Numbered from the whole stretch's first letter, positions 1 through 63,655 are shown. The stretch is 63,655 nucleotides of DNA, filler included, from Craspedostauros australis (GCA_030167865.1; 14 parts of 14 records of this genome joined end to end with filler, not necessarily neighbours in it); one strand, 5' to 3'. The notes: generated by a model not told the origin, from the sequence alone. A program made the numbers and translations.

Positions 1-347
1 GTAGGCGTTGGGGTCAAAAGTTTGAATAACTGATTTCGATTTGTTTATCGCCCAATTATTGGGCGATAGGTCGTAAAGGGATAGAATAATATGTTCAATC
101 TCTGTGCTTCAGTCTCGACTTCGCTATTCACATCCTGCATACCCGTACATATAATAGCTGTTGGGGAGACTACCCGTATGGTATGTCGCTACCCAACTCC
201 ATGACCAAAGCTCTGCGTGTACTCCATTCTAAACTGCTGCTTAGCACAGTAGTATCATTAACATGGCAAGGACGCATCCTAAGTTGGTTCAGAGCCCTTT
301 CTTCGTGCAATATCTTCCCCATATTGTCGTCAAGGTTGCTTGTCCGC

Positions 348-2027
348 CTACTTCGAAGGTCTCGCCTTCCACACGAAGTCCAGCTGATTCAGCTTTTTGA
401 TGCGTTCTTCGCTGATGTTGCTGGGTTGATTCTGGCTGAGCTTTTTGTACTGCCGCCGCTGGCACTTCACCCAGATTGCGAGCTTCGGGTTCTCACCGTA
501 CGTGGAGGGTACGTTGCTGTGCCCGTGCAGTTCTCGGAATTCCTTGAGCTCGTTCAATCGAGTCTCCCACTGAGATGTCAGCGTGTCCCATACGAATCCG
601 ATGTCGTTGAGCACTGCGATGCGCTCCGTTGTCATAGTCGATTGCTTGCCTTCGTTGAGGAGCTTGAACTGGTATCTCTGACGCTTCACCCAACGAAAGA
701 GCGTTGGGTGCCTGGCGTAAGTGTTGGGCACCAAGCAATGACCGTAGGTGTCGCGAAATTGGATGAGCTCCTCGTACCTTGCCTTCCATTGTTCGGATTG
801 GAAGACACGGAAGCGCCCAGGCGATGTCGGTGACATAGTTGAACCATCAGGGCCACCGTCCGAGGCCGCGTTGTCTTCACCTTTGATCTTCTTCTGCGGC
901 GACTGTGGCTCAGGTTGTTCCAGCATCGTGTCGGGATCATCATCGAGCTTCCTTTTGGCATACGGGCGCGCTCCTGACTGGGATGCGTTCGCCATATTGG
1001 TAGTCATCGATGCTTGGATGTGCACGTCTAAATTTGACGGTGTAGGTGTTGGAGCTAGCACCGAGATCAATGACACAGGTGGCAATGTGAGTGATGGTAG
1101 TTGCGGAACGGACAGAACTTCGGCGAGGGATGATCCGACGTCCAAGGCTGACGGAAATGGAGCGAAGCTGGCATTGATGCTTTCGCTTGCGATGTCGAGG
1201 CTGCTCCGTCGGGTGACATTGGCGGAACGGCGAACGGCTCTACTAGTCGGCATGGGATCCTCGTTGTGGATGCCGCCCTTGCCCTTGCCATTGCCATTGC
1301 CATTGCGATTGTCACCATTGTCGTTGCGGTTCCTTCCTTGTTCATCGAAGATGTCTGAACCTATGGATCCCAGTGAGTGATCATCAGAGGTATCTGGAAG
1401 ACCTTCCAACTCGTCGATGATCGGAGACGGCGGTGATGGTTTTGTCGTTGCTGTTAACGTGGTGACTTGGCTGTGCAAGCTCTTTGGGACGTCTGGAGCC
1501 ATCGGCTTTGCATCGTAGAACGGGTCGGCCAATCTCCTCCGTCCTGCCGGGGCCTTTTGTTGTTGCTGAGCATTCACATGTTGGTGGTGGTGGTGGCTTT
1601 GGTTGATATTTTTGAGGCCCCCGATCATGGTCCTCGTCACCATGTTCGACAAATGGCCGTGGCCGCCATGTCCAGCGGCGCCTGACTTTGGGAGAGGAAC
1701 TGAGGATAGGGACAACGCAAACGCCATTGAAGGAGGCATGGATTCAAGCTTCTGTTGCCATGACTCCGGTCGATGTGGGCCTTGTTGGGTGTCTGATGGT
1801 GTTGCTTCCTTTGCCGTTTTCGTCTTCGTCTTCGTCTGCGAGATGTAGGGCGCACCATGCTTGGGCCTTCTGTTGCCACTGTCGCCGTTGCTATTGTTGT
1901 TGCTGCTGCCACGAGTACTCGCACCATCCTTGACGCGGTCGTTCGCATGCTCGATGAGGTTGTGGTTCATGATGTCCTCTGTGTGCTGAAGGATGGAACA
2001 GAGATCGGGCACTGGGCTGATGAACAT
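348..2027 (-). CDS. Helicase-associated (HA) domain protein: two C-terminal HA repeats after a long disordered N-terminus
   Basis: Intact 559-aa ORF ending in two tandem HA motifs (QWKARYEELIQFRDTYGHCLVP..LFRWVKRQR..ERIAVLNDIGFVW; QWETRLNELKEFRELHGHSNVP..LAIWVKCQR..ERIKKLNQLDFVW). No helicase core. The start may be the later ATG (MNHNL, ~1970). Confidence 0.9.
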   Translation of the reverse strand: MFISPVPDLCSILQHTEDIMNHNLIEHANDRVKDGASTRGSSNNNSNGDSGNRRPKHGAPYISQTKTKTKTAKEATPSDTQQGPHRPESWQQKLESMPPSMAFALSLSSVPLPKSGAAGHGGHGHLSNMVTRTMIGGLKNINQSHHHHQHVNAQQQQKAPAGRRRLADPFYDAKPMAPDVPKSLHSQVTTLTATTKPSPPSPIIDELEGLPDTSDDHSLGSIGSDIFDEQGRNRNDNGDNRNGNGNGKGKGGIHNEDPMPTSRAVRRSANVTRRSSLDIASESINASFAPFPSALDVGSSLAEVLSVPQLPSLTLPPVSLISVLAPTPTPSNLDVHIQASMTTNMANASQSGARPYAKRKLDDDPDTMLEQPEPQSPQKKIKGEDNAASDGGPDGSTMSPTSPGRFRVFQSEQWKARYEELIQFRDTYGHCLVPNTYARHPTLFRWVKRQRYQFKLLNEGKQSTMTTERIAVLNDIGFVWDTLTSQWETRLNELKEFRELHGHSNVPSTYGENPKLAIWVKCQRRQYKKLSQNQPSNISEERIKKLNQLDFVWKARPSK

Positions 2028-4020
2028 GCTTGGCCTTGTCGTTGTTGCGCTGCAAGGGTGTTGCTGTCACCCTTTTTGTGCGGATACGGATGTCAAATGT
2101 TTGGCGAAGTTGGTGAACTTGGGGTGATGGAGAGCAATGAGCGATCCTCTTGGTCTTGGCCGTTTGAGTGACTCAATGGATTGTTTGGTGGAATATTCAA
2201 TGAAGGAGGGTGTGTGTTCGATAGGTGATTGTGTCGCAAGGGTGCTTGTCGCGGAGGGTTTGCTGTTTGGTTGCTTTTTGTTCGGTGATGCGATTTATGA
2301 GTTGTTGCTTCGTTTGTTTCTTTCATGTGTTGTTGTGTTTTCTCTTCCCCCTGTTTGTGAAGCAGTTTGTGCGAGTCCGTGGGAGGCGACGTCACGTGCG
2401 AATGATTGTGGCGACAGACAAAGGATCATCCGCTTTGTGGAAACAGGATCACTGGGTCGTCAGCGCTCTTGGGCCTGTGGTTGCGATGAAAAGAAGAGCC
2501 AAGGATTCAAACAGGAGCTGTTTGTTCTCGCATCTGTGGGCTACTGTACTCGTACCATGCCACGCTGTGCCATGCCGTGCCACCACCAAACTCGCGCAGA
2601 TGCTGCGGAAAGGTACAAGCAATGTGGCGAATTTTGTCTCACCAGTACTAATACCCCCCTTTGAGACTCAGAGCACGACCACAGAGCACAAAGGAACAAA
2701 ACGGGCAAACCAAGAGAAAGAAAGTTGTGACAGCAACCCCGAAACCAAGACGCTGGCGATTTCTTAGAGGCAATTTGGCCCATAGCACTAGGGACACAAG
2801 ACAATTACTCTGCCCGTGACCCCAATCCCAGTAGGGCAGTAACAAGGTGCCGTGTTGACGAATGAGCGCTTTTGGTCCTTCAAACGCGAAGGTCATTGGC
2901 ACTTTCCGACGCTGGCTGTTGAAGTGATCAGGCCTGAAGGATAAAAAGTCTCGGCCTGTGGTAGTGTTGTGCCTGTTCGTCATTCCACGCGCTATTGCTT
3001 GTGCCATTCTCACCTCCACTAACGGTGCGGTATCTGCTGTTGTGACGCAGCAAAGACGAGCACGGTTTGGACGATGCGGCGACGATCTGGTCCTTGGGGC
3101 AACACAGACACTCTCTTTTCAGCCACAACATGACCTAACGCACAATGCAGCGTGATAATCTCCTCTCCAGTAACCCACCACACCACACCACACCATGCCG
3201 TGCTATGCCATGGCCATGCATGCAGGCATAGAGCACACGAGCGAAACCGCAATGCCGATGAAGTACTGTGCTCGCATCTGTGCGAGTTATGCATGTTTCA
3301 TGAGCGGCAACCATTTGCTGAGCAGTCTGTTGTACGAGCTAATCGTGATGAAGGCTGAGTGAGTTTCCCACCGCACCGTTTCTTCAATGTTTGTGTACTC
3401 TCGAGTGGATGAGAGTACGGAGTAGTATGGAATAGTATGGAATAGTGGAGGAGTTTGTGTTCGTCACCACGCTCCTTGTGTGCTTTTGTCATGGAGTTGG
3501 CGTGGTCACGACTACGAGACAGAGATCTCCTAACCATCCTTTCCCTGTTTCTCTGCTCACTTTCTCCCTCTCTCTCTCTGGAGCGTTGCGCTTGTCATGA
3601 CTTTTCCCTTGGGGAAAGCGCGCGGCTTCCCAAGAGATAGACGAACAGGCACGATCAGGGCAGAGCCATCCCTTCTCCTCTTTGGCCTCGTCAGCAAACA
3701 CATCTTCTACCTTCGTGTGTCCTCTCCTTGTGAACGCCCTGGGAAAACTCGGTTCCTCTGCCCGAGGTTAGTTGATGCGTTCCCTTGCGAAATGCGCCTT
3801 TTGCTCTGTTGGCGCGTTCTCTTTCTCTCGCCAGCGTGCTTCGCCTTTTTCATCGTTTGTGGACGCCAACCTGGTGCCTCTGCCAGAGCGAATGGCAGAG
3901 CAGGCAGCCGAGCACATCCATAACAGAACCTGGGAGGACAACAGGGCACGGCAGGGCAATCGTCCCGTGTTAATGCAGCACGCGACCATTGGACGCAACG
4001 TGATGGCGTTGGCGCACGCT

Positions 4021-4071
4021 ACTAACACTGCCACTAACACTCCCACTAACACTGCCACTAACACTGGCACT
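4021..4071 (+). repeat. 12-bp tandem minisatellite (ACTAACACTGCC-like) x~4
   Basis: actaacactgcc actaacactccc actaacactgcc actaacactggc act read directly. Confidence 0.85.
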
Positions 4072-7000
4072 ACCACAATCGTGATCCATGGATACGATGT
4101 CCGCGGTTTGTTCAAACGATGGCAAAACTTCCCAAGCGTGTTGTGATTCGGGTTTGTTGTGGCAATGGTACCTCAGGGAAGGAAACCGAGGTGGCAACGG
4201 AGGCCTGTTTGTCTCAGTTGTGACTTTCATAAATTCCAGACACAGATGGTGTGGGCGCTCGTCGGAGTGTGTCGTGGTCGCTGGCTCTTTGATCGGTCGC
4301 CCCGACATCTCTCCGCACTCGTACCGTAATCTTCCGTCGTATTATATGTAGAGCATGGTCGATGATTGGAGACTGCGCTGTCTACACCTCGTGCACAACC
4401 GATGCCTGATGCCTGGCGTCTCGCACACTGTCAATCTCCAAATGAAGCGCACACTAATATTATAATTCGTTCAGCGTTTCTCATTGCATCTTGTTGCGCT
4501 CAGGCATGATTGCCAGTCTCAACCACGAGCAGAGGAAGGCAGTCAGATCTGGCTCGTGCTTTAAGTCAAGATCAAAACGATGGTGTATAGTAGCTCTCTA
4601 TTGTGCCATGTAAAATGCGCATGTGGCACTATGGAATTTCGAGGCGGAATAGCATCGAGAGATGGAAGAGGGCAACATACAAGCCATCCTCATCCATAGA
4701 GACCCGCGCTCGGCAAAGTCTCGACACTCAAGGAATAGAACAATCGTGCCCAGACTTGTGCCCATTCCATGTGATCTGTTGTTGGCCTGATACTGACGCA
4801 AAGGAGAGCACCACCAACGCCCAGCGAAGTTCTGCGATTCCGAGGAAGCACAGGAAGTCAGACTTCTGACCGGTTCTCCGATCCACCAAGGGTCAACCCT
4901 CGCGTAGCGCAGGGACGAGGATGACATCGCCATGGCCCGCACGTGCCAACCGGCGCCGACCAAGAAAGGTGACGATTTCGACAGAGCACAGGACAACCGG
5001 ACAAGAGGAGGGGGGACCACAGAAATACCAGCGCGGCTCTGATCCCTGAGTTTCGATCACGATTGATAATCTCAAGAGAACAGACCAGTTCGTCCCAAGA
5101 AGGGAGGTGCAGGCTGGAAACGTTTGCACGAGCCAGAGCAGGTCATCATCTGCCAGAGAGGAGATCAAAATGGCCGGCGCGAATGCGCGCCATTGGGACA
5201 TACGAGCAAATCCATACTCGATCACCGCTCGCGCGAGGTATCTGGCCATGTAACCGGTAGAATACCATTCTTTTCTCGGTGGTGTAGTTGGTTGTGGTGG
5301 TGTATTTCCCTGTACATAACGCCAACACAACCACCCGAGTACCCAAAAGGAAGAGACAGAGAAAACCAAATAGGACCATGGAACGAGCGGACATCACTGA
5401 ATGATGCAGCTCACAAAATCAGAGCAGCGCACTTCCCATCAAATGCCGATAGGCGAAACACGAGCTCGTGCGTATTGGTACGGAGCATCAAGCATGCCTA
5501 TATTACTTTCGAGGACGCAGGTCGTACTCGTACTCTAGTATAATATGATACGAGCTGTGCTGACAACCCCCTGACCGCATCGGCTCTCCGATTTTTCATG
5601 GTGACACCAACAGGTGCTCCAACCATGAAAACGATGTTGCGCAACCTGTGGCGAGCACAGTTCCTCCTCAGATCATGGCGCGCCCACTGATTGATCCAAC
5701 ACACACAGCAAAAGAGTGGGGATCATACCTCTCGCTCTCTACCCGTAGAGGCTACATGGATATACGGATAGATCAGGACCAGTATTGCTTGTGCTGCAAA
5801 TCGTGGGCAGGTGCAAGTACACAGCTGTCCTCCCCTGCCCAAGGGCGAACATGAGAGTAGTGCAATATTGTGCGGAACTACTCTACCACTGTAGTCAATC
5901 GTCGCACAGCGCGGTACGGTTTCAACCCAACACCAATCTACTCCGGGAGTATCCATCCGCGCAACCTATTACATTACACTCCATTAGTTCGCAGAGTAGA
6001 GTATTGCAGAGCGACGCTCTCGAGAGCAAGCGCTGGACCCATGCTTACCGAGTTTCCTGATCGTGGCAGAGCTGAACTATTATTATATTTGAAACGCCGA
6101 AGCACTCCCAAAAGATGTGACCCTCAGAGTAGGTTGGAGCAGGGTGGGTCTCCAAATCTACAAAGGCACCTACGATTACACGTTTGGTAGGAGTACAATA
6201 GATACGACTATGTCCACGACGTCTCCATCACCGCCTCCACGAACGTTTGGGCGCTCGCAGTTCCCCATCTCGTCGACACACCATAATCTAATTGCTGGTC
6301 TCCGTGTTGTTGTTGTCGTCGTCACAAACCACCACAAGATTCGGAGAATCCGGTACCTTTCATTGCCAACCTCTCCTCCCAAAGTCCATGGTCGAACCAG
6401 ATGGAAACAGGCGGTTTGTTCCCACTGTTTGCACACAGCGGAGTATGATACGCACTCCTGCGATCATAGGCAATTCGTCTCGACGAAGTTGCAGAAACGG
6501 GAACGGCAACGCCAGAAACCTACTTTGGAGGACAGTGTTGCACTATACTCCATGTACGAGCATGTATTGACGAGGGAGCAATCGTTTTTCAGGTCATCAC
6601 CAAGATTGGATTGTCATTGGACAGGTGAACGGCACGTACGTACCAATGCTCGTACTACTCGTAGTAGTAGGATGACAACAAGACCTGACATTGCCACACC
6701 AGCAGCCCAACGGCGTACACTTGCATAACGTTCGTCTACTTGCGCTTGCGTTGCACAAAATAGTACTCCCCCTATGAAGGGTGGGGTGGGATCATTGCGT
6801 CTGTGGTTACGGGTGTGCACGGGTGCGGGTATGGTGCCTGTGCCATGTTTGGTATGGGAAGGCTCCGCACCACGCGATAGTGCATTCGCGCAAAGCAGCC
6901 CAAGCAGAGTTTGAGTTTTTGAGTAACAGATGTGCACAGAGTATGCACCCATGACACTCCAGAGAGAAATATTCATCCCCAAGCACCAGGGGATCGCGAC

Positions 7001-10000
7001 AAGAGCTTCAGTGGGTTGGATGCTGCTCGTGCGTCTCTGTGGCGGTTATCTTTATATTCGTCTCATCCGCCTCCATGATCTAATTTGATGGACAGGACAA
7101 TGGTGGAGAGGTGCAGAGGTCGAGAGAGAGAGAGAGCGAGTCACAGGTACGGAGGAGGGGTGCCGTAGTCTCTGTATCACAGCACAGCATGGCCAGCAGC
7201 TATTTGATTGCTTGATACCGTATGCGGCCTCAACAGCGTGGAAGAAGTGCGCGATCGGCATAACAGGCAATTTCGTTTCTTCACAGAGTACTCGTACCTC
7301 TCTGTAGTAGAGATGAAGGCAACGGCTGGCATGCGACTGCGAGGAAGCACAGATCGTGCCAGGCGCAGGGTACCCAAACGATGAAAGAACGAGTAGGATT
7401 TCCGAGAGGGGATGCTAATGGAGGTGAGCTCGCAATCCAGCTCTGGTCTTGTTCCAGCCTTCCACAACCATGACCATAGCAATAGCAGCCGCGTCGTAGA
7501 GAACACCCCGGACGATTTTGTACATGATCCTCGACCAACAAAAGCGCATCCATTGAGGAGAACAGTAAGAAGACGAATGAGAATGGGTTCGCAATGCAGC
7601 CAACAAGGGGTGATGGCTCAACTTTTCGCAAATGACGTATCTGGTGTTTGGGGAACACGCTGGTGAGAAAATGTACTCCAAAACTGGATGACGTCGCTTG
7701 TCTGGTCGAAGAATTAGATCAGTCGGTGATGGTGGGCAGAGGCGGAAACATCTGACCCATCCGCACATGTCCACACAAACGCAAGGTCCACGAATGCTGA
7801 GGAAGAGGAGGCTTGCATGTGGTAGCGGCGCGAACCGAGGGAACATGCAAACATTGGTGCTTGAGACGATGCGGTCTTATCGATTGTGCTCCACTTCAAC
7901 ATGGGCCCTCTTGTGCTCTTTGGGACTGGGCAAGGAGGATACTTGCCTGGGTTGGAGTCACCGCGCCACCATACGAGCTCTAACCGAGCGGTATCGAAGC
8001 AATGAATGGCGAGAGAAACCTTCCACCGAACACGAGGTGGAAGAAAGAACACTATCGCAAGAAGAGCTTGAGTTGGCGCAGACGGAAGTATCTGCACGAA
8101 TAGTCACCGAGTCACCATCGAATATGAGAATGGCCACTGAGCAGCGTGCCCTGTCCATACTCCAATTCAGCATCAGGTGTGCGTGCGTGCCTGTGATCTC
8201 CGTCGCAGTTCGGGCTCCGTCAGTCTGACGATTCTCTTCGGTTGGAGTGTTGGCACGAGGATTTGCAGCAGATGCACAAGATAATCGGTCAACTCGTATT
8301 AGCACTTGCGTCCGTCTCCCGCGGAGCAGTGGAAATGGTCACGAGGGACCAGGAGAGCTCATGTAGTCGTACGGCCTATGTGCATACTCATGTTCCTACT
8401 CCCGCTCCTATCGACTCACACGCTCCCACCTACTCGTACCTGCCAATCATGTATCTTTGCGCGGCTGAAAATGTATCAGTCGCACGCTCCTGCTCACTGA
8501 CTTGTTCACCGTCGACGAGACGAGAAGAGATCGTCATTCACTCTGGTGAATGATTTGTCGAATGCTTGCTTTTCACGCGCAGTGTCATTGAGAGCGTAGG
8601 TAAGCTCCTGGGCACAATCATCGAGACGAATCTTGATCTTGCCATTCCCACCGTCGTCCGACTGTCCACTCATCATCTATCATCATTCTCCGTGGCGCCA
8701 CGACGACAGTCGTCGCCAAGGCGTTCACTGCTCGTGCAATGAGTATCATCAGTGTTCCCAAGAAGAAAAGTAAGCACTTTCTGATGAAACTGGTGAGAGG
8801 CTGGATTGTGACAAACCTGAGATACCGCCGAATGGTGGCTTTTCGAAACCTGGTTCCAAACCAGACGTTGGTGCCGGGGCATTCATGCCAGCCCACAGTA
8901 CATGCGTCCATAGCGGAGGCAGATCCCATACATGTGCGCGTACTCGTTGGTACCATCAGCGACCATCTCGACAATCTTCGCTCGCCTTCTCCTTTCGCTA
9001 CGCATTTTACTTCCTTCTTCGACGATAGCTATGAACTGAAGTTAAGCTGGGAGGTTCGTTGTGAACTGGTCCATTTCTGTCTAGTTGCATCCATACGCCT
9101 TGTGAAGGTTTGCATCTGGCTCTGCATCTGCATCCCCCGTGTCCATGGTATCATCAGATGACATGTCAACTTGGAAAGCACCAGCTACCGAGATGGCCGT
9201 GGCCATAGATCTCTGCGTTGCCGCGTGATCCATCGTCCCAGCTCTTAGTACAGTACGAGCAACGTTTCATCCTTGCGAGTATCTGCTGGGGGTCCGCAAC
9301 CTTTCTGGTTGGATCCTCAGCAATCGCCACAACCGAGACATCCTTGATGATCCTTTGCGACCTTTTGGAGTTGCTGGGATGTGCGCTGATGGCTCTCGCT
9401 GCGCCAGTTCCCTCCCTCTGCCGTGATTTGCTGCCGTTTCTATTTGGGGGATAGACGTCGCCATCATTGTTGCTGTTTTGGGGGTGGGTGATGTGGAAAT
9501 GAGAACTGCACAAACCGAACAGAATTCGGGATCGTATCATGTTGATGCTGTATCCTTTGGATCACGGACACTGTCATTCACGAGTGTCAACAAGTTGTCA
9601 AGGATTTGGTGTCTGAAGCCAATAGGCACAACACGCAAAGCAGGAACCCATCAGCGCAACAGGAGCAGGCACGAGGTATGGAGTACATCGTGCTGCGTGT
9701 CGAGCCTCCTCGGCGATCGGTGATTGGTGATGCCAAGATGTGGATACTCCTCCCTTCTTTCTCTCTTTCTCTCTTTGCTTCGCTCTGATGCGTCCTGGCA
9801 TTTCTCCCTCTCTTGCCGTCTTGGCTCCGTCGCTCTCGGCGCGATGTGGTGTCATGAGTCGATGAGCGGGTGAAGCGGATGGCGTGCCAGGGAACAGCTG
9901 GTTTGCGTCACGTGTATGCACAAGGGTACGATCTATGCCATGTCGATCATGGTCACAACCAGCAACGGCAGCAGTAGTAGCAGCAAAGCTTCGACCCAGA

Positions 10001-10146
10001 CCCTCTTGCTCTCAGCACCCATTTCTTTCCACTCTTCTTGACATCGTCGGAAGCACCCCATCCATCCTTCGTCATCACAGCTGCAACATCACATCACATC
10101 GCAGAGTACGCATCCTCTCCCATTCTTCCCACGTGCAATATTCACA

Positions 10147-11392
10147 ATGAAGGCTTCGCTCGTGCTCGTCCTGATGCTCCCCGTCACTGAGGGATTCCTC
10201 TTTGGCACGAAGGCCGATAGCAAGAAATTCGTCGCGACGCCGGAGATCAACAAGCTGATGACTTCATATCAAGGCAAGAAGCTCGACATTCGATTGGTGG
10301 TTGGCGATCCGAAGGATGAATCCTCACCTGACCTGGCGCTTCAGCAGTTTGAGGTGGAGCTCCTCACAGCAGATGCTCTCGAATATCAGAGGCAAAACGA
10401 AAACGCAAGCAAAGGCAGCGAACGTCTGGCCTCAAAAGCAGGAACGACCACCAAACGAGGAATGAAGTCCCCAGTGGTGGCTCTGCCTGGAGCCAACGGT
10501 CCATTTCCCAGAACTTCCAGCGGCGCCAAGGCACTGAAAGTGCTGCGGGAGCCTTCCTTCGTCGGAATGGATGGTCTGCAACACGCTCATCTCGAACGTG
10601 GATGCTGGGAATTAATATGGCGCAAGGGCGACATTGCTGGCAACTTAATCTGTGGGTTCCAACTAACAGAAGAGGTACGTGACGTGGTGTTGTGTATGTC
10701 GAGCCCACTCTACTATTGTATGATATGATGTTGTGTCATGTTCACATGTGTTTGGCGATTCAAGCTTTGCGGTACAACCAAAGCAAACACTCTTTTAGAC
10801 AGGGTGATGCTATTTGAGCCAATGATCGAGAACGCGTCCATGTTGCAGAACAATACAAGTACAAGTACTCGTACTCATATTCCTGCACTCATCTCTTTGA
10901 TTCATCCTTCGTGGCATTCCATCAAATTACGTTGCATTGCATCACGTTGCTTCCAAAAAGCAGATCCAAAGAAACGAGAATGGCGCCAGCCTTCCCGCTG
11001 GCTGCCGGATTTACCTTTCCTTCCTCATGTGGACGGACGACAGGCTGAAGGAGCACCGTGACGTCACGGAAACAGCGGAGCGAAAAGCCAACGAACTGTT
11101 GCAAGAAAAGCTTGATGAAGTGGAGAAGATGGAACAATCAGTTATGCCATGGGACAAGGCCATGCACTTTCGTCGGGCGTTGACCGCTCACGAAAAACAT
11201 CTGCTGTACCATGATCAACACAAGTACTGCCTCTCAATGACTCCGGGCGATGGCGATCTCATCACCCTCCAACCGGGCCTGTCCATCATGAAGAAGGGGA
11301 ACGTCTGGATGAAAGACGATACCTCCCATGGCGACGAGCACAAATTCATCGGCGTCGCCCGTGTCAAGCCCTCCACCGCACTGGCGCCATGA
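10147..11392 (+). CDS. Two-exon hypothetical protein (~318 aa), probably plastid-targeted; exons 10147-10674 and 10964-11392
   Basis: GAG|GTACGT donor at 10675 and CAG acceptor at 10963 join ORFs 10147 and 10937 in phase 0 (..FQLTEE|IQRNENGASLPAG..). The N-terminus MKASLVLVLMLPVTEG-FLF is a signal peptide with Phe at +1 (ASAFAP-like). Confidence 0.75.
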
Positions 11393-11987
11393 TGGATGGG
11401 AATGGCATCGAGCAATCTGATGCTGGAGTGGGTACCAAATGATGCGGTCGCGCTGACATATGTATTGTAATGTGAGAGTATCTTATATTATACAATAAAA
11501 TGCAATGCTCAATACATGATATACTGCCACGTTACTTTGGAATGACGAGCTGCCATCATGGCACGGGGTACGAGTAGAAGCGTTGGGGAGGTTGCTGAAT
11601 GGCGAAAGCCAGAGCACCACATCACACAAACGTCAGAATTTGACAATTCGATGAAAAGGTATCCTTCCGACTAGTACGACCTCTGTTTGTTTTGGACAGC
11701 GGCAGCTGCGTTGACAACATCACGGCCTTCTCATTCGTTGCGATTTGACACGTTGGTGGTGGTTCCGTTTGTTCACCCTCTCTTGCGTGGATGAAGAACA
11801 CAGAAATGGAGAAGCATAGTCCACATGTCGCGCAGACAGAGACATGAACCGACGGAGGCAGAGAGGTGAAGATACAAGCATAACATTCTATTACTATGCA
11901 CGGATTATAATATAATATTGTAGGAGGCAATCGCAGCTCGCGAGCATCAACAAACAACGCTCTACCTACGCTACGCTGCAGCTGGCA

Positions 11988-14900
11988 ATGGAATACGCGG
12001 ACCACACTAGCACATTCCACGATCATGCCACGCTGCCGTTGCGTGATTCATCGGAGCGAACAGTAAATGCTGAGCTGGACGCAGAAGAGCAGATGGAGAT
12101 GACGCCGGCACCTCGCAGGACCAACGCAAGAGAGGATGGGCAAAGACCAAGCCTTGACGTCGCGGAATCGAATGCCAGGACGCGGCGCGAACAGCAGTGG
12201 GGACAGCGACACACCTGCTTGGAAGGCGGCAGCGCAAGCGTGAAGCTCTGTCTTTTGCTGACGCTCATTTCTTGCTTCGATTTCATCCCCTTTCACGAAG
12301 TGCAAGCAGCGGAGGTGTACTCGGTTGGCAGACAGAATGAGCACAACGTCGATGACAGCAGTCGGCATGCCGATTCCACGCTACCAGCGCAACTGCAATC
12401 GCATGAGTGGGCGCAAGAAGCTCAAACGTCCACGCATAGGAGTGCTGCGAACGAAGAGACTGTCGCAGCAAAACATGAAACCAATGCTGCTAACAAAGAT
12501 GACTTGAGCAACGTGGGTCAAGCAAGTACAGGCTTGCGCCTCTCCGATGGAATGGAGTATGCGACAGCCAACGATGGCCACGTGGCGCTGGATCGAAAGA
12601 GGGAGGACACCTCACAACATCAGCACGACATGTTCCATAAACCATGGAATCTGAACCATCGCAAGGCAGCCTTCCGTCTCGATCTCCGTCGGGTTGCCGG
12701 GGCGGTTGCCTCGACGGTGTACGATGGCGCAAGCGGCAAACCTGAAAGCATCGCAACGCAGCATGTCAACTTGCATGAAGAAACCAATGATCTTGATGAT
12801 CGTGGCGATGATATTCTCAATGATGACGACATTGGCCAGAACAACGACCATGACAAAACTTCCCGAGAATCGCTTGGAGGTCCGAGCACTCGCACAGACA
12901 CTCATTTGTACGAGGAACCTCGCATCGGGATGGTCTTGCAGGTTTACAGCAATGATGACCGATTCGGCAATGTCGATGGAAATTCAGTCGATGACGATAT
13001 CACTCGGGAAACGGACGCAAGCGCTCTACATCTACCTTCATGTGATTCGGATATGGCAAGCACTGGCACCTCTCTCGTAGGCGTTGGCGATCACGATGAA
13101 GTTCCCACCCAAGCGAACAAGATTGACGAAACTGCTCAGTCGAGGACGTGTCGATTTGATGATGTGTCCAACTACAGCCAGGATGTCCGACCCGTGCGCA
13201 GGTATCGCTCTGAAACAATCAAGACGAGTCTACATAGCGGAAATGGAGATGAAGAAAAGGCATTGGTCGCAAGCTACGAGTTGGTGGAGCCACTCCATAC
13301 GCAGCTGGGAATCGTGCCGCAGCATGCAAATGACTTTGCATACACCCCCGTGGTTGTGTCCGCGCTGGGGTCATCTGAGGGAACGCCATTTCCAGAAGAA
13401 CCATCCCAATTTCATGGAACGCAATCATCTGGCGCGAACAGACCTGATCCGTCCACCGGCGAGACCGTACATGATACCCATCAACACACACCAATTGCGG
13501 CAGCCTCACCAATATCATCACTGCCGTCATTGTCATCGTCATCGCGTTCTTCGTTTGGTTCACGTAATAATGCAGAAGGCGCGGCATCCAAGGCGGTGAC
13601 CAATGAAGGCCATTCGCAGAAAGCTTACGAATCAACGTGTCATTCGTCGTCATGGTGGCAATGGTGGTTTCCATTTACCGATTCGTGGTGGAAGCCAAAG
13701 ACGCAATCTCGCTACGATACAGAAGGTACGGCATTCGCTGGCGGATCGCACGGTGAAGTCTGGCGCGGGCGTCGCCAGTGTTTCCCAAAGGTCCAAGGCA
13801 ACAGCGGCAACGAAAGCAATGGCAACGGCAATGGTCACAGCAGTGGTAGCGAGGGCAGCAAAAAGAGCAATGAACAAGCCCATGATCTTCCTCATCCTTT
13901 CTATCAACGTCATCACCAGCAAAAGGGTAAACAACACAAGCAGAGGACAAGCGCGAATTCTGACAAACTGTCGGATTCTGGTGGTCCAGACTCAAGGCGG
14001 AATACGGAGAACGAAGCCAAACCGTGTGACGATACGAAGACGCTGATATTGAAGCGTCTGAAGGTGGAGCAGGGGTATCGGTTGCTCGAGGCTGGTCTGA
14101 GAGAGGTATACTTTGGCAACTACCTCATGGACGCACAGCCGGAGCAATTCACGAAATACGTGGATCACTTCTTTCGCGAAGCACCTCGTCGGACATTCGG
14201 CGGACGAAGAGCTGCCTACGGATTGGGAGAGGACGATTTGGAACTGTGGATAGTGTTCGAGGATGCGGGGCCATCACTTCGGTCCTACCTCTACGCGCCC
14301 ATTCAGTCCGAAAGCGGATTCCTCGTGTTCCAACACAGCCCGCTGTGGACCAAGTTGCGTCTATCCAGCACAACTAAACATCACAAAGCAAACAGCGCCG
14401 TTCACAGCTCCCACAATGCACGCAACGGTGATGACAGAGTGGAGGACGAGTCAGACGATGAGTATTCCAGTCAATCACATCAAGAACAACAATTTTCCGA
14501 TCTGGGGAAGAAGATGATGAGACAGGTTCTGCATCAGATCATGTCAGCCGCTGCCTTCTTGCACAGTCATGGCATCGTACATAGGGACATCAAGCCATCG
14601 AACGTGATGTGCAAGAGCAGTACGAAGCTGGGCGGCCAGACGTTGCAAGATCTGGAGGAGTTCTATCCCAACCTCGTGTGCGTTCTCGGTGACTTCTCAA
14701 GTTCATGGAACAACTTCACATCCGAAACACTGTACACGAACGGTCCAAGCCCGGCAGAACAGACCGATGAGTATGCCCCTCCGGAGGCATTTCTTGGATC
14801 GGAATGGGTGCCGTTCCATCGGGCCAAGCCGCAGAGCTACGACTCGTGGAGCATAGGGGTGCTGGCGTTGGAGATGCTGCTTGGTACCCCGAACGTCTTC

Positions 14901-16760
14901 TCCGTCGATCAACGCACGACGGCGTTGGTGACCGCAAGGATGCAGAGGGAGGGCGCCACCGAAGAGGAGATTCACAGGGCGCTCTACCTGGCAGCGCTTT
15001 CCAACTTTTGCATCTTCACGCCATCCACAACCGCCGATACATCATCCCAACACAGCGACAACTCCAATAAACAGACCAGCTGGCCGCTGCGCAGAGGCGA
15101 CCCGTTCCACAACGCGTCCATGTCCCGCAAATCGTGCACGATGCATGATTTTCATCGTGCCTTGCGTGCTCGAGACCCGCTCGGGATTGGCTTCGATTCA
15201 TCCGCAGACCTCCTACTGCACCTCATCTGGCAGCTGCTGGCATGGGATCCGATGGACCGCATCACGGCCGAGGACGCCCTCCTGCATCCGTTCTTCGCCG
15301 AAGCCGACAGCGCCGAGCCTCTGATCGATCTCGTCCCTGGATGGCACAACGCAATCGAGTCTCAGATGCTCGATCCGAGGATGGATTTCAACGTTGACGA
15401 CACGATCCATGAATTCCGATGCCCCAAGTGCGGTCGCAAATTCGAGGACTGGAGATCGTGCCAGAGACATGCGAGAACGCGTCGGCACGCAAAGTTCTGC
15501 ACGTACGACAAGTCCACATTGCCGACCTGCATCAACACCCATTCGATGCTGCCGGCGCACCCCACATCGGGGTACTGCGACCTGCAGGGACGTCGTCGTA
15601 CGATCGAAGACTTTCATGCCATCCACTTGGGCGATGACTTGCAATTCTACGGCATCTTCGATGGCCACCTGGGCAATCTGGCATCGAAATTCGTGTCTTC
15701 GACCATGTACGATCAGCTCCGCGATGGTCTCACCGTCTTGCAGAGAATGAACGATGATGGACACGTTCATGGGGGGATGCCTTCGCAAGACAACGATGGT
15801 GATGACAATAGCAGCAACAATGGCAGCAGTGACGGTAGCATCGACGATGGGTGGAAGGAGCAGATTGCCTCCGAAACGAAGACCGTCTTCGCGGATGTCC
15901 ACGAACGATTCCTGGAAACGTTGACGCAGCAGAATCGTTCCGCCTCGCACCACGATCTGATGAATCAGAGCGGCACCACAGCGACGACGTTGCTGGTGAC
16001 CAGCGACCTCGTCCTCATCGCCAGCATCGGCGATTCTCGTGCTGTCATGGCATCGTACGAGCACGGAGATCGATCGGAGTCAACCAGCAAAGGGCAACAC
16101 AGTCTCACCGCCATCCAACTCACGAAGGATCACACTGCCGCAGATCCGGAAGAGCGTGAGCAGGTGGAGGCACGCGGAGGCTTCATCTCCGGCAAATCCA
16201 GCGGCGATTCCGGCATCCCGCGCGTCAATGGCATTCTGGCGATCACCCGGTCGATTGGCGACAGGGCGTTGGAGCAGTATCTAAGTCGTGAGCCGCAGGT
16301 CATATCCATGACGAAAGAGGAAATGAGGCAGCGGTGCGGGAGAGGCGATGAAGGCTATGGATTATCATCAACGCCACCGCCTCAAGACTTCGAAAGATCA
16401 CACGATACAAGCGACTCCGACGGCACCAACAGCACCACCAGCAGTAGTACGGACAGCAGTAGCACTGGCAGCAGAGACATCCTATCACCGTGCTTCGTGA
16501 TTCTGGCATCGGACGGACTGTGGGATGTCATGACGAATCAAGATGCCGTGGACATGGTGCACGAGATCATCTCGACATCTTTGCAGGAACCACCGCAACG
16601 CAAAGATAAAAACGTCGGAGAAGAAGGAGCAAGCACCGTGATATCTATCGACTGGGATAACACGAGCATCTTTCAGGATGCGGCCGAAGCACTCGCTTTG
16701 GAGGCGTACGTCCGCGGCTCATCTGACAACATCGGCGTTTGTGTAGTTGCCATACCATGA
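11988..16760 (+). CDS. Ser/Thr protein kinase - C2H2 zinc finger - PP2C (PPM) phosphatase fusion protein, 1590 aa
   Basis: Single uninterrupted ORF. Kinase: FAGGSHGEVW, LILKRL, HRDIKPSN, GDFS, YAPPE, DSWSIG, RITAEDALLHPFF. C2H2: CPKCGRKFEDWRSCQRHARTRRH. PP2C: GRRRTIEDFH, FDGHLG, SGTTA, IGDSRAV, LTKDH, LAITRSIGD, LASDGLWDV, GSSDNI. Confidence 0.92.
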   Translation: MEYADHTSTFHDHATLPLRDSSERTVNAELDAEEQMEMTPAPRRTNAREDGQRPSLDVAESNARTRREQQWGQRHTCLEGGSASVKLCLLLTLISCFDFIPFHEVQAAEVYSVGRQNEHNVDDSSRHADSTLPAQLQSHEWAQEAQTSTHRSAANEETVAAKHETNAANKDDLSNVGQASTGLRLSDGMEYATANDGHVALDRKREDTSQHQHDMFHKPWNLNHRKAAFRLDLRRVAGAVASTVYDGASGKPESIATQHVNLHEETNDLDDRGDDILNDDDIGQNNDHDKTSRESLGGPSTRTDTHLYEEPRIGMVLQVYSNDDRFGNVDGNSVDDDITRETDASALHLPSCDSDMASTGTSLVGVGDHDEVPTQANKIDETAQSRTCRFDDVSNYSQDVRPVRRYRSETIKTSLHSGNGDEEKALVASYELVEPLHTQLGIVPQHANDFAYTPVVVSALGSSEGTPFPEEPSQFHGTQSSGANRPDPSTGETVHDTHQHTPIAAASPISSLPSLSSSSRSSFGSRNNAEGAASKAVTNEGHSQKAYESTCHSSSWWQWWFPFTDSWWKPKTQSRYDTEGTAFAGGSHGEVWRGRRQCFPKVQGNSGNESNGNGNGHSSGSEGSKKSNEQAHDLPHPFYQRHHQQKGKQHKQRTSANSDKLSDSGGPDSRRNTENEAKPCDDTKTLILKRLKVEQGYRLLEAGLREVYFGNYLMDAQPEQFTKYVDHFFREAPRRTFGGRRAAYGLGEDDLELWIVFEDAGPSLRSYLYAPIQSESGFLVFQHSPLWTKLRLSSTTKHHKANSAVHSSHNARNGDDRVEDESDDEYSSQSHQEQQFSDLGKKMMRQVLHQIMSAAAFLHSHGIVHRDIKPSNVMCKSSTKLGGQTLQDLEEFYPNLVCVLGDFSSSWNNFTSETLYTNGPSPAEQTDEYAPPEAFLGSEWVPFHRAKPQSYDSWSIGVLALEMLLGTPNVFSVDQRTTALVTARMQREGATEEEIHRALYLAALSNFCIFTPSTTADTSSQHSDNSNKQTSWPLRRGDPFHNASMSRKSCTMHDFHRALRARDPLGIGFDSSADLLLHLIWQLLAWDPMDRITAEDALLHPFFAEADSAEPLIDLVPGWHNAIESQMLDPRMDFNVDDTIHEFRCPKCGRKFEDWRSCQRHARTRRHAKFCTYDKSTLPTCINTHSMLPAHPTSGYCDLQGRRRTIEDFHAIHLGDDLQFYGIFDGHLGNLASKFVSSTMYDQLRDGLTVLQRMNDDGHVHGGMPSQDNDGDDNSSNNGSSDGSIDDGWKEQIASETKTVFADVHERFLETLTQQNRSASHHDLMNQSGTTATTLLVTSDLVLIASIGDSRAVMASYEHGDRSESTSKGQHSLTAIQLTKDHTAADPEEREQVEARGGFISGKSSGDSGIPRVNGILAITRSIGDRALEQYLSREPQVISMTKEEMRQRCGRGDEGYGLSSTPPPQDFERSHDTSDSDGTNSTTSSSTDSSSTGSRDILSPCFVILASDGLWDVMTNQDAVDMVHEIISTSLQEPPQRKDKNVGEEGASTVISIDWDNTSIFQDAAEALALEAYVRGSSDNIGVCVVAIP

Positions 16761-17063
16761 GCGTAGGTCCAATGCGGTTGCAGCGAACAAGCGACTTTCA
16801 AGTCAGGATTGATCAGTGTCGGACGTCATCATACCAACGGTACCAACTCCTCCGCTCCACTTGTGCTGCCTACTCTGCCACGTGATGCACCACACGACAA
16901 CGTTTAGTATTATTCAAAATCATTCTCTATTCTTCTCTTTCGTTATATGTCGTATTTTGTGAGTACTATTGGTATGTACTGGTATGGATAGTAATCTCCC
17001 TTTTTCGTATTCTCCCTCGTCATCTCTTCCGCAGACAGGCAGGCTGTGCAGGTCCCTGCTGCT

Positions 17064-18437
17064 CTACAGCACCTTCTGTTGCCGTTGTTGCATTGCAATC
17101 AGAACATCGGGTTTGTTGACGCACAGCTGCTGGACCCCCGTGCGGATCACCGCGTCGTAACAGCTCTCATCTTCATTGCCGATATCGAGGTAGGTGTGGG
17201 TGGTCTCGTGGTCCATGCCGATCGGCCCGCAGAACCATGCCATGGAGCCCATTCCCAATGCGTGGATCGACGCGATGCGTTCCGGTGTGCACATGTCGTA
17301 CTTGAGATGCACTTCGTCAGCGCCAATGTCCATAGCCTGCTTGAGGAAGTCGAAGGGAACCTCATCAAACAAGGCGCCGGTGGCGTAGACGTGCTTGCCG
17401 GTGTGCACATCACGTTGCGGCCGCAGTCGTCGCAGTTCCGCCAATCGAGGCAGGTCGAAGCTGGAGAATGAACACTGTGGCACCATGTCGTACTTTTCCA
17501 CCAAGTCGAGGGTGGGCTGCACCGTGCCCGGTCCCTTCAGCTCGATCTTGAGGTGGAGTCCGGACTGCTTGGCGTCCATCAGCACCTCGTCGAGTTTGGG
17601 GATCTTGCCGTTCCGTATCTTGTCGCCGGGACATGGGAATTCCGCGTACTCCGTGTTGAAGGTGAGATCCTGCGTGTCTTCGAACTTGGTGCGGTCCAGA
17701 ATGCTGCCTTTGACGTTGCAGTACTCCAGCAGACCGCCCGGCATGCTGTCGCTGCCGGATCCGTGAAAGACGATGACGCTGCCGTCACCTTCCAGGTAGA
17801 ACACGTCCAGCTCCACAGCGTCACATCCAATTCGGGCGCAGTGCTGGAAGCCTTCTCGCGTGTTCTCGAGCTCGTCGTAAACGGCGCCGCGGTGGCCCAC
17901 GACTTGCGGGCGTTGCGCGGCGGCGTTGACGCGGTTGCCGTTGCTGTCAGTGAGTTGCTGCAGGATGGAAAGATGAAAGGGAAGTTGTTGTTGATGATCA
18001 CGATCGATATAATAGTTCGCGTGAGTGGGCGAGTCATTGCGTTGAATACGGGTAGATGGGGCATTGATCACGTACGGTACGGTGTAATAGTTGCTCGTGC
18101 ACGAATCATAGTACGACTTGATTCCGGTAGATTCGAGACGTTGTTTCTCTCTTCTATTTGTCCACGTCCCACTTCATGGAGCGCAATGCACGTCACAAGG
18201 CACCATTTGCAAAACCTGTTGTGCACTTACCAACGCTCTGACCAAGGACTTGCTCGAATCTTCCGTGGACCGCTCCAACACAGCGTCGGGGAACAACTCG
18301 GAGGCCACGTTCACGGCCATGTGGACGTCCCGTGTATCGCCGGCTCCCATTTTGGGCAGCGGCGCGAATGCAGCAAGCGTGGCGTGTGGTGCCATGAATG
18401 CTGCTGTGCGTGTGGCGACGGCGACTCCGGAATTCAT
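17064..18437 (-). CDS. Glycerophosphodiester phosphodiesterase (GDPD family); exons 18437-18231 and 17957-17064
   Basis: VVGHRG..ENT..F, VELDV, IPKLDEVL, IELK, FSSF motifs. A TTG|GTAAGT donor at 18230 and a CAG acceptor at 17958 give an in-frame join with an upstream exon starting MNSGVAVATR. Confidence 0.88.
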
Positions 18438-20319
18438 TGTGATCGTTTTTCTTTTGCGTTTGCGTTGTCGTTTGCTGGTTGCTGTCCGTTCGGGTGTGGT
18501 TGAGTTTGGTGGTGAATTGTGGACGTCAAGAGGGAGGCATCGATGATTGTGCTGACTCTTGTGTTGATGGTTGTGCTCACCTTTGTGATCATAGACGTGC
18601 TTTTCGATGGAAGTCAACAACGATGATCACGTGACGTTGATACGGTGTTGTCAGCGACAGCCATGCTACGTTCAGATTCCTGTTGTGCCTGTTCGATTTG
18701 GTTGTGTATTTTCGCGAATCTCTGTCCGAACGTGTGACGGTAGTTTTGCCTCTCTCTGGCGATTCTCCAGCAACCACCAGATTCCTGAAGAGATTCCTCT
18801 GTTGACACTTGTCCTGTCACCATCAACGTCGTTTGAGACACAAGTCATCGACGACGACGTTTGTTGCACTCTACGCACGACTGAGTTCAACGCGGTGACA
18901 ACACGTTGACACTGACCAATCACGAATCAATCTTCAACTCCAGGATTCCTTTCTCATTCTTTGCGTCTGCAAGTCGGACGTGTGGCGAACCGTAACAGAC
19001 GTTCATCGTTCCATGTCAGTCATCGCGCGACCAAGCGGCACGAGATGCGACCGCGAGAGAATGCAAAGAGATTCATCCTTTTGTGGAAAGCGTTGAATCT
19101 TTGCACCTCGCAACAGTGCTGACGCTGATTGCTGACACAATACTCGTGGAGGTCCCCGCGCGATTCTGTTGCCAACCTGGATGCTGTCAACCTTCCCTGT
19201 GCGCCAATGGAAGTTGTGCGAGGAAAGAGAGAGAGTATCTGCGTGGTTGATCACCATCGCAACGATTTCGCGCCATTTTCGGAACAATTGCAAACCTGGG
19301 ACGTTGCTGTTCTTGTAGATCAAATGAGCACCTGCACAGAAGCAATGGCTGTGCCTCTTGCTGATCCAATTTACGCAATGCCTGTCTGCTTGGTATTATA
19401 CTTCGTTGCTTGTGCGCAGCCACGACAGAGGCTGTGGCAAAGTCGTTCAATGGGGCTTCAAGTGGGGGTATCAGCGATGTTCCTTGATTGTTGTGCTTGA
19501 GAGAAGCTCCTGTCCATCAAGTGCTGGCACAGTGGAACATGTACTCCACATCATCTGCATTCATCTGAAATGAGGTGAGGCGAGGTCAGGCGAGACGAAC
19601 TGGCGTGTTCTGCTCGTGTCGTCGTTGCCGTTGTTCTGGCTTGGAGTCGACGCAGAAAGAAAGGCAGTGGTGCACTTCTTCAGAGAATCTGAATAGTGCA
19701 ACCAACCAATCCTGTCTTGTTGGTGTCTGCCTTCGTCTCATCTGCCATGATGTCGATCCTGATGACGAGCATGCACCGCAATTGTTTTCTTGCGTGGTTG
19801 TACGTCCGTTGAACATGATCCGATTATAGAAATCATGGTCAGACGAAGTCCATGAATCTTGCTCATTTGACGCCTCTTTTGGACGTTGTCGGGCAGCTGG
19901 GCCTTTTATGTCGCCATCGGTCCAGATGGAGCCGGTTTTGGTGCTGTCAATGTTTTGTGTCAACACGGCATGGACACAAGGGAGCTGTCTTTCGTATCCG
20001 TGTTCCTGCAACCGATGAAACCGCAACATGCGTGTATGTGTGTGTGTACAAGAGTGAAGGCTGGGAGTGTGTTGAGGGAGCTGTCGGATGCGACCAACAA
20101 TTCTTGTCTTCGCGGAAGTGTCATGTTGCGAACGAAACATGACTCATTCGACTACATGACACACATCACCAAATCCAATCTTCGCAAAAAGCACCACCAT
20201 CGTCATCATCGTCTGCTCCGCCATCTTCAACACACAACATCACACCTGACGCGGCATCCCCATCCACAGCTACAACCAATCCATTGCTCGACTCTCAAGA
20301 GAGATCTTCTTCCGATGCG

Positions 20320-20850
20320 ATGATGTCCACAAGACGATTCCTGCTGCGCCACGCCGTGCCTGCCCTGCATCGCCAGGCGGCGCGTCCGCTATCCGCATGC
20401 GCAACGCTGCGATTGACGCACAGCCTCAACAGTTCACCACTTGTGCGTAAACAGGACAGCATCGCTGTGACTCGTATTGCTGCACCGCCGCGCCGCCACT
20501 TCTCCTTCGACAACGAAAGCCACTACCACACGATTGCAGACGCCACGTTGGAAGACCTGCAGGACGCCGTCGAGGAGGCGCTGGAGGATGCCGGCATTGC
20601 CGAATTCGAGATCACGTTGGCCAGCGGCGTCCTGACCATGGTGCTTCCGCCGCACGGCACGTGGGTCCTCAACAAGCAGACGCCGAATCAGCAACTGTGG
20701 TGGTCGTCGCCGTTGTCGGGGCCACGGCGGTACGAGCATGATTTCGAGCGGTCGCAGTGGGTCTTTACGCGCGGCGACGTCAACACGTTGCGCGATGATT
20801 TGGCGGCCGAGATGCAGACGATTTATGGCGTGCAGATCTTTTCGGAATGA
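20320..20850 (+). CDS. FXN: Frataxin (CyaY family), mitochondrial
   Basis: YHTIADATLEDL..SGVLTM..GTWVLNKQTPNQQLWWSSPLSGPRRY signature; Arg-rich, acid-poor N-terminal transit peptide ending RRHFS. Confidence 0.95.
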   Translation: MMSTRRFLLRHAVPALHRQAARPLSACATLRLTHSLNSSPLVRKQDSIAVTRIAAPPRRHFSFDNESHYHTIADATLEDLQDAVEEALEDAGIAEFEITLASGVLTMVLPPHGTWVLNKQTPNQQLWWSSPLSGPRRYEHDFERSQWVFTRGDVNTLRDDLAAEMQTIYGVQIFSE

Positions 20851-21198
20851 ACGATTGGATCAATGGATGAATGGTGGCTGGTTGTTGGAAGAGACGCGAA
20901 GAGAGGGGAAGTGGTGGCATGATACTCTTTCGGTTGGCTGGCGTGGGAAGATCTCCCTACTTCATCGCAATGCACATACACGTAGAATAACTGAACGCCA
21001 TCACAAACCACAACGAGCATTGAATTGCATTACGACATGATATTTTTGCACACTTGCCGAACGCAAAAATGAGTAGAGTACTCAAATCCTACATCGTTCA
21101 TTACGAAGCTAACAATGAATGCGATTGAGCGCAACTCGACTTCCGTCCACTGTCCATCATCCACCATCCAATCTGCGATACGATCTGCGATACAGTTC

Positions 21199-23209
21199 TT
21201 AGTTCGTCACCGTCTCTGGCTGATCGGGATAATCCTTCCACGGCTTCATGTTGTAGGCCGTTTTCCACTCATTCGGGATTTCCACAACCACTTCCTTGCC
21301 ATCCGCATCCTTCACGGGCTTGCCACACAGCTTGTGCACGAACTGCTCGGCCTCGAGGATCTTCTCCTTGTAGCCATCCGCGACGCCCTCCAGATCGTCG
21401 GAATAATCGACGCCGTCCGTCAGGGGCAGACCCGGTGTGAAGCTCCACTTCAGCGCGACCTCCTTCAGATTGTCCTCGGTCGATTTGGTGGTGTCCCACT
21501 TCGAAATATTGCCCTCCAACGTGCCGTACCGATTCTTGGCAAATTGCACCATTCCGAAAGCCTTGATCATGTTGTAACACCAGATGATTTGGTTGTGCTC
21601 CACGCCGTACTTTGATACGTTGCTCTTGGGCACGCCCTTGTAACAATTGGCCAGCCACTCCTTGCCCAGCGCGTCTTCCTTGGCCTTGTTCATGCGCGCC
21701 GTGATGGTCTTGATGTTGGCCAGGAAGGCTTCCGGTTGCGTCTGTTTGATATAGGACGCCACGGCCGGCTGATCCAGATCCACGGCGCGGGCGGCTCCGC
21801 ACACGAGCGTGTGGATGGCCGTGCCTTCCATCTGTTCGTGCTGCCACAGCCATCCGCAGCCGAAGGCCATGGGCTCCATCTCGGGCAACGCCAAGGCGCG
21901 CAGCTTGTTGCTGGGCTCGTAGACCTTGCCGCCCTTGTCGAACGCGCTGATGATGAAGATGCCCATGTCCCGCTCCTTGAGCAGGTGGAGGTTGTTGAGG
22001 TTGCCCTCGGATGGTCCAACACCGGTGGTCGTGTAGGAACCGAAGTAATGGTAATGAAAGTTGATGCAGTCGAAAGCATCCGTCTTGATGAACTTCCCGA
22101 TCAGATCTTCCGGACCGTGCGTGCTGAATCCGATGTTGAGAATCTTGCCGGCCTTCTTGTACTCTTGGATGACGTCCATGCAACACTCCTTGCCGTCATC
22201 CTTGCCACTGCCGAACACCATCTCGTAATGCTCCGGCACGTTCAGTCCATGAAAGCTGAAGATCTCGACGCGGTCGACCTTGAGGTTGCGGAACGAAGTC
22301 TCCAACATCCCGCGGAATTCCTTGGCATCGGCCCTGGGTGGGACCTTCGTCTGCAGGATGAGATCGTCGCGCTTGCAGTATCCGGTGAGGAAGAGCTGCT
22401 TCAATGCCGCTCCTAGCTGCAGTTCGGAGCAGCCGTATCCGCGTGCCGTTTCAATGTGGTACATGCCCAACGAGATGGCGTGCTTCAAGATGGAAACAAG
22501 ATTCTCCTGGCAGTCCGTGCCCACCTGATCCAGATTCTGGATCGACGGTCCCCACTTTTGCTGGAACCGCATGCATCCCAGCGACACGATGGGCATTTGG
22601 AGCTCGGTCTTGCCGTACCGAACTGTCGGAACCTATTGCCCGTGGTATTGACATGCATTGTACCATTGTGGTGAAGGTACAAACACGAGACGATGCCGAG
22701 TGAGAACCATTGCATGATGGTGTTTCGAATTGCTTTCAATTTCCACTCATGCACACGCAAGGACTACGCACACGGGCACATGTCAAGTAGGAACGCACCT
22801 TGACAACTCCGCTGCCCAACAAATCGCATTCGTTCTTGAGGACCGCCAGGCTCTTCTCCAGCTTGTCGTCATCATCCTTGGCCAGCTCCAGGAGGTTGCG
22901 CACGGCACGGCCGATCTTGACGAATCGATCATTGTTGGCAATCTTGATGTACTCTGGCGTCATGGCCTTGAACACGAAGTCCATGCCGATCTCGATGGCA
23001 TTGTCGTTGTCGGCGACGGCGGCCTTGGCCAGAGCTGTCAACGATTGATCGGGCATCGTGTTGGTCGGATTGGATGTTGTCGTAGATGTCGCTGATGGTG
23101 CTGATGATGCCGATGCTGATGCTGCTACTGTTATGAAGATTGTGAACAGCAGAGGAAGTTGGAGGAGTAGAACAAGAGGTCGACACTTGTGCGAGCACAA
23201 TCGAAGCAT
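21199..23209 (-). CDS. Aldo/keto reductase-family oxidoreductase; exons 23209-22799 and 22632-21199
   Basis: The AAG|GTGCGT donor (22798) and TAG acceptor (22633) restore VPTVRYGKTELQMPIVSLGCMRF. Also HIETARGYGCSE, LQTK, FSFHG, IGFSTHG. Hydrophobic N-terminal extension; alternative start at 23056 (MPDQSL). Confidence 0.85.
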
Positions 23210-23437
23210 GAAGCAGCGAGATCTTCGTTGGGGATCCGTTTGGTACGAGTAGTAGTACGACTATTGTGTGTCTCTGCCGACCTGGATCTGTTGTGATGGT
23301 CATCCGCCTTCTTCTGTCTTTCCTGGAGGTTCCTCGCAACTCACGCATTGGTTCGATGGCATCATCGTTGTTGGTTGGATCGACTTGGAGTTGATGGATC
23401 AGGACTGAGCCATTCAAGAATGAGATACGGTGCTTCC

Positions 23438-24225
23438 AAGCAGATTCGGACGTTATTACCGGTTATTTGAGCGTTAGACTGGGCACTTGCAGCTGAATCG
23501 TACGCAGCAGAGTAGAGACCACATGAGAGGTAANNNNNNNNNNNNNNNNNNNNNNNNNNNNNNNNNNNNNNNNNNNNNNNNNNNNNNNNCCAGTAGGAGA
23601 GTTTGGTTTATCACTGACTCGTCGCTCTTTCTGAGCAACAATAGAGGAACAGCCTGAAGAGGCTACGATAATACTGGAGCTGCGAAATCGCGTAGTATCC
23701 GCCATGGCCGGCACAGCCTGCGTAGTNNNNNNNNNNNNNNNNNNNNNNNNNNNNNNNNNNNNNNNNNNNNNNNNNNTGGTTCTAATGATGGATTATGGCC
23801 GAGGGTCTGTGTTTTTGCTTTGGACGACTTCCTTTTGTTGTTTGTTTTCTTTGTCGGTCTTTTGGATTCGGTTTCCGACTCGTTCGACTGCACTGTTGCT
23901 TCCGTGGCTCCAACAAAAACCACATCTGTCGAAGCAAGCAGATACGGACGTTATTACCGGTTATTTGAGCGTTAGACTGGGCACTTGCAGCTGAATCGTA
24001 CGCGGCAGAGTAGAGACCACATCAGAGGTAAATGGCTCGTGCCTTAAGCTCATAATCTGTTGTTTACTTCCAATTCCATGCCTTTTCCCAGTAGGAGAGT
24101 TTGGTTTATCACTGACTCGTCGCTCTTTCTGAGCAACAATAGAGGAACAGCCTGAAGAGGCTACGATAATACTGGAGCTGCNNNNNNNNGTAGTATCCGC
24201 CATGGCCGGCACAGCCTGCGTAGTG
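23438..24225. repeat. Imperfect direct duplication (~290 bp: 23438-23726 and 23935-24225) upstream of the copia gag
   Basis: Same sequence twice (AAGCAGATWCGGACGTTATTACCGG..CACAGCCTGCGTAGT) with at least 3 substitutions; both copies contain N gaps. Confidence 0.7.
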
Positions 24226-24682
24226 CGGCGTCTCCTATGACAATCATGTGCTGATGTATATTGGTCAACATCAGAGGGACGTCAACTCAGTGTGACGCAA
24301 TTGCGCGATTGAGTGGCATCGATGGACGCATCGACCATGAGACCAACATGTGATTCCTTGAGTCAACCCGTTCGGAGTGACGGAGCAGATCCTGGATATA
24401 CAAAATTCCCGCTTCTAGACTTCACCAGATATGGAAGGAATGCGCAGTAGCACGGAGCTACTTGTGGGATTAGGGCATGACGAGTATTAGAGCAGACACG
24501 CCTTGTTCCAGCATATGATCTGCTATGTTCTGCTTGTTGGTCTGTTGTTTTCCAGGCATCACGGAATGCATTCGTTTTGCTCACAATTTCCAAATCTCGC
24601 ACGATTGAAACACGATTAAACACAAACACAGACATCAACAGCATCAAACAAGACGATATCGCAACATCCAAAGACATCCACG

Positions 24683-26185
24683 ATGGCAGGAGCAGCAGCT
24701 GAAATCCAGAACTACTTTCGTAATGTGCTACTGTTTCCGGATGATACGATTGGAGAAGCGATCAAGGAGCAGGGAATATCATCATTCGACGACCTGCTTC
24801 CATTAGACGATGACGATATTCAGGCGTTGTGTGAACGCATTCGAAAAGGCAGTGGTTACATCGCAAATCCATCTTACACACCCTCAAAGCCAGTCTCTGG
24901 GACACCGGTAATGATACGCAACCCAGGAGTGCCTCTTGGATGGACATATGAGATGAGATTGCGAAAGCTTCGCTACATTCGCTTTCACTACAGCCGCATT
25001 CAACGAACATTCACATCATCAGGTGCCACACTATCCCGACTCGACGCAGTTTGGAGCTTGTTCAAGGACGAGAAACGAATCAAAGACAGTGATCCATTTC
25101 CAACACCCGAGCTACTCACCAAGGTGGATTCAGTCAGAGAGACGCTGGAAGACATCCGCAATTATTTGGACAACACACTTGGGAGTCAAGACATTCCACT
25201 TGCATACGTTGTTCGACCAGATTCAGAGANNNNNNNNNNNNNNNNNNNNNNNNNNNNNNNNNNNNNNNNNNNNNNNNNNATGTTGGACGAACTGATTGAT
25301 CGTGCATCTCATTCCAGTTCCAGTTCCATTTACAAAGCAGACAGAGCAGCAGTTTGGCAAGTTGTTCGAGCTGCAACACACGGAGGTCCTGCATGGAATT
25401 GGGTACAGGGATTCGAAAGATCGAAAGACGGACGAGCAGCTCATCAGGCGCTGGAGCAGCATTATCGTGGAGACTCATTTCAAGCGCGCACAAAAGCATC
25501 GGCTGACAAAACGATCGCAGAAACATACTTCGACGGAAGAGCACGAAACTTCACGTTTGAGATGTACGCACAGCGATTGAATGCAGCCTTTGAAGATCTT
25601 GCGCAGGGAGGTGAACCGCAGATGGAAGAAGCAAAAGTCAGACGTCTTATGCGAGGAATCAGAGACCAACGTCTGTTCCCAGCATGCGAAGTCGTACGAG
25701 CAACGAAAACATACAAGACAAGCTTTCATCGAACGGTGAACTACCTCGCGGAGTCTCTCGATCAGCGCACTGACACAACAACAAGTCGACGTATTGCAGG
25801 GATGCAAGGCAATAACAGGAAAAACCGAGGTCGCTCAGGTGGTGGTGGAGGTCAAGGCCGGGGTGGCAGGAGCGGACGTGGTAAAGGCGGCGACAAAGGC
25901 AAACCACAATACAATGCCAATATGAACGTGACCGACAGATATTACGACCGAGAAGAATGGGCAGTTATGTCTGCCGCACAGCGTGCACGTGCCATTGCAC
26001 TTCGACAAGAACGAGATGCGAGAAGAGGAGTTGCATCACTTAATACGCAGGGACAGAGCAAACGTCAGCGAACAGATAGTCAGGACGCGACGACTCCTGT
26101 TGCCTCGGGAAGTGCCTCTGCCGACCAGCGCAAGAGCGGCATCGGGGCATTCATGACACGTCGCAATCAACAAGGCCAATCCTGA
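24683..26185 (+). CDS. gag: Gag-like protein of copia element
   Basis: ATG 24683 to TGA 26185, with one internal N gap. Confidence 0.8.
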   Translation: MAGAAAEIQNYFRNVLLFPDDTIGEAIKEQGISSFDDLLPLDDDDIQALCERIRKGSGYIANPSYTPSKPVSGTPVMIRNPGVPLGWTYEMRLRKLRYIRFHYSRIQRTFTSSGATLSRLDAVWSLFKDEKRIKDSDPFPTPELLTKVDSVRETLEDIRNYLDNTLGSQDIPLAYVVRPDSEXXXXXXXXXXXXXXXXXMLDELIDRASHSSSSSIYKADRAAVWQVVRAATHGGPAWNWVQGFERSKDGRAAHQALEQHYRGDSFQARTKASADKTIAETYFDGRARNFTFEMYAQRLNAAFEDLAQGGEPQMEEAKVRRLMRGIRDQRLFPACEVVRATKTYKTSFHRTVNYLAESLDQRTDTTTSRRIAGMQGNNRKNRGRSGGGGGQGRGGRSGRGKGGDKGKPQYNANMNVTDRYYDREEWAVMSAAQRARAIALRQERDARRGVASLNTQGQSKRQRTDSQDATTPVASGSASADQRKSGIGAFMTRRNQQGQS

Positions 26186-26378
26186 CATGAGGTGGGAAGG
26201 CGACGCCATGCAACGGCGATCAGTCAGTCCCTTCCATCTGAGACACCGAGAGCCGAACTGGACTCACATGCTGACACTTGTGCTTTTGGTCCTTCTGCAT
26301 ACATTGTACATCGAACTACACAGACCGTCACAACATCGCCATTCTTGGACACATTGGGGGACGTCACCAACGTACCAA
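24683..26378 (+). mobile_element. Ty1/copia LTR retrotransposon (diatom CoDi-like), 5' part: gag plus start of protease; cut by contig end
   Basis: 500-aa gag-like ORF (GSQDIPLAYVVR, DGRAAHQALEQHY, YFDGRARNFTFEMY, GR-rich tail, DRYYDREEW) followed in the same frame by the aspartic-protease motif ELDSHADTC. Confidence 0.85.
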
Positions 26379-26422
26379 NNNNNNNNNNNNNNNNNNNNNN
26401 NNNNNNNNNNNNNNNNNNNNNN

Positions 26423-26434
26423 TTAATTAATTAA
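26423..26434. other. Artificial contig linker TTAATTAATTAA in N runs; also at 30057, 32003, 35232, 38101, 39358, 42390, 47436, 50408, 52894, 56399, 58848, 62367
   Basis: Identical 12-mer with stops in all six frames, always embedded in N runs, 13 occurrences. Confidence 0.97.
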
Positions 26435-27036
26435 NNNNNNNNNNNNNNNNNNNNNNNNNNNNNNNNNNNNNNNNNNNNCGGTGCTTCACTCCTTTCCAAG
26501 GCTTTGGACCATGCTCCCGCCTCCTGAGAATACCTTACTGCACGAGTAATGCTTGTCAAGTGCTCTATCAACTCAGCTACGCCTCAATCCCTCCCTCAAT
26601 CCCTCCCTCGATCCATTTCCATCTCATAAAATCCAACTGCTCTCACAAAGCAAGCGCAAATCAAACACAAAGAAACGCAAGAAGCAAGCAACCAAACGTG
26701 AGTAGCTTCTGCTCGTATTCGTCCTGCTTCATCTCGGTCCTCTTATCATCCTCCAATACGGCTCCCGCGCTTCTTCCCAATTCCATTTCACTCCTTTGCG
26801 ATCTGCTACACGCTCTCGCCTCCTCTCGATGGCGTTGCATATTCGTACCATTGCTCCACGAGATCCCCAAATTCTAACCTCGTTTCGTCTTCAACCCTTT
26901 GCTTCTCCTATCTGCTGGCTCCCCAAACAACCACAAACGTCGGTATGGCATGGCATGGCACAATGCCCTACTCTGGGAAATCCTGTCACATCCGCAGCGA
27001 GTTCATATCAGACAATCAACGAAGACAACGCTGACC

Positions 27037-29940
27037 ATGAACGTCAAGACTCTCCTGGGATCGCTCGTGTTGAGCCAGATCGGCAGCAATGCCGTCCATG
27101 GCATGTTCGACACCGTCTCTGACGCTGGTGGATCCAACTCGGAGCCATGCCCGTTGGACTATCAGTTGCTCCGTTCCAGCGACTTCCAGTACTCGGGAGC
27201 ACCAATCGAGATCGTGAGCCAGGACACCAGCTCCGTCTCCTTCAAGGTTTACAACGTGTGGCCACAAGACGGCCGCCCCACCGCCGAGATCTACACCGAG
27301 TACTCCGAGAACAACAGCATCGGCGGTGTCAACTGCGAGATGTTCGCCAACGTCCCGGCCAACCAGGACGTGGGCGAAACCTTCACTGCGCAGTGCTTCC
27401 AGACCAAGCCAAAATCGGTCGTCACCCTCTACGTGCGTGATCCCGACATCGACAAGACCATCGGAACTGGCAAAGTTCCGCAGTGCTGCCATGCCGACCT
27501 CTCTATCCAGTACGCAGTCCTCAAGTTCACCTACGTGCTCGAGTGCGTCCCAACCTGCGAAGATCCCACCCCATTCTCCAGCTGCGGTGACGGCACAGTG
27601 GATCCAGGTGAAGAGTGCGATGATGGCAACAAGATCAACGACGATTCCTGCACCAACCAGTGCACGAGCGCCAAGTGCGGTGATGGCATCATGCAAACCG
27701 GCGAAGAGTGCGATGATGGCAACAAGGTCGACAACGATGGCTGCACCAACAACTGCAAGCTTCCAACCTGCGGTGACGGCATCGTGCAGTCCGGCGAAGA
27801 GTGTGATGATGGTAATAACAGCAACACTGATGGCTGCACCAACGGCTGCAAACTTCCAAAATGCGGTGACGGTTTCATGCAGGCCGGCGAAGAATGCGAC
27901 GACGGGAACGCAGTCAACAACGATGGCTGCACCAACGGCTGCAAGCTTCCAACCTGCGGCGATGGAATTGTCCAGAACGGAGAAGAATGCGACGACGGCA
28001 ACGCAGTCAATAACGATGGCTGCACCAACACCTGCAAGAACGCCAAGTGCGGTGACGGTATCATGCAGGCCGGCGAAGAATGCGACGACGGCAACGCAGT
28101 CAACAACGATGGCTGCACCAACGGCTGCAAGCTTCCAACCTGCGGCGATGGTATCGTCCAGAACGGAGAAGAATGTGACGACGGCAACAACAGCAACACC
28201 GATTCTTGTACCAACAACTGCAAGAACGCCAAGTGCGGTGACGGTTTCATGCAGGCCGGCGAAGAGTGTGATGATGGTAACGCAGTCAACAACGATGGCT
28301 GCACCAACGCATGCACCACGCCAACCTGCGGTGACGGTATCATGCAATCCGGCGAAGAGTGTGATGATGGTAACGCAGTCAACAACGATGGCTGCACCAA
28401 CGGCTGCAAGCTTCCAACCTGCGGCGATGGAATTGTCCAGAACGGAGAAGAATGTGACGATGGCAACAACAGCAACACTGATTCCTGCACCAACACCTGT
28501 AAGAACGCCAAGTGCGGTGACGGTTTCATGCAATCCGGCGAAGAGTGTGATGATGGTAACGCAGTCAACAACGATGGCTGCACCAACGGCTGCAAGCTTC
28601 CAACCTGCGGCGATGGTATCGTCCAGAACGGAGAAGAATGTGACGATGGCAACAACAGCAACACTGATTCCTGCACCAACAACTGCAAGAACGCCAAGTG
28701 TGGTGACGGTTTCATGCAGGCCGGCGAAGAGTGTGATGATGGTAACAACAGCAACACTGATGGCTGCACCAACGGCTGCAAGCTTCCCAAATGCGGTGAT
28801 GGTATCGTCCAGAACGGAGAAGAGTGTGACGATGGCAACAACAACAACAACGACAACTGCACCAACAATTGCGAAATCCCCGTTCCAAACACATGCGGTA
28901 ATGGCATCGTCGATCCCGGCGAGGAATGCGACGAAGGAACTCGCAATGACTACTCCGGCACTCGATGCAAGCCAGACTGCACGCTCCCACCCGGCGTGTG
29001 CCCGCTGATCACCCTCGACTTCAACGACCTTCCAGATGGTGGCTTCATCTACGACGAATGGTGGAACACGAAGGGTGTGAAGATCATCGCCGCCAGCTCG
29101 TCTTCCAGGGCGTACACACCCAGACCCCCATCCAATTGCAAAACTGGTGAGCTTGGTTGCTACTGCAGCTTCAATCCCAATTACCCATTGCAGTGCCGCA
29201 ACTGGAGAAGCGACCAGCGCTACGGAGCCGCCCGTGTCTTCGACACCTCCAAACCGACTGGGTACAGAACATCAGACTCAAAGTATGCATTGTACAACAA
29301 CCCCATGTGTGACCCAAGGAGAAGCGGCGACGACGGCGACCCAGATCTCGGAAGCCCCAACGACGGCTGCCCAAATCCAGGTCCTGGTGTCGGTCGCGAT
29401 GGTGCGCCATTGAAACGCAACGGAGGCGTGAACAAGTTCGCCAACTGCCCCGCTACCCCCATCGGCAAGGTCCTCGTCATCCAGGAGGACAAGAAGACGT
29501 GCCCTGACGACATTGGCAAGCCAGGAGGATGCATCTATTTCTTCTTCAGATCGTCCATGCACGGAGCCGTGAAGATAGAGATGAGTCGATTCCTGGACGT
29601 CGACGCCGATGAGAGCCGCCCAAAGATGCAGTTCTACCACCCGCGCCACAGCAGCCCCGACCAGTCCCTCACCAGGTATGCGGACAAGGGCGGCCACAAC
29701 GGCCTCACCGACCTGTGGCTCAATCACTCGAACATCTACAAGACCAGCGTGTCATACACCGGTTCCGGATGCATCGCCGAGCTTCGTTTCCGTCCAAGCA
29801 AATGCCCCTCGCGCCGTTTGAGAGGACAGTCGGCGTGGGACAGCGATTTGGCCGAGGATGAGCTGGAGGCGGAGTTCAACGAGGAGATTGACGAGATTGA
29901 CGAGATCGAGGAGGAGTGGATGATGGCGAATTTGGCTTGA
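27037..29940 (+). CDS. Secreted multidomain Cys-rich protein with 15 Myxococcus-type cysteine-rich repeats (DUF4215/TIGR02232-like); candidate adhesion or cell-surface protein
   Basis: Signal peptide MNVKTLLGSLVLSQIGSNAVHG; Cys-containing N domain (..IEIVSQD..VPQCCH..LECVPTC); 15 x CGDGxxxxGEECDDGNxxxxDGCTNxC; C domain with DPDLGSPN..GPGVG; RRLRG plus acidic tail. Possible 5'UTR intron 26698-26997 (GTGAGT..CAG). Confidence 0.85.
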   Translation: MNVKTLLGSLVLSQIGSNAVHGMFDTVSDAGGSNSEPCPLDYQLLRSSDFQYSGAPIEIVSQDTSSVSFKVYNVWPQDGRPTAEIYTEYSENNSIGGVNCEMFANVPANQDVGETFTAQCFQTKPKSVVTLYVRDPDIDKTIGTGKVPQCCHADLSIQYAVLKFTYVLECVPTCEDPTPFSSCGDGTVDPGEECDDGNKINDDSCTNQCTSAKCGDGIMQTGEECDDGNKVDNDGCTNNCKLPTCGDGIVQSGEECDDGNNSNTDGCTNGCKLPKCGDGFMQAGEECDDGNAVNNDGCTNGCKLPTCGDGIVQNGEECDDGNAVNNDGCTNTCKNAKCGDGIMQAGEECDDGNAVNNDGCTNGCKLPTCGDGIVQNGEECDDGNNSNTDSCTNNCKNAKCGDGFMQAGEECDDGNAVNNDGCTNACTTPTCGDGIMQSGEECDDGNAVNNDGCTNGCKLPTCGDGIVQNGEECDDGNNSNTDSCTNTCKNAKCGDGFMQSGEECDDGNAVNNDGCTNGCKLPTCGDGIVQNGEECDDGNNSNTDSCTNNCKNAKCGDGFMQAGEECDDGNNSNTDGCTNGCKLPKCGDGIVQNGEECDDGNNNNNDNCTNNCEIPVPNTCGNGIVDPGEECDEGTRNDYSGTRCKPDCTLPPGVCPLITLDFNDLPDGGFIYDEWWNTKGVKIIAASSSSRAYTPRPPSNCKTGELGCYCSFNPNYPLQCRNWRSDQRYGAARVFDTSKPTGYRTSDSKYALYNNPMCDPRRSGDDGDPDLGSPNDGCPNPGPGVGRDGAPLKRNGGVNKFANCPATPIGKVLVIQEDKKTCPDDIGKPGGCIYFFFRSSMHGAVKIEMSRFLDVDADESRPKMQFYHPRHSSPDQSLTRYADKGGHNGLTDLWLNHSNIYKTSVSYTGSGCIAELRFRPSKCPSRRLRGQSAWDSDLAEDELEAEFNEEIDEIDEIEEEWMMANLA
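27583..28980 (+). repeat. Coding tandem array, 93-bp (31-aa) unit x15
   Basis: Units counted from the translation; the outer units are more diverged than the inner ones. Confidence 0.92.
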
Positions 29941-30112
29941 TGCTGATGCTCACATCGCATCCGGCGATGACGTTGTCCGACGTCTCCCATCCATGAAGAG
30001 TACGTAGAATGCNNNNNNNNNNNNNNNNNNNNNNNNNNNNNNNNNNNNNNNNNNNNTTAATTAATTAANNNNNNNNNNNNNNNNNNNNNNNNNNNNNNNN
30101 NNNNNNNNNNNN

Positions 30113-31958
30113 GTGAGAGTACTGGCGGCGGCAGGTCGGGAAGAAGACCCGCACGAGGCGTGGGGCAACGACATGGCCAATGAGATCAGGAAATGGTGAA
30201 CTGAAGGCAACACTATTATACTGGGGGTTGACCTCAACGACGTCGTCCTGGACAGTACCACTGCTCGCCTTCTGGAGGCCACAGGGCTGAAGAACGCGGT
30301 ATGGAATAGAACAGGAGACCAGGCAAGGCAAGCTACCCAACAAAGAAACCGAAACAACGTGCCTATCGACGCAATATTTGTGTCAGAAGGAGTGCATCTG
30401 GAGAAGGCAGGCTACCTGGGGTTCGGCGAGGCCATACCATCCAACCACAGAGCGGTATGGGTCGACGTTGGTTTCGAGCAAGTCCTAGGTGTGGCCGTGA
30501 AGCCCATCCGGACCTCTCAGCCCAGGCAGTTGGTCCTCAGTGACCCACGTGTCACCCAGAAGTACAATGACGCACTGTTGGAAGAGTACGGAAAGCACAA
30601 CATATGCAAACGGGTGCAAGAGATATGGTGCCTGGCGAAATCTCAAGGATGGCAACTGACCCCTGCCCAACGACTCCAGTACGACAAGCTCTTGGCGCGG
30701 ACCTATGAGATCAGAAGATACGCAGAGAAGAAGTGTCGCAAGCTGAGAATGGGTGCCGTGGCGTGGTCTCCCGACCTGCAACACGCGAGGAACGTGATCA
30801 AGTTCTGGTCCTTGGAAGTGAAGCACATGTCCGNNNNNNNNNNNNNNNNNNNCCTTCGACAACGCACCAAGAAGTCAGTGGGGCTGGACAGCGAGGCGAC
30901 GCTGGAGCAAGCGAAACAGAAACAGTCTGAAGCATACGCAGCCTATTACACACAGAAAAACATCTCACACAAGCGCGACAACACTACCTGGTGGAGATTG
31001 CGAGGCAACGCCACGATGCTCATGATCAAGAATACGAAGCTGCGCTACATCTTCTGCTGAACCGTGAGAGANNNNNNNNNNNNNNNNNNNNNNNNNNNNN
31101 NNNNNNNNNNNNNNNNNNNNNTGAGAGACAAAGGGAGCAAGCAGGCCGCCTTCGAGCGATCTTCGGTCAGGACAAGTCAATGACCACCAAAGTCCTGTTC
31201 ACCAACGAAGATGGCAGGCTTCATGAATGCACCGAACAACATGAGATTGTCACCGCGTGTATCCGGAAGAACAAGCGAAGGTTCTCACAAGCAAACAGTA
31301 CTCCCTGTATGACAGGTCGAGACAAGCGTGTCATGGATCGTATCTGGCAACCGGAACTCGCAGCCCAACTGGTGAACAAGGAGGNNNNNNNNNNNNNNNN
31401 NNNNNNNNNNNNNNNNNNNNNNNNNNNNNNNNNNGTGAACAAGGAGGGCACGTCTCCAGCCAAACTTGACCCCATGATCCGGACCCTACTCGCAGCACTA
31501 GAGCCCATAGCACAGGACAAGACCGAACTCACAGTCGAGGATCACCAGAAAGCGTGGAAGCAACTAACAGAGCTCACCAACTTGGAGCCAAGCAACCCAC
31601 ATTTTGGCCACTACAAGGCAGCAATGATGGTGGATAGCTTGGCTAGAACNNNNNNNNNNNNNNNNNNNNNNNNNNNNNNNNNNNNNNNNNNNNNNNGACC
31701 ATGGCAACGGATCACAGACGTTGAGATCCTGAAGAAGGCCCAAGTGTTCAATATCGAGAAAATGAGGACCATTCAACTCATGGACGCCCAGTTCAACCTG
31801 AACAATAAGAGGTTGGGCAGGCAAATGATGAAGACTGCTTTGGAGGCAGGCTGATTGTCCGGGTTTCAATTCGTCAGCAGGAAATGCAAATCTGCCATGA
31901 GTGCCGCCCTGAACAAGAGGCTGAGTGTTGATCTGGGTTTCCAACAGAAGGTGGCGAT
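30113..31958 (+). mobile_element. Degenerate non-LTR retrotransposon (Ambal-like LINE) ORF2 fragment: AP-endonuclease C-terminus to start of RT
   Basis: PIDAIFVS..SNHRAVWVD (APE end), KKCRKLRMGAVAWSP, HFGHYKA, WQRITDVEILKK..IEKMRTIQLMDAQFN, SAALNKRL; frameshifts and in-frame stops. Confidence 0.8.
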
Positions 31959-32058
31959 NNNNNNNNNNNNNNNNNNNNNNNNNNNNNNNNNNNNNNNNNN
32001 NNTTAATTAATTAANNNNNNNNNNNNNNNNNNNNNNNNNNNNNNNNNNNNNNNNNNNN

Positions 32059-35000
32059 GTCTCCTGTGCAGTTGCGCAGCCATCGTCATCTCCTGATTCT
32101 GATGCTTCGTTCGTCACCCTTGTTGGGTATTGGTACATTGTGGTCAGCTGCCAGCTCTGTTGTCGTGTTGCCTTGCAACCGCGTTGTCGATCGCCTTCAT
32201 CCTCTTCTGGATAGCATCGATTCATCATGCTGCAGCTTCTTCGTCGTGGGAGTTGTTGGTGGCCTCCTACCATTCATCCTCCATTCATCTGAGGTTCCTC
32301 CCTTCCGGCTCTGTCATTCGATTCTTCATCCGACATGCCGCGTCTCTCTCATTGCTCGTCTATCGATGCGTCTTGACTCACTGTATCTGGAATCCGCCGT
32401 TCATGGCTCGCACTCTCATAGTTGTATCCTTTCCAGATTCGAGTCTCTCTCTCATCGATCTCATTCTCATCGCACATCGATCTCATATCTGTGCTCGTAG
32501 TATCTCGCCGATCATTCGGCATCCGGTTCTTCTAGATCATCAGCCATGCTCATGTCATGGCTATATCACTGAACCGTACTGCCATGGCCTCCTGCCATTC
32601 ATTGCTCTTCTTGGGATCCACATGACCCCTTCATTCGTCAATTGTGGTTGGATCCAGAATAATTGCGACATTTGGTTGCTCGGATCCCTCTCTTCGTTCT
32701 GTATGTAGTTCAATGCTTGGTTCGCAGTGATGAAGTCACCCAGGCTCATCTTCTCATGAGTGGTGTCAATCGTCATGCCTGCGATATCTCTGTTGAATGT
32801 TGACCCTTCTGTGTGAATGTTGGGTCCTCCTGTTGCCGGTAGTGTGGTAGTCATCGTCGAGTGGCCTCATACCCCTCATCGTTCTCTGATTCTGATTCTC
32901 CACCTGATCCGAGTTCTCGCTCTTCCTTCGGATGGGTGTATTGTTGCATCCCTCGAGAGCACTCAGCATCCTCGGCATGTGCACGACAGGTTCTGCGATT
33001 GGGACTGTGTTTGGTGCGTCCTCGACCAGATCGTCTCGTCCCGTCTCATCGTCCCTTCTGGATTCATCGTCGTCATCATCGTACGATTCATTGTCCCCTT
33101 GGGTAGGGAGCAAGTCATCTTGCCCTCGAGCAGCGTCTTCTGTATCTGTATCGTCTCCGGCTCTTCTGCTCTGATCAGCGTCGTTGGTCTCCATGCTTCG
33201 GATGGTATCCGCACGTCGCTCCCAAGTCACTCTTCTATCTGGGGTACTCATCCCTGTAGTAGAGTCGTCATCTCCCAGGTCTGTCAGTACTGACCTGCTG
33301 GCATTCTCAATACGCTCGAATTGCCCACATGACGTATCCATCCATGTCACGTTCATCGTGATTAGGATCCTGGTCATCACCAGGTTCACTCGTGCGGTCC
33401 ATACCGCTTNNNNNNNNNNNNNNNNNNNNNNNNNNNNNNNNNNNNNNNNNNNNNNNNNNATTAGGATCCTGGTCATCACCAGGTTCACTCGTGCGGTCCA
33501 TACCGCTTGCATGCGACTTCTGTATCCAATCAGCATCTGTTGGATTGGAGTGAGGTTGCTGTTCTCCAGCATGTCATTGATTGTGTACACATTGCGAGCC
33601 ACGTCGAGTGCGCTCCGCACGCCAATCTCATGCATCATGTAGTGCAACCTGCATGGGTGCACTCATCTGCACAGTCGACTCTCGAATTCGTCGATCGCTT
33701 CGTAGCAGATCATCGAAAGCTCGACGCGCACATTGTTGGCAGACGTCATGCTGCTCAACGAGTATCGAGCCAAGAGGCAGATCGGACCTGCATCCATGTG
33801 CAGTCCTCTGCGCTCCTCATCACTCGTTTGCCTTCGTTGTAGTTGGCGTTGCCGTCTTCCTCTTCATTCTCGGATGAAAAGGGTTGTCTGTTGATCCACT
33901 CCATCGTGATCGTNNNNNNNNNNNNNNNNNNNNNNNNNNNNNNNNNNNNNNNNNNNNNNNNNNGAGTGTACTCAGCTATCTCCTCCCTGGTCCACTCATA
34001 GTCGTTGACTGGTGTTCCGCTGTCGAAGTCGGAAACCCCATCATTGTTGATTGTTACGAGTGCCATGTTGTTCGTGATCGCGTTGTCGTCGCGCATCATC
34101 GTGTGGTTTCACATGGTCACATTTTGGTCGTTGTTCGCGATTTCGGTGATGGCCACGAATTTCGTGTTGGTCACAATTTTGATGCCGACCACATTTTCGT
34201 TGATGGGCATGGGCATCGGCTCGTCGTTTGTGATGAGAGCGATGTCAACCATCCCGTCCATCCCGTCTGTCGCGACCTTGGCCGACCCGGCTTCCTTCAT
34301 CTCACTATCGTGGGCATCGCGGTTAGGACATCTGCTCCTGAACCGACCGATCCGTTGTTAGTGTCATCTTCCTCTCACTCTCTTACTGCCATTGCCTCGT
34401 GCGCACTTATAACCGTGTTTGATACGGTGGCGGTCGTAGATGAGGCTCATGGCTCTGCGGGTGTCTGAAATCATTGTCTTCTCCGATGGCGAGGACACCT
34501 CTTGTTCCTCGTCTTTCGTATTGACCCTGGGATCGAAGCGCAGAAGGACCTCCCGTCCAGCCTGTTCCAGCGCTTTCCCTTCTCGTCGAAGCACACACTT
34601 CCTGTGTTGCTGTTCTCGTTGTTGTCGCCAATTCATGGCTGGTAGATTGCATTCTTGCCTCCTCGATCATCTCGCAGTAGGAATCGCAGCCAGCACTCGA
34701 GCATGTATCATTCGATGGCAGTCGGTGCCATGTGATCATCTCGGTGCTCTCCATTGCTGCTCCTCGCGTCACTCTTGATGTGATCGCGATCATGGGCCAT
34801 GCCAATTCCTGCGTAGGTCTTGATCGTCCTTTACCTTATCATCCCTGCTTGCATGCTCATGCTCGATTGAGTCGCGCGCGCCATGCGCACAGACGTTCAG
34901 CATCAGCGATCTGTGTTGCTCCTCGTCCATCTCGGCTTCCATATTGACCGAGTGTTAATGAGGCAGCTCCATTCTTGCAGGGTAGGTTGGAAGCTCTCAT

Positions 35001-35187
35001 TGCTTCCTCTATTGCATCTTGTTGAGCTCCTTCAGCTATCTCGCCCTCATGGCGCAGTCTGCTGAATCCGATGCATCCGAGAGCGTGGTCTGCTGCGTCC
35101 GATTCTCTTCTTGCGTACAGCTCGCTCTCGTACTCCAACACAGCCGTGAAGGTCTCCATGCCTTCCTTGACTTCATGGTCCCATGAC
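32059..35187 (-). other. Decayed long coding-like sequence of unknown identity (possibly TE-derived)
   Basis: A chain of minus-strand acidic, protein-like ORF pieces in shifting frames (34857-35159, 33755-34099, 32766-33662, 32561-32854); no recognisable domain. Confidence 0.3.
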
Positions 35188-35287
35188 NNNNNNNNNNNNN
35201 NNNNNNNNNNNNNNNNNNNNNNNNNNNNNNNTTAATTAATTAANNNNNNNNNNNNNNNNNNNNNNNNNNNNNNNNNNNNNNNNNNNN

Positions 35288-38056
35288 TGCGCGAGGCCCT
35301 GGTCTTCATCTCGACAACAAAGACCTCATCATCTTCATCGTTGGTGCTGTCTCCGACAACCGCGAGAAAGTCAACGGATGATCGAGCATAGGGCTTGTCT
35401 CCGCGATGCACCAACCCTGCTGTGTATGCGGCCTTCACACAGCTAGGATCTTCAGTCAATTTCGATATCTTCTCAGCTTTCTTCATGAGTGGCTGCTCAT
35501 TGGTGTGGCCAAGTCTGGTGGCACGTCGCTCCTCACCAGTGAAAGGCTTCATGAACCACGTCTTCAGTGCCTCTTTCACCAAGGCCTCCTTCAGCGCCAT
35601 CATGCCTCCGTCCTCTTCGTTATTCCTCACGTCGTTGTTGGCGATGCCTTCAGTATTGCCTTCAACATTGTGTCCGGTGGCAAGCNTGACATCGGCTTCA
35701 ACAGGAAGGGAAGCCAGAGAGTCGATGCCAACGCCGTCGTCGGCCGATGGGAAACGGGCGATATTGCTGGTGATGCTGCCCTCAACATTGTCGTCGCCAC
35801 CATCCACCTCCAGATTGTCAAGAGCCAAAGTGATGGATGCTTTGTCATGCCGCACCAATGCCTTCATCATTTCACCCTTTGCCGGAAGTTTGCCAGAGTT
35901 GGGGAATCTTGCCTTGTAGATCGCCTCCATGGTCTTTGGGGTCATGGCAACATACCGGCGATCCGGCTTCTGCTGTCGTTGGATCACAGTCTTGAGCTTC
36001 TTGTAGATACTGTCGGCTGTTTTNNNNNNNNNNNNNNNNNNNNNNNNNNNNNNNNNNNNNNNNNNNNNNNNNNNNNNNNNNNNNNNNNNNNNNNNNNNNN
36101 NTCGAGCAGCCAGTCGACAGGAGGATTGTCGCGATTCTGAAGAACTTGGGTGATTGTTTGCTCGATGGATTTTGAGTCTTCGGCATCATCTGTGAGGAGA
36201 TTGAATCGCTCCCGTGCCCGATTCTTGACTTCACCTGTTCCGATCTCCACATGGGCTTGTTGCTTTCTGGCTTCAACGTCGATGCCTATGAATGTGGCAA
36301 TGATTTCCCATGCCTGATGATGGAGAACATGGCCATTCGTCTCCTTGCACCACTCGGTGCTGGCCAGGACCACGTTGATGATGTTGTGGACGGTGGAGCT
36401 CGTCAAGCAGAACTTTCGCAACATGAACCAAAGCGGATCTCGCTGTTTGCAGGTCATCCCAACAACATCAAGGTCACGAATCTTCTGTGCCCATCTCATC
36501 CTCGCCTTGTCTTCCGCATTGTCTGCTGCCTGTGAGGCTTGTTCGGCAAGGATGACGGCTGCCTTGACTGCATCTGGGTCATTTGGTGCATTCTGGATGG
36601 CTTGAATTGCATTGCCTCTGGCTTGAATTGCGAGCACCGCAGCAGGAGACTTCTCCAGGTTCATGACAGCTGCAGAGAAGTACTCTGGGAACTTCTCTGG
36701 ATGAGCCAGAAGATCTGGGTGATTCGTGCGCTTGGCTTGAACGTGGCGAAGGTACATGATCTCCTCTTTCACCTTTGCCATGGTGAGATCCCATTCGAAC
36801 CTTCCAACTCCCGTCTTTGCCATCATGATCATCTTTCCATTGTCTCGGAGACCATAGCAACAGTAGGTTGCGCCCTTCACCTTGTTGGAGGTGGCAAGGA
36901 AGAGTCTTGTGGGTTCTGTCACACTGATCATGAGTTGGTTTGGGTTGGTCCGGTATGTTCCATTGATGAATGGCATGTGTGGAGCCCTCTTGTGAGTGCC
37001 TTGAAGGTCCGCTCCACCTTCAACAAGACCCTGTGTGAGCTTGAGAGAGCCATATCCGCGATCACAGAGAACTTCTGTGTTCTGCAAACCATTGGTGGTT
37101 TCGAATTGGGTCTTGATCAGAGTCAATGCGGTGCTTGACTTGGTTTCCTGGATGACTTGGACTCCGCAAGGGACCCCGGACATCGTCATTGCCAAAGTAT
37201 CAATGGTGAATCTTTGCATTTACATTTCACAAGTTCAAGAGATAGAGAAGAAACGAAATTCGACAAGAAAGAGAGGGATGCAGACATGCATGTGGTGCGT
37301 GTGAGATTCAAAATTATCGACAATTGTACAATCATGACATACATTCAATCCCATGATCCAAAAGCAGAGGTTGTGCACAGTACAACTCACCCCCATCTGT
37401 TGGCCTTTGGATGCTTGTGCCGGGAGATGCCACTTCGCAATGTTTTGGTGCTCTCGCAGTGCACTTTATCATCATCGATTGTCACAGTGCGTTGGCCGGC
37501 CATGCCTCTCACAGCCAGTTGCTTCAAAGTGTGATTGCACTGAGCCTGGAGATCCTGCCAGAAGTAGTGAGCGTTGGACTCAATCTTGTTGCTGTCTGCA
37601 TGGATTTTGCACCACCAATCATTGTACTCGGTCTTGCTCGGGGACCCCACTTTGGTGCTCAGCAAGCCCATGGTGTACATGTTTTTCGTAGATGTCCGGA
37701 AGGTTGACTGTGTGCTGAATGCAACCATGAACTGCAGGTACTCCAATGCATCCATCTTCACATCATCCTTTGCAAATGCTTCTGTGTACAGACGAGATGA
37801 GGTACCCAAGACAAGATCAATGATATCATTCGGTGTTGGGCGTTTGCTGTCGGTGAGCTTTTGCATTGATTTCCGAATGTGCACCATCTCCTTGTTCATG
37901 ATGACTTTGCTGTCTGCACGGGCTTCACCAACTGTGACATGATGCTTCTCGTCCACCCCTGTCTGCAGCTTCCACTTCAGGCTCATGCTTGCCAGCTTTG
38001 CTGCATCGGATTTGGTGTTGCGGGTGGATGCAAGTGCAATTGTAGGAGTGGGATTG
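35288..38056 (-). mobile_element. piggyBac-like DDD transposase fused to a YqaJ/lambda-exonuclease-like PD-(D/E)xK domain; intron 37390-37212; both ends lie in gaps
   Basis: VTIDDDK, HKHPKANRWG|FTIDT (spliced GG|GTGAGT..AAG|A), VLCDRGY, LQGTHKR; then QRDPLWFMLRKFCLTSS, ATRLGHTNEQP, GLVHRGDKPYARSSVDF, VVEMKTR. Confidence 0.7.
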
Positions 38057-38156
38057 NNNNNNNNNNNNNNNNNNNNNNNNNNNNNNNNNNNNNNNNNNNN
38101 TTAATTAATTAANNNNNNNNNNNNNNNNNNNNNNNNNNNNNNNNNNNNNNNNNNNN

Positions 38157-39156
38157 CTTGTATTTGTGACTGTACCACTTCTTCGAAAAGGGCTGAGGTT
38201 CGAGGATGCGAAAGTCAGTCCCATCCACCGTGACTTTGCATGTTCGCTGTTTGTCATTCTTCAAGCGATTCCTCCATTTAATCTGTTGTACAAACTAGCA
38301 ACAGCATAAGTATTCAAAAAGGTGATGTGAGTCGTCGTTATGTAAGTGTTATCATGAGATGTATCAATCGGAAGGGTGTTCTTCACTTACCANGCCTTTG
38401 TATCCCTTCTGAATTTCATCCATCAGAAGCCAAATCCACTTCTTAAGCGTTTTGGGATCCGCAGACATTTTCGATGACAGCGCAAGAACACAATCGTAGT
38501 GTTGCAAGAAGTACAAGGTCCAATACAAATGCTTGGGATGACATTTCGGGACACCACGAGCATAGCTCCACATAACTAGGCACATGCGCGGAGAAAGCCC
38601 ATACAGAGAGATAAATTTTGTTTGTGTTGCTGGTTTCGCTGGGTCATACGACGCATTATGCCCCACAATGTCCAATCCGATTCTGNNNNNNNNNNNNNNN
38701 NNNNNNNNNNNNNNNNNNNNNNNNNNNNNNNNNNNAGTATTCAAAAAGGTGATGTGAGTCGTCGTTATGTAAGTGTTATCATGAGATGTATCAATCGGAA
38801 GGGTGTTCTTCACTTACCATGCCTTTGTATCCCTTCTGAATTTCATCCATCAGAAGCCAAATCCACTTCTTAAGCGTTTTGGGATCCGCAGACATTTTCG
38901 ATGACAGCGCAAGAACACAATCGTAGTGTTGCAAGAAGTACAAGGTCCAATACAAATGCTTGGGATGACATTTCGGGACACCACGAGCATAGCTCCACAT
39001 AACTAGGCACATGCGNGGAGAAAGNCCNTACAGAGAGATAAATTTTGTTTGTGTTGCTGGTTTCGCTGGGTCATACGACGCATTATGCCCCACAATGTCC
39101 AATCCGATTCTGGTTATGTCTTTCAAGTCGTAGCGCTTTGATTGATTGTTCCGCAT
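38157..39156 (-). mobile_element. PIF/Harbinger-like (DDE_Tnp_4) transposase, 5' part with an intron; partly duplicated across the gap
   Basis: FISLYGLSP..HPKHLYWTLYFLQHY..DPKTLKKWIW, GTAAGT donor, then an exon from ~38282 reading IKWRNRLKNDKQRTCKVTVDGTDFRILEPQPFSKKWYSHKYK (first catalytic D in VDGTD). Confidence 0.75.
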
Positions 39157-39413
39157 GTGTGCCGTGTCACAGTCAAAAGCAGCAGAGTGCGGCGTTGTGA
39201 GGCAGGCAACAAAGGGTTTGTGTGAGGTTGTGTTTCGGGTCGCTGCGCTTTGCCTCGACACATCAAGCTCCGCACAGGACATCATGTCGCCACACAAACA
39301 AACACCCATCACANNNNNNNNNNNNNNNNNNNNNNNNNNNNNNNNNNNNNNNNNNNNTTAATTAATTAANNNNNNNNNNNNNNNNNNNNNNNNNNNNNNN
39401 NNNNNNNNNNNNN

Positions 39414-42345
39414 TGGCCAATGGCCGTCGTACACGCCGCGTACATCTATAATCGCGTGCCTAATCCCGCCACCGGCCTCACACCTTATGATGTTCTGTCA
39501 CGCATCCGTCTTCCCCTCAAGCAACTTCATAACCTGCACGTATGGGGCAGTCCAGTCTATGTCCTTAACAAAGCACTGGCTGATGGACGCAAAATACCCC
39601 GATGGGAACCAAGAGGAGAAAGATACGTGAACATGGGTCTCTCTACGAAGCATGCCTCAACCGTACCTCTGGTCCTATCACCACGGACAGGTTCAATCAC
39701 ACCCCAGTTCCATGTTGTGTTCGATGACTGGTTCGCAACGATTGCTACCGACTTGAAGCAACTTCCAAGCTATCAATCGGAAGAATGGACTCGCATGTTT
39801 GGTGACACAACCTTCCAATATCCATTCGATGACGACGATGTGGAATCAATGGAGCAGGACGACATTTTCGCATCAGATACACGAGACCACAACCGGTTAC
39901 AATGCAACGACAATAATACTCCACCACCGAGAATCGATACGCGAAACCAACAAACCATCCGTGAAAGAGCGCCACAGGTATTGGCGAAAGAGTCGCAACC
40001 AAGGACACAACAGATCCCGGACCTCATGAGTGAAACTCTCGCCCCTCCAATGCCAGTCTCAGAGGGAGCCGATAGGCAAATGTCTTTGACAGAGGGAGCT
40101 ACCTATGAGTCCCCGGTATCTGATCCTACTATAGAATCATCGGACCAGCGAACACTTCAACCGCAATCGAGTCCACCTCTCCAAGAGTCGCCAATTTCAG
40201 AACCGGCAACTCCATTACCACTCTCAGCTCCGACGCAAATTGATACCAGCTCCACACCACCCACGATGCCTAAGTCTGAGCCAACGCCAACAAGGCTCCG
40301 AAGCACGAGAAATCGCAAACAACCAAAGCGATTCACGTATGCGCGCATGGGAGGCAAAGCAGCCTGGTTGGACGACGAGGACACCGATGATTACTACTTC
40401 TGCCCTGCAGTAGCTACCTTGGAAGAAATCGAACAGGCCACCACACCCAGGGAATTGCACCCCGATTCATCATCGATCATCAAATTCTCACAAGCTGTCG
40501 TCGATTGCCTACATACAATTGAACCTCTCCAACGCAAAGGCAGCGACTCTCTCTCCATCGATCTACACCAATTCAAGGTGGACGCCCACTACTTGTTGCG
40601 CAGACTTCGAGGTCGATTCAACACATTGAATCCACAGCCAACCAACGTCGTCCTTCCAACGTTTGCTCCAAAGCCGGCTGAAGCAGAAGAAGCAAGCATC
40701 AACATGGCCGACTGGTGGCAACCGGACCCCGACGACATGACCNAGGAAGGAGCGACTCCATTTCAGGAGACGTACAACAACTTCCACTCGGACATGGAGG
40801 ACCACTTCGAGAAAGACCTCAACAGTGTCTTTCTCAACGAAGACCTCCTCCGACTGGCCACTGACCACGCCGTCGAGCAGTTCGTGGAGAAGCTGAGCAC
40901 CTTTATCAGCACTGGCACGATGGAACCTCGCTTCGACGCTCTCGACTTCATGTCCAAGGCCAAATCAGGGCCATGGTACTACCAAGATCCCGAGCACTTG
41001 ATGAACCAAGGGTACCTTCCACCCAAATCTGCGTACAGCGCAGAAGCNNNNNNNNNNNNNNNNNNNNNNNNNNNNNNNNNNATGATCGAAAATCATCACT
41101 ACCGTCTCGCATTCGAGCTGCTCCGTCGCCAGGTGACGACGATCCGACCAGGACCCTGGCTACGCCCAAGCGAATATGAGATTGAGCAATTCGTCCAAGG
41201 CATGATTGAGTCGAACACGGCGCCACTCACTTCGGCCCCAGCGACCCGTTCTGCCAACCAAGGATCCATGCTCGATATCGACTCGTCATCCACACTCGAA
41301 ATCAATCCGTCATTCATCCTTGACACAGCGAAGTGCATTCCATCAACTACATGGGCGAACATCGAGCAGCATGCCTACTCTGTCGCAATCATCGAGCCAC
41401 AGAAGGATGCAACAAACTNNNNNNNNNNNNNNNNNNNNNNNNNNNNNNNNNNNNNNNNNNNNNNNNNNTACTCTGTCGCAATCATCGAGCCACAGAAGGA
41501 TGCAACAAACTTCCCCACCTACGTCGATAATCGCATGATCAGCTACTTCGCCGCAGGTGGCGACTTGGATATCGCCGAACGCACTTCGGTGTACAAGGCA
41601 TCCAACACCGACCCAGACACCCTCTCCTTCGACGAAGCCATTCGCGACGACAACAAGGACGAGTGGATGCAAGCCGCCGAAAAGGAGATTCGAGATCTCA
41701 CGGAAAAGGGCACGTGGGAGGAAGTGAAGAAGATCGACGTTGTCAACGATCGCATCTTTCCAGGAACCTGGGTCTTTCGCCGCAAGCGACTCCCCGACGG
41801 AACCATCAAGAAATACAAGGGACGCTGGTGTTGCCGTGTAGACCTCATGCATGAGGACGCCTCCACCTATGCACCAGTCGTCGCATGGTCATCCGTCCGC
41901 ATCTTCCTCAGCACTTCCATCGTCATGGGCTGGACAACAACTTCCATCGACTTCACGAACGCTTTCGTGCAAGCATCCATCCACAAGCCCGTCTACCTTC
42001 ATCTCCCTCGCGGATTCAAATCAACGAAGGGTCCCGACACCTGCCTCAAGCTCCGCAAGAGCCTGTACGGCTTGACGATTGCTCCTCGCCTCTGGTATGA
42101 ACACCTNNNNNNNNNNNNNNNNNNNATCGGCTTCAAGGCCTGCGACCAAGAGCAGTGCTTGTTCATCAAGCAAGACATCATGATCGTCCTCTACGTTGAC
42201 GATGCGGGCATCGCCTCCAAGACTAAGCAAGCCGCCGACGACTTTATCAAGTCAATGCGTGACCTCGGCTTCGAGCTCACCCAAGAAGGAAGCTTCAACG
42301 AGTTCCTGGGAATCGAGCTCAGCCGTGACCCAAAAGCAGACACGG
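39414..42345 (+). mobile_element. pol: Ty1/copia pol fragment: integrase C-terminus, long linker, reverse transcriptase
   Basis: HAAYIYNRVP, WGSPVYVL, KIPRWEPR, ITPQFHVVFDDWF; RT motifs TWVFRRKR, YAPVV, SIDFTNAFVQA, KSLYGL, LYVDD. IN before RT is copia order. Confidence 0.92.
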
Positions 42346-42445
42346 NNNNNNNNNNNNNNNNNNNNNNNNNNNNNNNNNNNNNNNNNNNNTTAATTAATTA
42401 ANNNNNNNNNNNNNNNNNNNNNNNNNNNNNNNNNNNNNNNNNNNN

Positions 42446-43579
42446 GGCGCGCGCAACACCATGATCGCCGATCATCTCGCTTGGCGCTCGTGTGCGGCAT
42501 CCCTGCAACAGCTCTGCAAATGGTCCTGCTGTGCGGATCACTGCACGGTAGCTCCCGCCTGATCGCTCCGGCCGAGGCGTTCACACCACACCACGTCGCA
42601 TTCAGAAGACAGCATGCGCTGAACCAAGGAGAAGACCCGTGGAGCAGCACGAAGGCAAGGCTACGACGAACGTCGCCGTCATCATTGGCGTCCGCTCCGC
42701 AGCCAAGCATTCCTTGCAATGACGGTGCCATCGCAGTCTCCAGATCGGACGATGTCACATTCGATCTNCCGTACAAGGTCTTCCGACCCATGTCCCTGTC
42801 CTCGCGCAAGGCGGCGCCCATCGTTCTGCTCTGCGACGGTGACGCATCGCTCGATGACTTGATGCCGTTCCTTCAGGCCATTCCGTATCGTTGCATCGTC
42901 GTTTGCAACGGGCTGGGCGGCGATGCTGTGGACAATAATGCGGTGTCCATCGCGTTGGCGTTGGAAGATCTGCAACGCGTGCTGAACAAAGCGGGCGTGC
43001 GTCGGTACCACCTGTACGGACAGGGCGTCGTGGGTGGAATCTTGGCCTTTGAATATCTCAAGCAGATCGCACAACAAGATGACGATNNNNNNNNNNNNNN
43101 NNNNNNNNNNNNNNNNNNNNNNNNNNNNNNNNNNNNGACAGGGCGTCGTGGGTGGAATCTTGGCCTTTGAATATCTCAAGCAGATCGCACAACAAGATGA
43201 CGATGACGTTTATGACGACGGCGACGACGAGGGATGCCTATCGGTGATTCTGTCGTCGACGCCAACGAACGTGCAGAAGATGCGGGAGGAAGGCATTTTA
43301 TCTGCAGCAGCAACTGCATCTTGGAAGACCAGCGACGACGTCTCAAGCTACGTCGCAAGCCCACCGTCCGAGTCGGCCAAACGGATGCCCAGCTGCATGA
43401 TCGTGCGGGGCGAGGATGACATCGTGACGCAGGGCTCCATCGAGGGATGGAAAGCGCTATTTTGCAAGAGCCGTTCGGTGCGTGAGAAGGTGCTGGTCGG
43501 TGATGGCCATCACGGTCTCGTGACGAATCCCTTGGTCTACGGTGATTGCGTCGACACATTCTTTGGCGAGTATGATTGA
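42446..43579 (+). CDS. Alpha/beta-hydrolase (proline-iminopeptidase-like) with plastid-type AEAFTP presequence motif; probably catalytically inactive; 5' end in gap
   Basis: YHLYGQGVVGGILAFEY, CLSVILSSTP, IVRGEDD, GHHGL. The segment around the 43087-43136 gap is duplicated (assembly overlap). Confidence 0.7.
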
Positions 43580-43794
43580 TGCAGTGGAGGCACAGACTGC
43601 AGCAGCAAGCACCGATTATATTGTAATTATCTCTGGGTCATAAAGGGATACGAGTCGCATCTTGTCCATTATATCCGTGCTCCGGCGACTGCATCAAGTA
43701 CAACAACGAACAACCATGTTGAGATAGGATAGGTTGCTCTACCCTAGTACGCACACGCAAGTACGCACACGCAAGACGAGACGAGAAGAGGCAC

Positions 43795-44889
43795 ATGCGC
43801 AACGACAATTCGCACGATTCCACAATGGCCGACAGCAGCGCCTTGTTCGCGGAGCTGCTGTCCGATCCTGATGATCCCAACTTTTCTGCCACGAAGGCCC
43901 TCGTGCGGCATCTGAGGCAGGAGGCCGATCTGTCGCAGCAAAAGGCCGAACGCCTCAACGAGCAGGCACGCATGCTGTCGGTGCAATTCGGTGTCACGCA
44001 GGCCGCGCAGGATCAGTACGGTGAGTCAGACAGGGTTGTGGCAAGCAAAGCTCTGTCTTTGCTACACATTGAAATTAGCGGTTGTCGTCTTGTCTCATTT
44101 GTTTGATCTCTCATCGTACCGCAAACTCCTTTATCACTCATCACCATTTGCAACAATGAAACAACCATGGTCAACGCGTGATGTGCGATGATATCCACCC
44201 CAACATTCCGGACTGCAGCCATCGATCCAACCCAACTGCCACCCCTCGATGAGAATGGCGTTCCCAAATACAAGGGCAAGAAACGGGGTCGCAAACCCAA
44301 GGCCAGGAAGCACAAGATCAATCCCAATCGACGCAAGCGTCAACAAACGGCGTACACACTGTTCGTGCAGGAGACGTATCCAACAGTCAAGGCGCAGAAT
44401 CCAGAATTGCCCAGCAATCAGCTGATTCGCATCGTCGCTGGACAATGGAAGACGGGAGTGGATGCCGAACAGAAGCAGGCATGGAAATTGCGCGCCTTGG
44501 CCATGCGGACGGACACGACCGCGGAGGAGCATGGTGCAGAAGGAATGGCTGCCATCGACATCGAAGTTGACGAGATGGCAGGTGATGGCAACGGCAATGG
44601 TAACGCAAACGGCAACGACGACGTTGAGGAAGAGGAGCAGGAAGACGAAGGCAACGAAGGTGAGGAGATGGCGGATGCACGAATAGAAGACGGCGCTGAT
44701 CATTCTCATCATCAGAATCAGGAAAGCGCCGAGGACCATGATGCTGACGATCAGACCAATGACGGAGTATTGGTAGATCAGAATATGGGCGATGGTGATG
44801 ATGATGGTCACGATGCTGACGAAGACGGTGAAGAGCAGGTGGAAGACGACGGCGGCGAAAAGTGGATATTAACATCTCCGGCTATGTAA
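43795..44889 (+). CDS. AT-hook plus HMG-box DNA-binding protein with acidic tail; exons 43795-44020 and 44219-44889
   Basis: G|GTGAGT donor at 44021 and CAG acceptor at 44218 join in phase 1; KKRGRKPK AT-hook; KRQQTAYTLFVQETYPTVKAQNPE..IVAGQWK..KQAWK HMG box. Confidence 0.88.
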
Positions 44890-45671
44890 CCAACTAATGC
44901 ATCGCAACCCAAAGCTACACAATGCTACGCACTCGCTCTCATCATCCTGGGATCTGCCGCCACAGTGTAAAAATGGCATGCATGATTGCGGTTTCCTTCG
45001 TGATACGGAGAGAATCAACTGGATATGTGGTTCTGAGCAGTTTAGGTTTCATGGGGCTTATGCAACGCTCTGACTCTTCTCGTACTTGTATGACGTGCGT
45101 TGAATCAGACATGCAATTTGTGCAATACAAATGGGATGGATCAGCCCAAATGCGCGTCACTGGCCGACGAAGGCTGCTCGATGACGGCTTGTCTCACCTT
45201 ACCTCTTGGAAATATGAATCAGCCAAGGGACATCGACGGCACCACTCGATCACTTGCTACGCGTGCTGGAGATGGTTGACACCACACTCGACGAACCAAT
45301 TGCTCTGAGCGCAACGTCGTATCGGCACAGCCTGGATGCAGCTGCAAAATCTTTGCCAGCATTGCGTCGCAATGATCCCATCGATGGCACCGTGATTAAT
45401 TTGAGGATGGGAGACTTGTTGTTATGATTGCTTTGCGTTGACGCGTTGTCGCGGCATGCTGGAGACGGCTGCCAACAACATGATGGTCTGTCACGCAGAC
45501 GATGATGATGATGATGTCGGCTGGTCGGTCAAGTGGTAAGTCTGTTGGCACCCCCTGCTTGGTCGTTGGCGAGTCTTGATGGACGTGCCGAGCGAGCAGA
45601 TCACTTCGAGCAATCATCTCAGTTGGCTCAGCTCCAAACCAACACCAACATCGACGTCATCGACGTCACCA

Positions 45672-47234
45672 TCATGCCGACGAGGACAAGCACATCTGCC
45701 GCGGACTTGACAGTTGACACAGACGGAACATCTTCTTGAAGATGTTGCCCGTGCCAGCCACATGCGAGAAGCTGCGGTGCTGCCGGAACAGNTCCANCGT
45801 GGAATTTGTGATGGAAATCAACTCCTGCGGGCTGACGAAGGGTCCATGTCGGATGTTGGGACGATCAAAGCAGCAGCTGCTCGACATGAGATCCGGCACG
45901 TCATGCACCACGCGCTTGCCACCCAAGTCTGCGTCGTTGTACCTCTTCTTGTGCGTCTCCAAAGTCACCTGCGACACATCCGACGCAATCGAAATGGGTT
46001 GGCCACGATGCAGAATGATGACGGACGAAGGGAATCGACCAGTAGGTGCTGGCTGCAGTGCATGCCGCAGCAAGTAGTGCACGTCGCGCATGTGAGGCAG
46101 CTCGTCGGCCTCGGTGTAGTAGACGAAATCAAACTCATCCTGGCTGTACACATTCTGCCGCAGCAGCTCCTTCGCCGTGACCAATGTGCCGTACGTCAAG
46201 CGATCGAACGACTGCAGATCCTTGATGAGCTGCACGTCGTACAGATACCGATTGAGACCGCTGCTCTGCGCGACGTAGGCGTAGTCGGATGGATCTCCCA
46301 CGAATACGACAACATTTGGGAACACGGCCGTCACCGTCTTGACCGTGATGTTGAGGAACAGCTGGCTGCGTCACAATGCCGGGCCGTCGAGCTTGGCCGC
46401 GTAGTACGCTATGATCGCCAAGATGTGTCCGTTGCGTTGCTTCGAGGCGTTGTTGTAGAAGTCGTTGCGCTCGTAGTCACCCTGCATGCCTTCCAACAGC
46501 TGGATCGTATCGTCCAGCAGCTCCGCACTCCTGCCCGTGATCTTTTCGTAGTACGACAGATGATGCACGAAGATATCGAACATGTCGTCGGCTTACAGAT
46601 TCCAGCTTCTCACGCTCATTGCGAAGTGACCATACTCTAGGTTTATGTTCTCCGCTTCGTGAAGATGCTGCAGGCTGATGCGGCCGTTGCTGAGCAAGCG
46701 GTNGACGGTGACGAGCCACGCGGCCGAATAGCCATCGCTGGGCTGTTCTCGCGTCATGCCAGCAAACCGTTGCGTGCTGTCGTCCGCTGTGGATGACGCA
46801 GCAGGGAACGTTCTCATGTCGACGATCCTGTCTTCGTTGTCTTCGTATGACACCCCGCGACCCTGCAGCAGATTATCCCTGCTGTACCCTGCCATGAACC
46901 GCTGCGGTCTGTGGCCTGTCGAGAAGTCGTGGATCGCGTCGAACGGTGGCATCTTCAGCACGCCCGACAGTCCTGACTGAGTGGCTTCCGGCCATTGGGA
47001 GCATGTGGCTGTGGCTGTGGCTGCGTTACCATCCCCCTTGAACGATGTGATGACATCAGGGACATCGAAGAGGTTGGATATGAAGCGGAGCGATGAGATC
47101 TGCGCAAGGCTGAGGAAGATGGCGATGGCAAGGACCGTCCGAAGGATCGGACTGACCGACCAAGGGGTCGATGATGCTGATGCTGATACGACTACTGGTG
47201 ACCTCCTCATGTTGGCATCGTCGTATCCGCGCAC
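45672..47234 (-). pseudogene. Type II membrane protein gene (possibly glycosyltransferase-like) with two in-frame stops
   Basis: ORFs 46593-47234, 46371-46583 and 45672-46334 share one frame, separated only by TAA (46595-46593) and TGA (46373-46371). N-terminal TM helix (ILRTVLAIAIFLSLAQI); FDFVYYTEADE motif. Confidence 0.65.
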
Positions 47235-48051
47235 GCTCTTTCAGCAGTCCAGAGAGGTCTAATCACAGGCTTGTGACTGCATGTCTGTTCCGATGTGTTG
47301 CCTTGTTTGGCGCCAATTTTCGGAGACTCATTTTGTTGACTTTCGTTTGGTTTCTTTGTCGATGAGACGGCTGAAGGTGAGCCTGGTCGTTNNNNNNNNN
47401 NNNNNNNNNNNNNNNNNNNNNNNNNNNNNNNNNNNTTAATTAATTAANNNNNNNNNNNNNNNNNNNNNNNNNNNNNNNNNNNNNNNNNNNNGATTTTCGG
47501 CATAAGAGGGACACACTAGAGAGAACATCAGAGATTCGGTCTGGCCATCGCCCGGCAAACATGTGATGTCCAATCTGACCTGATATACTTCCCAACTAAA
47601 CCTGAAATGACAACACACTCGACAACCTCAAGCATCATCAATGGAATGTGGAATCGACAGAGCCATGGGACGGTGACGAGTGACGTCGACACAGAAGACA
47701 TCATCGCCACATCATGGGTCATCTCCACATCAGAACAAGATCGCAGAGGTGCAATGACTGAGAGCTGACCTTGAAGACAGCAACGTGAGATACAACTCAA
47801 TGAAGATAACATAGAATCAGAAGTCACTCAACCCAAACAGTGTCTTCACTCAACAGCTCGTCACCCGCGTCCTGAAAGACTTGATCTCTCTTGAAGGACT
47901 CGTGTGATTTCGCTGTGTACAATACCGAGATAACACTGGAGAAGCAAATCGTTGAGACCACCCGAGCCAATGAGGAGGCTGAGCAACAGAAGAAAGACAA
48001 GAAGAGAAAGAAGCCACCCAGCAAGAGCAAAGCCGAGGTCATTGAGCCTCG

Positions 48052-48080
48052 CAACAATAACAACAACAACAACAACAACA
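48052..48080 (+). repeat. (AAC)n microsatellite
   Basis: caacaataacaacaacaacaacaacaaca. Confidence 0.85.
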
Positions 48081-49398
48081 GCAAGACCAAAGCAGCACCC
48101 ACCATGAATACATTCGAAGTGGTCTGTCTGGCAGGCAAGGCCGAGCATCACAGCAAAGCAGAGGAGGATACCAACACAGCAGAGGTGTAGCTGCAAATCA
48201 AAGTAGTAGTAGTATATGTTATAGGCACACCTGTGATTGGAGTGTTTGTGTGCGCATCGTCTGCTTGATGGCATGGAGGATTGTGATGTGATGTGTTGTG
48301 TTTGAGTTTTTTTGTGACGAGGACCGTTATTTTTGTGTCGTGGTTGGTGCGCGTCGCCACACGATCGGTGTGTTGTGTCGCGAAGCTGTCACGTTGTGTT
48401 GTGGCACGGTCCGCGTGTGTTGCGGCGCGATTGGTGTGTGCTGCGCAGCCATCACGTTGTGTCGCGAAGCAAGGGCCACGTGCTGCGAGACGCACTCACA
48501 TCTTGTGTTGTGAGTGGTTTCGCATGACGCCGAATCCGTCCTGTGACGTAGAAGACGGATCATGGAGGAACAACACGAAATAGCTCTAAATGTACAATCG
48601 GCGTTGCTCCCAGAAGCAAGCAAACCAGTGGCAACAAGGGGCCAAAACTCTACAACTAGTGCTATCGTGACCCCATTTTACATTCTCTGCAGCTAGTAGA
48701 GCCCAATAAAAACATGCAGGTCGACTCACAAGGGGGCTCATGATCAATCAGTTTCCCTTCGATTCCATGCCTTTCCCCGCGAGTAGAGTTTGGTCATTTG
48801 TGGAGAACGGTTGGGTTAAATGAATTTGCTGGTTCTTTGCGAGAAAGTGACCCCCACTTTTACAAATGACCGGAGACTGTGCGTCATGTTTTGCATGCAC
48901 TGGCGCCAGGAGGACCCCTTTGGTTTTTGATCTGGTCGTGGAATCACCGCTGTTGCATTCGCCGCTTCGGCATTCGCCGCTTCGGCATTCGCCTCCGAAG
49001 ATCTGGAGTGAATTCAACAGACAGACACCAGTCGCCGCGAAATCCATCCGTGCTTGCCGCGCGTCCCAGTCGCCACGAAATCCATCCGTACTTGTCGGAC
49101 CGGAGATGGCCGAGACACAAGTCGCCACCGAAATCCATTCCCAGTTGCTGGGGGCGGAGGTGGCCGAGACACAAATTAGCGACAAGCCGCAGCGTCTCCT
49201 CATGTGACTCTTCACACTTGTTTCTGCTGTTGCCTCCACGGTTGTTTGGACTTCGACCACGAAGATGGGCCAGAGAGGCGCGTCCCAAACGCGCAACGAA
49301 ACACAAATCAAATGCATGCCGACACAAAATAAACAAACTAACAAACTAACGAAACAAACACAGCATAACCATCCTCCCACAGAAAGTGTTTCGTCACC

Positions 49399-50363
49399 AT
49401 GGATAACGAACCCCATTGTTTGGACCTGAAGATCTCCACGGCTGCGCAAGTACAGCGCGATGTTGTCTCTGTCAACGACATCGAGGCTGGCACCACCAAG
49501 GCCAACACCATCACCACTGAGCACGAGACCATCCACAAGTCCATCCAAACCAAGTCCTTCGTCGAACACATCAAGTACATCGTCGAACTCAAGTCCGACA
49601 CCGTCTTCTCCACCTGATACAACGACAAGGGAAAGCCAATCAACAACTACACCTTCCAACAGCTCTGGGATGAAGCAGGACACTGCGCCCACCTCCTTCG
49701 CAACAAATGGGGTGTGAAGAAAGATGACCGTGTCGTCCTCTGCTACGACTTCGGACTCCACTTCTTCGCCNNNNNNNNNNNNNNNNNNNNNNNNNNNNNN
49801 NNNNNNNNNNNNNNNNNNNNAAGAAAGATGACCGTGTCGTCCTCTGCTACGACTTCGGACTCCACTTCTTCGCCGTGTTCGTGGGATGTCTCCGTGCAGG
49901 AGTGACAGCTGTCCTGGTCTACCCTCCCGGACCACCGCTCGTCAAGTCTCTCACCAAGATGAACAAGGTCATCGAGGATTGTGCACCGGCACTCATCCTC
50001 ACCCAAACATCCATCAACTTGTTCCGCGCTGCCGATCGCGCCAACCCGGCATCCAAGAGCCGCGCCATGTGGCCGAGCGGTGTCAAGTACCAAGTCACCG
50101 ACCGCATCATCCGTCACGATCCATCCATCGCCGATAAGAGCAAGAACAACAACAGCAACAATAACTCCATGCAGGCAAAGAAGGGCTTCCTTTCCAGCCT
50201 CATCTCTGGCCGCTCGTCGTCGTCACCGTCACCTTCCTTCGATGAGCCAAACATTGAGGGGTCGGATCTGGCGTTCCTTCAGTACACATCTGGAAGCACG
50301 GGCAACCCCAAGGGCGTCATGGTGACCCACGACGCCCTGAGAGCCAACATCGAGCTCGTTCAG
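49399..50363 (+). CDS. Fatty acyl-AMP ligase (FAAL)-like adenylation domain, 5' part; one in-frame TGA at 49615-49617; truncated by contig end
   Basis: YTFQQLWDEA, DDRVVLCYDFGLHFFAVFVGCLRAGVTAVLVYPP, DLAFLQYTSGSTGNPKGVMVTH (AMP-binding loop). Confidence 0.8.
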
Positions 50364-50824
50364 NNNNNNNNNNNNNNNNNNNNNNNNNNNNNNNNNNNNN
50401 NNNNNNNTTAATTAATTAANNNNNNNNNNNNNNNNNNNNNNNNNNNNNNNNNNNNNNNNNNNNGGCTATCAAGCAAGAAGAAGGTGCAAGTGAGACTCCA
50501 CCACGACAAGAGAAGGAAGCAGCCGCGGCTACTGTCCTATCAAGCACAGACGCAAGCGCGATTGACGAGACCGAAGAAAAACGGTCTGCGAGACTACACC
50601 GCGAGAAGAAGAGGATTCTCAAGGCGGCCAAGCAAGAGGAAACTGGTGTGACGGAGAGCATTCGCACAGCCAAACAGAGTGGGAAAAGTGAGACACCACC
50701 AGGAGGAGAATTTGTGAGCAAATCAATCCTCGCGAAACAACAAGCGAAAATCGAAGAATCGGCAACACAGAAACAGACGGAAACTAAGGGCGCGAGCGCA
50801 CCAACAACGAAACAACGAACCAAC

Positions 50825-52323
50825 ATGGCGACATCAGCCAACACAAACAAGCGACACATCAAGGCGCCGATGTTCAGTGGTGAACAGGAAGACTATAGCG
50901 CATGGGAGTCCCAAGCAAAGGCATACGCTCGTGCACAGAAGACGAGAGACGTGATGTTGGGCAAGACCAAGGTCCCAACAGTGAGCGAGATCGCGGCAGT
51001 CACCGACGATGCCAAAGAAGCGATGGAGGAGATCTACGAGCTGGGATGCGACTGCTTCAGCGATCTGATCCTCATGATGGATGCAGAGAAAGGAAAAGGC
51101 NNNNNNNNNNNNNNNNNNNNNNNNNNNNNNNNNNNNNNNNNNNNNNNNNNTGCTTCAGCGATCTGATCCTCATGATGGATGCAGAGAAAGGAAAAGGCAA
51201 GCAGGCCATCCAATACATCAACCAATGCATCTCCAACGACTACCCCGAAGGAGATCCACACGCAGCGTGGAACGTTCTCGCGGAGAAGTTCCGTCCATCC
51301 GACGCGGCGACGAAGATCAAACTCAAGCGCCAATTCAACAACGAAAAGATGAAGAGAGACACGGATCCCGACATCTACATCACGCGACTCGAGGGTCTAC
51401 GATCGCGTCTCCACGATGTCAAGTACGAGATCACGGACGAGGAGATGATCATGCAAATCCTCAGCACGGTGAGCAACGAGTACAGAACCCACATCGTGAA
51501 CTTCCAACACCAACTCATGTTCAATCCGGAACTGATTACCATCAACGCAATCAGAGGAGTACTCCGCACAGCACACGCCACCCATCAAGGAGGCAAGGCA
51601 TACGTGGACGACTTCCAAGACAGCAACACGAAGAGCAACGACACCGGCTTCACGAGTACCGGTAACTTCAAGGGTACCTGTCACAACTGTGGTGTGTATG
51701 GTCACAGATCCGCCGATTGCCCAGAACGCAAGAAATCGAACAACAAGAAAAACAACAACAACAACAAGATGAACGGAAAGCGTAACAACAACTGCAACAA
51801 GGGAAGCGGCTTCAACGGCAAGTGCAGCTACTGCAGCATTTTCGGACATCGCGAGGCGGAGTGCCGAAAGAAGAAGTTCAACGAGAAGAAGAAGGCCGAC
51901 AAACAGGCCAACACAGCAACAGAAGGACACGACAAGAGCGGGCACGAGATGGTACTCTCAGCAAAGGACATGCCACTCTGCATGTTGGTGTCCGATGACT
52001 ACATCGAAGACTCCTTCTTCGATAACTTTGAGTGCGTCGGGAGTGACGACGAAGTGCAGGACGATGAGATCGTCCCGGAGTGGCTCAACGAGGAGCCAAT
52101 CATCCACGAGGTGGATCCAAGACGCGAAGTGAGCTACGAATGCTGCTTCAACTCGCACGACCTGATCGGTCCATACGGCGACGGAGCTGAGATGGGCAAC
52201 GAGGCCATCGACATCGACGTCGAGGAGGCCATGAGCGAAGACGACGAAGACGCCGATGAGAACGGCTCAGACGAAGACGCCGACGAGGACGGCGCAGATG
52301 GAGACGACGACGACACCATCTAA
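50825..52323 (+). mobile_element. gag: Ty1/copia gag (UBN2/gag_2-like) with two CCHC zinc knuckles, interrupted at ~52319
   Basis: PMFSGEQEDYSAW, GDPHAAWNVLAEKF, DPDIYITRLE, CHNCGVYGHRSADC, CSYCSIFGHREAEC. Confidence 0.85.
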
Positions 52324-52849
52324 TAGAGCCCAAACGTAATGGCTGTTGTCTTGTTGGCTGTTCTTTAGCTGTAGGCAGAGGCTTGACTGGCAAGCGATCC
52401 GGACNNNNNNNNNNNNNNNNNNNNNNNNNNNNNNNNNNNNNNNNNNNNNNNNNNNNNNNNNNNNNNNNNNNNNNNNNNNNNNNNNNNNNNNNNNNNNNNN
52501 NNNNNNNNNNNNNNNNNNNNNNTGTATGACAATGCGTGTGGGTTGTGTAGCCCAAGTACCGTGGGTCGAGATCCGTCGTCTGGGTTCTGTGAGAGACAAT
52601 GGGCGATGATGCTCGTTGCTGTGGCTTTGGTTCCGTGCGTCGGCGTTTTGGCGATGGTGGGTGTCAGAAACTTGGCTATCGGAACCCCATTGGTTCCCTG
52701 GCACGAATTCCGAAGATCCGCTTCAAGGTTCTGGATTTGTCTCCAAACGTGGGGTTCGGCGAAGTGTCCGTTCGATCTACTGGAGTGCTGATGAGTCGGA
52801 GGATTCGTAGTCTCTCTCGCTAAGGTGGTTACTAGTTTAGCTCTATTAC
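52319..52849. mobile_element. Probable LTR (~530 bp) inserted into the copia ORF
   Basis: Bounded by short inverted termini T(C)TAATAGAGC ... GCTCTATTAC[N], i.e. TG..CA-like with one mismatch; composition changes abruptly at 52321. Confidence 0.5.
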
Positions 52850-52987
52850 NNNNNNNNNNNNNNNNNNNNNNNNNNNNNNNNNNNNNNNNNNNNTTAATTA
52901 ATTAANNNNNNNNNNNNNNNNNNNNNNNNNNNNNNNNNNNNNNNNNNNNAGCCTGCCAAAAAGAGCAACCCACCAGCATTTCCAACC

Positions 52988-55900
52988 ATGACAAGCTCAA
53001 AGCCTCCACCAATTGATGGGCACCAGCAATCACTGGCAACAACACCTCCAAGGCCTGGGAATGAGGATGAAGCAAACATCCCCCCAGTTTGCCACTGCCA
53101 TGCTGCCAGCTCTGATCAAGACTTCCCCCCACAACAGAGAGCACACAGTGGTGCTGCTGTCAATGGTGGTTCACCAATTAACTATCACATCATTGACTAC
53201 CTTCGCAGCTACCAATTTGGTGGCTCCTCAATCCACAGATATCATGCTTGGAGCGTCCTCCACATGAACCAAAACCACACACTCAATCATGACAGCACCA
53301 AGCCGGAGGGTCCAGTAGCAAGCTATCTGCGTGCTTGTAAATTGCACACTCCAAAATTCAACCAGCCCCACCCTCCCAATCAAACAGGATTTGCTGATAT
53401 CTTAACCCCACCTACATTGCTGGAGTCTCCCTGGAATATGTTCATCCGCCACAATCAACTTCAGCCTCTCTCCAATGACATGCATCGTGCTGTCCGCTTC
53501 CCAGAGAGCATGCCCATCACCCACCACATGGCTCTCCATGGTGATAACAGTGCTAATGATCTGCCAGGCAATGGCACCAGCACCAGTGACGATGATGGGT
53601 CCGATCCTGCTTTTGAACCACCGGATGACAGTGGCAGCGACGTAGAATCGATCAACAATTCTAATGTGCCCATGGCAACCTCTCCATCCACTCCTACAGC
53701 CCGTGACGTTCTCATGGAGATGTACCACATCATGAAGAGAGATCCATCTAAACTCCGCAACTTCCCACCAGATGGTTGGCATCACATCCCAGACAAAAGT
53801 CAACCTCGTGCCTGGAGAACCTACCGTGGCATTCAAATGGATGTCCACGACTTTGTATCGAAGACTCTGGTGTCACATCAAGTTGCTCCTGTNGACTTCA
53901 GGGATGCTTTTGACTACTGCCAAGAGGCACTGCCCATCTATCCTGTCCAGATGGCCAAGAATTGTGCTACCCTATGCTTCAACGCAACAGACCAAACCTC
54001 TCAATGCTTCAAGTCGGTGATGGGAGTGGCCAAGTCTGTCAAGGAGAGCAATAGGTTTCTACAAGCCTATAGCCATGCAATTTCACCACCCATTGCACAC
54101 AACCATCATGCACAACATTGGGACACAACAGATCATACTCATCGCAAACTGAAGAAGCTCAATGCTGTCCTTGCTGCTGGANNNNNNNNNNNNNNNNNNN
54201 NNNNNNNNNNNNNNNNNNNNNNNNNNNNNNNATGCACAACATTGGGACACAACAGATCATACTCATCGCAAACTGAAGAAGCTCAATGCTGTCCTTGCTG
54301 CTGGAAAGGATTTCCTAACAAGGAAGAACAGCTTCCGGATTGCTTCAGCAAAGCTGGACAATGTCATTCAGTTCATTGCCCACAACACTCACTTCAAGCC
54401 TGGGTTGTGCCGGTCCATCAAGTTCCGGGGTGAGGACTTCCCTGATCTTCCTGTGTTCGAGTTGGGTGCTTGGAGCATTGACGAACTTTTCCGACAGTAC
54501 CAAAAGTCCACCATTGATCGTGTTGGGAGGCCAACCTTCTACGAATTGGCCAAATTGCTCACCCGGCATAGTCAATGTCATGCAGGCCTCTCATCGTACT
54601 ACATCGACTTCTACAGGCCATCAGAGATATTCAAGGACATGCTCCATAGACTCAGCAGCATCCCAACACCCAGCAAGGAGAATACATATGAAGTCCCAAT
54701 GGCTGACAAGGTGGATCCTGACAAGGTTCCAAAGCCTCCACCCCCACTGCCAATGTTGCTGTCNNNNNNNNNNNNNNNNNNNNNNNNNNNNNNNNNNNNN
54801 NNNNNNNNNNNNNAGAATCCATATGAAGTCCCAATGGCTGACAAGGTGGATCCTGACAAGGTTCCAAAGCCTCCACCCCCACTGCCAATGTTGCTGTTGC
54901 CTGGGACTCGCGATGAAGTGCTGAAGCAATGGCACGCAATCTCAGTGTTCGTGCAGTGGGAGTATGGCTTCTCACACATGCAGAAGATGTGCTCTGAAGA
55001 CGCATTCCACTGCGCTTCATTTGCTCTTGAGAAAAACAAGTGTTCCACTNGGAAGGGATCTTGTGACATATGTGGAAATACCATGTCATTCCTTCCTTGC
55101 ATTGTGAAGCCTTGCATTGCTGCCATCCTGAACAAAATGAAGGGCACAGCATACGAGCAAGAACTTGCAACCATGGTGGATGCCATCGACGAATTGCAAC
55201 TTCGCTTGCAGTCATTCATGGCTCACAAGATCTGGGCCAAGGTGCAATTCATCAAGCTTTGCGAGATCAGAGAGAGTCTGAAGCTGGAGGAAGGCAAGGT
55301 CCTTTGCATCGTTGACTTCAAACAGAAGATCTTACCTTCAGAGCGATTGGAGTCACAACAGGATTTCTTCGGGAAGAATGGCATGTCACTGCTTGGTGTC
55401 ATGACCACAGTTTTTGAAGAAGGCGAATTTCACCATCGTTTCCTTGACCTCCTGGTCAAAGGACACAAAGCTCAAGACCACAGGATGGTGGCAGCAGTGT
55501 TGACAGTTTTGCCAGGGCTTGTACAGGAGGTGCATCCAGGTGCCAAGACTCTTGTCATTGAGAGTGACAATGCGAGCTGCTTTGCAAGTCAACAACTTGT
55601 CCCATTCATCTACCATGCACAGAACCAAGAGGCAATGGCACATCTACCAAAGATCACACAATGGGTGTATACTGAAGCTCAAACTGGCAAGTGCCCAATT
55701 GATACACACTTCAGCTTTGTGAGTGGGCAACTACGCAAGGCGGTCAGGTCAGGTCACAAGGCAACAACGGAACAAGAGGTGTTTCAAAATNNNNNNNNNN
55801 NNNNNNNNNNNNNNNNNNNNNNNNNNNNNNNNNNNNNNNNCAAAGCTCAAGACCACAGGATGGTGGCAGCAGTGTTGACAGTTTTGCCAGGGCTTGTACA

Positions 55901-56354
55901 GGAGGTGCATCCAGGTGCCAAGACTCTTGTCATTGAGAGTGACAATGCGAGCTGCTTTGCAAGTCAACAACTTGTCCCATTCATCTACCATGCACAGAAC
56001 CAAGAGGCAATGGCACATCTACCAAAGATCACACAATGGGTGTATACTGAAGCTCAAACTGGCAAGTGCCCAATNGATACNCACTTCAGCTTNGTNAGTG
56101 GGCAACTACGCAAGGCGGTCAGGTCAGGTCACAAGGCAACAACGGAACAAGAGGTGTTTCAAAATATGTGTGACTTTCCGGTGCGATCTTCAGTTGCCTT
56201 CCTTCTGGATGCAAGCAAGGTCGAAATGGATGCCATTCTGCTTCATCCTACTGGCAAGGCCTTCACAAGCGGGACAGGGGTGCGATCCACCCACGAGGTG
56301 TGTTGGCTGAAGGAGGCTGTCTTGTTGTTTGCTTCCTCTGGTATCTCGAAGCCA
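52988..56354 (+). mobile_element. Sola3-like DDD transposase (large ORF, broken by gaps and assembly duplications)
   Basis: IVDFKQKILP..ESQQDFFGKNGMSLLG, QDHRMV, IESDNASCF, YTEAQTGKCPIDTHF; upstream HC..CDIC zinc cluster. Confidence 0.6.
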
Positions 56355-56454
56355 NNNNNNNNNNNNNNNNNNNNNNNNNNNNNNNNNNNNNNNNNNNNTT
56401 AATTAATTAANNNNNNNNNNNNNNNNNNNNNNNNNNNNNNNNNNNNNNNNNNNN

Positions 56455-57724
56455 GCCATGGACCCCACAGATGCCTGACTGCTCACTGCGGATCTCATTC
56501 CTGGTCCCATGTCTGTTGGTCGCAGAAAGACTGTGCCGGTGACCTGACTGCACAGAGCTGAAACCATCGCTTGCGAGACGCCTGGGCTGGTTGTATATCA
56601 ATTCATCCAGTTGCGGGTGTCAGCCGCAGGCCTTGCCACTGCTCTCACCCTGGCAGGGTCCTTGCACTCCCAAGAGTGCGCGCTGCTCTCCTGTTCTCCA
56701 CAACTGGGACATATATCAGAGCTGCGCAGGCCCCACGGTTGCATGCATTTTCCTGTCACCGCCTCTCCTGCAATGAGTTTGAATGATATAATCCTTTTGG
56801 AATGGTTGGGACCTTGTAACTCCCCTGCAATGGCTTCCCACTGTATCTGGTCCCTGCTGCTGAACACCTTTCGCGCCTGAAGAATACCAATCGCCTATCG
56901 AGTGGCTTGCTCCCTGATACGTTGTCCTATCCTATGGACGTCAGCTTGGATTGGCGGTGGAATGACACTCGTTCCCCTCAGATATGGCAGCCGTAAATGC
57001 ACTCCTCTGACAGGGAAGCGCACACCGCCCCTGCAAGTTGATCTGCTTCCACGTTGAGGTGGACCCAGTCGTCTAGCTCTGCCCACACCCTGCCGCTGTC
57101 TTGGTGCCCTTATATGTGCCGCCCTTGCACCTCAATTGGGAGCTCATGACTTTGATTATGGACTGCTCTCTGCAGGTCTGCATCTGCGGACCCTGGGGAT
57201 AAATGCCAATCTTGGCCAAGATCCTTAAGAGCACCCACGGCATCGCACTCCGGCACAGCTTTGCCGTGGGTGACTTGGCATGCCTTGCATATCACCTCTA
57301 GCATGACAAGGACCCGTAAATGCTTGCCAGTTCCACTTGGTGCAATTGCATGACTTTGTTGGTGGCCGGTGTGTGGTGGGTTATCCACAGCCTGGCTGCT
57401 TCGTCACCATGCTTGGCGTGTATGCCTGTGCCAGCTGCGCTTCTACAGGCTGTGACCGATCCGCCACTGCACTCCACGAGCAATCCAGCTCGCATTGCTT
57501 CTGTGAATGTGAGTACGTCTCCCATGATATCATGAACCTGGATCGCCCAAGATTTGGTCTGCGACACTTGGCCGATCAGATCGGGAAACTCCAAGCTTGG
57601 CACCTCAGATTGTGCCTGTCCTGGCCCCAAGCTCGGGACGATGATACACCCTCTGTATTCATACCCATTGACCACTTCCTGACCCGGTCCAACTGTTCTG
57701 TCAGCTGTTGCATAGAGCTGCCGC
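56455..57724 (-). mobile_element. Degenerate Ambal-like LINE ORF2 3' part: RNase H and C-terminal zinc knuckle
   Basis: Across frames: CSGGSV..SAAG, ELASIYGSL, CDAVGAL..DL, HI*GHQD, then IQWEAI..VTGKCMQPW..CPSCGEQESSAHSWEC; many stops and frameshifts. Confidence 0.7.
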
Positions 57725-58400
57725 CCTAGATCTGTCAAGGAAGGATCCAATTCTATGAATGCTGATATCATGGATTTCTGCGTGGGACGGGCCTGTGCGG
57801 TGGGCATGGCGCTGTACAGTCTTCTACCTATCTATGGATTTGGCCAGCCTTCTTGAGAGATGCTATCAACCGCACCACTCCAAGTAGATTGCAAAAGCTA
57901 CAGCCATGAAGTTTGAAATAGTGTATCCATTTGGAAGTGATCCAATTCTACGGATAGTGATGTCAGGTGGCGCTGAGCGGTGTCATGACGCGTGAATCAC
58001 CTGAGCGCATCTCGATACGCCTTCCTGATGCATTCACAGCATCAAGCTGCATATCCGTGCTCTATGGAGCGTGTTCAGAGTCATCGAAGCATTGGATTGG
58101 AATATGGTCGACATGCCATTGGCACATATTCTCAGAACGCTGCACAACACGATGATCACCGTTCAGCATTGTGACATACCAGCATCCGTAGACAGCAATC
58201 CCTTCATGACAGATCTAAGACTTCAAACTTCACGACCACACCCATTTGAGTATATCCGAAGCAAAACGCTTCTTCGAATGCAATAATACCGACATTGTAT
58301 GTTTGCATATGCTTAGATCGTTGTCTACCATGATGCGTATTGTGCAGTATTGCGTGATATTAGCATCCATAGAATTGGATCCCTCCTTGACGGATCTAGG
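57725..58400. repeat. 46-bp inverted repeat pair (57725-57770 / 58355-58400) with two internal degenerate copies; MITE/foldback-like
   Basis: CCTAGATCTGTCAAGGAAGGATCCAATTCTATGAATGCTGATATCA matches the reverse complement of 58355-58400 at 42/46; partial copies at 57939-57965 and 58172-58219. Confidence 0.75.
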
Positions 58401-58903
58401 ACTCCACACTCTATGTATGTACTCTTTGGAGTGTGATTGGAGTGATATGGNNNNNNNNNNNNNNNNNNNNNNNNNNNNNNNNNNNNNNNNNNNNNNNNNN
58501 NNNNNNNNNNNNNNNNNNNNNNNNNNNNNNNNNNNNNNNNNNNNNNNNNNNNNNNNNNNNNNNNNNNNNNNNNNNNNNNNNNNNNNNAAGCTGGTATTAT
58601 ACCCATTGGAATGCCCTCAATGCGCTGATCTTGTTATAATGTAGTATGTTTATCCTTTCCAATGAAGGTTTGGTCAGAATACGACCCACAACGCAAGGAA
58701 TTGGAGCAACAGATGGATAATGCACATATCTACAACTAAATCAGGCACTTATTCCCTTCATTAGATGCTATATTTTATGGATTAATTAAATGCATGCTGT
58801 GAANNNNNNNNNNNNNNNNNNNNNNNNNNNNNNNNNNNNNNNNNNNNTTAATTAATTAANNNNNNNNNNNNNNNNNNNNNNNNNNNNNNNNNNNNNNNNN
58901 NNN

Positions 58904-61485
58904 ACTTGAGCTCTGAGAGCTGCTCCTGTTCCACCATGTCCAGCGCTGCCTCCTGGACCTTGTCGTGGCTGAAGTTGAAGATGGTGGGCTGTCTCGTTCT
59001 TGCTTTCCGCTTTGAGTGGGTGCTGGATTGGGTCTTGCTCGATGCGTTGGTTGCATCGATGTCTATCGCGTGGTCGTCGGCGACCTTGACACTGGCAGAT
59101 CGTTCCAGCAAGCCTTCGCGTTCGCAGGTGCGGAGCATCTTGCGGATCCCGCTGTTGGAGACGAAGCGACTGATACCGAACAGCTTGCGGACGAAAGCCG
59201 AATGGGCTGAGTGGATGGAGAGGCCGCGCATCACCACACAGATGGTTGAGTAGGAGAAGGATGCNCCCAGACATGCCGCGATGGGCAAGATCTGTCTGGC
59301 ATCCTGCACCTGATGCAGTTTGTTCTTCATGAGGTCGATGACGTTGCTGGTGAGTGGTGACTTGGCCTCCATCTCATCATTATTCCAGACCCATGCCCAT
59401 GTGGGTGTTGATACTGTCGATGGTGTTGATGGTGTCGATGCTGCGGTTGTTGCTGGCACGGGGGATGGTGGCGGAGTCGACCCTGTCGNNNNNNNNNNNN
59501 NNNNNNNNNNNNNNNNNNNNNNNNNNNNNNNNNNNNNNGTAGGAGAAGGATGCACCCAGACATGCCGCGATGGGCAAGATCTGTCTGGCATCCTGCACCT
59601 GATGCAGTTTGTTCTTCATGAGGTCGATGACGTTGCTGGTGAGTGGTGACTTGGCCTCCATCTCATCATTATTCCAGACCCATGCCCATGTGGGTGTTGA
59701 TACTGTCGATGGTGTTGATGGTGTCGATGCTGCGGTTGTTGCTGGCACGGGGGATGGTGGCGGAGTCGACCCTGTCGTTGTGGCCGGCTCGGGCATCAGC
59801 ATCGATGGATTGTACTGGAGCAATCGATCGTCGACCAACGAATGGAGGAATCGTTGCACGAAGAAGGGATTCCCGCCCGTCTTGTTGTGCACGATGTCTG
59901 CAAAGTGTGTCACGGCCTCATAGCGTTCATCGTGCGTTCCATCATCGCGGTTGCTGTGGTCAGCGGTGTTGCTGTGTGGGATGTCATCCTGGGGTTTGAG
60001 GAGACAGCACAGCAGTTCCTTGACGTGATCCAGCTCGAGGTCCTGGATGGGAAGCTTGATGATGCGGAGCGATCGCTCACGTTTGGATTCATCTAGCGCC
60101 AACAACGTGGTCTTGAGGATGCGATTCTCTTCCAGTAGATTGGATCGGTAACATCCGATGACCATCAGNNNNNNNNNNNNNNNNNNNNNNNNNNNNNNNN
60201 NNAGGATGTCCAGCGATGCCTTGTCGGCCCATTGGATGTCATCGATGACGAAGATGAGGGGACAGAAGTTGCAGATGATCTGGATCAACCTCCGCAGAGC
60301 GAACTTGAGCCGATCACCGTGGGCACGGTACCCGATTTGATCATTCCACGGTCTCGCTAGACTGTGTCTTCCAGACGTGCATGTGGATAGGCTGGCAATA
60401 GAAGCATCGCCCCTTGTGGCTGTTCCGAGAACGAGTGCATGCTGAATGCCATAGACGACCTGAGGGAGATCTGGGATGACAGCGGACAGCACCCTGATCT
60501 CTCCCTTGGTGAGGCCCTTGGTCAAGAGCTTCCGAAGGGCAGAAAGCCGTCGAGGATCGTCGAGAGCAGATGCTGTGTGTTGGTCAGCTCCTGGGGAGTG
60601 TGTTGAAGGAGTGCCGGGATGGCTGGTTGAAGAAAGGTTGTTACGTGCCCGTTCGCTTTCCAATGATGTGGAAAGGGCCTTGTCACCCATGTTGAGGGAC
60701 GACATGATGACTTTGGCGTGGATGTCTTCTTCGTCGCGAGGCAAGCATAGGATCTGGTTGCATAGATCCATCAATGCAGATTTGATCCCAGCGTACGGTT
60801 GCTCCGCATTCATCTTGGAGATCTCGCACTTGCCAGATATGAAGAAGCCGTGGAAGGGGTGGTGCAAATTGCTGCTGCTGTTGGCAGTGTCGGCGGCAGT
60901 AGTGGCATTGAGAATGTTGGCATTGTGTGCAGCCACGAACTTCTTGACTTGCATGGCAAGTGCAGTCTTTCCACTTCCCGAATGTCCCGAGATGAGGACG
61001 AGTGTTCTCTTGGATGATCGTACCGATTGCAACATCATCTCATCGTCGACGCTGGATGATGACTCTGTTGACGAGTCTGTTGCTGCTGATGTTGCTGCGT
61101 CCACTGGTTCATGAGAGCCACTGTGGTGCGGAGCCTTGTTACTCGACTCGCTATTGCTGTCAGAGGGTCGCCTTTCACGTTGCAGGCAAGTCATGCTGAA
61201 TGCGTGTCGCAGCATGCGGATCTCCTTGGTTCTGCCGATGAGACCGACTGCCTCGAAAGGTAATTCCTGATCATTCTGCTGAAGCAGGTTCTGTGAGTCA
61301 AATGGAGTGATGGCGGACGAAGCATCGTCGATCACGCTGACATCTTCCTGCGTAGACTGCCGCTTCAGCTGTGGCTTTGATGAGATGGCGTCGGCACCGT
61401 TGGCTATGCCATTGGCCACATCCTGTTGGATGGAGACACCGACGTTGTTGGTATCGGTGCGGCGTGAGATGGCTCCGGGCGTCAT
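58904..61485 (-). CDS. STAND-class P-loop NTPase (AAA_16-like, as in kinase-ATPase-histidine kinase and soluble adenylate cyclase proteins); C-terminus lost in gap
   Basis: LIGRTKE, ISGHSGSGKTAL (Walker A), FISGK, PYAGI, FVIDDIQWAD (Walker B), IGCYR, KTGGNPFF, AACLG, FSHDKVQEAA. Confidence 0.88.
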
Positions 61486-62422
61486 TGTCGGATTGCACAA
61501 TATCGTGATGTGTGATGCGGACTGTTGATGCAGCAGAGTACGAGGAACGGGAGAGGACGGGACTGTGTGCGTGTTTATGATCACACCCTGATTGTTTCGC
61601 CACGCCTCTTCTCGACGACTCACGCGTTGCACAAATACAGACGCAAACTGTTGGGGAACTTGGTTGTTTCGTGAGGGCTTTTTTCGGCTTGTGGTGTCGA
61701 ACGCATTTTCACGGTTGTTGGAATTGTGGGATCAAGAGTATCAAGGAACACTCCACAACATCCCGAATTAAGTAGTCAGGCTTTCTTGTTAACAACGACA
61801 GTAAATGACGCGCTGTGTTGGTCAGGCGGCATAATCACATAGACCGATTCATTGCTTCGTGAGCCATAGTAGAGGGGTTCGAGTGGCTATTTTTTGGCAT
61901 GGCCGGCGACCCCAGCCAATCAAATGTCTTATACTTTATCACTGCTACGAGCAAGCCATCCCATTGAAGGGTGAATTGAGGGGAGATTGAGTCAATTTTC
62001 CCGAGCTTTGTTGCGCTTGGGGTTCTCATTTGGAACCATGTGACGCAGACGATCTGTTCCCTGTCCGATCGATTCTCGTTGTGAACGCTGGCAGAGGCGG
62101 TGGGATTGCGTGGTTGGTTTCGCACGAGGAATTGTGGAACTTTGACACTTTCTCAGAAATCACGTATTGAACAAATTAAGTGTAATTATTTACATGCAGT
62201 ATCTCTGTTTGAGTATCTCGAGGTGACAAACTTTATTGTCGTAACAGAACGACGATTCCGACCGATACGTTCATGATATCGTTTCGATGGTACTATAGTG
62301 TGCTCAGTATTGTTGTCGTTTANNNNNNNNNNNNNNNNNNNNNNNNNNNNNNNNNNNNNNNNNNNNTTAATTAATTAANNNNNNNNNNNNNNNNNNNNNN
62401 NNNNNNNNNNNNNNNNNNNNNN

Positions 62423-63315
62423 AATTACGAACAGGTGCATGGGGAGCTTCCACGGACCTACACCAGTCCCATGGAACACAACGATGCCCCAGAGCTAGAC
62501 ACATCATGCGAACTAAACCCTGTAGAGACCAGACAGTTCCAATCACTCATCGGCGCCCTTCAATGGTGCATCACATTGGGACGGTTTGATATTGCTGCAG
62601 CTGTGATGACTTTGTCTAGATTCAGAACTCAACCCAGGATTGGTCACATGGACCGCGCTAAACGTGTGTATGGATACCTCCGAAAGCGTTCTGATGCCGC
62701 CATCAGGTTCAGAACAGGAATTCCAGATCACGAGCGCTACTTTGAGATCCCTGACCATGAATGGATGTACTCTGTGTATGGTGACGACGAAGAGGAAACC
62801 GCAGACGACGATCCAACACCCAAAGGCAAGGCGGTTCGTATGACGACGTTTGTAGATGCCAACCTCATGCACTGCAAAGTGACTGGCAAATCTGCAACTG
62901 GTGTTCTCCATCTGCTCAACCAGACACCCATGGAATGGTTCAGCAAGCGCCAGACTACAGTCGAGACTGCANNNNNNNNNNNNNNNNNNNNNNNNNNNNN
63001 NNNNNNNNNNNNNNNNNNNNNACCCATCGAATGGTTCAGCAAGCGCCAGACCACAGTCGAGACTGCAACCTATGGATCGGAATTCGTCGCGGCAAGGCAA
63101 GCAACTGAGCAAGTGATTGCGATGCGCCTCACTCTTCGTGCAATGGGAATTCCACTGGACGGACCTACCTGGATGTTCGGAGACAACCAGAGCGTGATCA
63201 CATCCTCCACCATCCCAAACAGTGTGTTGTCCAAACGACACAACGCATTGGCGTACCACCGCGTGCGTGCCGCAGTAGCTGCGAAGATCCTGCATTTCTG
63301 CAAGATAGACGGAAC
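62423..63315 (+). mobile_element. pol: Ty1/copia pol fragment: RT C-terminus and RNase H
   Basis: FQSLIGALQW..RFDI, FVDAN, WFSKRQTTVETATYGSEFVAAR, MFGDNQSV, KRHNALAYHRVR. Confidence 0.93.
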
Positions 63316-63655
63316 NNNNNNNNNNNNNNNNNNNNNNNNNNNNNNNNNNNNNNNNNNNNNNNNNNNNNNNNNNNNNNNNNNNNNNNNNNNNNNNNNNNNN
63401 NNNNNNNNNNNNNNNNNNNNNNNNNNNNNNNNNNNNNNNNNNNTGTCAACATCTAGATCGAAATTTAGGCTAACATCACACATGATTGGAACGTGATTCG
63501 ACTCGATTGATAGTATAGTCGAATGAGTCTTGATGATGCGAATGGTGTTCGGGTTCTATTGTCATCAGATGTGACGTAGGCACTGACATCAGAGAATGAC
63601 GTCAGAGGATCGTCGCTGAGATCCGAGGAATCAAGAATAAGTGATAGTCATGGTA

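Follow-up and report, generated by a model that had tools for sequence, protein, structure and literature searches.

A probable piggyBac-type transposase gene fragment with a nested lambda-exonuclease-type nuclease in Craspedostauros australis

Positions 35288-38056 of the window, the whole stretch of 63,655 nucleotides analysed here and joined from 14 parts of 14 records of the Craspedostauros australis genome (GCA_030167865.1), raise the question of whether a piggyBac-type transposase and a lambda-exonuclease/YqaJ-type nuclease are encoded in a single polypeptide, and whether the nuclease follows the catalytic domain of the transposase or lies inside it. Evidence was gathered from the scaffold itself, from a family of relatives and from predicted structures.

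The scaffold and its gene fragment

Positions 35288-38056 correspond to exactly one unplaced scaffold with an artificial linker on each side (35188..35287 and 38057..38156); these N44-TTAATTAATTAA-N44 linkers, 13 of which are present in the window, mark scaffold boundaries and are not biology. Since the linkers bound the scaffold, the gene is cut at both ends and its neighbours in the window are not real neighbours. An internal gene fragment of 836 stop-free codons, delineated by sequence, family HMM and tblastn, occupies the whole scaffold on the minus strand. It lacks the N-terminal end of the protein and, at the other end, the nuclease's C-terminal part together with the third-Asp segment and the Cys-rich tail, and the third Asp is not visible in this copy because the scaffold ends before that point. 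Neither a sequence scan nor tblastn with the relatives identified a second copy of the gene within the window, and the yield from the window alone is modest because the copy is truncated. The scaffold is short and unplaced, and lies among other repeat-like scaffolds of the window.

The first exon part (37391..38055, minus strand, 222 codons plus 2 bases) scored 110.9 bits against the family HMM (profile positions 35-232) and takes in the helical half of the DNA-binding/dimerisation domain that lies N-terminally, together with the first catalytic strand and its Asp 1 motif TIDDDK (37465-37482); the equivalent region of a relative, L004, aligns to the piggyBac chain 6x67_C. The open frame runs from 38055 to 37391 and ends with ...HPKANRWG. 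It is followed by a predicted 179-nt intron (37390..37212, minus strand, GTGAGT...AG), with the donor GTGAGT beginning at 37390, the acceptor AG at 37213-37212 and a split Gly codon (GG/A). The relatives read ...NRxG/F..HT uninterrupted where the window gene has the intron, and the exon junction falls between positions 232 and 234 of the family profile, which is continuous there; the intron prediction is supported by this unbroken reading. The frame restarts at 37211 (FTIDTL...) and remains open as far as a run of N. This second exon part (36102..37211, minus strand, 369 codons after the split codon; 118.5 bits, profile 234-520) contains, in order, CDRGY with the second catalytic Asp (37052-37066), GTHKR (36986-37000), the equivalent of the beta-stranded insertion domain (YGLRDNGKMIMM...EWDL, 36785-36856), a linker rich in Ala and QRDPLWFMLRKFCLTSS (36395-36445), which is the first of the nuclease motifs.

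The assembly gap comprises 78 N (36024..36101), and the reading frame differs between its two sides, a change that can be reconciled with a single gene only since the number of N is arbitrary. The relatives carry a variable linker and a SAP-type region at about this position. Beyond the gap, the third part (35288..36023, minus strand, 245 codons; 66.3 bits, profile 617-724) is open throughout from 36023 to 35288 and comprises a low-complexity acidic linker followed by the nuclease core, with the motif LGHTNEQP (35490-35513), the catalytic Asp in SSVDF (35367-35381) and the E-x-K in VEMK (35304-35315). It ends with ...VEMKTRASR, the scaffold end lying 5 codons past VEMK. This part was also matched by relatives in tblastn, and the equivalent region of L004 folds, in the predicted model, as a PD-(D/E)xK nuclease closest to LHK-Exo.

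The family HMM was built without rows from the window and the pieces were scored with Z set to 1.8e9; all three were collinear on it, each with an E-value of 1.6e-13 or better. The original prediction, which had joined two ORFs across a 179-nt intron and continued into a third ORF past the N gap, was borne out in both respects by the GT..AG sequence, the unbroken relatives and the collinear profile matches, and all the motifs it had quoted are present at their places. We regard as established that the scaffold carries this gene fragment, that it is spliced as described and that it belongs to the family.

Relatives and the relationship to piggyBac

A phmmer search with the second piece against 1.84e9 representatives returned six matches (E 7.6e-7 to 4.4e-4); a profile search then yielded 18 proteins and a further search 29 relatives; of 304 pattern matches, 32 were confirmed as metagenome loci of the family. 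By tblastn, 20 of the 23 family proteins matched the window, collinearly and solely within 35292-37980. The named relatives come from the diatom Fragilaria crotonensis and the oomycete Phytophthora, some of them belonging to a sister clade, and the rest are metagenome or assembly sequences. When the C-terminal region of the protein P0010 was used as a query, nothing beyond P0010 was returned at near lengths. The current labels of these diatom and oomycete genes of 1000-1250 residues are 'hypothetical', 'SAP domain' or 'Transposase IS4'.

The sister clade was compared with the clade of the window using hhalign on two alignments with no shared rows (A4 against A7; 99.9%, E 5.7e-36, 736 columns). 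This replaced a comparison of A3 with A7 (E 3e-68), which was dropped as not independent, P0003 and P0005 being in both alignments. The second window piece was itself matched by the sister-clade HMM with 56.2 bits in two collinear stretches.

Profile searches with the three window pieces returned neither PF13843 nor PF09588 from Pfam at E up to 1, and no family from NCBIfam. PF13843 was likewise not matched in the clade of the window, nor on the C-terminal half even at E up to 10. Within the sister clade, PF13843 was matched by 7 of the 15 proteins scanned (24.4-37.0 bits, gathering threshold 22.4), although these matches span only profile positions 1-99 or 23-155 of 349, outside the catalytic core, and the piggyBac zinc finger PF13842 was found in three of the 15 with 18.3-20.5 bits, under its threshold of 24. 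The Cys/His pattern of the C-terminal tail is kept in relatives from the clade of the window, the tail of the window copy being off its scaffold. Against PDB sequences, the family profiles A5, A6 and A7 retrieved neither piggyBac nor lambda exonuclease at E up to 10, and phmmer with pieces 2 and 3 gave no match.

Structural comparison was carried out using an AF2 model of L004 ORF1 (905 aa, pLDDT 68), not of the window protein. The top Foldseek match of this model was 6x67_C (E 1.2e-6), with Tn5 and piggyBat next. Alignment in VIA to 6x67_C gave a Z of 15.0 with an rmsd of 3.7 over 290 aligned residues (model 81-504 to chain 117-499), while piggyBat reached 12.4, Tn5 10.3 and Hermes only 5.1. 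Foldseek against BFVD returned only IS4-type transposases and weak alkaline-exonuclease rows (E 0.07-0.17). A lead in the Atlas from L004 ORF2 to clusters of the Phage_integrase (tyrosine-recombinase) type was rejected, its best value of 0.85 lying below the lead level of 0.9.

An RNase-H-like core, a beta-stranded insertion domain and a helical DNA-binding domain arranged as in piggyBac are therefore supported for the modelled L004 protein. This set of three domains is shared with Trichoplusia ni piggyBac (6x67) and piggyBat (9c0f), and relatives have a G-G-x-D motif, the likely site of the third Asp, and a Cys-rich C-terminus that resemble those of piggyBac. For the window itself the piggyBac link is transitive, through the sister clade, and structural, and is supported in that form. 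The piggyBac-type N-terminal half that had been proposed thus held up through the L004 alignment, the sister-clade matches to PF13843 and the hhalign link. The refuting outcome named at the time, that neither domain would match a profile, does formally apply to the window pieces, which matched neither PF13843 nor PF09588; PF13843 was detected in the sister clade only. The window gene probably belongs to a distinct lineage of piggyBac-superfamily transposases.

Type and position of the nuclease

Residues 711-905 of the L004 model were aligned to LHK-Exo (3syy_A) with a Z of 8.6 and an rmsd of 2.8 over 105 aligned residues, to be read against a background of 7-8 for this tool. Further nuclease matches in VIA were Dna2 (7.2), the phage exonuclease 3k93 (7.1), lambda exonuclease 3slp (6.4) and mimivirus R354 (6.2); Hjc and tRNA-splicing endonucleases matched the fold with Z values of 6.6-7.5, a modest margin below the best of the lambda-exonuclease type. 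PF09588 was matched neither by the window pieces nor by any family protein scanned, including the ORFs of the relatives at E up to 10. Among PDB sequences, the family profile retrieved weak collinear stretches of R354 (E 0.39) and also weak SAP stretches. The motif series of the family consists of an N-terminal Q..W..R...T(S/A/G)(S/T) helix, G..NE, D, E-x-K and Q..H, presumably the consensus of the lambda-exonuclease/YqaJ group; the catalytic Asp and E-x-K are present in the window and kept in both clades. Assignment of the nested domain to the PD-(D/E)xK nucleases of lambda-exonuclease/YqaJ type is thus supported by the predicted fold and the motifs. The family nuclease has the same core, with D...E-x-K, as 3syy, 3slp, 3k93 and R354 (5yet), but differs from them in matching no PF09588 profile, in being split by a long SAP-bearing linker and in being embedded in another enzyme. 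Of the YqaJ/lambda-exonuclease domain originally predicted, the fold and the D...E-x-K stood and the match to PF09588 did not.

In the sister clade, a SAP motif and an acidic linker of variable sequence stand between the first helix of the nuclease and its core. PF02037 (SAP) was matched by four of the 15 sister-clade proteins at or above 23.9 bits (up to 37.1) and by five more with 20.7-23.8 bits; it was not matched in the window, where part of the region falls in the N gap, or in the clade of the window. A by-eye SAP reading of the window stretch RRYVAMTPK... was dropped, as BLASTP against the SAP-like region of L004 gave no alignment.

The position of the nuclease was read from the relatives. 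Full-length members carry a WNxxKGGxD motif and then a Cys-rich tail, both after the nuclease. The post-nuclease segment is kept in 13 of 32 loci and the GGxD Asp in nine of the ten aligned copies, the exception being a decayed copy, and the motif is present in both clades. All eight proteins bearing this third Asp show the order Asp 1, Asp 2, nuclease, third Asp, while 27 of the 35 proteins of at least 450 aa end earlier. ORF2 was aligned to the sister clade with 96.8% (E 2.9e-10). A complex prediction for L004 ORF1 residues 50-450 with ORF2 residues 70-215 scored 0.85 in three runs, compared with 0.04 for the best of three controls; 51 of 78 solved complexes attain the mark applied, as do two of 108 mismatched pairs, and family alignments were not used. 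At least 57% of contacts are common to the runs, with a partner pLDDT of at least 52, and the predicted contacts involve the Asp 1 strand (224-234), residue 312 beside Asp 2 and the N-terminal helices (73-209). The pass in complex prediction may reflect the memory that the predictor has of solved piggyBac structures.

The domain limits of piggyBac, and the positions of G444/G445 and D447, were taken from a published description (PMC7351741). On sequence and model grounds, WNxxKGG(S/V/I)D is supported as the likely equivalent of piggyBac G444-G445-x-D447, and hence of the third Asp. A nuclease nested between Asp 2 and the third Asp, the arrangement shown by the relatives, with the third Asp lying off the scaffold in the window copy, is supported on the same footing; the earlier suggestion that the nuclease is inserted in the RNase-H fold gained from the GG-x-D downstream of it and from the predicted packing. 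A full-length protein would begin with one helical half of the DNA-binding/dimerisation domain. An RNase-H-like core bearing Asp 1 (xDDDK) and Asp 2 (DRGY) would come next, then a small beta-stranded insertion domain, the nested module of about 400-550 residues, WNxxKGG(S/V/I)D, the second helical half of the DNA-binding domain and a Cys-rich, zinc-finger-like C-terminal tail. Unlike in piggyBac, a nuclease module of 400-550 residues with a SAP motif would thus separate the third Asp from the insertion domain. This overall architecture is considered probable, and the scaffold probably carries an internal fragment of such a gene.

Three other explanations of the arrangement were weighed. The nuclease might be appended and not nested, with the third catalytic residue before it, for example the Asp of W-D-L, and WNxxKGGxD being something else; WDL is conserved in the clade of the window, and the VIA alignment reaches residue 499 of the piggyBac chain although the model was made without ORF2. 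However, W-D is missing from the sister clade, which has GPGxY/W at that place, no acidic residue between the insertion domain and the nuclease is conserved family-wide, GGxD is found in both clades and the segment around it is predicted to sit against the N-terminal helices and the strand of Asp 1, so that an appended nuclease is very improbable. A chimera of assembly or annotation, made of two genes that do not belong together and meet at the intron or the N gap, would suit a gene in pieces and a scaffold in which the N gap comes with a frame change, but is scarcely credible given that independent contigs show the parts in this order too, as do uninterrupted proteins of 856-1007 aa. The third explanation is a Kolobok (KolobokE) or ISL2EU-type element. 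KolobokE has a PD-(D/E)xK lambda-exonuclease-like nuclease that lies downstream of its transposase domain (PMC9587614), ISL2EU has a YqaJ-type exonuclease in a separate ORF beside a PIF/Harbinger-like transposase (PMC4122938), and Kolobok is reported from a diatom, Fragilariopsis cylindrus (PMC9587614, PMC4122938). KolobokE thus likewise combines a DDD/E transposase with a lambda-exonuclease-like nuclease in one element, and ISL2EU a YqaJ-type exonuclease with a cut-and-paste transposase. In the window family, by comparison, the nuclease precedes the third-Asp motif and lies neither downstream, as described for KolobokE, nor in a separate ORF, as described for ISL2EU; the fold is piggyBac-like and not hAT-like (15.0 for piggyBac, 12.4 for piggyBat and 10.3 for Tn5 against 5.1 for the hAT-type Hermes), and members of the sister clade reach the PF13843 threshold. 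Membership of either group was accordingly given almost no weight. In the full-text literature searched, which takes in neither Repbase Reports nor subscription journals, no description was found of piggyBac transposases that contain a lambda-exonuclease/YqaJ or SAP module or are fused to one, and the name 'piggyBacX' did not occur.

Mobility and possible function

TTAA-flanked inverted pairs were searched for in L004, L002 and the merged L010/L011/L009 using inverted-repeat and TTAA-anchored scans and none was found, and no counterpart of the piggyBac ends or TTAA duplication was found in the relatives. Two paralogues share one sharp 5' boundary, without TTAA. At one locus an inverted 14-mer and surrounding inverted similarity flank the gene pair, and a convergent partner ORF downstream is conserved in four diverged copies.

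The same protein family could instead represent a domesticated host gene, a piggyBac-derived nuclease-bearing enzyme that serves the cell, for instance in repair or in the programmed rearrangement of DNA, and is no longer mobile. Several long intact reading frames in the relatives, together with the TTAA inverted repeats and target-site duplication not found in those scanned, would agree with this, and the convergent partner ORF could equally reflect conserved gene order. Set against it are the many diverged copies in a few related sample sets, stops or frameshifts in L028, L025 and L006, an internal deletion distinguishing L019 from L020, the place of the window copy on a short unplaced scaffold amid repeat-like scaffolds, the 5' boundary common to two paralogues and the inverted 14-mer with further inverted similarity around the gene pair; domestication is quite unlikely on balance. 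For a mobile element, the DDD site would carry out piggyBac-type cuts and joins at the element ends, and the nested nuclease, kept at these ends with the help of the SAP motif, would remove or resect 5' strands at the breaks. Resection could steer donor-gap repair to homology-directed copying with a net gain of copies, or the transposon ends could be processed. This reading is put forward tentatively, as a less than even prospect. In Tn7, the PD-(D/E)xK protein TnsA works beside the DDE protein TnsB, a precedent for a restriction-like nuclease with a DDE transposase, although TnsA is a separate bacterial protein. By analogy, the nuclease could be a second-strand cutter that replaces or assists the piggyBac hairpin step in place of end resection; its location inside the catalytic domain, adjoining the DDD site in sequence, and the nearly equal fit of Hjc and tRNA-splicing endonucleases (Z 6.6-7.5) would suit such a role, but the motif series and the top-scoring nuclease match favour the lambda-exonuclease/YqaJ group, and this role is considered unlikely.

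A wider reading, doubtful but worth stating, is that of a single-chain two-nuclease transposase in which the DDD site and the nested domain would work jointly at one set of DNA ends. The nested domain might either cut or strip the 5' strand, as a one-protein eukaryotic counterpart of TnsA plus TnsB, or resect the donor break and make cut-and-paste transposition effectively replicative; the lineage might then be an old piggyBac branch with non-TTAA end and target rules and a conserved convergent partner gene.

Genome engineering has one of its main tools in piggyBac, whose mechanism, with hairpin intermediates and seamless excision, is well understood. A lineage occurring in nature whose catalytic domain contains a second, conserved nuclease site and a SAP motif differs from both ISL2EU and KolobokE, and would make it testable how cut-and-paste elements control the repair of their own breaks. 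A further question opened to testing is whether new activities can generally dock at the insertion-domain site of transposases with the RNase-H fold. In P-element transposase a GTP-binding domain is located at this site, a functional domain in the same place that binds GTP and is not a nuclease.

The scaffold, its gene fragment and the family

The window strings together a series of unplaced scaffolds, with 13 artificial joins (N44-TTAATTAATTAA-N44, at 26379, 30013, 31959, 35188, 38057, 39314, 42346, 47392, 50364, 52850, 56355, 58804 and 62323) and many more N runs inside them; because of these artificial linkers, the sequences flanking 35288-38056, which is exactly one such scaffold, are not genomic neighbours. 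On its minus strand this scaffold carries three stop-free stretches of 222, 369 and 245 codons, here pieces 1 (37391..38055), 2 (36102..37211) and 3 (35288..36023), with a 78-N run at 36024-36101. The transposase gene is open at both scaffold ends, and no second copy was found within the window. Piece 1 ends ...HPKANRWG at GTGAGT, piece 2 begins after an AG 179 nt on with the join splitting a Gly codon (GG/A) and keeping the frame, and piece 3, on the far side of the N run, is read in a different frame, which is compatible only since the gap length is arbitrary.

The original prediction was of a piggyBac-like transposase with a YqaJ domain in the same polypeptide. Pfam and NCBIfam gave no profile match for either domain in the window's three pieces, an outcome that on the prediction's own terms would count against it, and PDB sequences searched with pieces 2 and 3 gave no match; the direct profile tests being negative, the question was taken to relatives. 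Piece 2 was searched against 1.84 billion representatives using phmmer, yielding six weak matches (E 7.6e-7 to 4.4e-4), and a profile made from these retrieved 18 proteins. A metagenome contig scan confirmed 32 loci among 304 pattern matches. The window was matched by 20 of the 23 family proteins then assembled (tblastn), only inside 35292-37980 and with order kept. Against a family HMM from which the window's rows were left out (Z set to 1.8e9), pieces 1, 2 and 3 scored 110.9 bits (profile 35-232), 118.5 bits (234-520) and 66.3 bits (617-724). These searches establish a family to which the window's three pieces belong, in collinear order.

The predicted 179-nt intron joining two ORFs is supported by homology, because the exon junction falls between adjacent profile positions (232/234) and relatives read straight through there (...NRxG-F..HT); the predicted continuation of the ORF past the N gap is likewise backed by homology, the pieces being collinear on the family HMM. 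Intron positions vary between lineages: the window's intron follows ...NRWG, a site at which the metagenome relatives lack one. In many relatives gene models are cut short by a small intron that lies within the nuclease or immediately past ...RY (proteins P0007 and P0015; loci L004 3424-3480 and L009 2559-2582), and protein P0010 reads through an intron of this kind in frame.

A protein search seeded with the relative P0003 retrieved a sister clade of 29 proteins, several of them uninterrupted (856-1007 residues); NCBI names some members as belonging to the diatom Fragilaria crotonensis and to Phytophthora. Homology between the two clades, compared with no sequences in common, spans 736 columns (hhalign 99.9%, E 5.7e-36), and the window's piece 2 scored 56.2 bits against the sister-clade HMM.

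The two catalytic modules

An AlphaFold2 model of L004 ORF1, from a metagenome relative (905 residues, mean pLDDT 68, well ordered at 50-410 and 710-900), was compared with solved structures using Foldseek. The top match was the strand-transfer complex of piggyBac (6x67_C, E 1.2e-6), ahead of Tn5 and piggyBat. A search independent of Foldseek placed piggyBac at Z 15.0 (rmsd 3.7, 290 aligned, model 81-504 to chain 117-499), piggyBat at 12.4 and Tn5 at 10.3, with the hAT enzyme Hermes at only 5.1. PF13843 reached its threshold of 22.4 bits in seven of the 15 sister-clade proteins scanned (24.4-37.0 bits, first 100-155 profile positions only), and PF13842, the piggyBac zinc finger, scored 18.3-20.5 bits at the extreme C-terminus of three of the 15, below its threshold of 24. 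On the strength of the structural matches, PF13843 in the sister clade, the homology of the clades and the score of piece 2 against the sister-clade HMM, membership of the family in the piggyBac superfamily is accepted, the window's copy included by homology; the transposase half of the prediction is supported.

For the second domain, residues 711-905 of the same model gave the alkaline exonuclease LHK-Exo as best match (3syy_A, rmsd 2.8, 105 aligned) at Z 8.6, only slightly over the search tool's quoted background, followed by Dna2 (7.2), phage exonuclease 3k93 (7.1), lambda exonuclease (6.4) and mimivirus R354 (6.2), with other PD-(D/E)xK enzymes at Z 5-7.5. Given that narrow excess over background, the modelled PD-(D/E)xK fold class is firm and the lambda-exonuclease-type subfamily only probable. 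PF09588 (YqaJ) had no match in the window pieces or in any relative scanned, and the sister-clade profile aligned with R354 in two collinear, non-significant stretches (E 0.39), one at the N-terminal helix and one at the catalytic Asp. The predicted YqaJ/lambda-exonuclease domain is supported by the relative's fold and by the window's own D...E-x-K residues (SSVDF, VEMK), but not by its Pfam profile. Both clades, which share about 20-30% identity, keep the catalytic Asp and E-x-K, and this argues for an active nuclease. SAP (PF02037) reached threshold in four of 15 sister-clade proteins (up to 37.1 bits), with none detectable in the window's clade or the window itself.

Position of the nuclease and its possible role

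The whole gene is present at several loci (L004, L009/L011/L010, L002, L003, L015 and L019/L020), in L004 as ORF1 (709-3423), a short intron and ORF2 (3481-4587); L028, L025 and L006 are stop-bearing decayed copies. Both clades have N-terminal helices, xDDD(K/L) with Asp 1, DRGY with Asp 2, GTxKR..FPF, a short beta region (AYRxGxGxVxL) and Q..P.WF..R.F..T(S/G)(S/T), then a variable acidic linker (with the SAP motif in the sister clade); after it, again in both, come G..NE, a conserved Asp, E-x-K and Q..H, then WNxxKGG(S/V/I)D, further helices and a Cys/His-rich tail. L019 and L020 differ in that one copy is without 166 nt of the nuclease domain (L020 2940-3105), the Q..H helix region being gone and the frame kept; that copy is a natural internal-deletion derivative.

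In piggyBac, according to PMC7351741, an insertion domain of three strands (372-433) breaks the catalytic domain (263-457) after strand five, the third Asp (D447) comes shortly past G444-G445, residues 117-263 and 457-535 jointly make up the helical DNA-binding domain, and the Cys-rich domain spans 553-594. The family's beta-stranded region after DRGY/GTxKR (strands 368-408 of the L004 model) is the counterpart of this insertion domain. The sole family-wide conserved G-G-x-D is C-terminal to the nuclease: WN..KGG.D follows the nuclease motifs in all 8 proteins having it, the remaining 27 of 35 (at least 450 residues) ending before it, mostly at an intron or contig end. Conservation of the segment beyond the nuclease extends to 13 of 32 loci, and of ten aligned copies only one, which is decayed, has lost the GGxD Asp. 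The Asp of WDL, before the nuclease, was weighed as third catalytic residue instead, but is missing from the sister clade.

L004 ORF1 50-450 was co-folded with ORF2 70-215 in three runs with three controls, scoring 0.85 in all three runs versus 0.04 for the best control. Among 78 solved complexes 51 attained the pass mark of this test, and among 108 mismatched pairs 2 did; the runs shared at least 57% of their contacts, with partner pLDDT no lower than 52. ORF2 94-184 was predicted to contact the N-terminal helices (73-209), the Asp 1 strand (224-234), strands 256-274 and residue 312 adjoining Asp 2, as expected if ORF2 contributes the helix with the third Asp and completes the DNA-binding domain; the predictor may partly be reproducing piggyBac structures that it has memorised, and the score as such shows likeness, not proof. 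With moderate to high confidence, the nuclease module is placed within the catalytic domain, after the insertion domain and ahead of the helix with the third Asp, and the suspicion that it is inserted in the RNase-H fold is supported by the conserved GGxD and the predicted packing of ORF2 on ORF1. By contrast, excerpts of PMC4122938 and PMC9587614 describe the lambda-exonuclease-like nuclease as a separate ORF beside the transposase in ISL2EU and as a domain downstream of the transposase in KolobokE, respectively. In the full-text literature searched (Repbase Reports, subscription journals and supplements lying outside it), neither a piggyBac with such a nuclease module nor the name 'piggyBacX' was found. 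The window's own contribution is a truncated copy only.

PiggyBac chemistry at the ends of the element would fall to the DDD site, and the lambda-exonuclease-type domain, which lies in that same catalytic domain and is accompanied by a SAP DNA-binding motif, would be positioned for the same DNA ends. In what is tentatively the likeliest of three readings, the nuclease would resect the 5' strand of breaks, favouring homology-directed donor-site repair so that the donor copy is retained. A TnsA-like nuclease cutting the second strand is rather unlikely, and a nuclease-dead structural insert, made less likely by the conserved catalytic residues, is improbable.

Mobility, element ends and other scaffolds

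Mobility of the family is likely. It is favoured over a domesticated gene by the many diverged copies in few related sample sets, including broken ones and the internal-deletion derivative, by the short unplaced scaffold bearing the window's copy, by paralogues L002 and L028 turning similar at one sharp point, and by an inverted perfect 14-mer on either side of the gene and downstream ORF at one locus; against it, TTAA-flanked inverted repeats were not found in the relatives scanned, and the L002/L028 boundary is without TTAA.

Similarity at that boundary starts at L002 ~733 and L028 ~387 (CCATGATTGTTTTTGATTG...), with unrelated DNA upstream and a 27-nt palindrome ~100 nt inside (L002 828-896). 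The 14-mer (ATATCCATAGTGAG, E 0.002) flanks the gene pair at L010 ~260-320 and L009 ~5600-5700, amid more inverted similarity and recurring ACGTAGA(A/C)C motifs; the two flanks are candidates for long, imperfect repeats of terminal or subterminal type. In four diverged relatives the transposase gene is followed by a conserved convergent ORF (L009 4391-5182 (-), L003 3618-4220 (-), L002 and L019), with the motif RPDCV..PF..DPK..C..CFC..C...C..W..HC and a C-terminal SAP-like LK..C.EKGI..G...KHKYA; it matched no Pfam family and is possibly a second gene of the element.

On the neighbouring scaffold (38157-39313 (-)), two near-identical copies of a frame ending ...KMSADPKTLKKWIWLLMDEIQKGYKG, then ...VDGTDFRILEPQPFSKKWYSHKYK, gave no Pfam match and by eye resemble a PIF/Harbinger-type transposase fragment. 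On the next but one, an open frame at 39366-42401 (+) (1011 codons with X runs) has integrase-like and RT-like stretches (e.g. ...VLYVDDAGI...) and looks like a copia-type Gag-Pol, its first 544 residues giving only a weak SH3_retrovirus match in Pfam (20.1 bits, below threshold).
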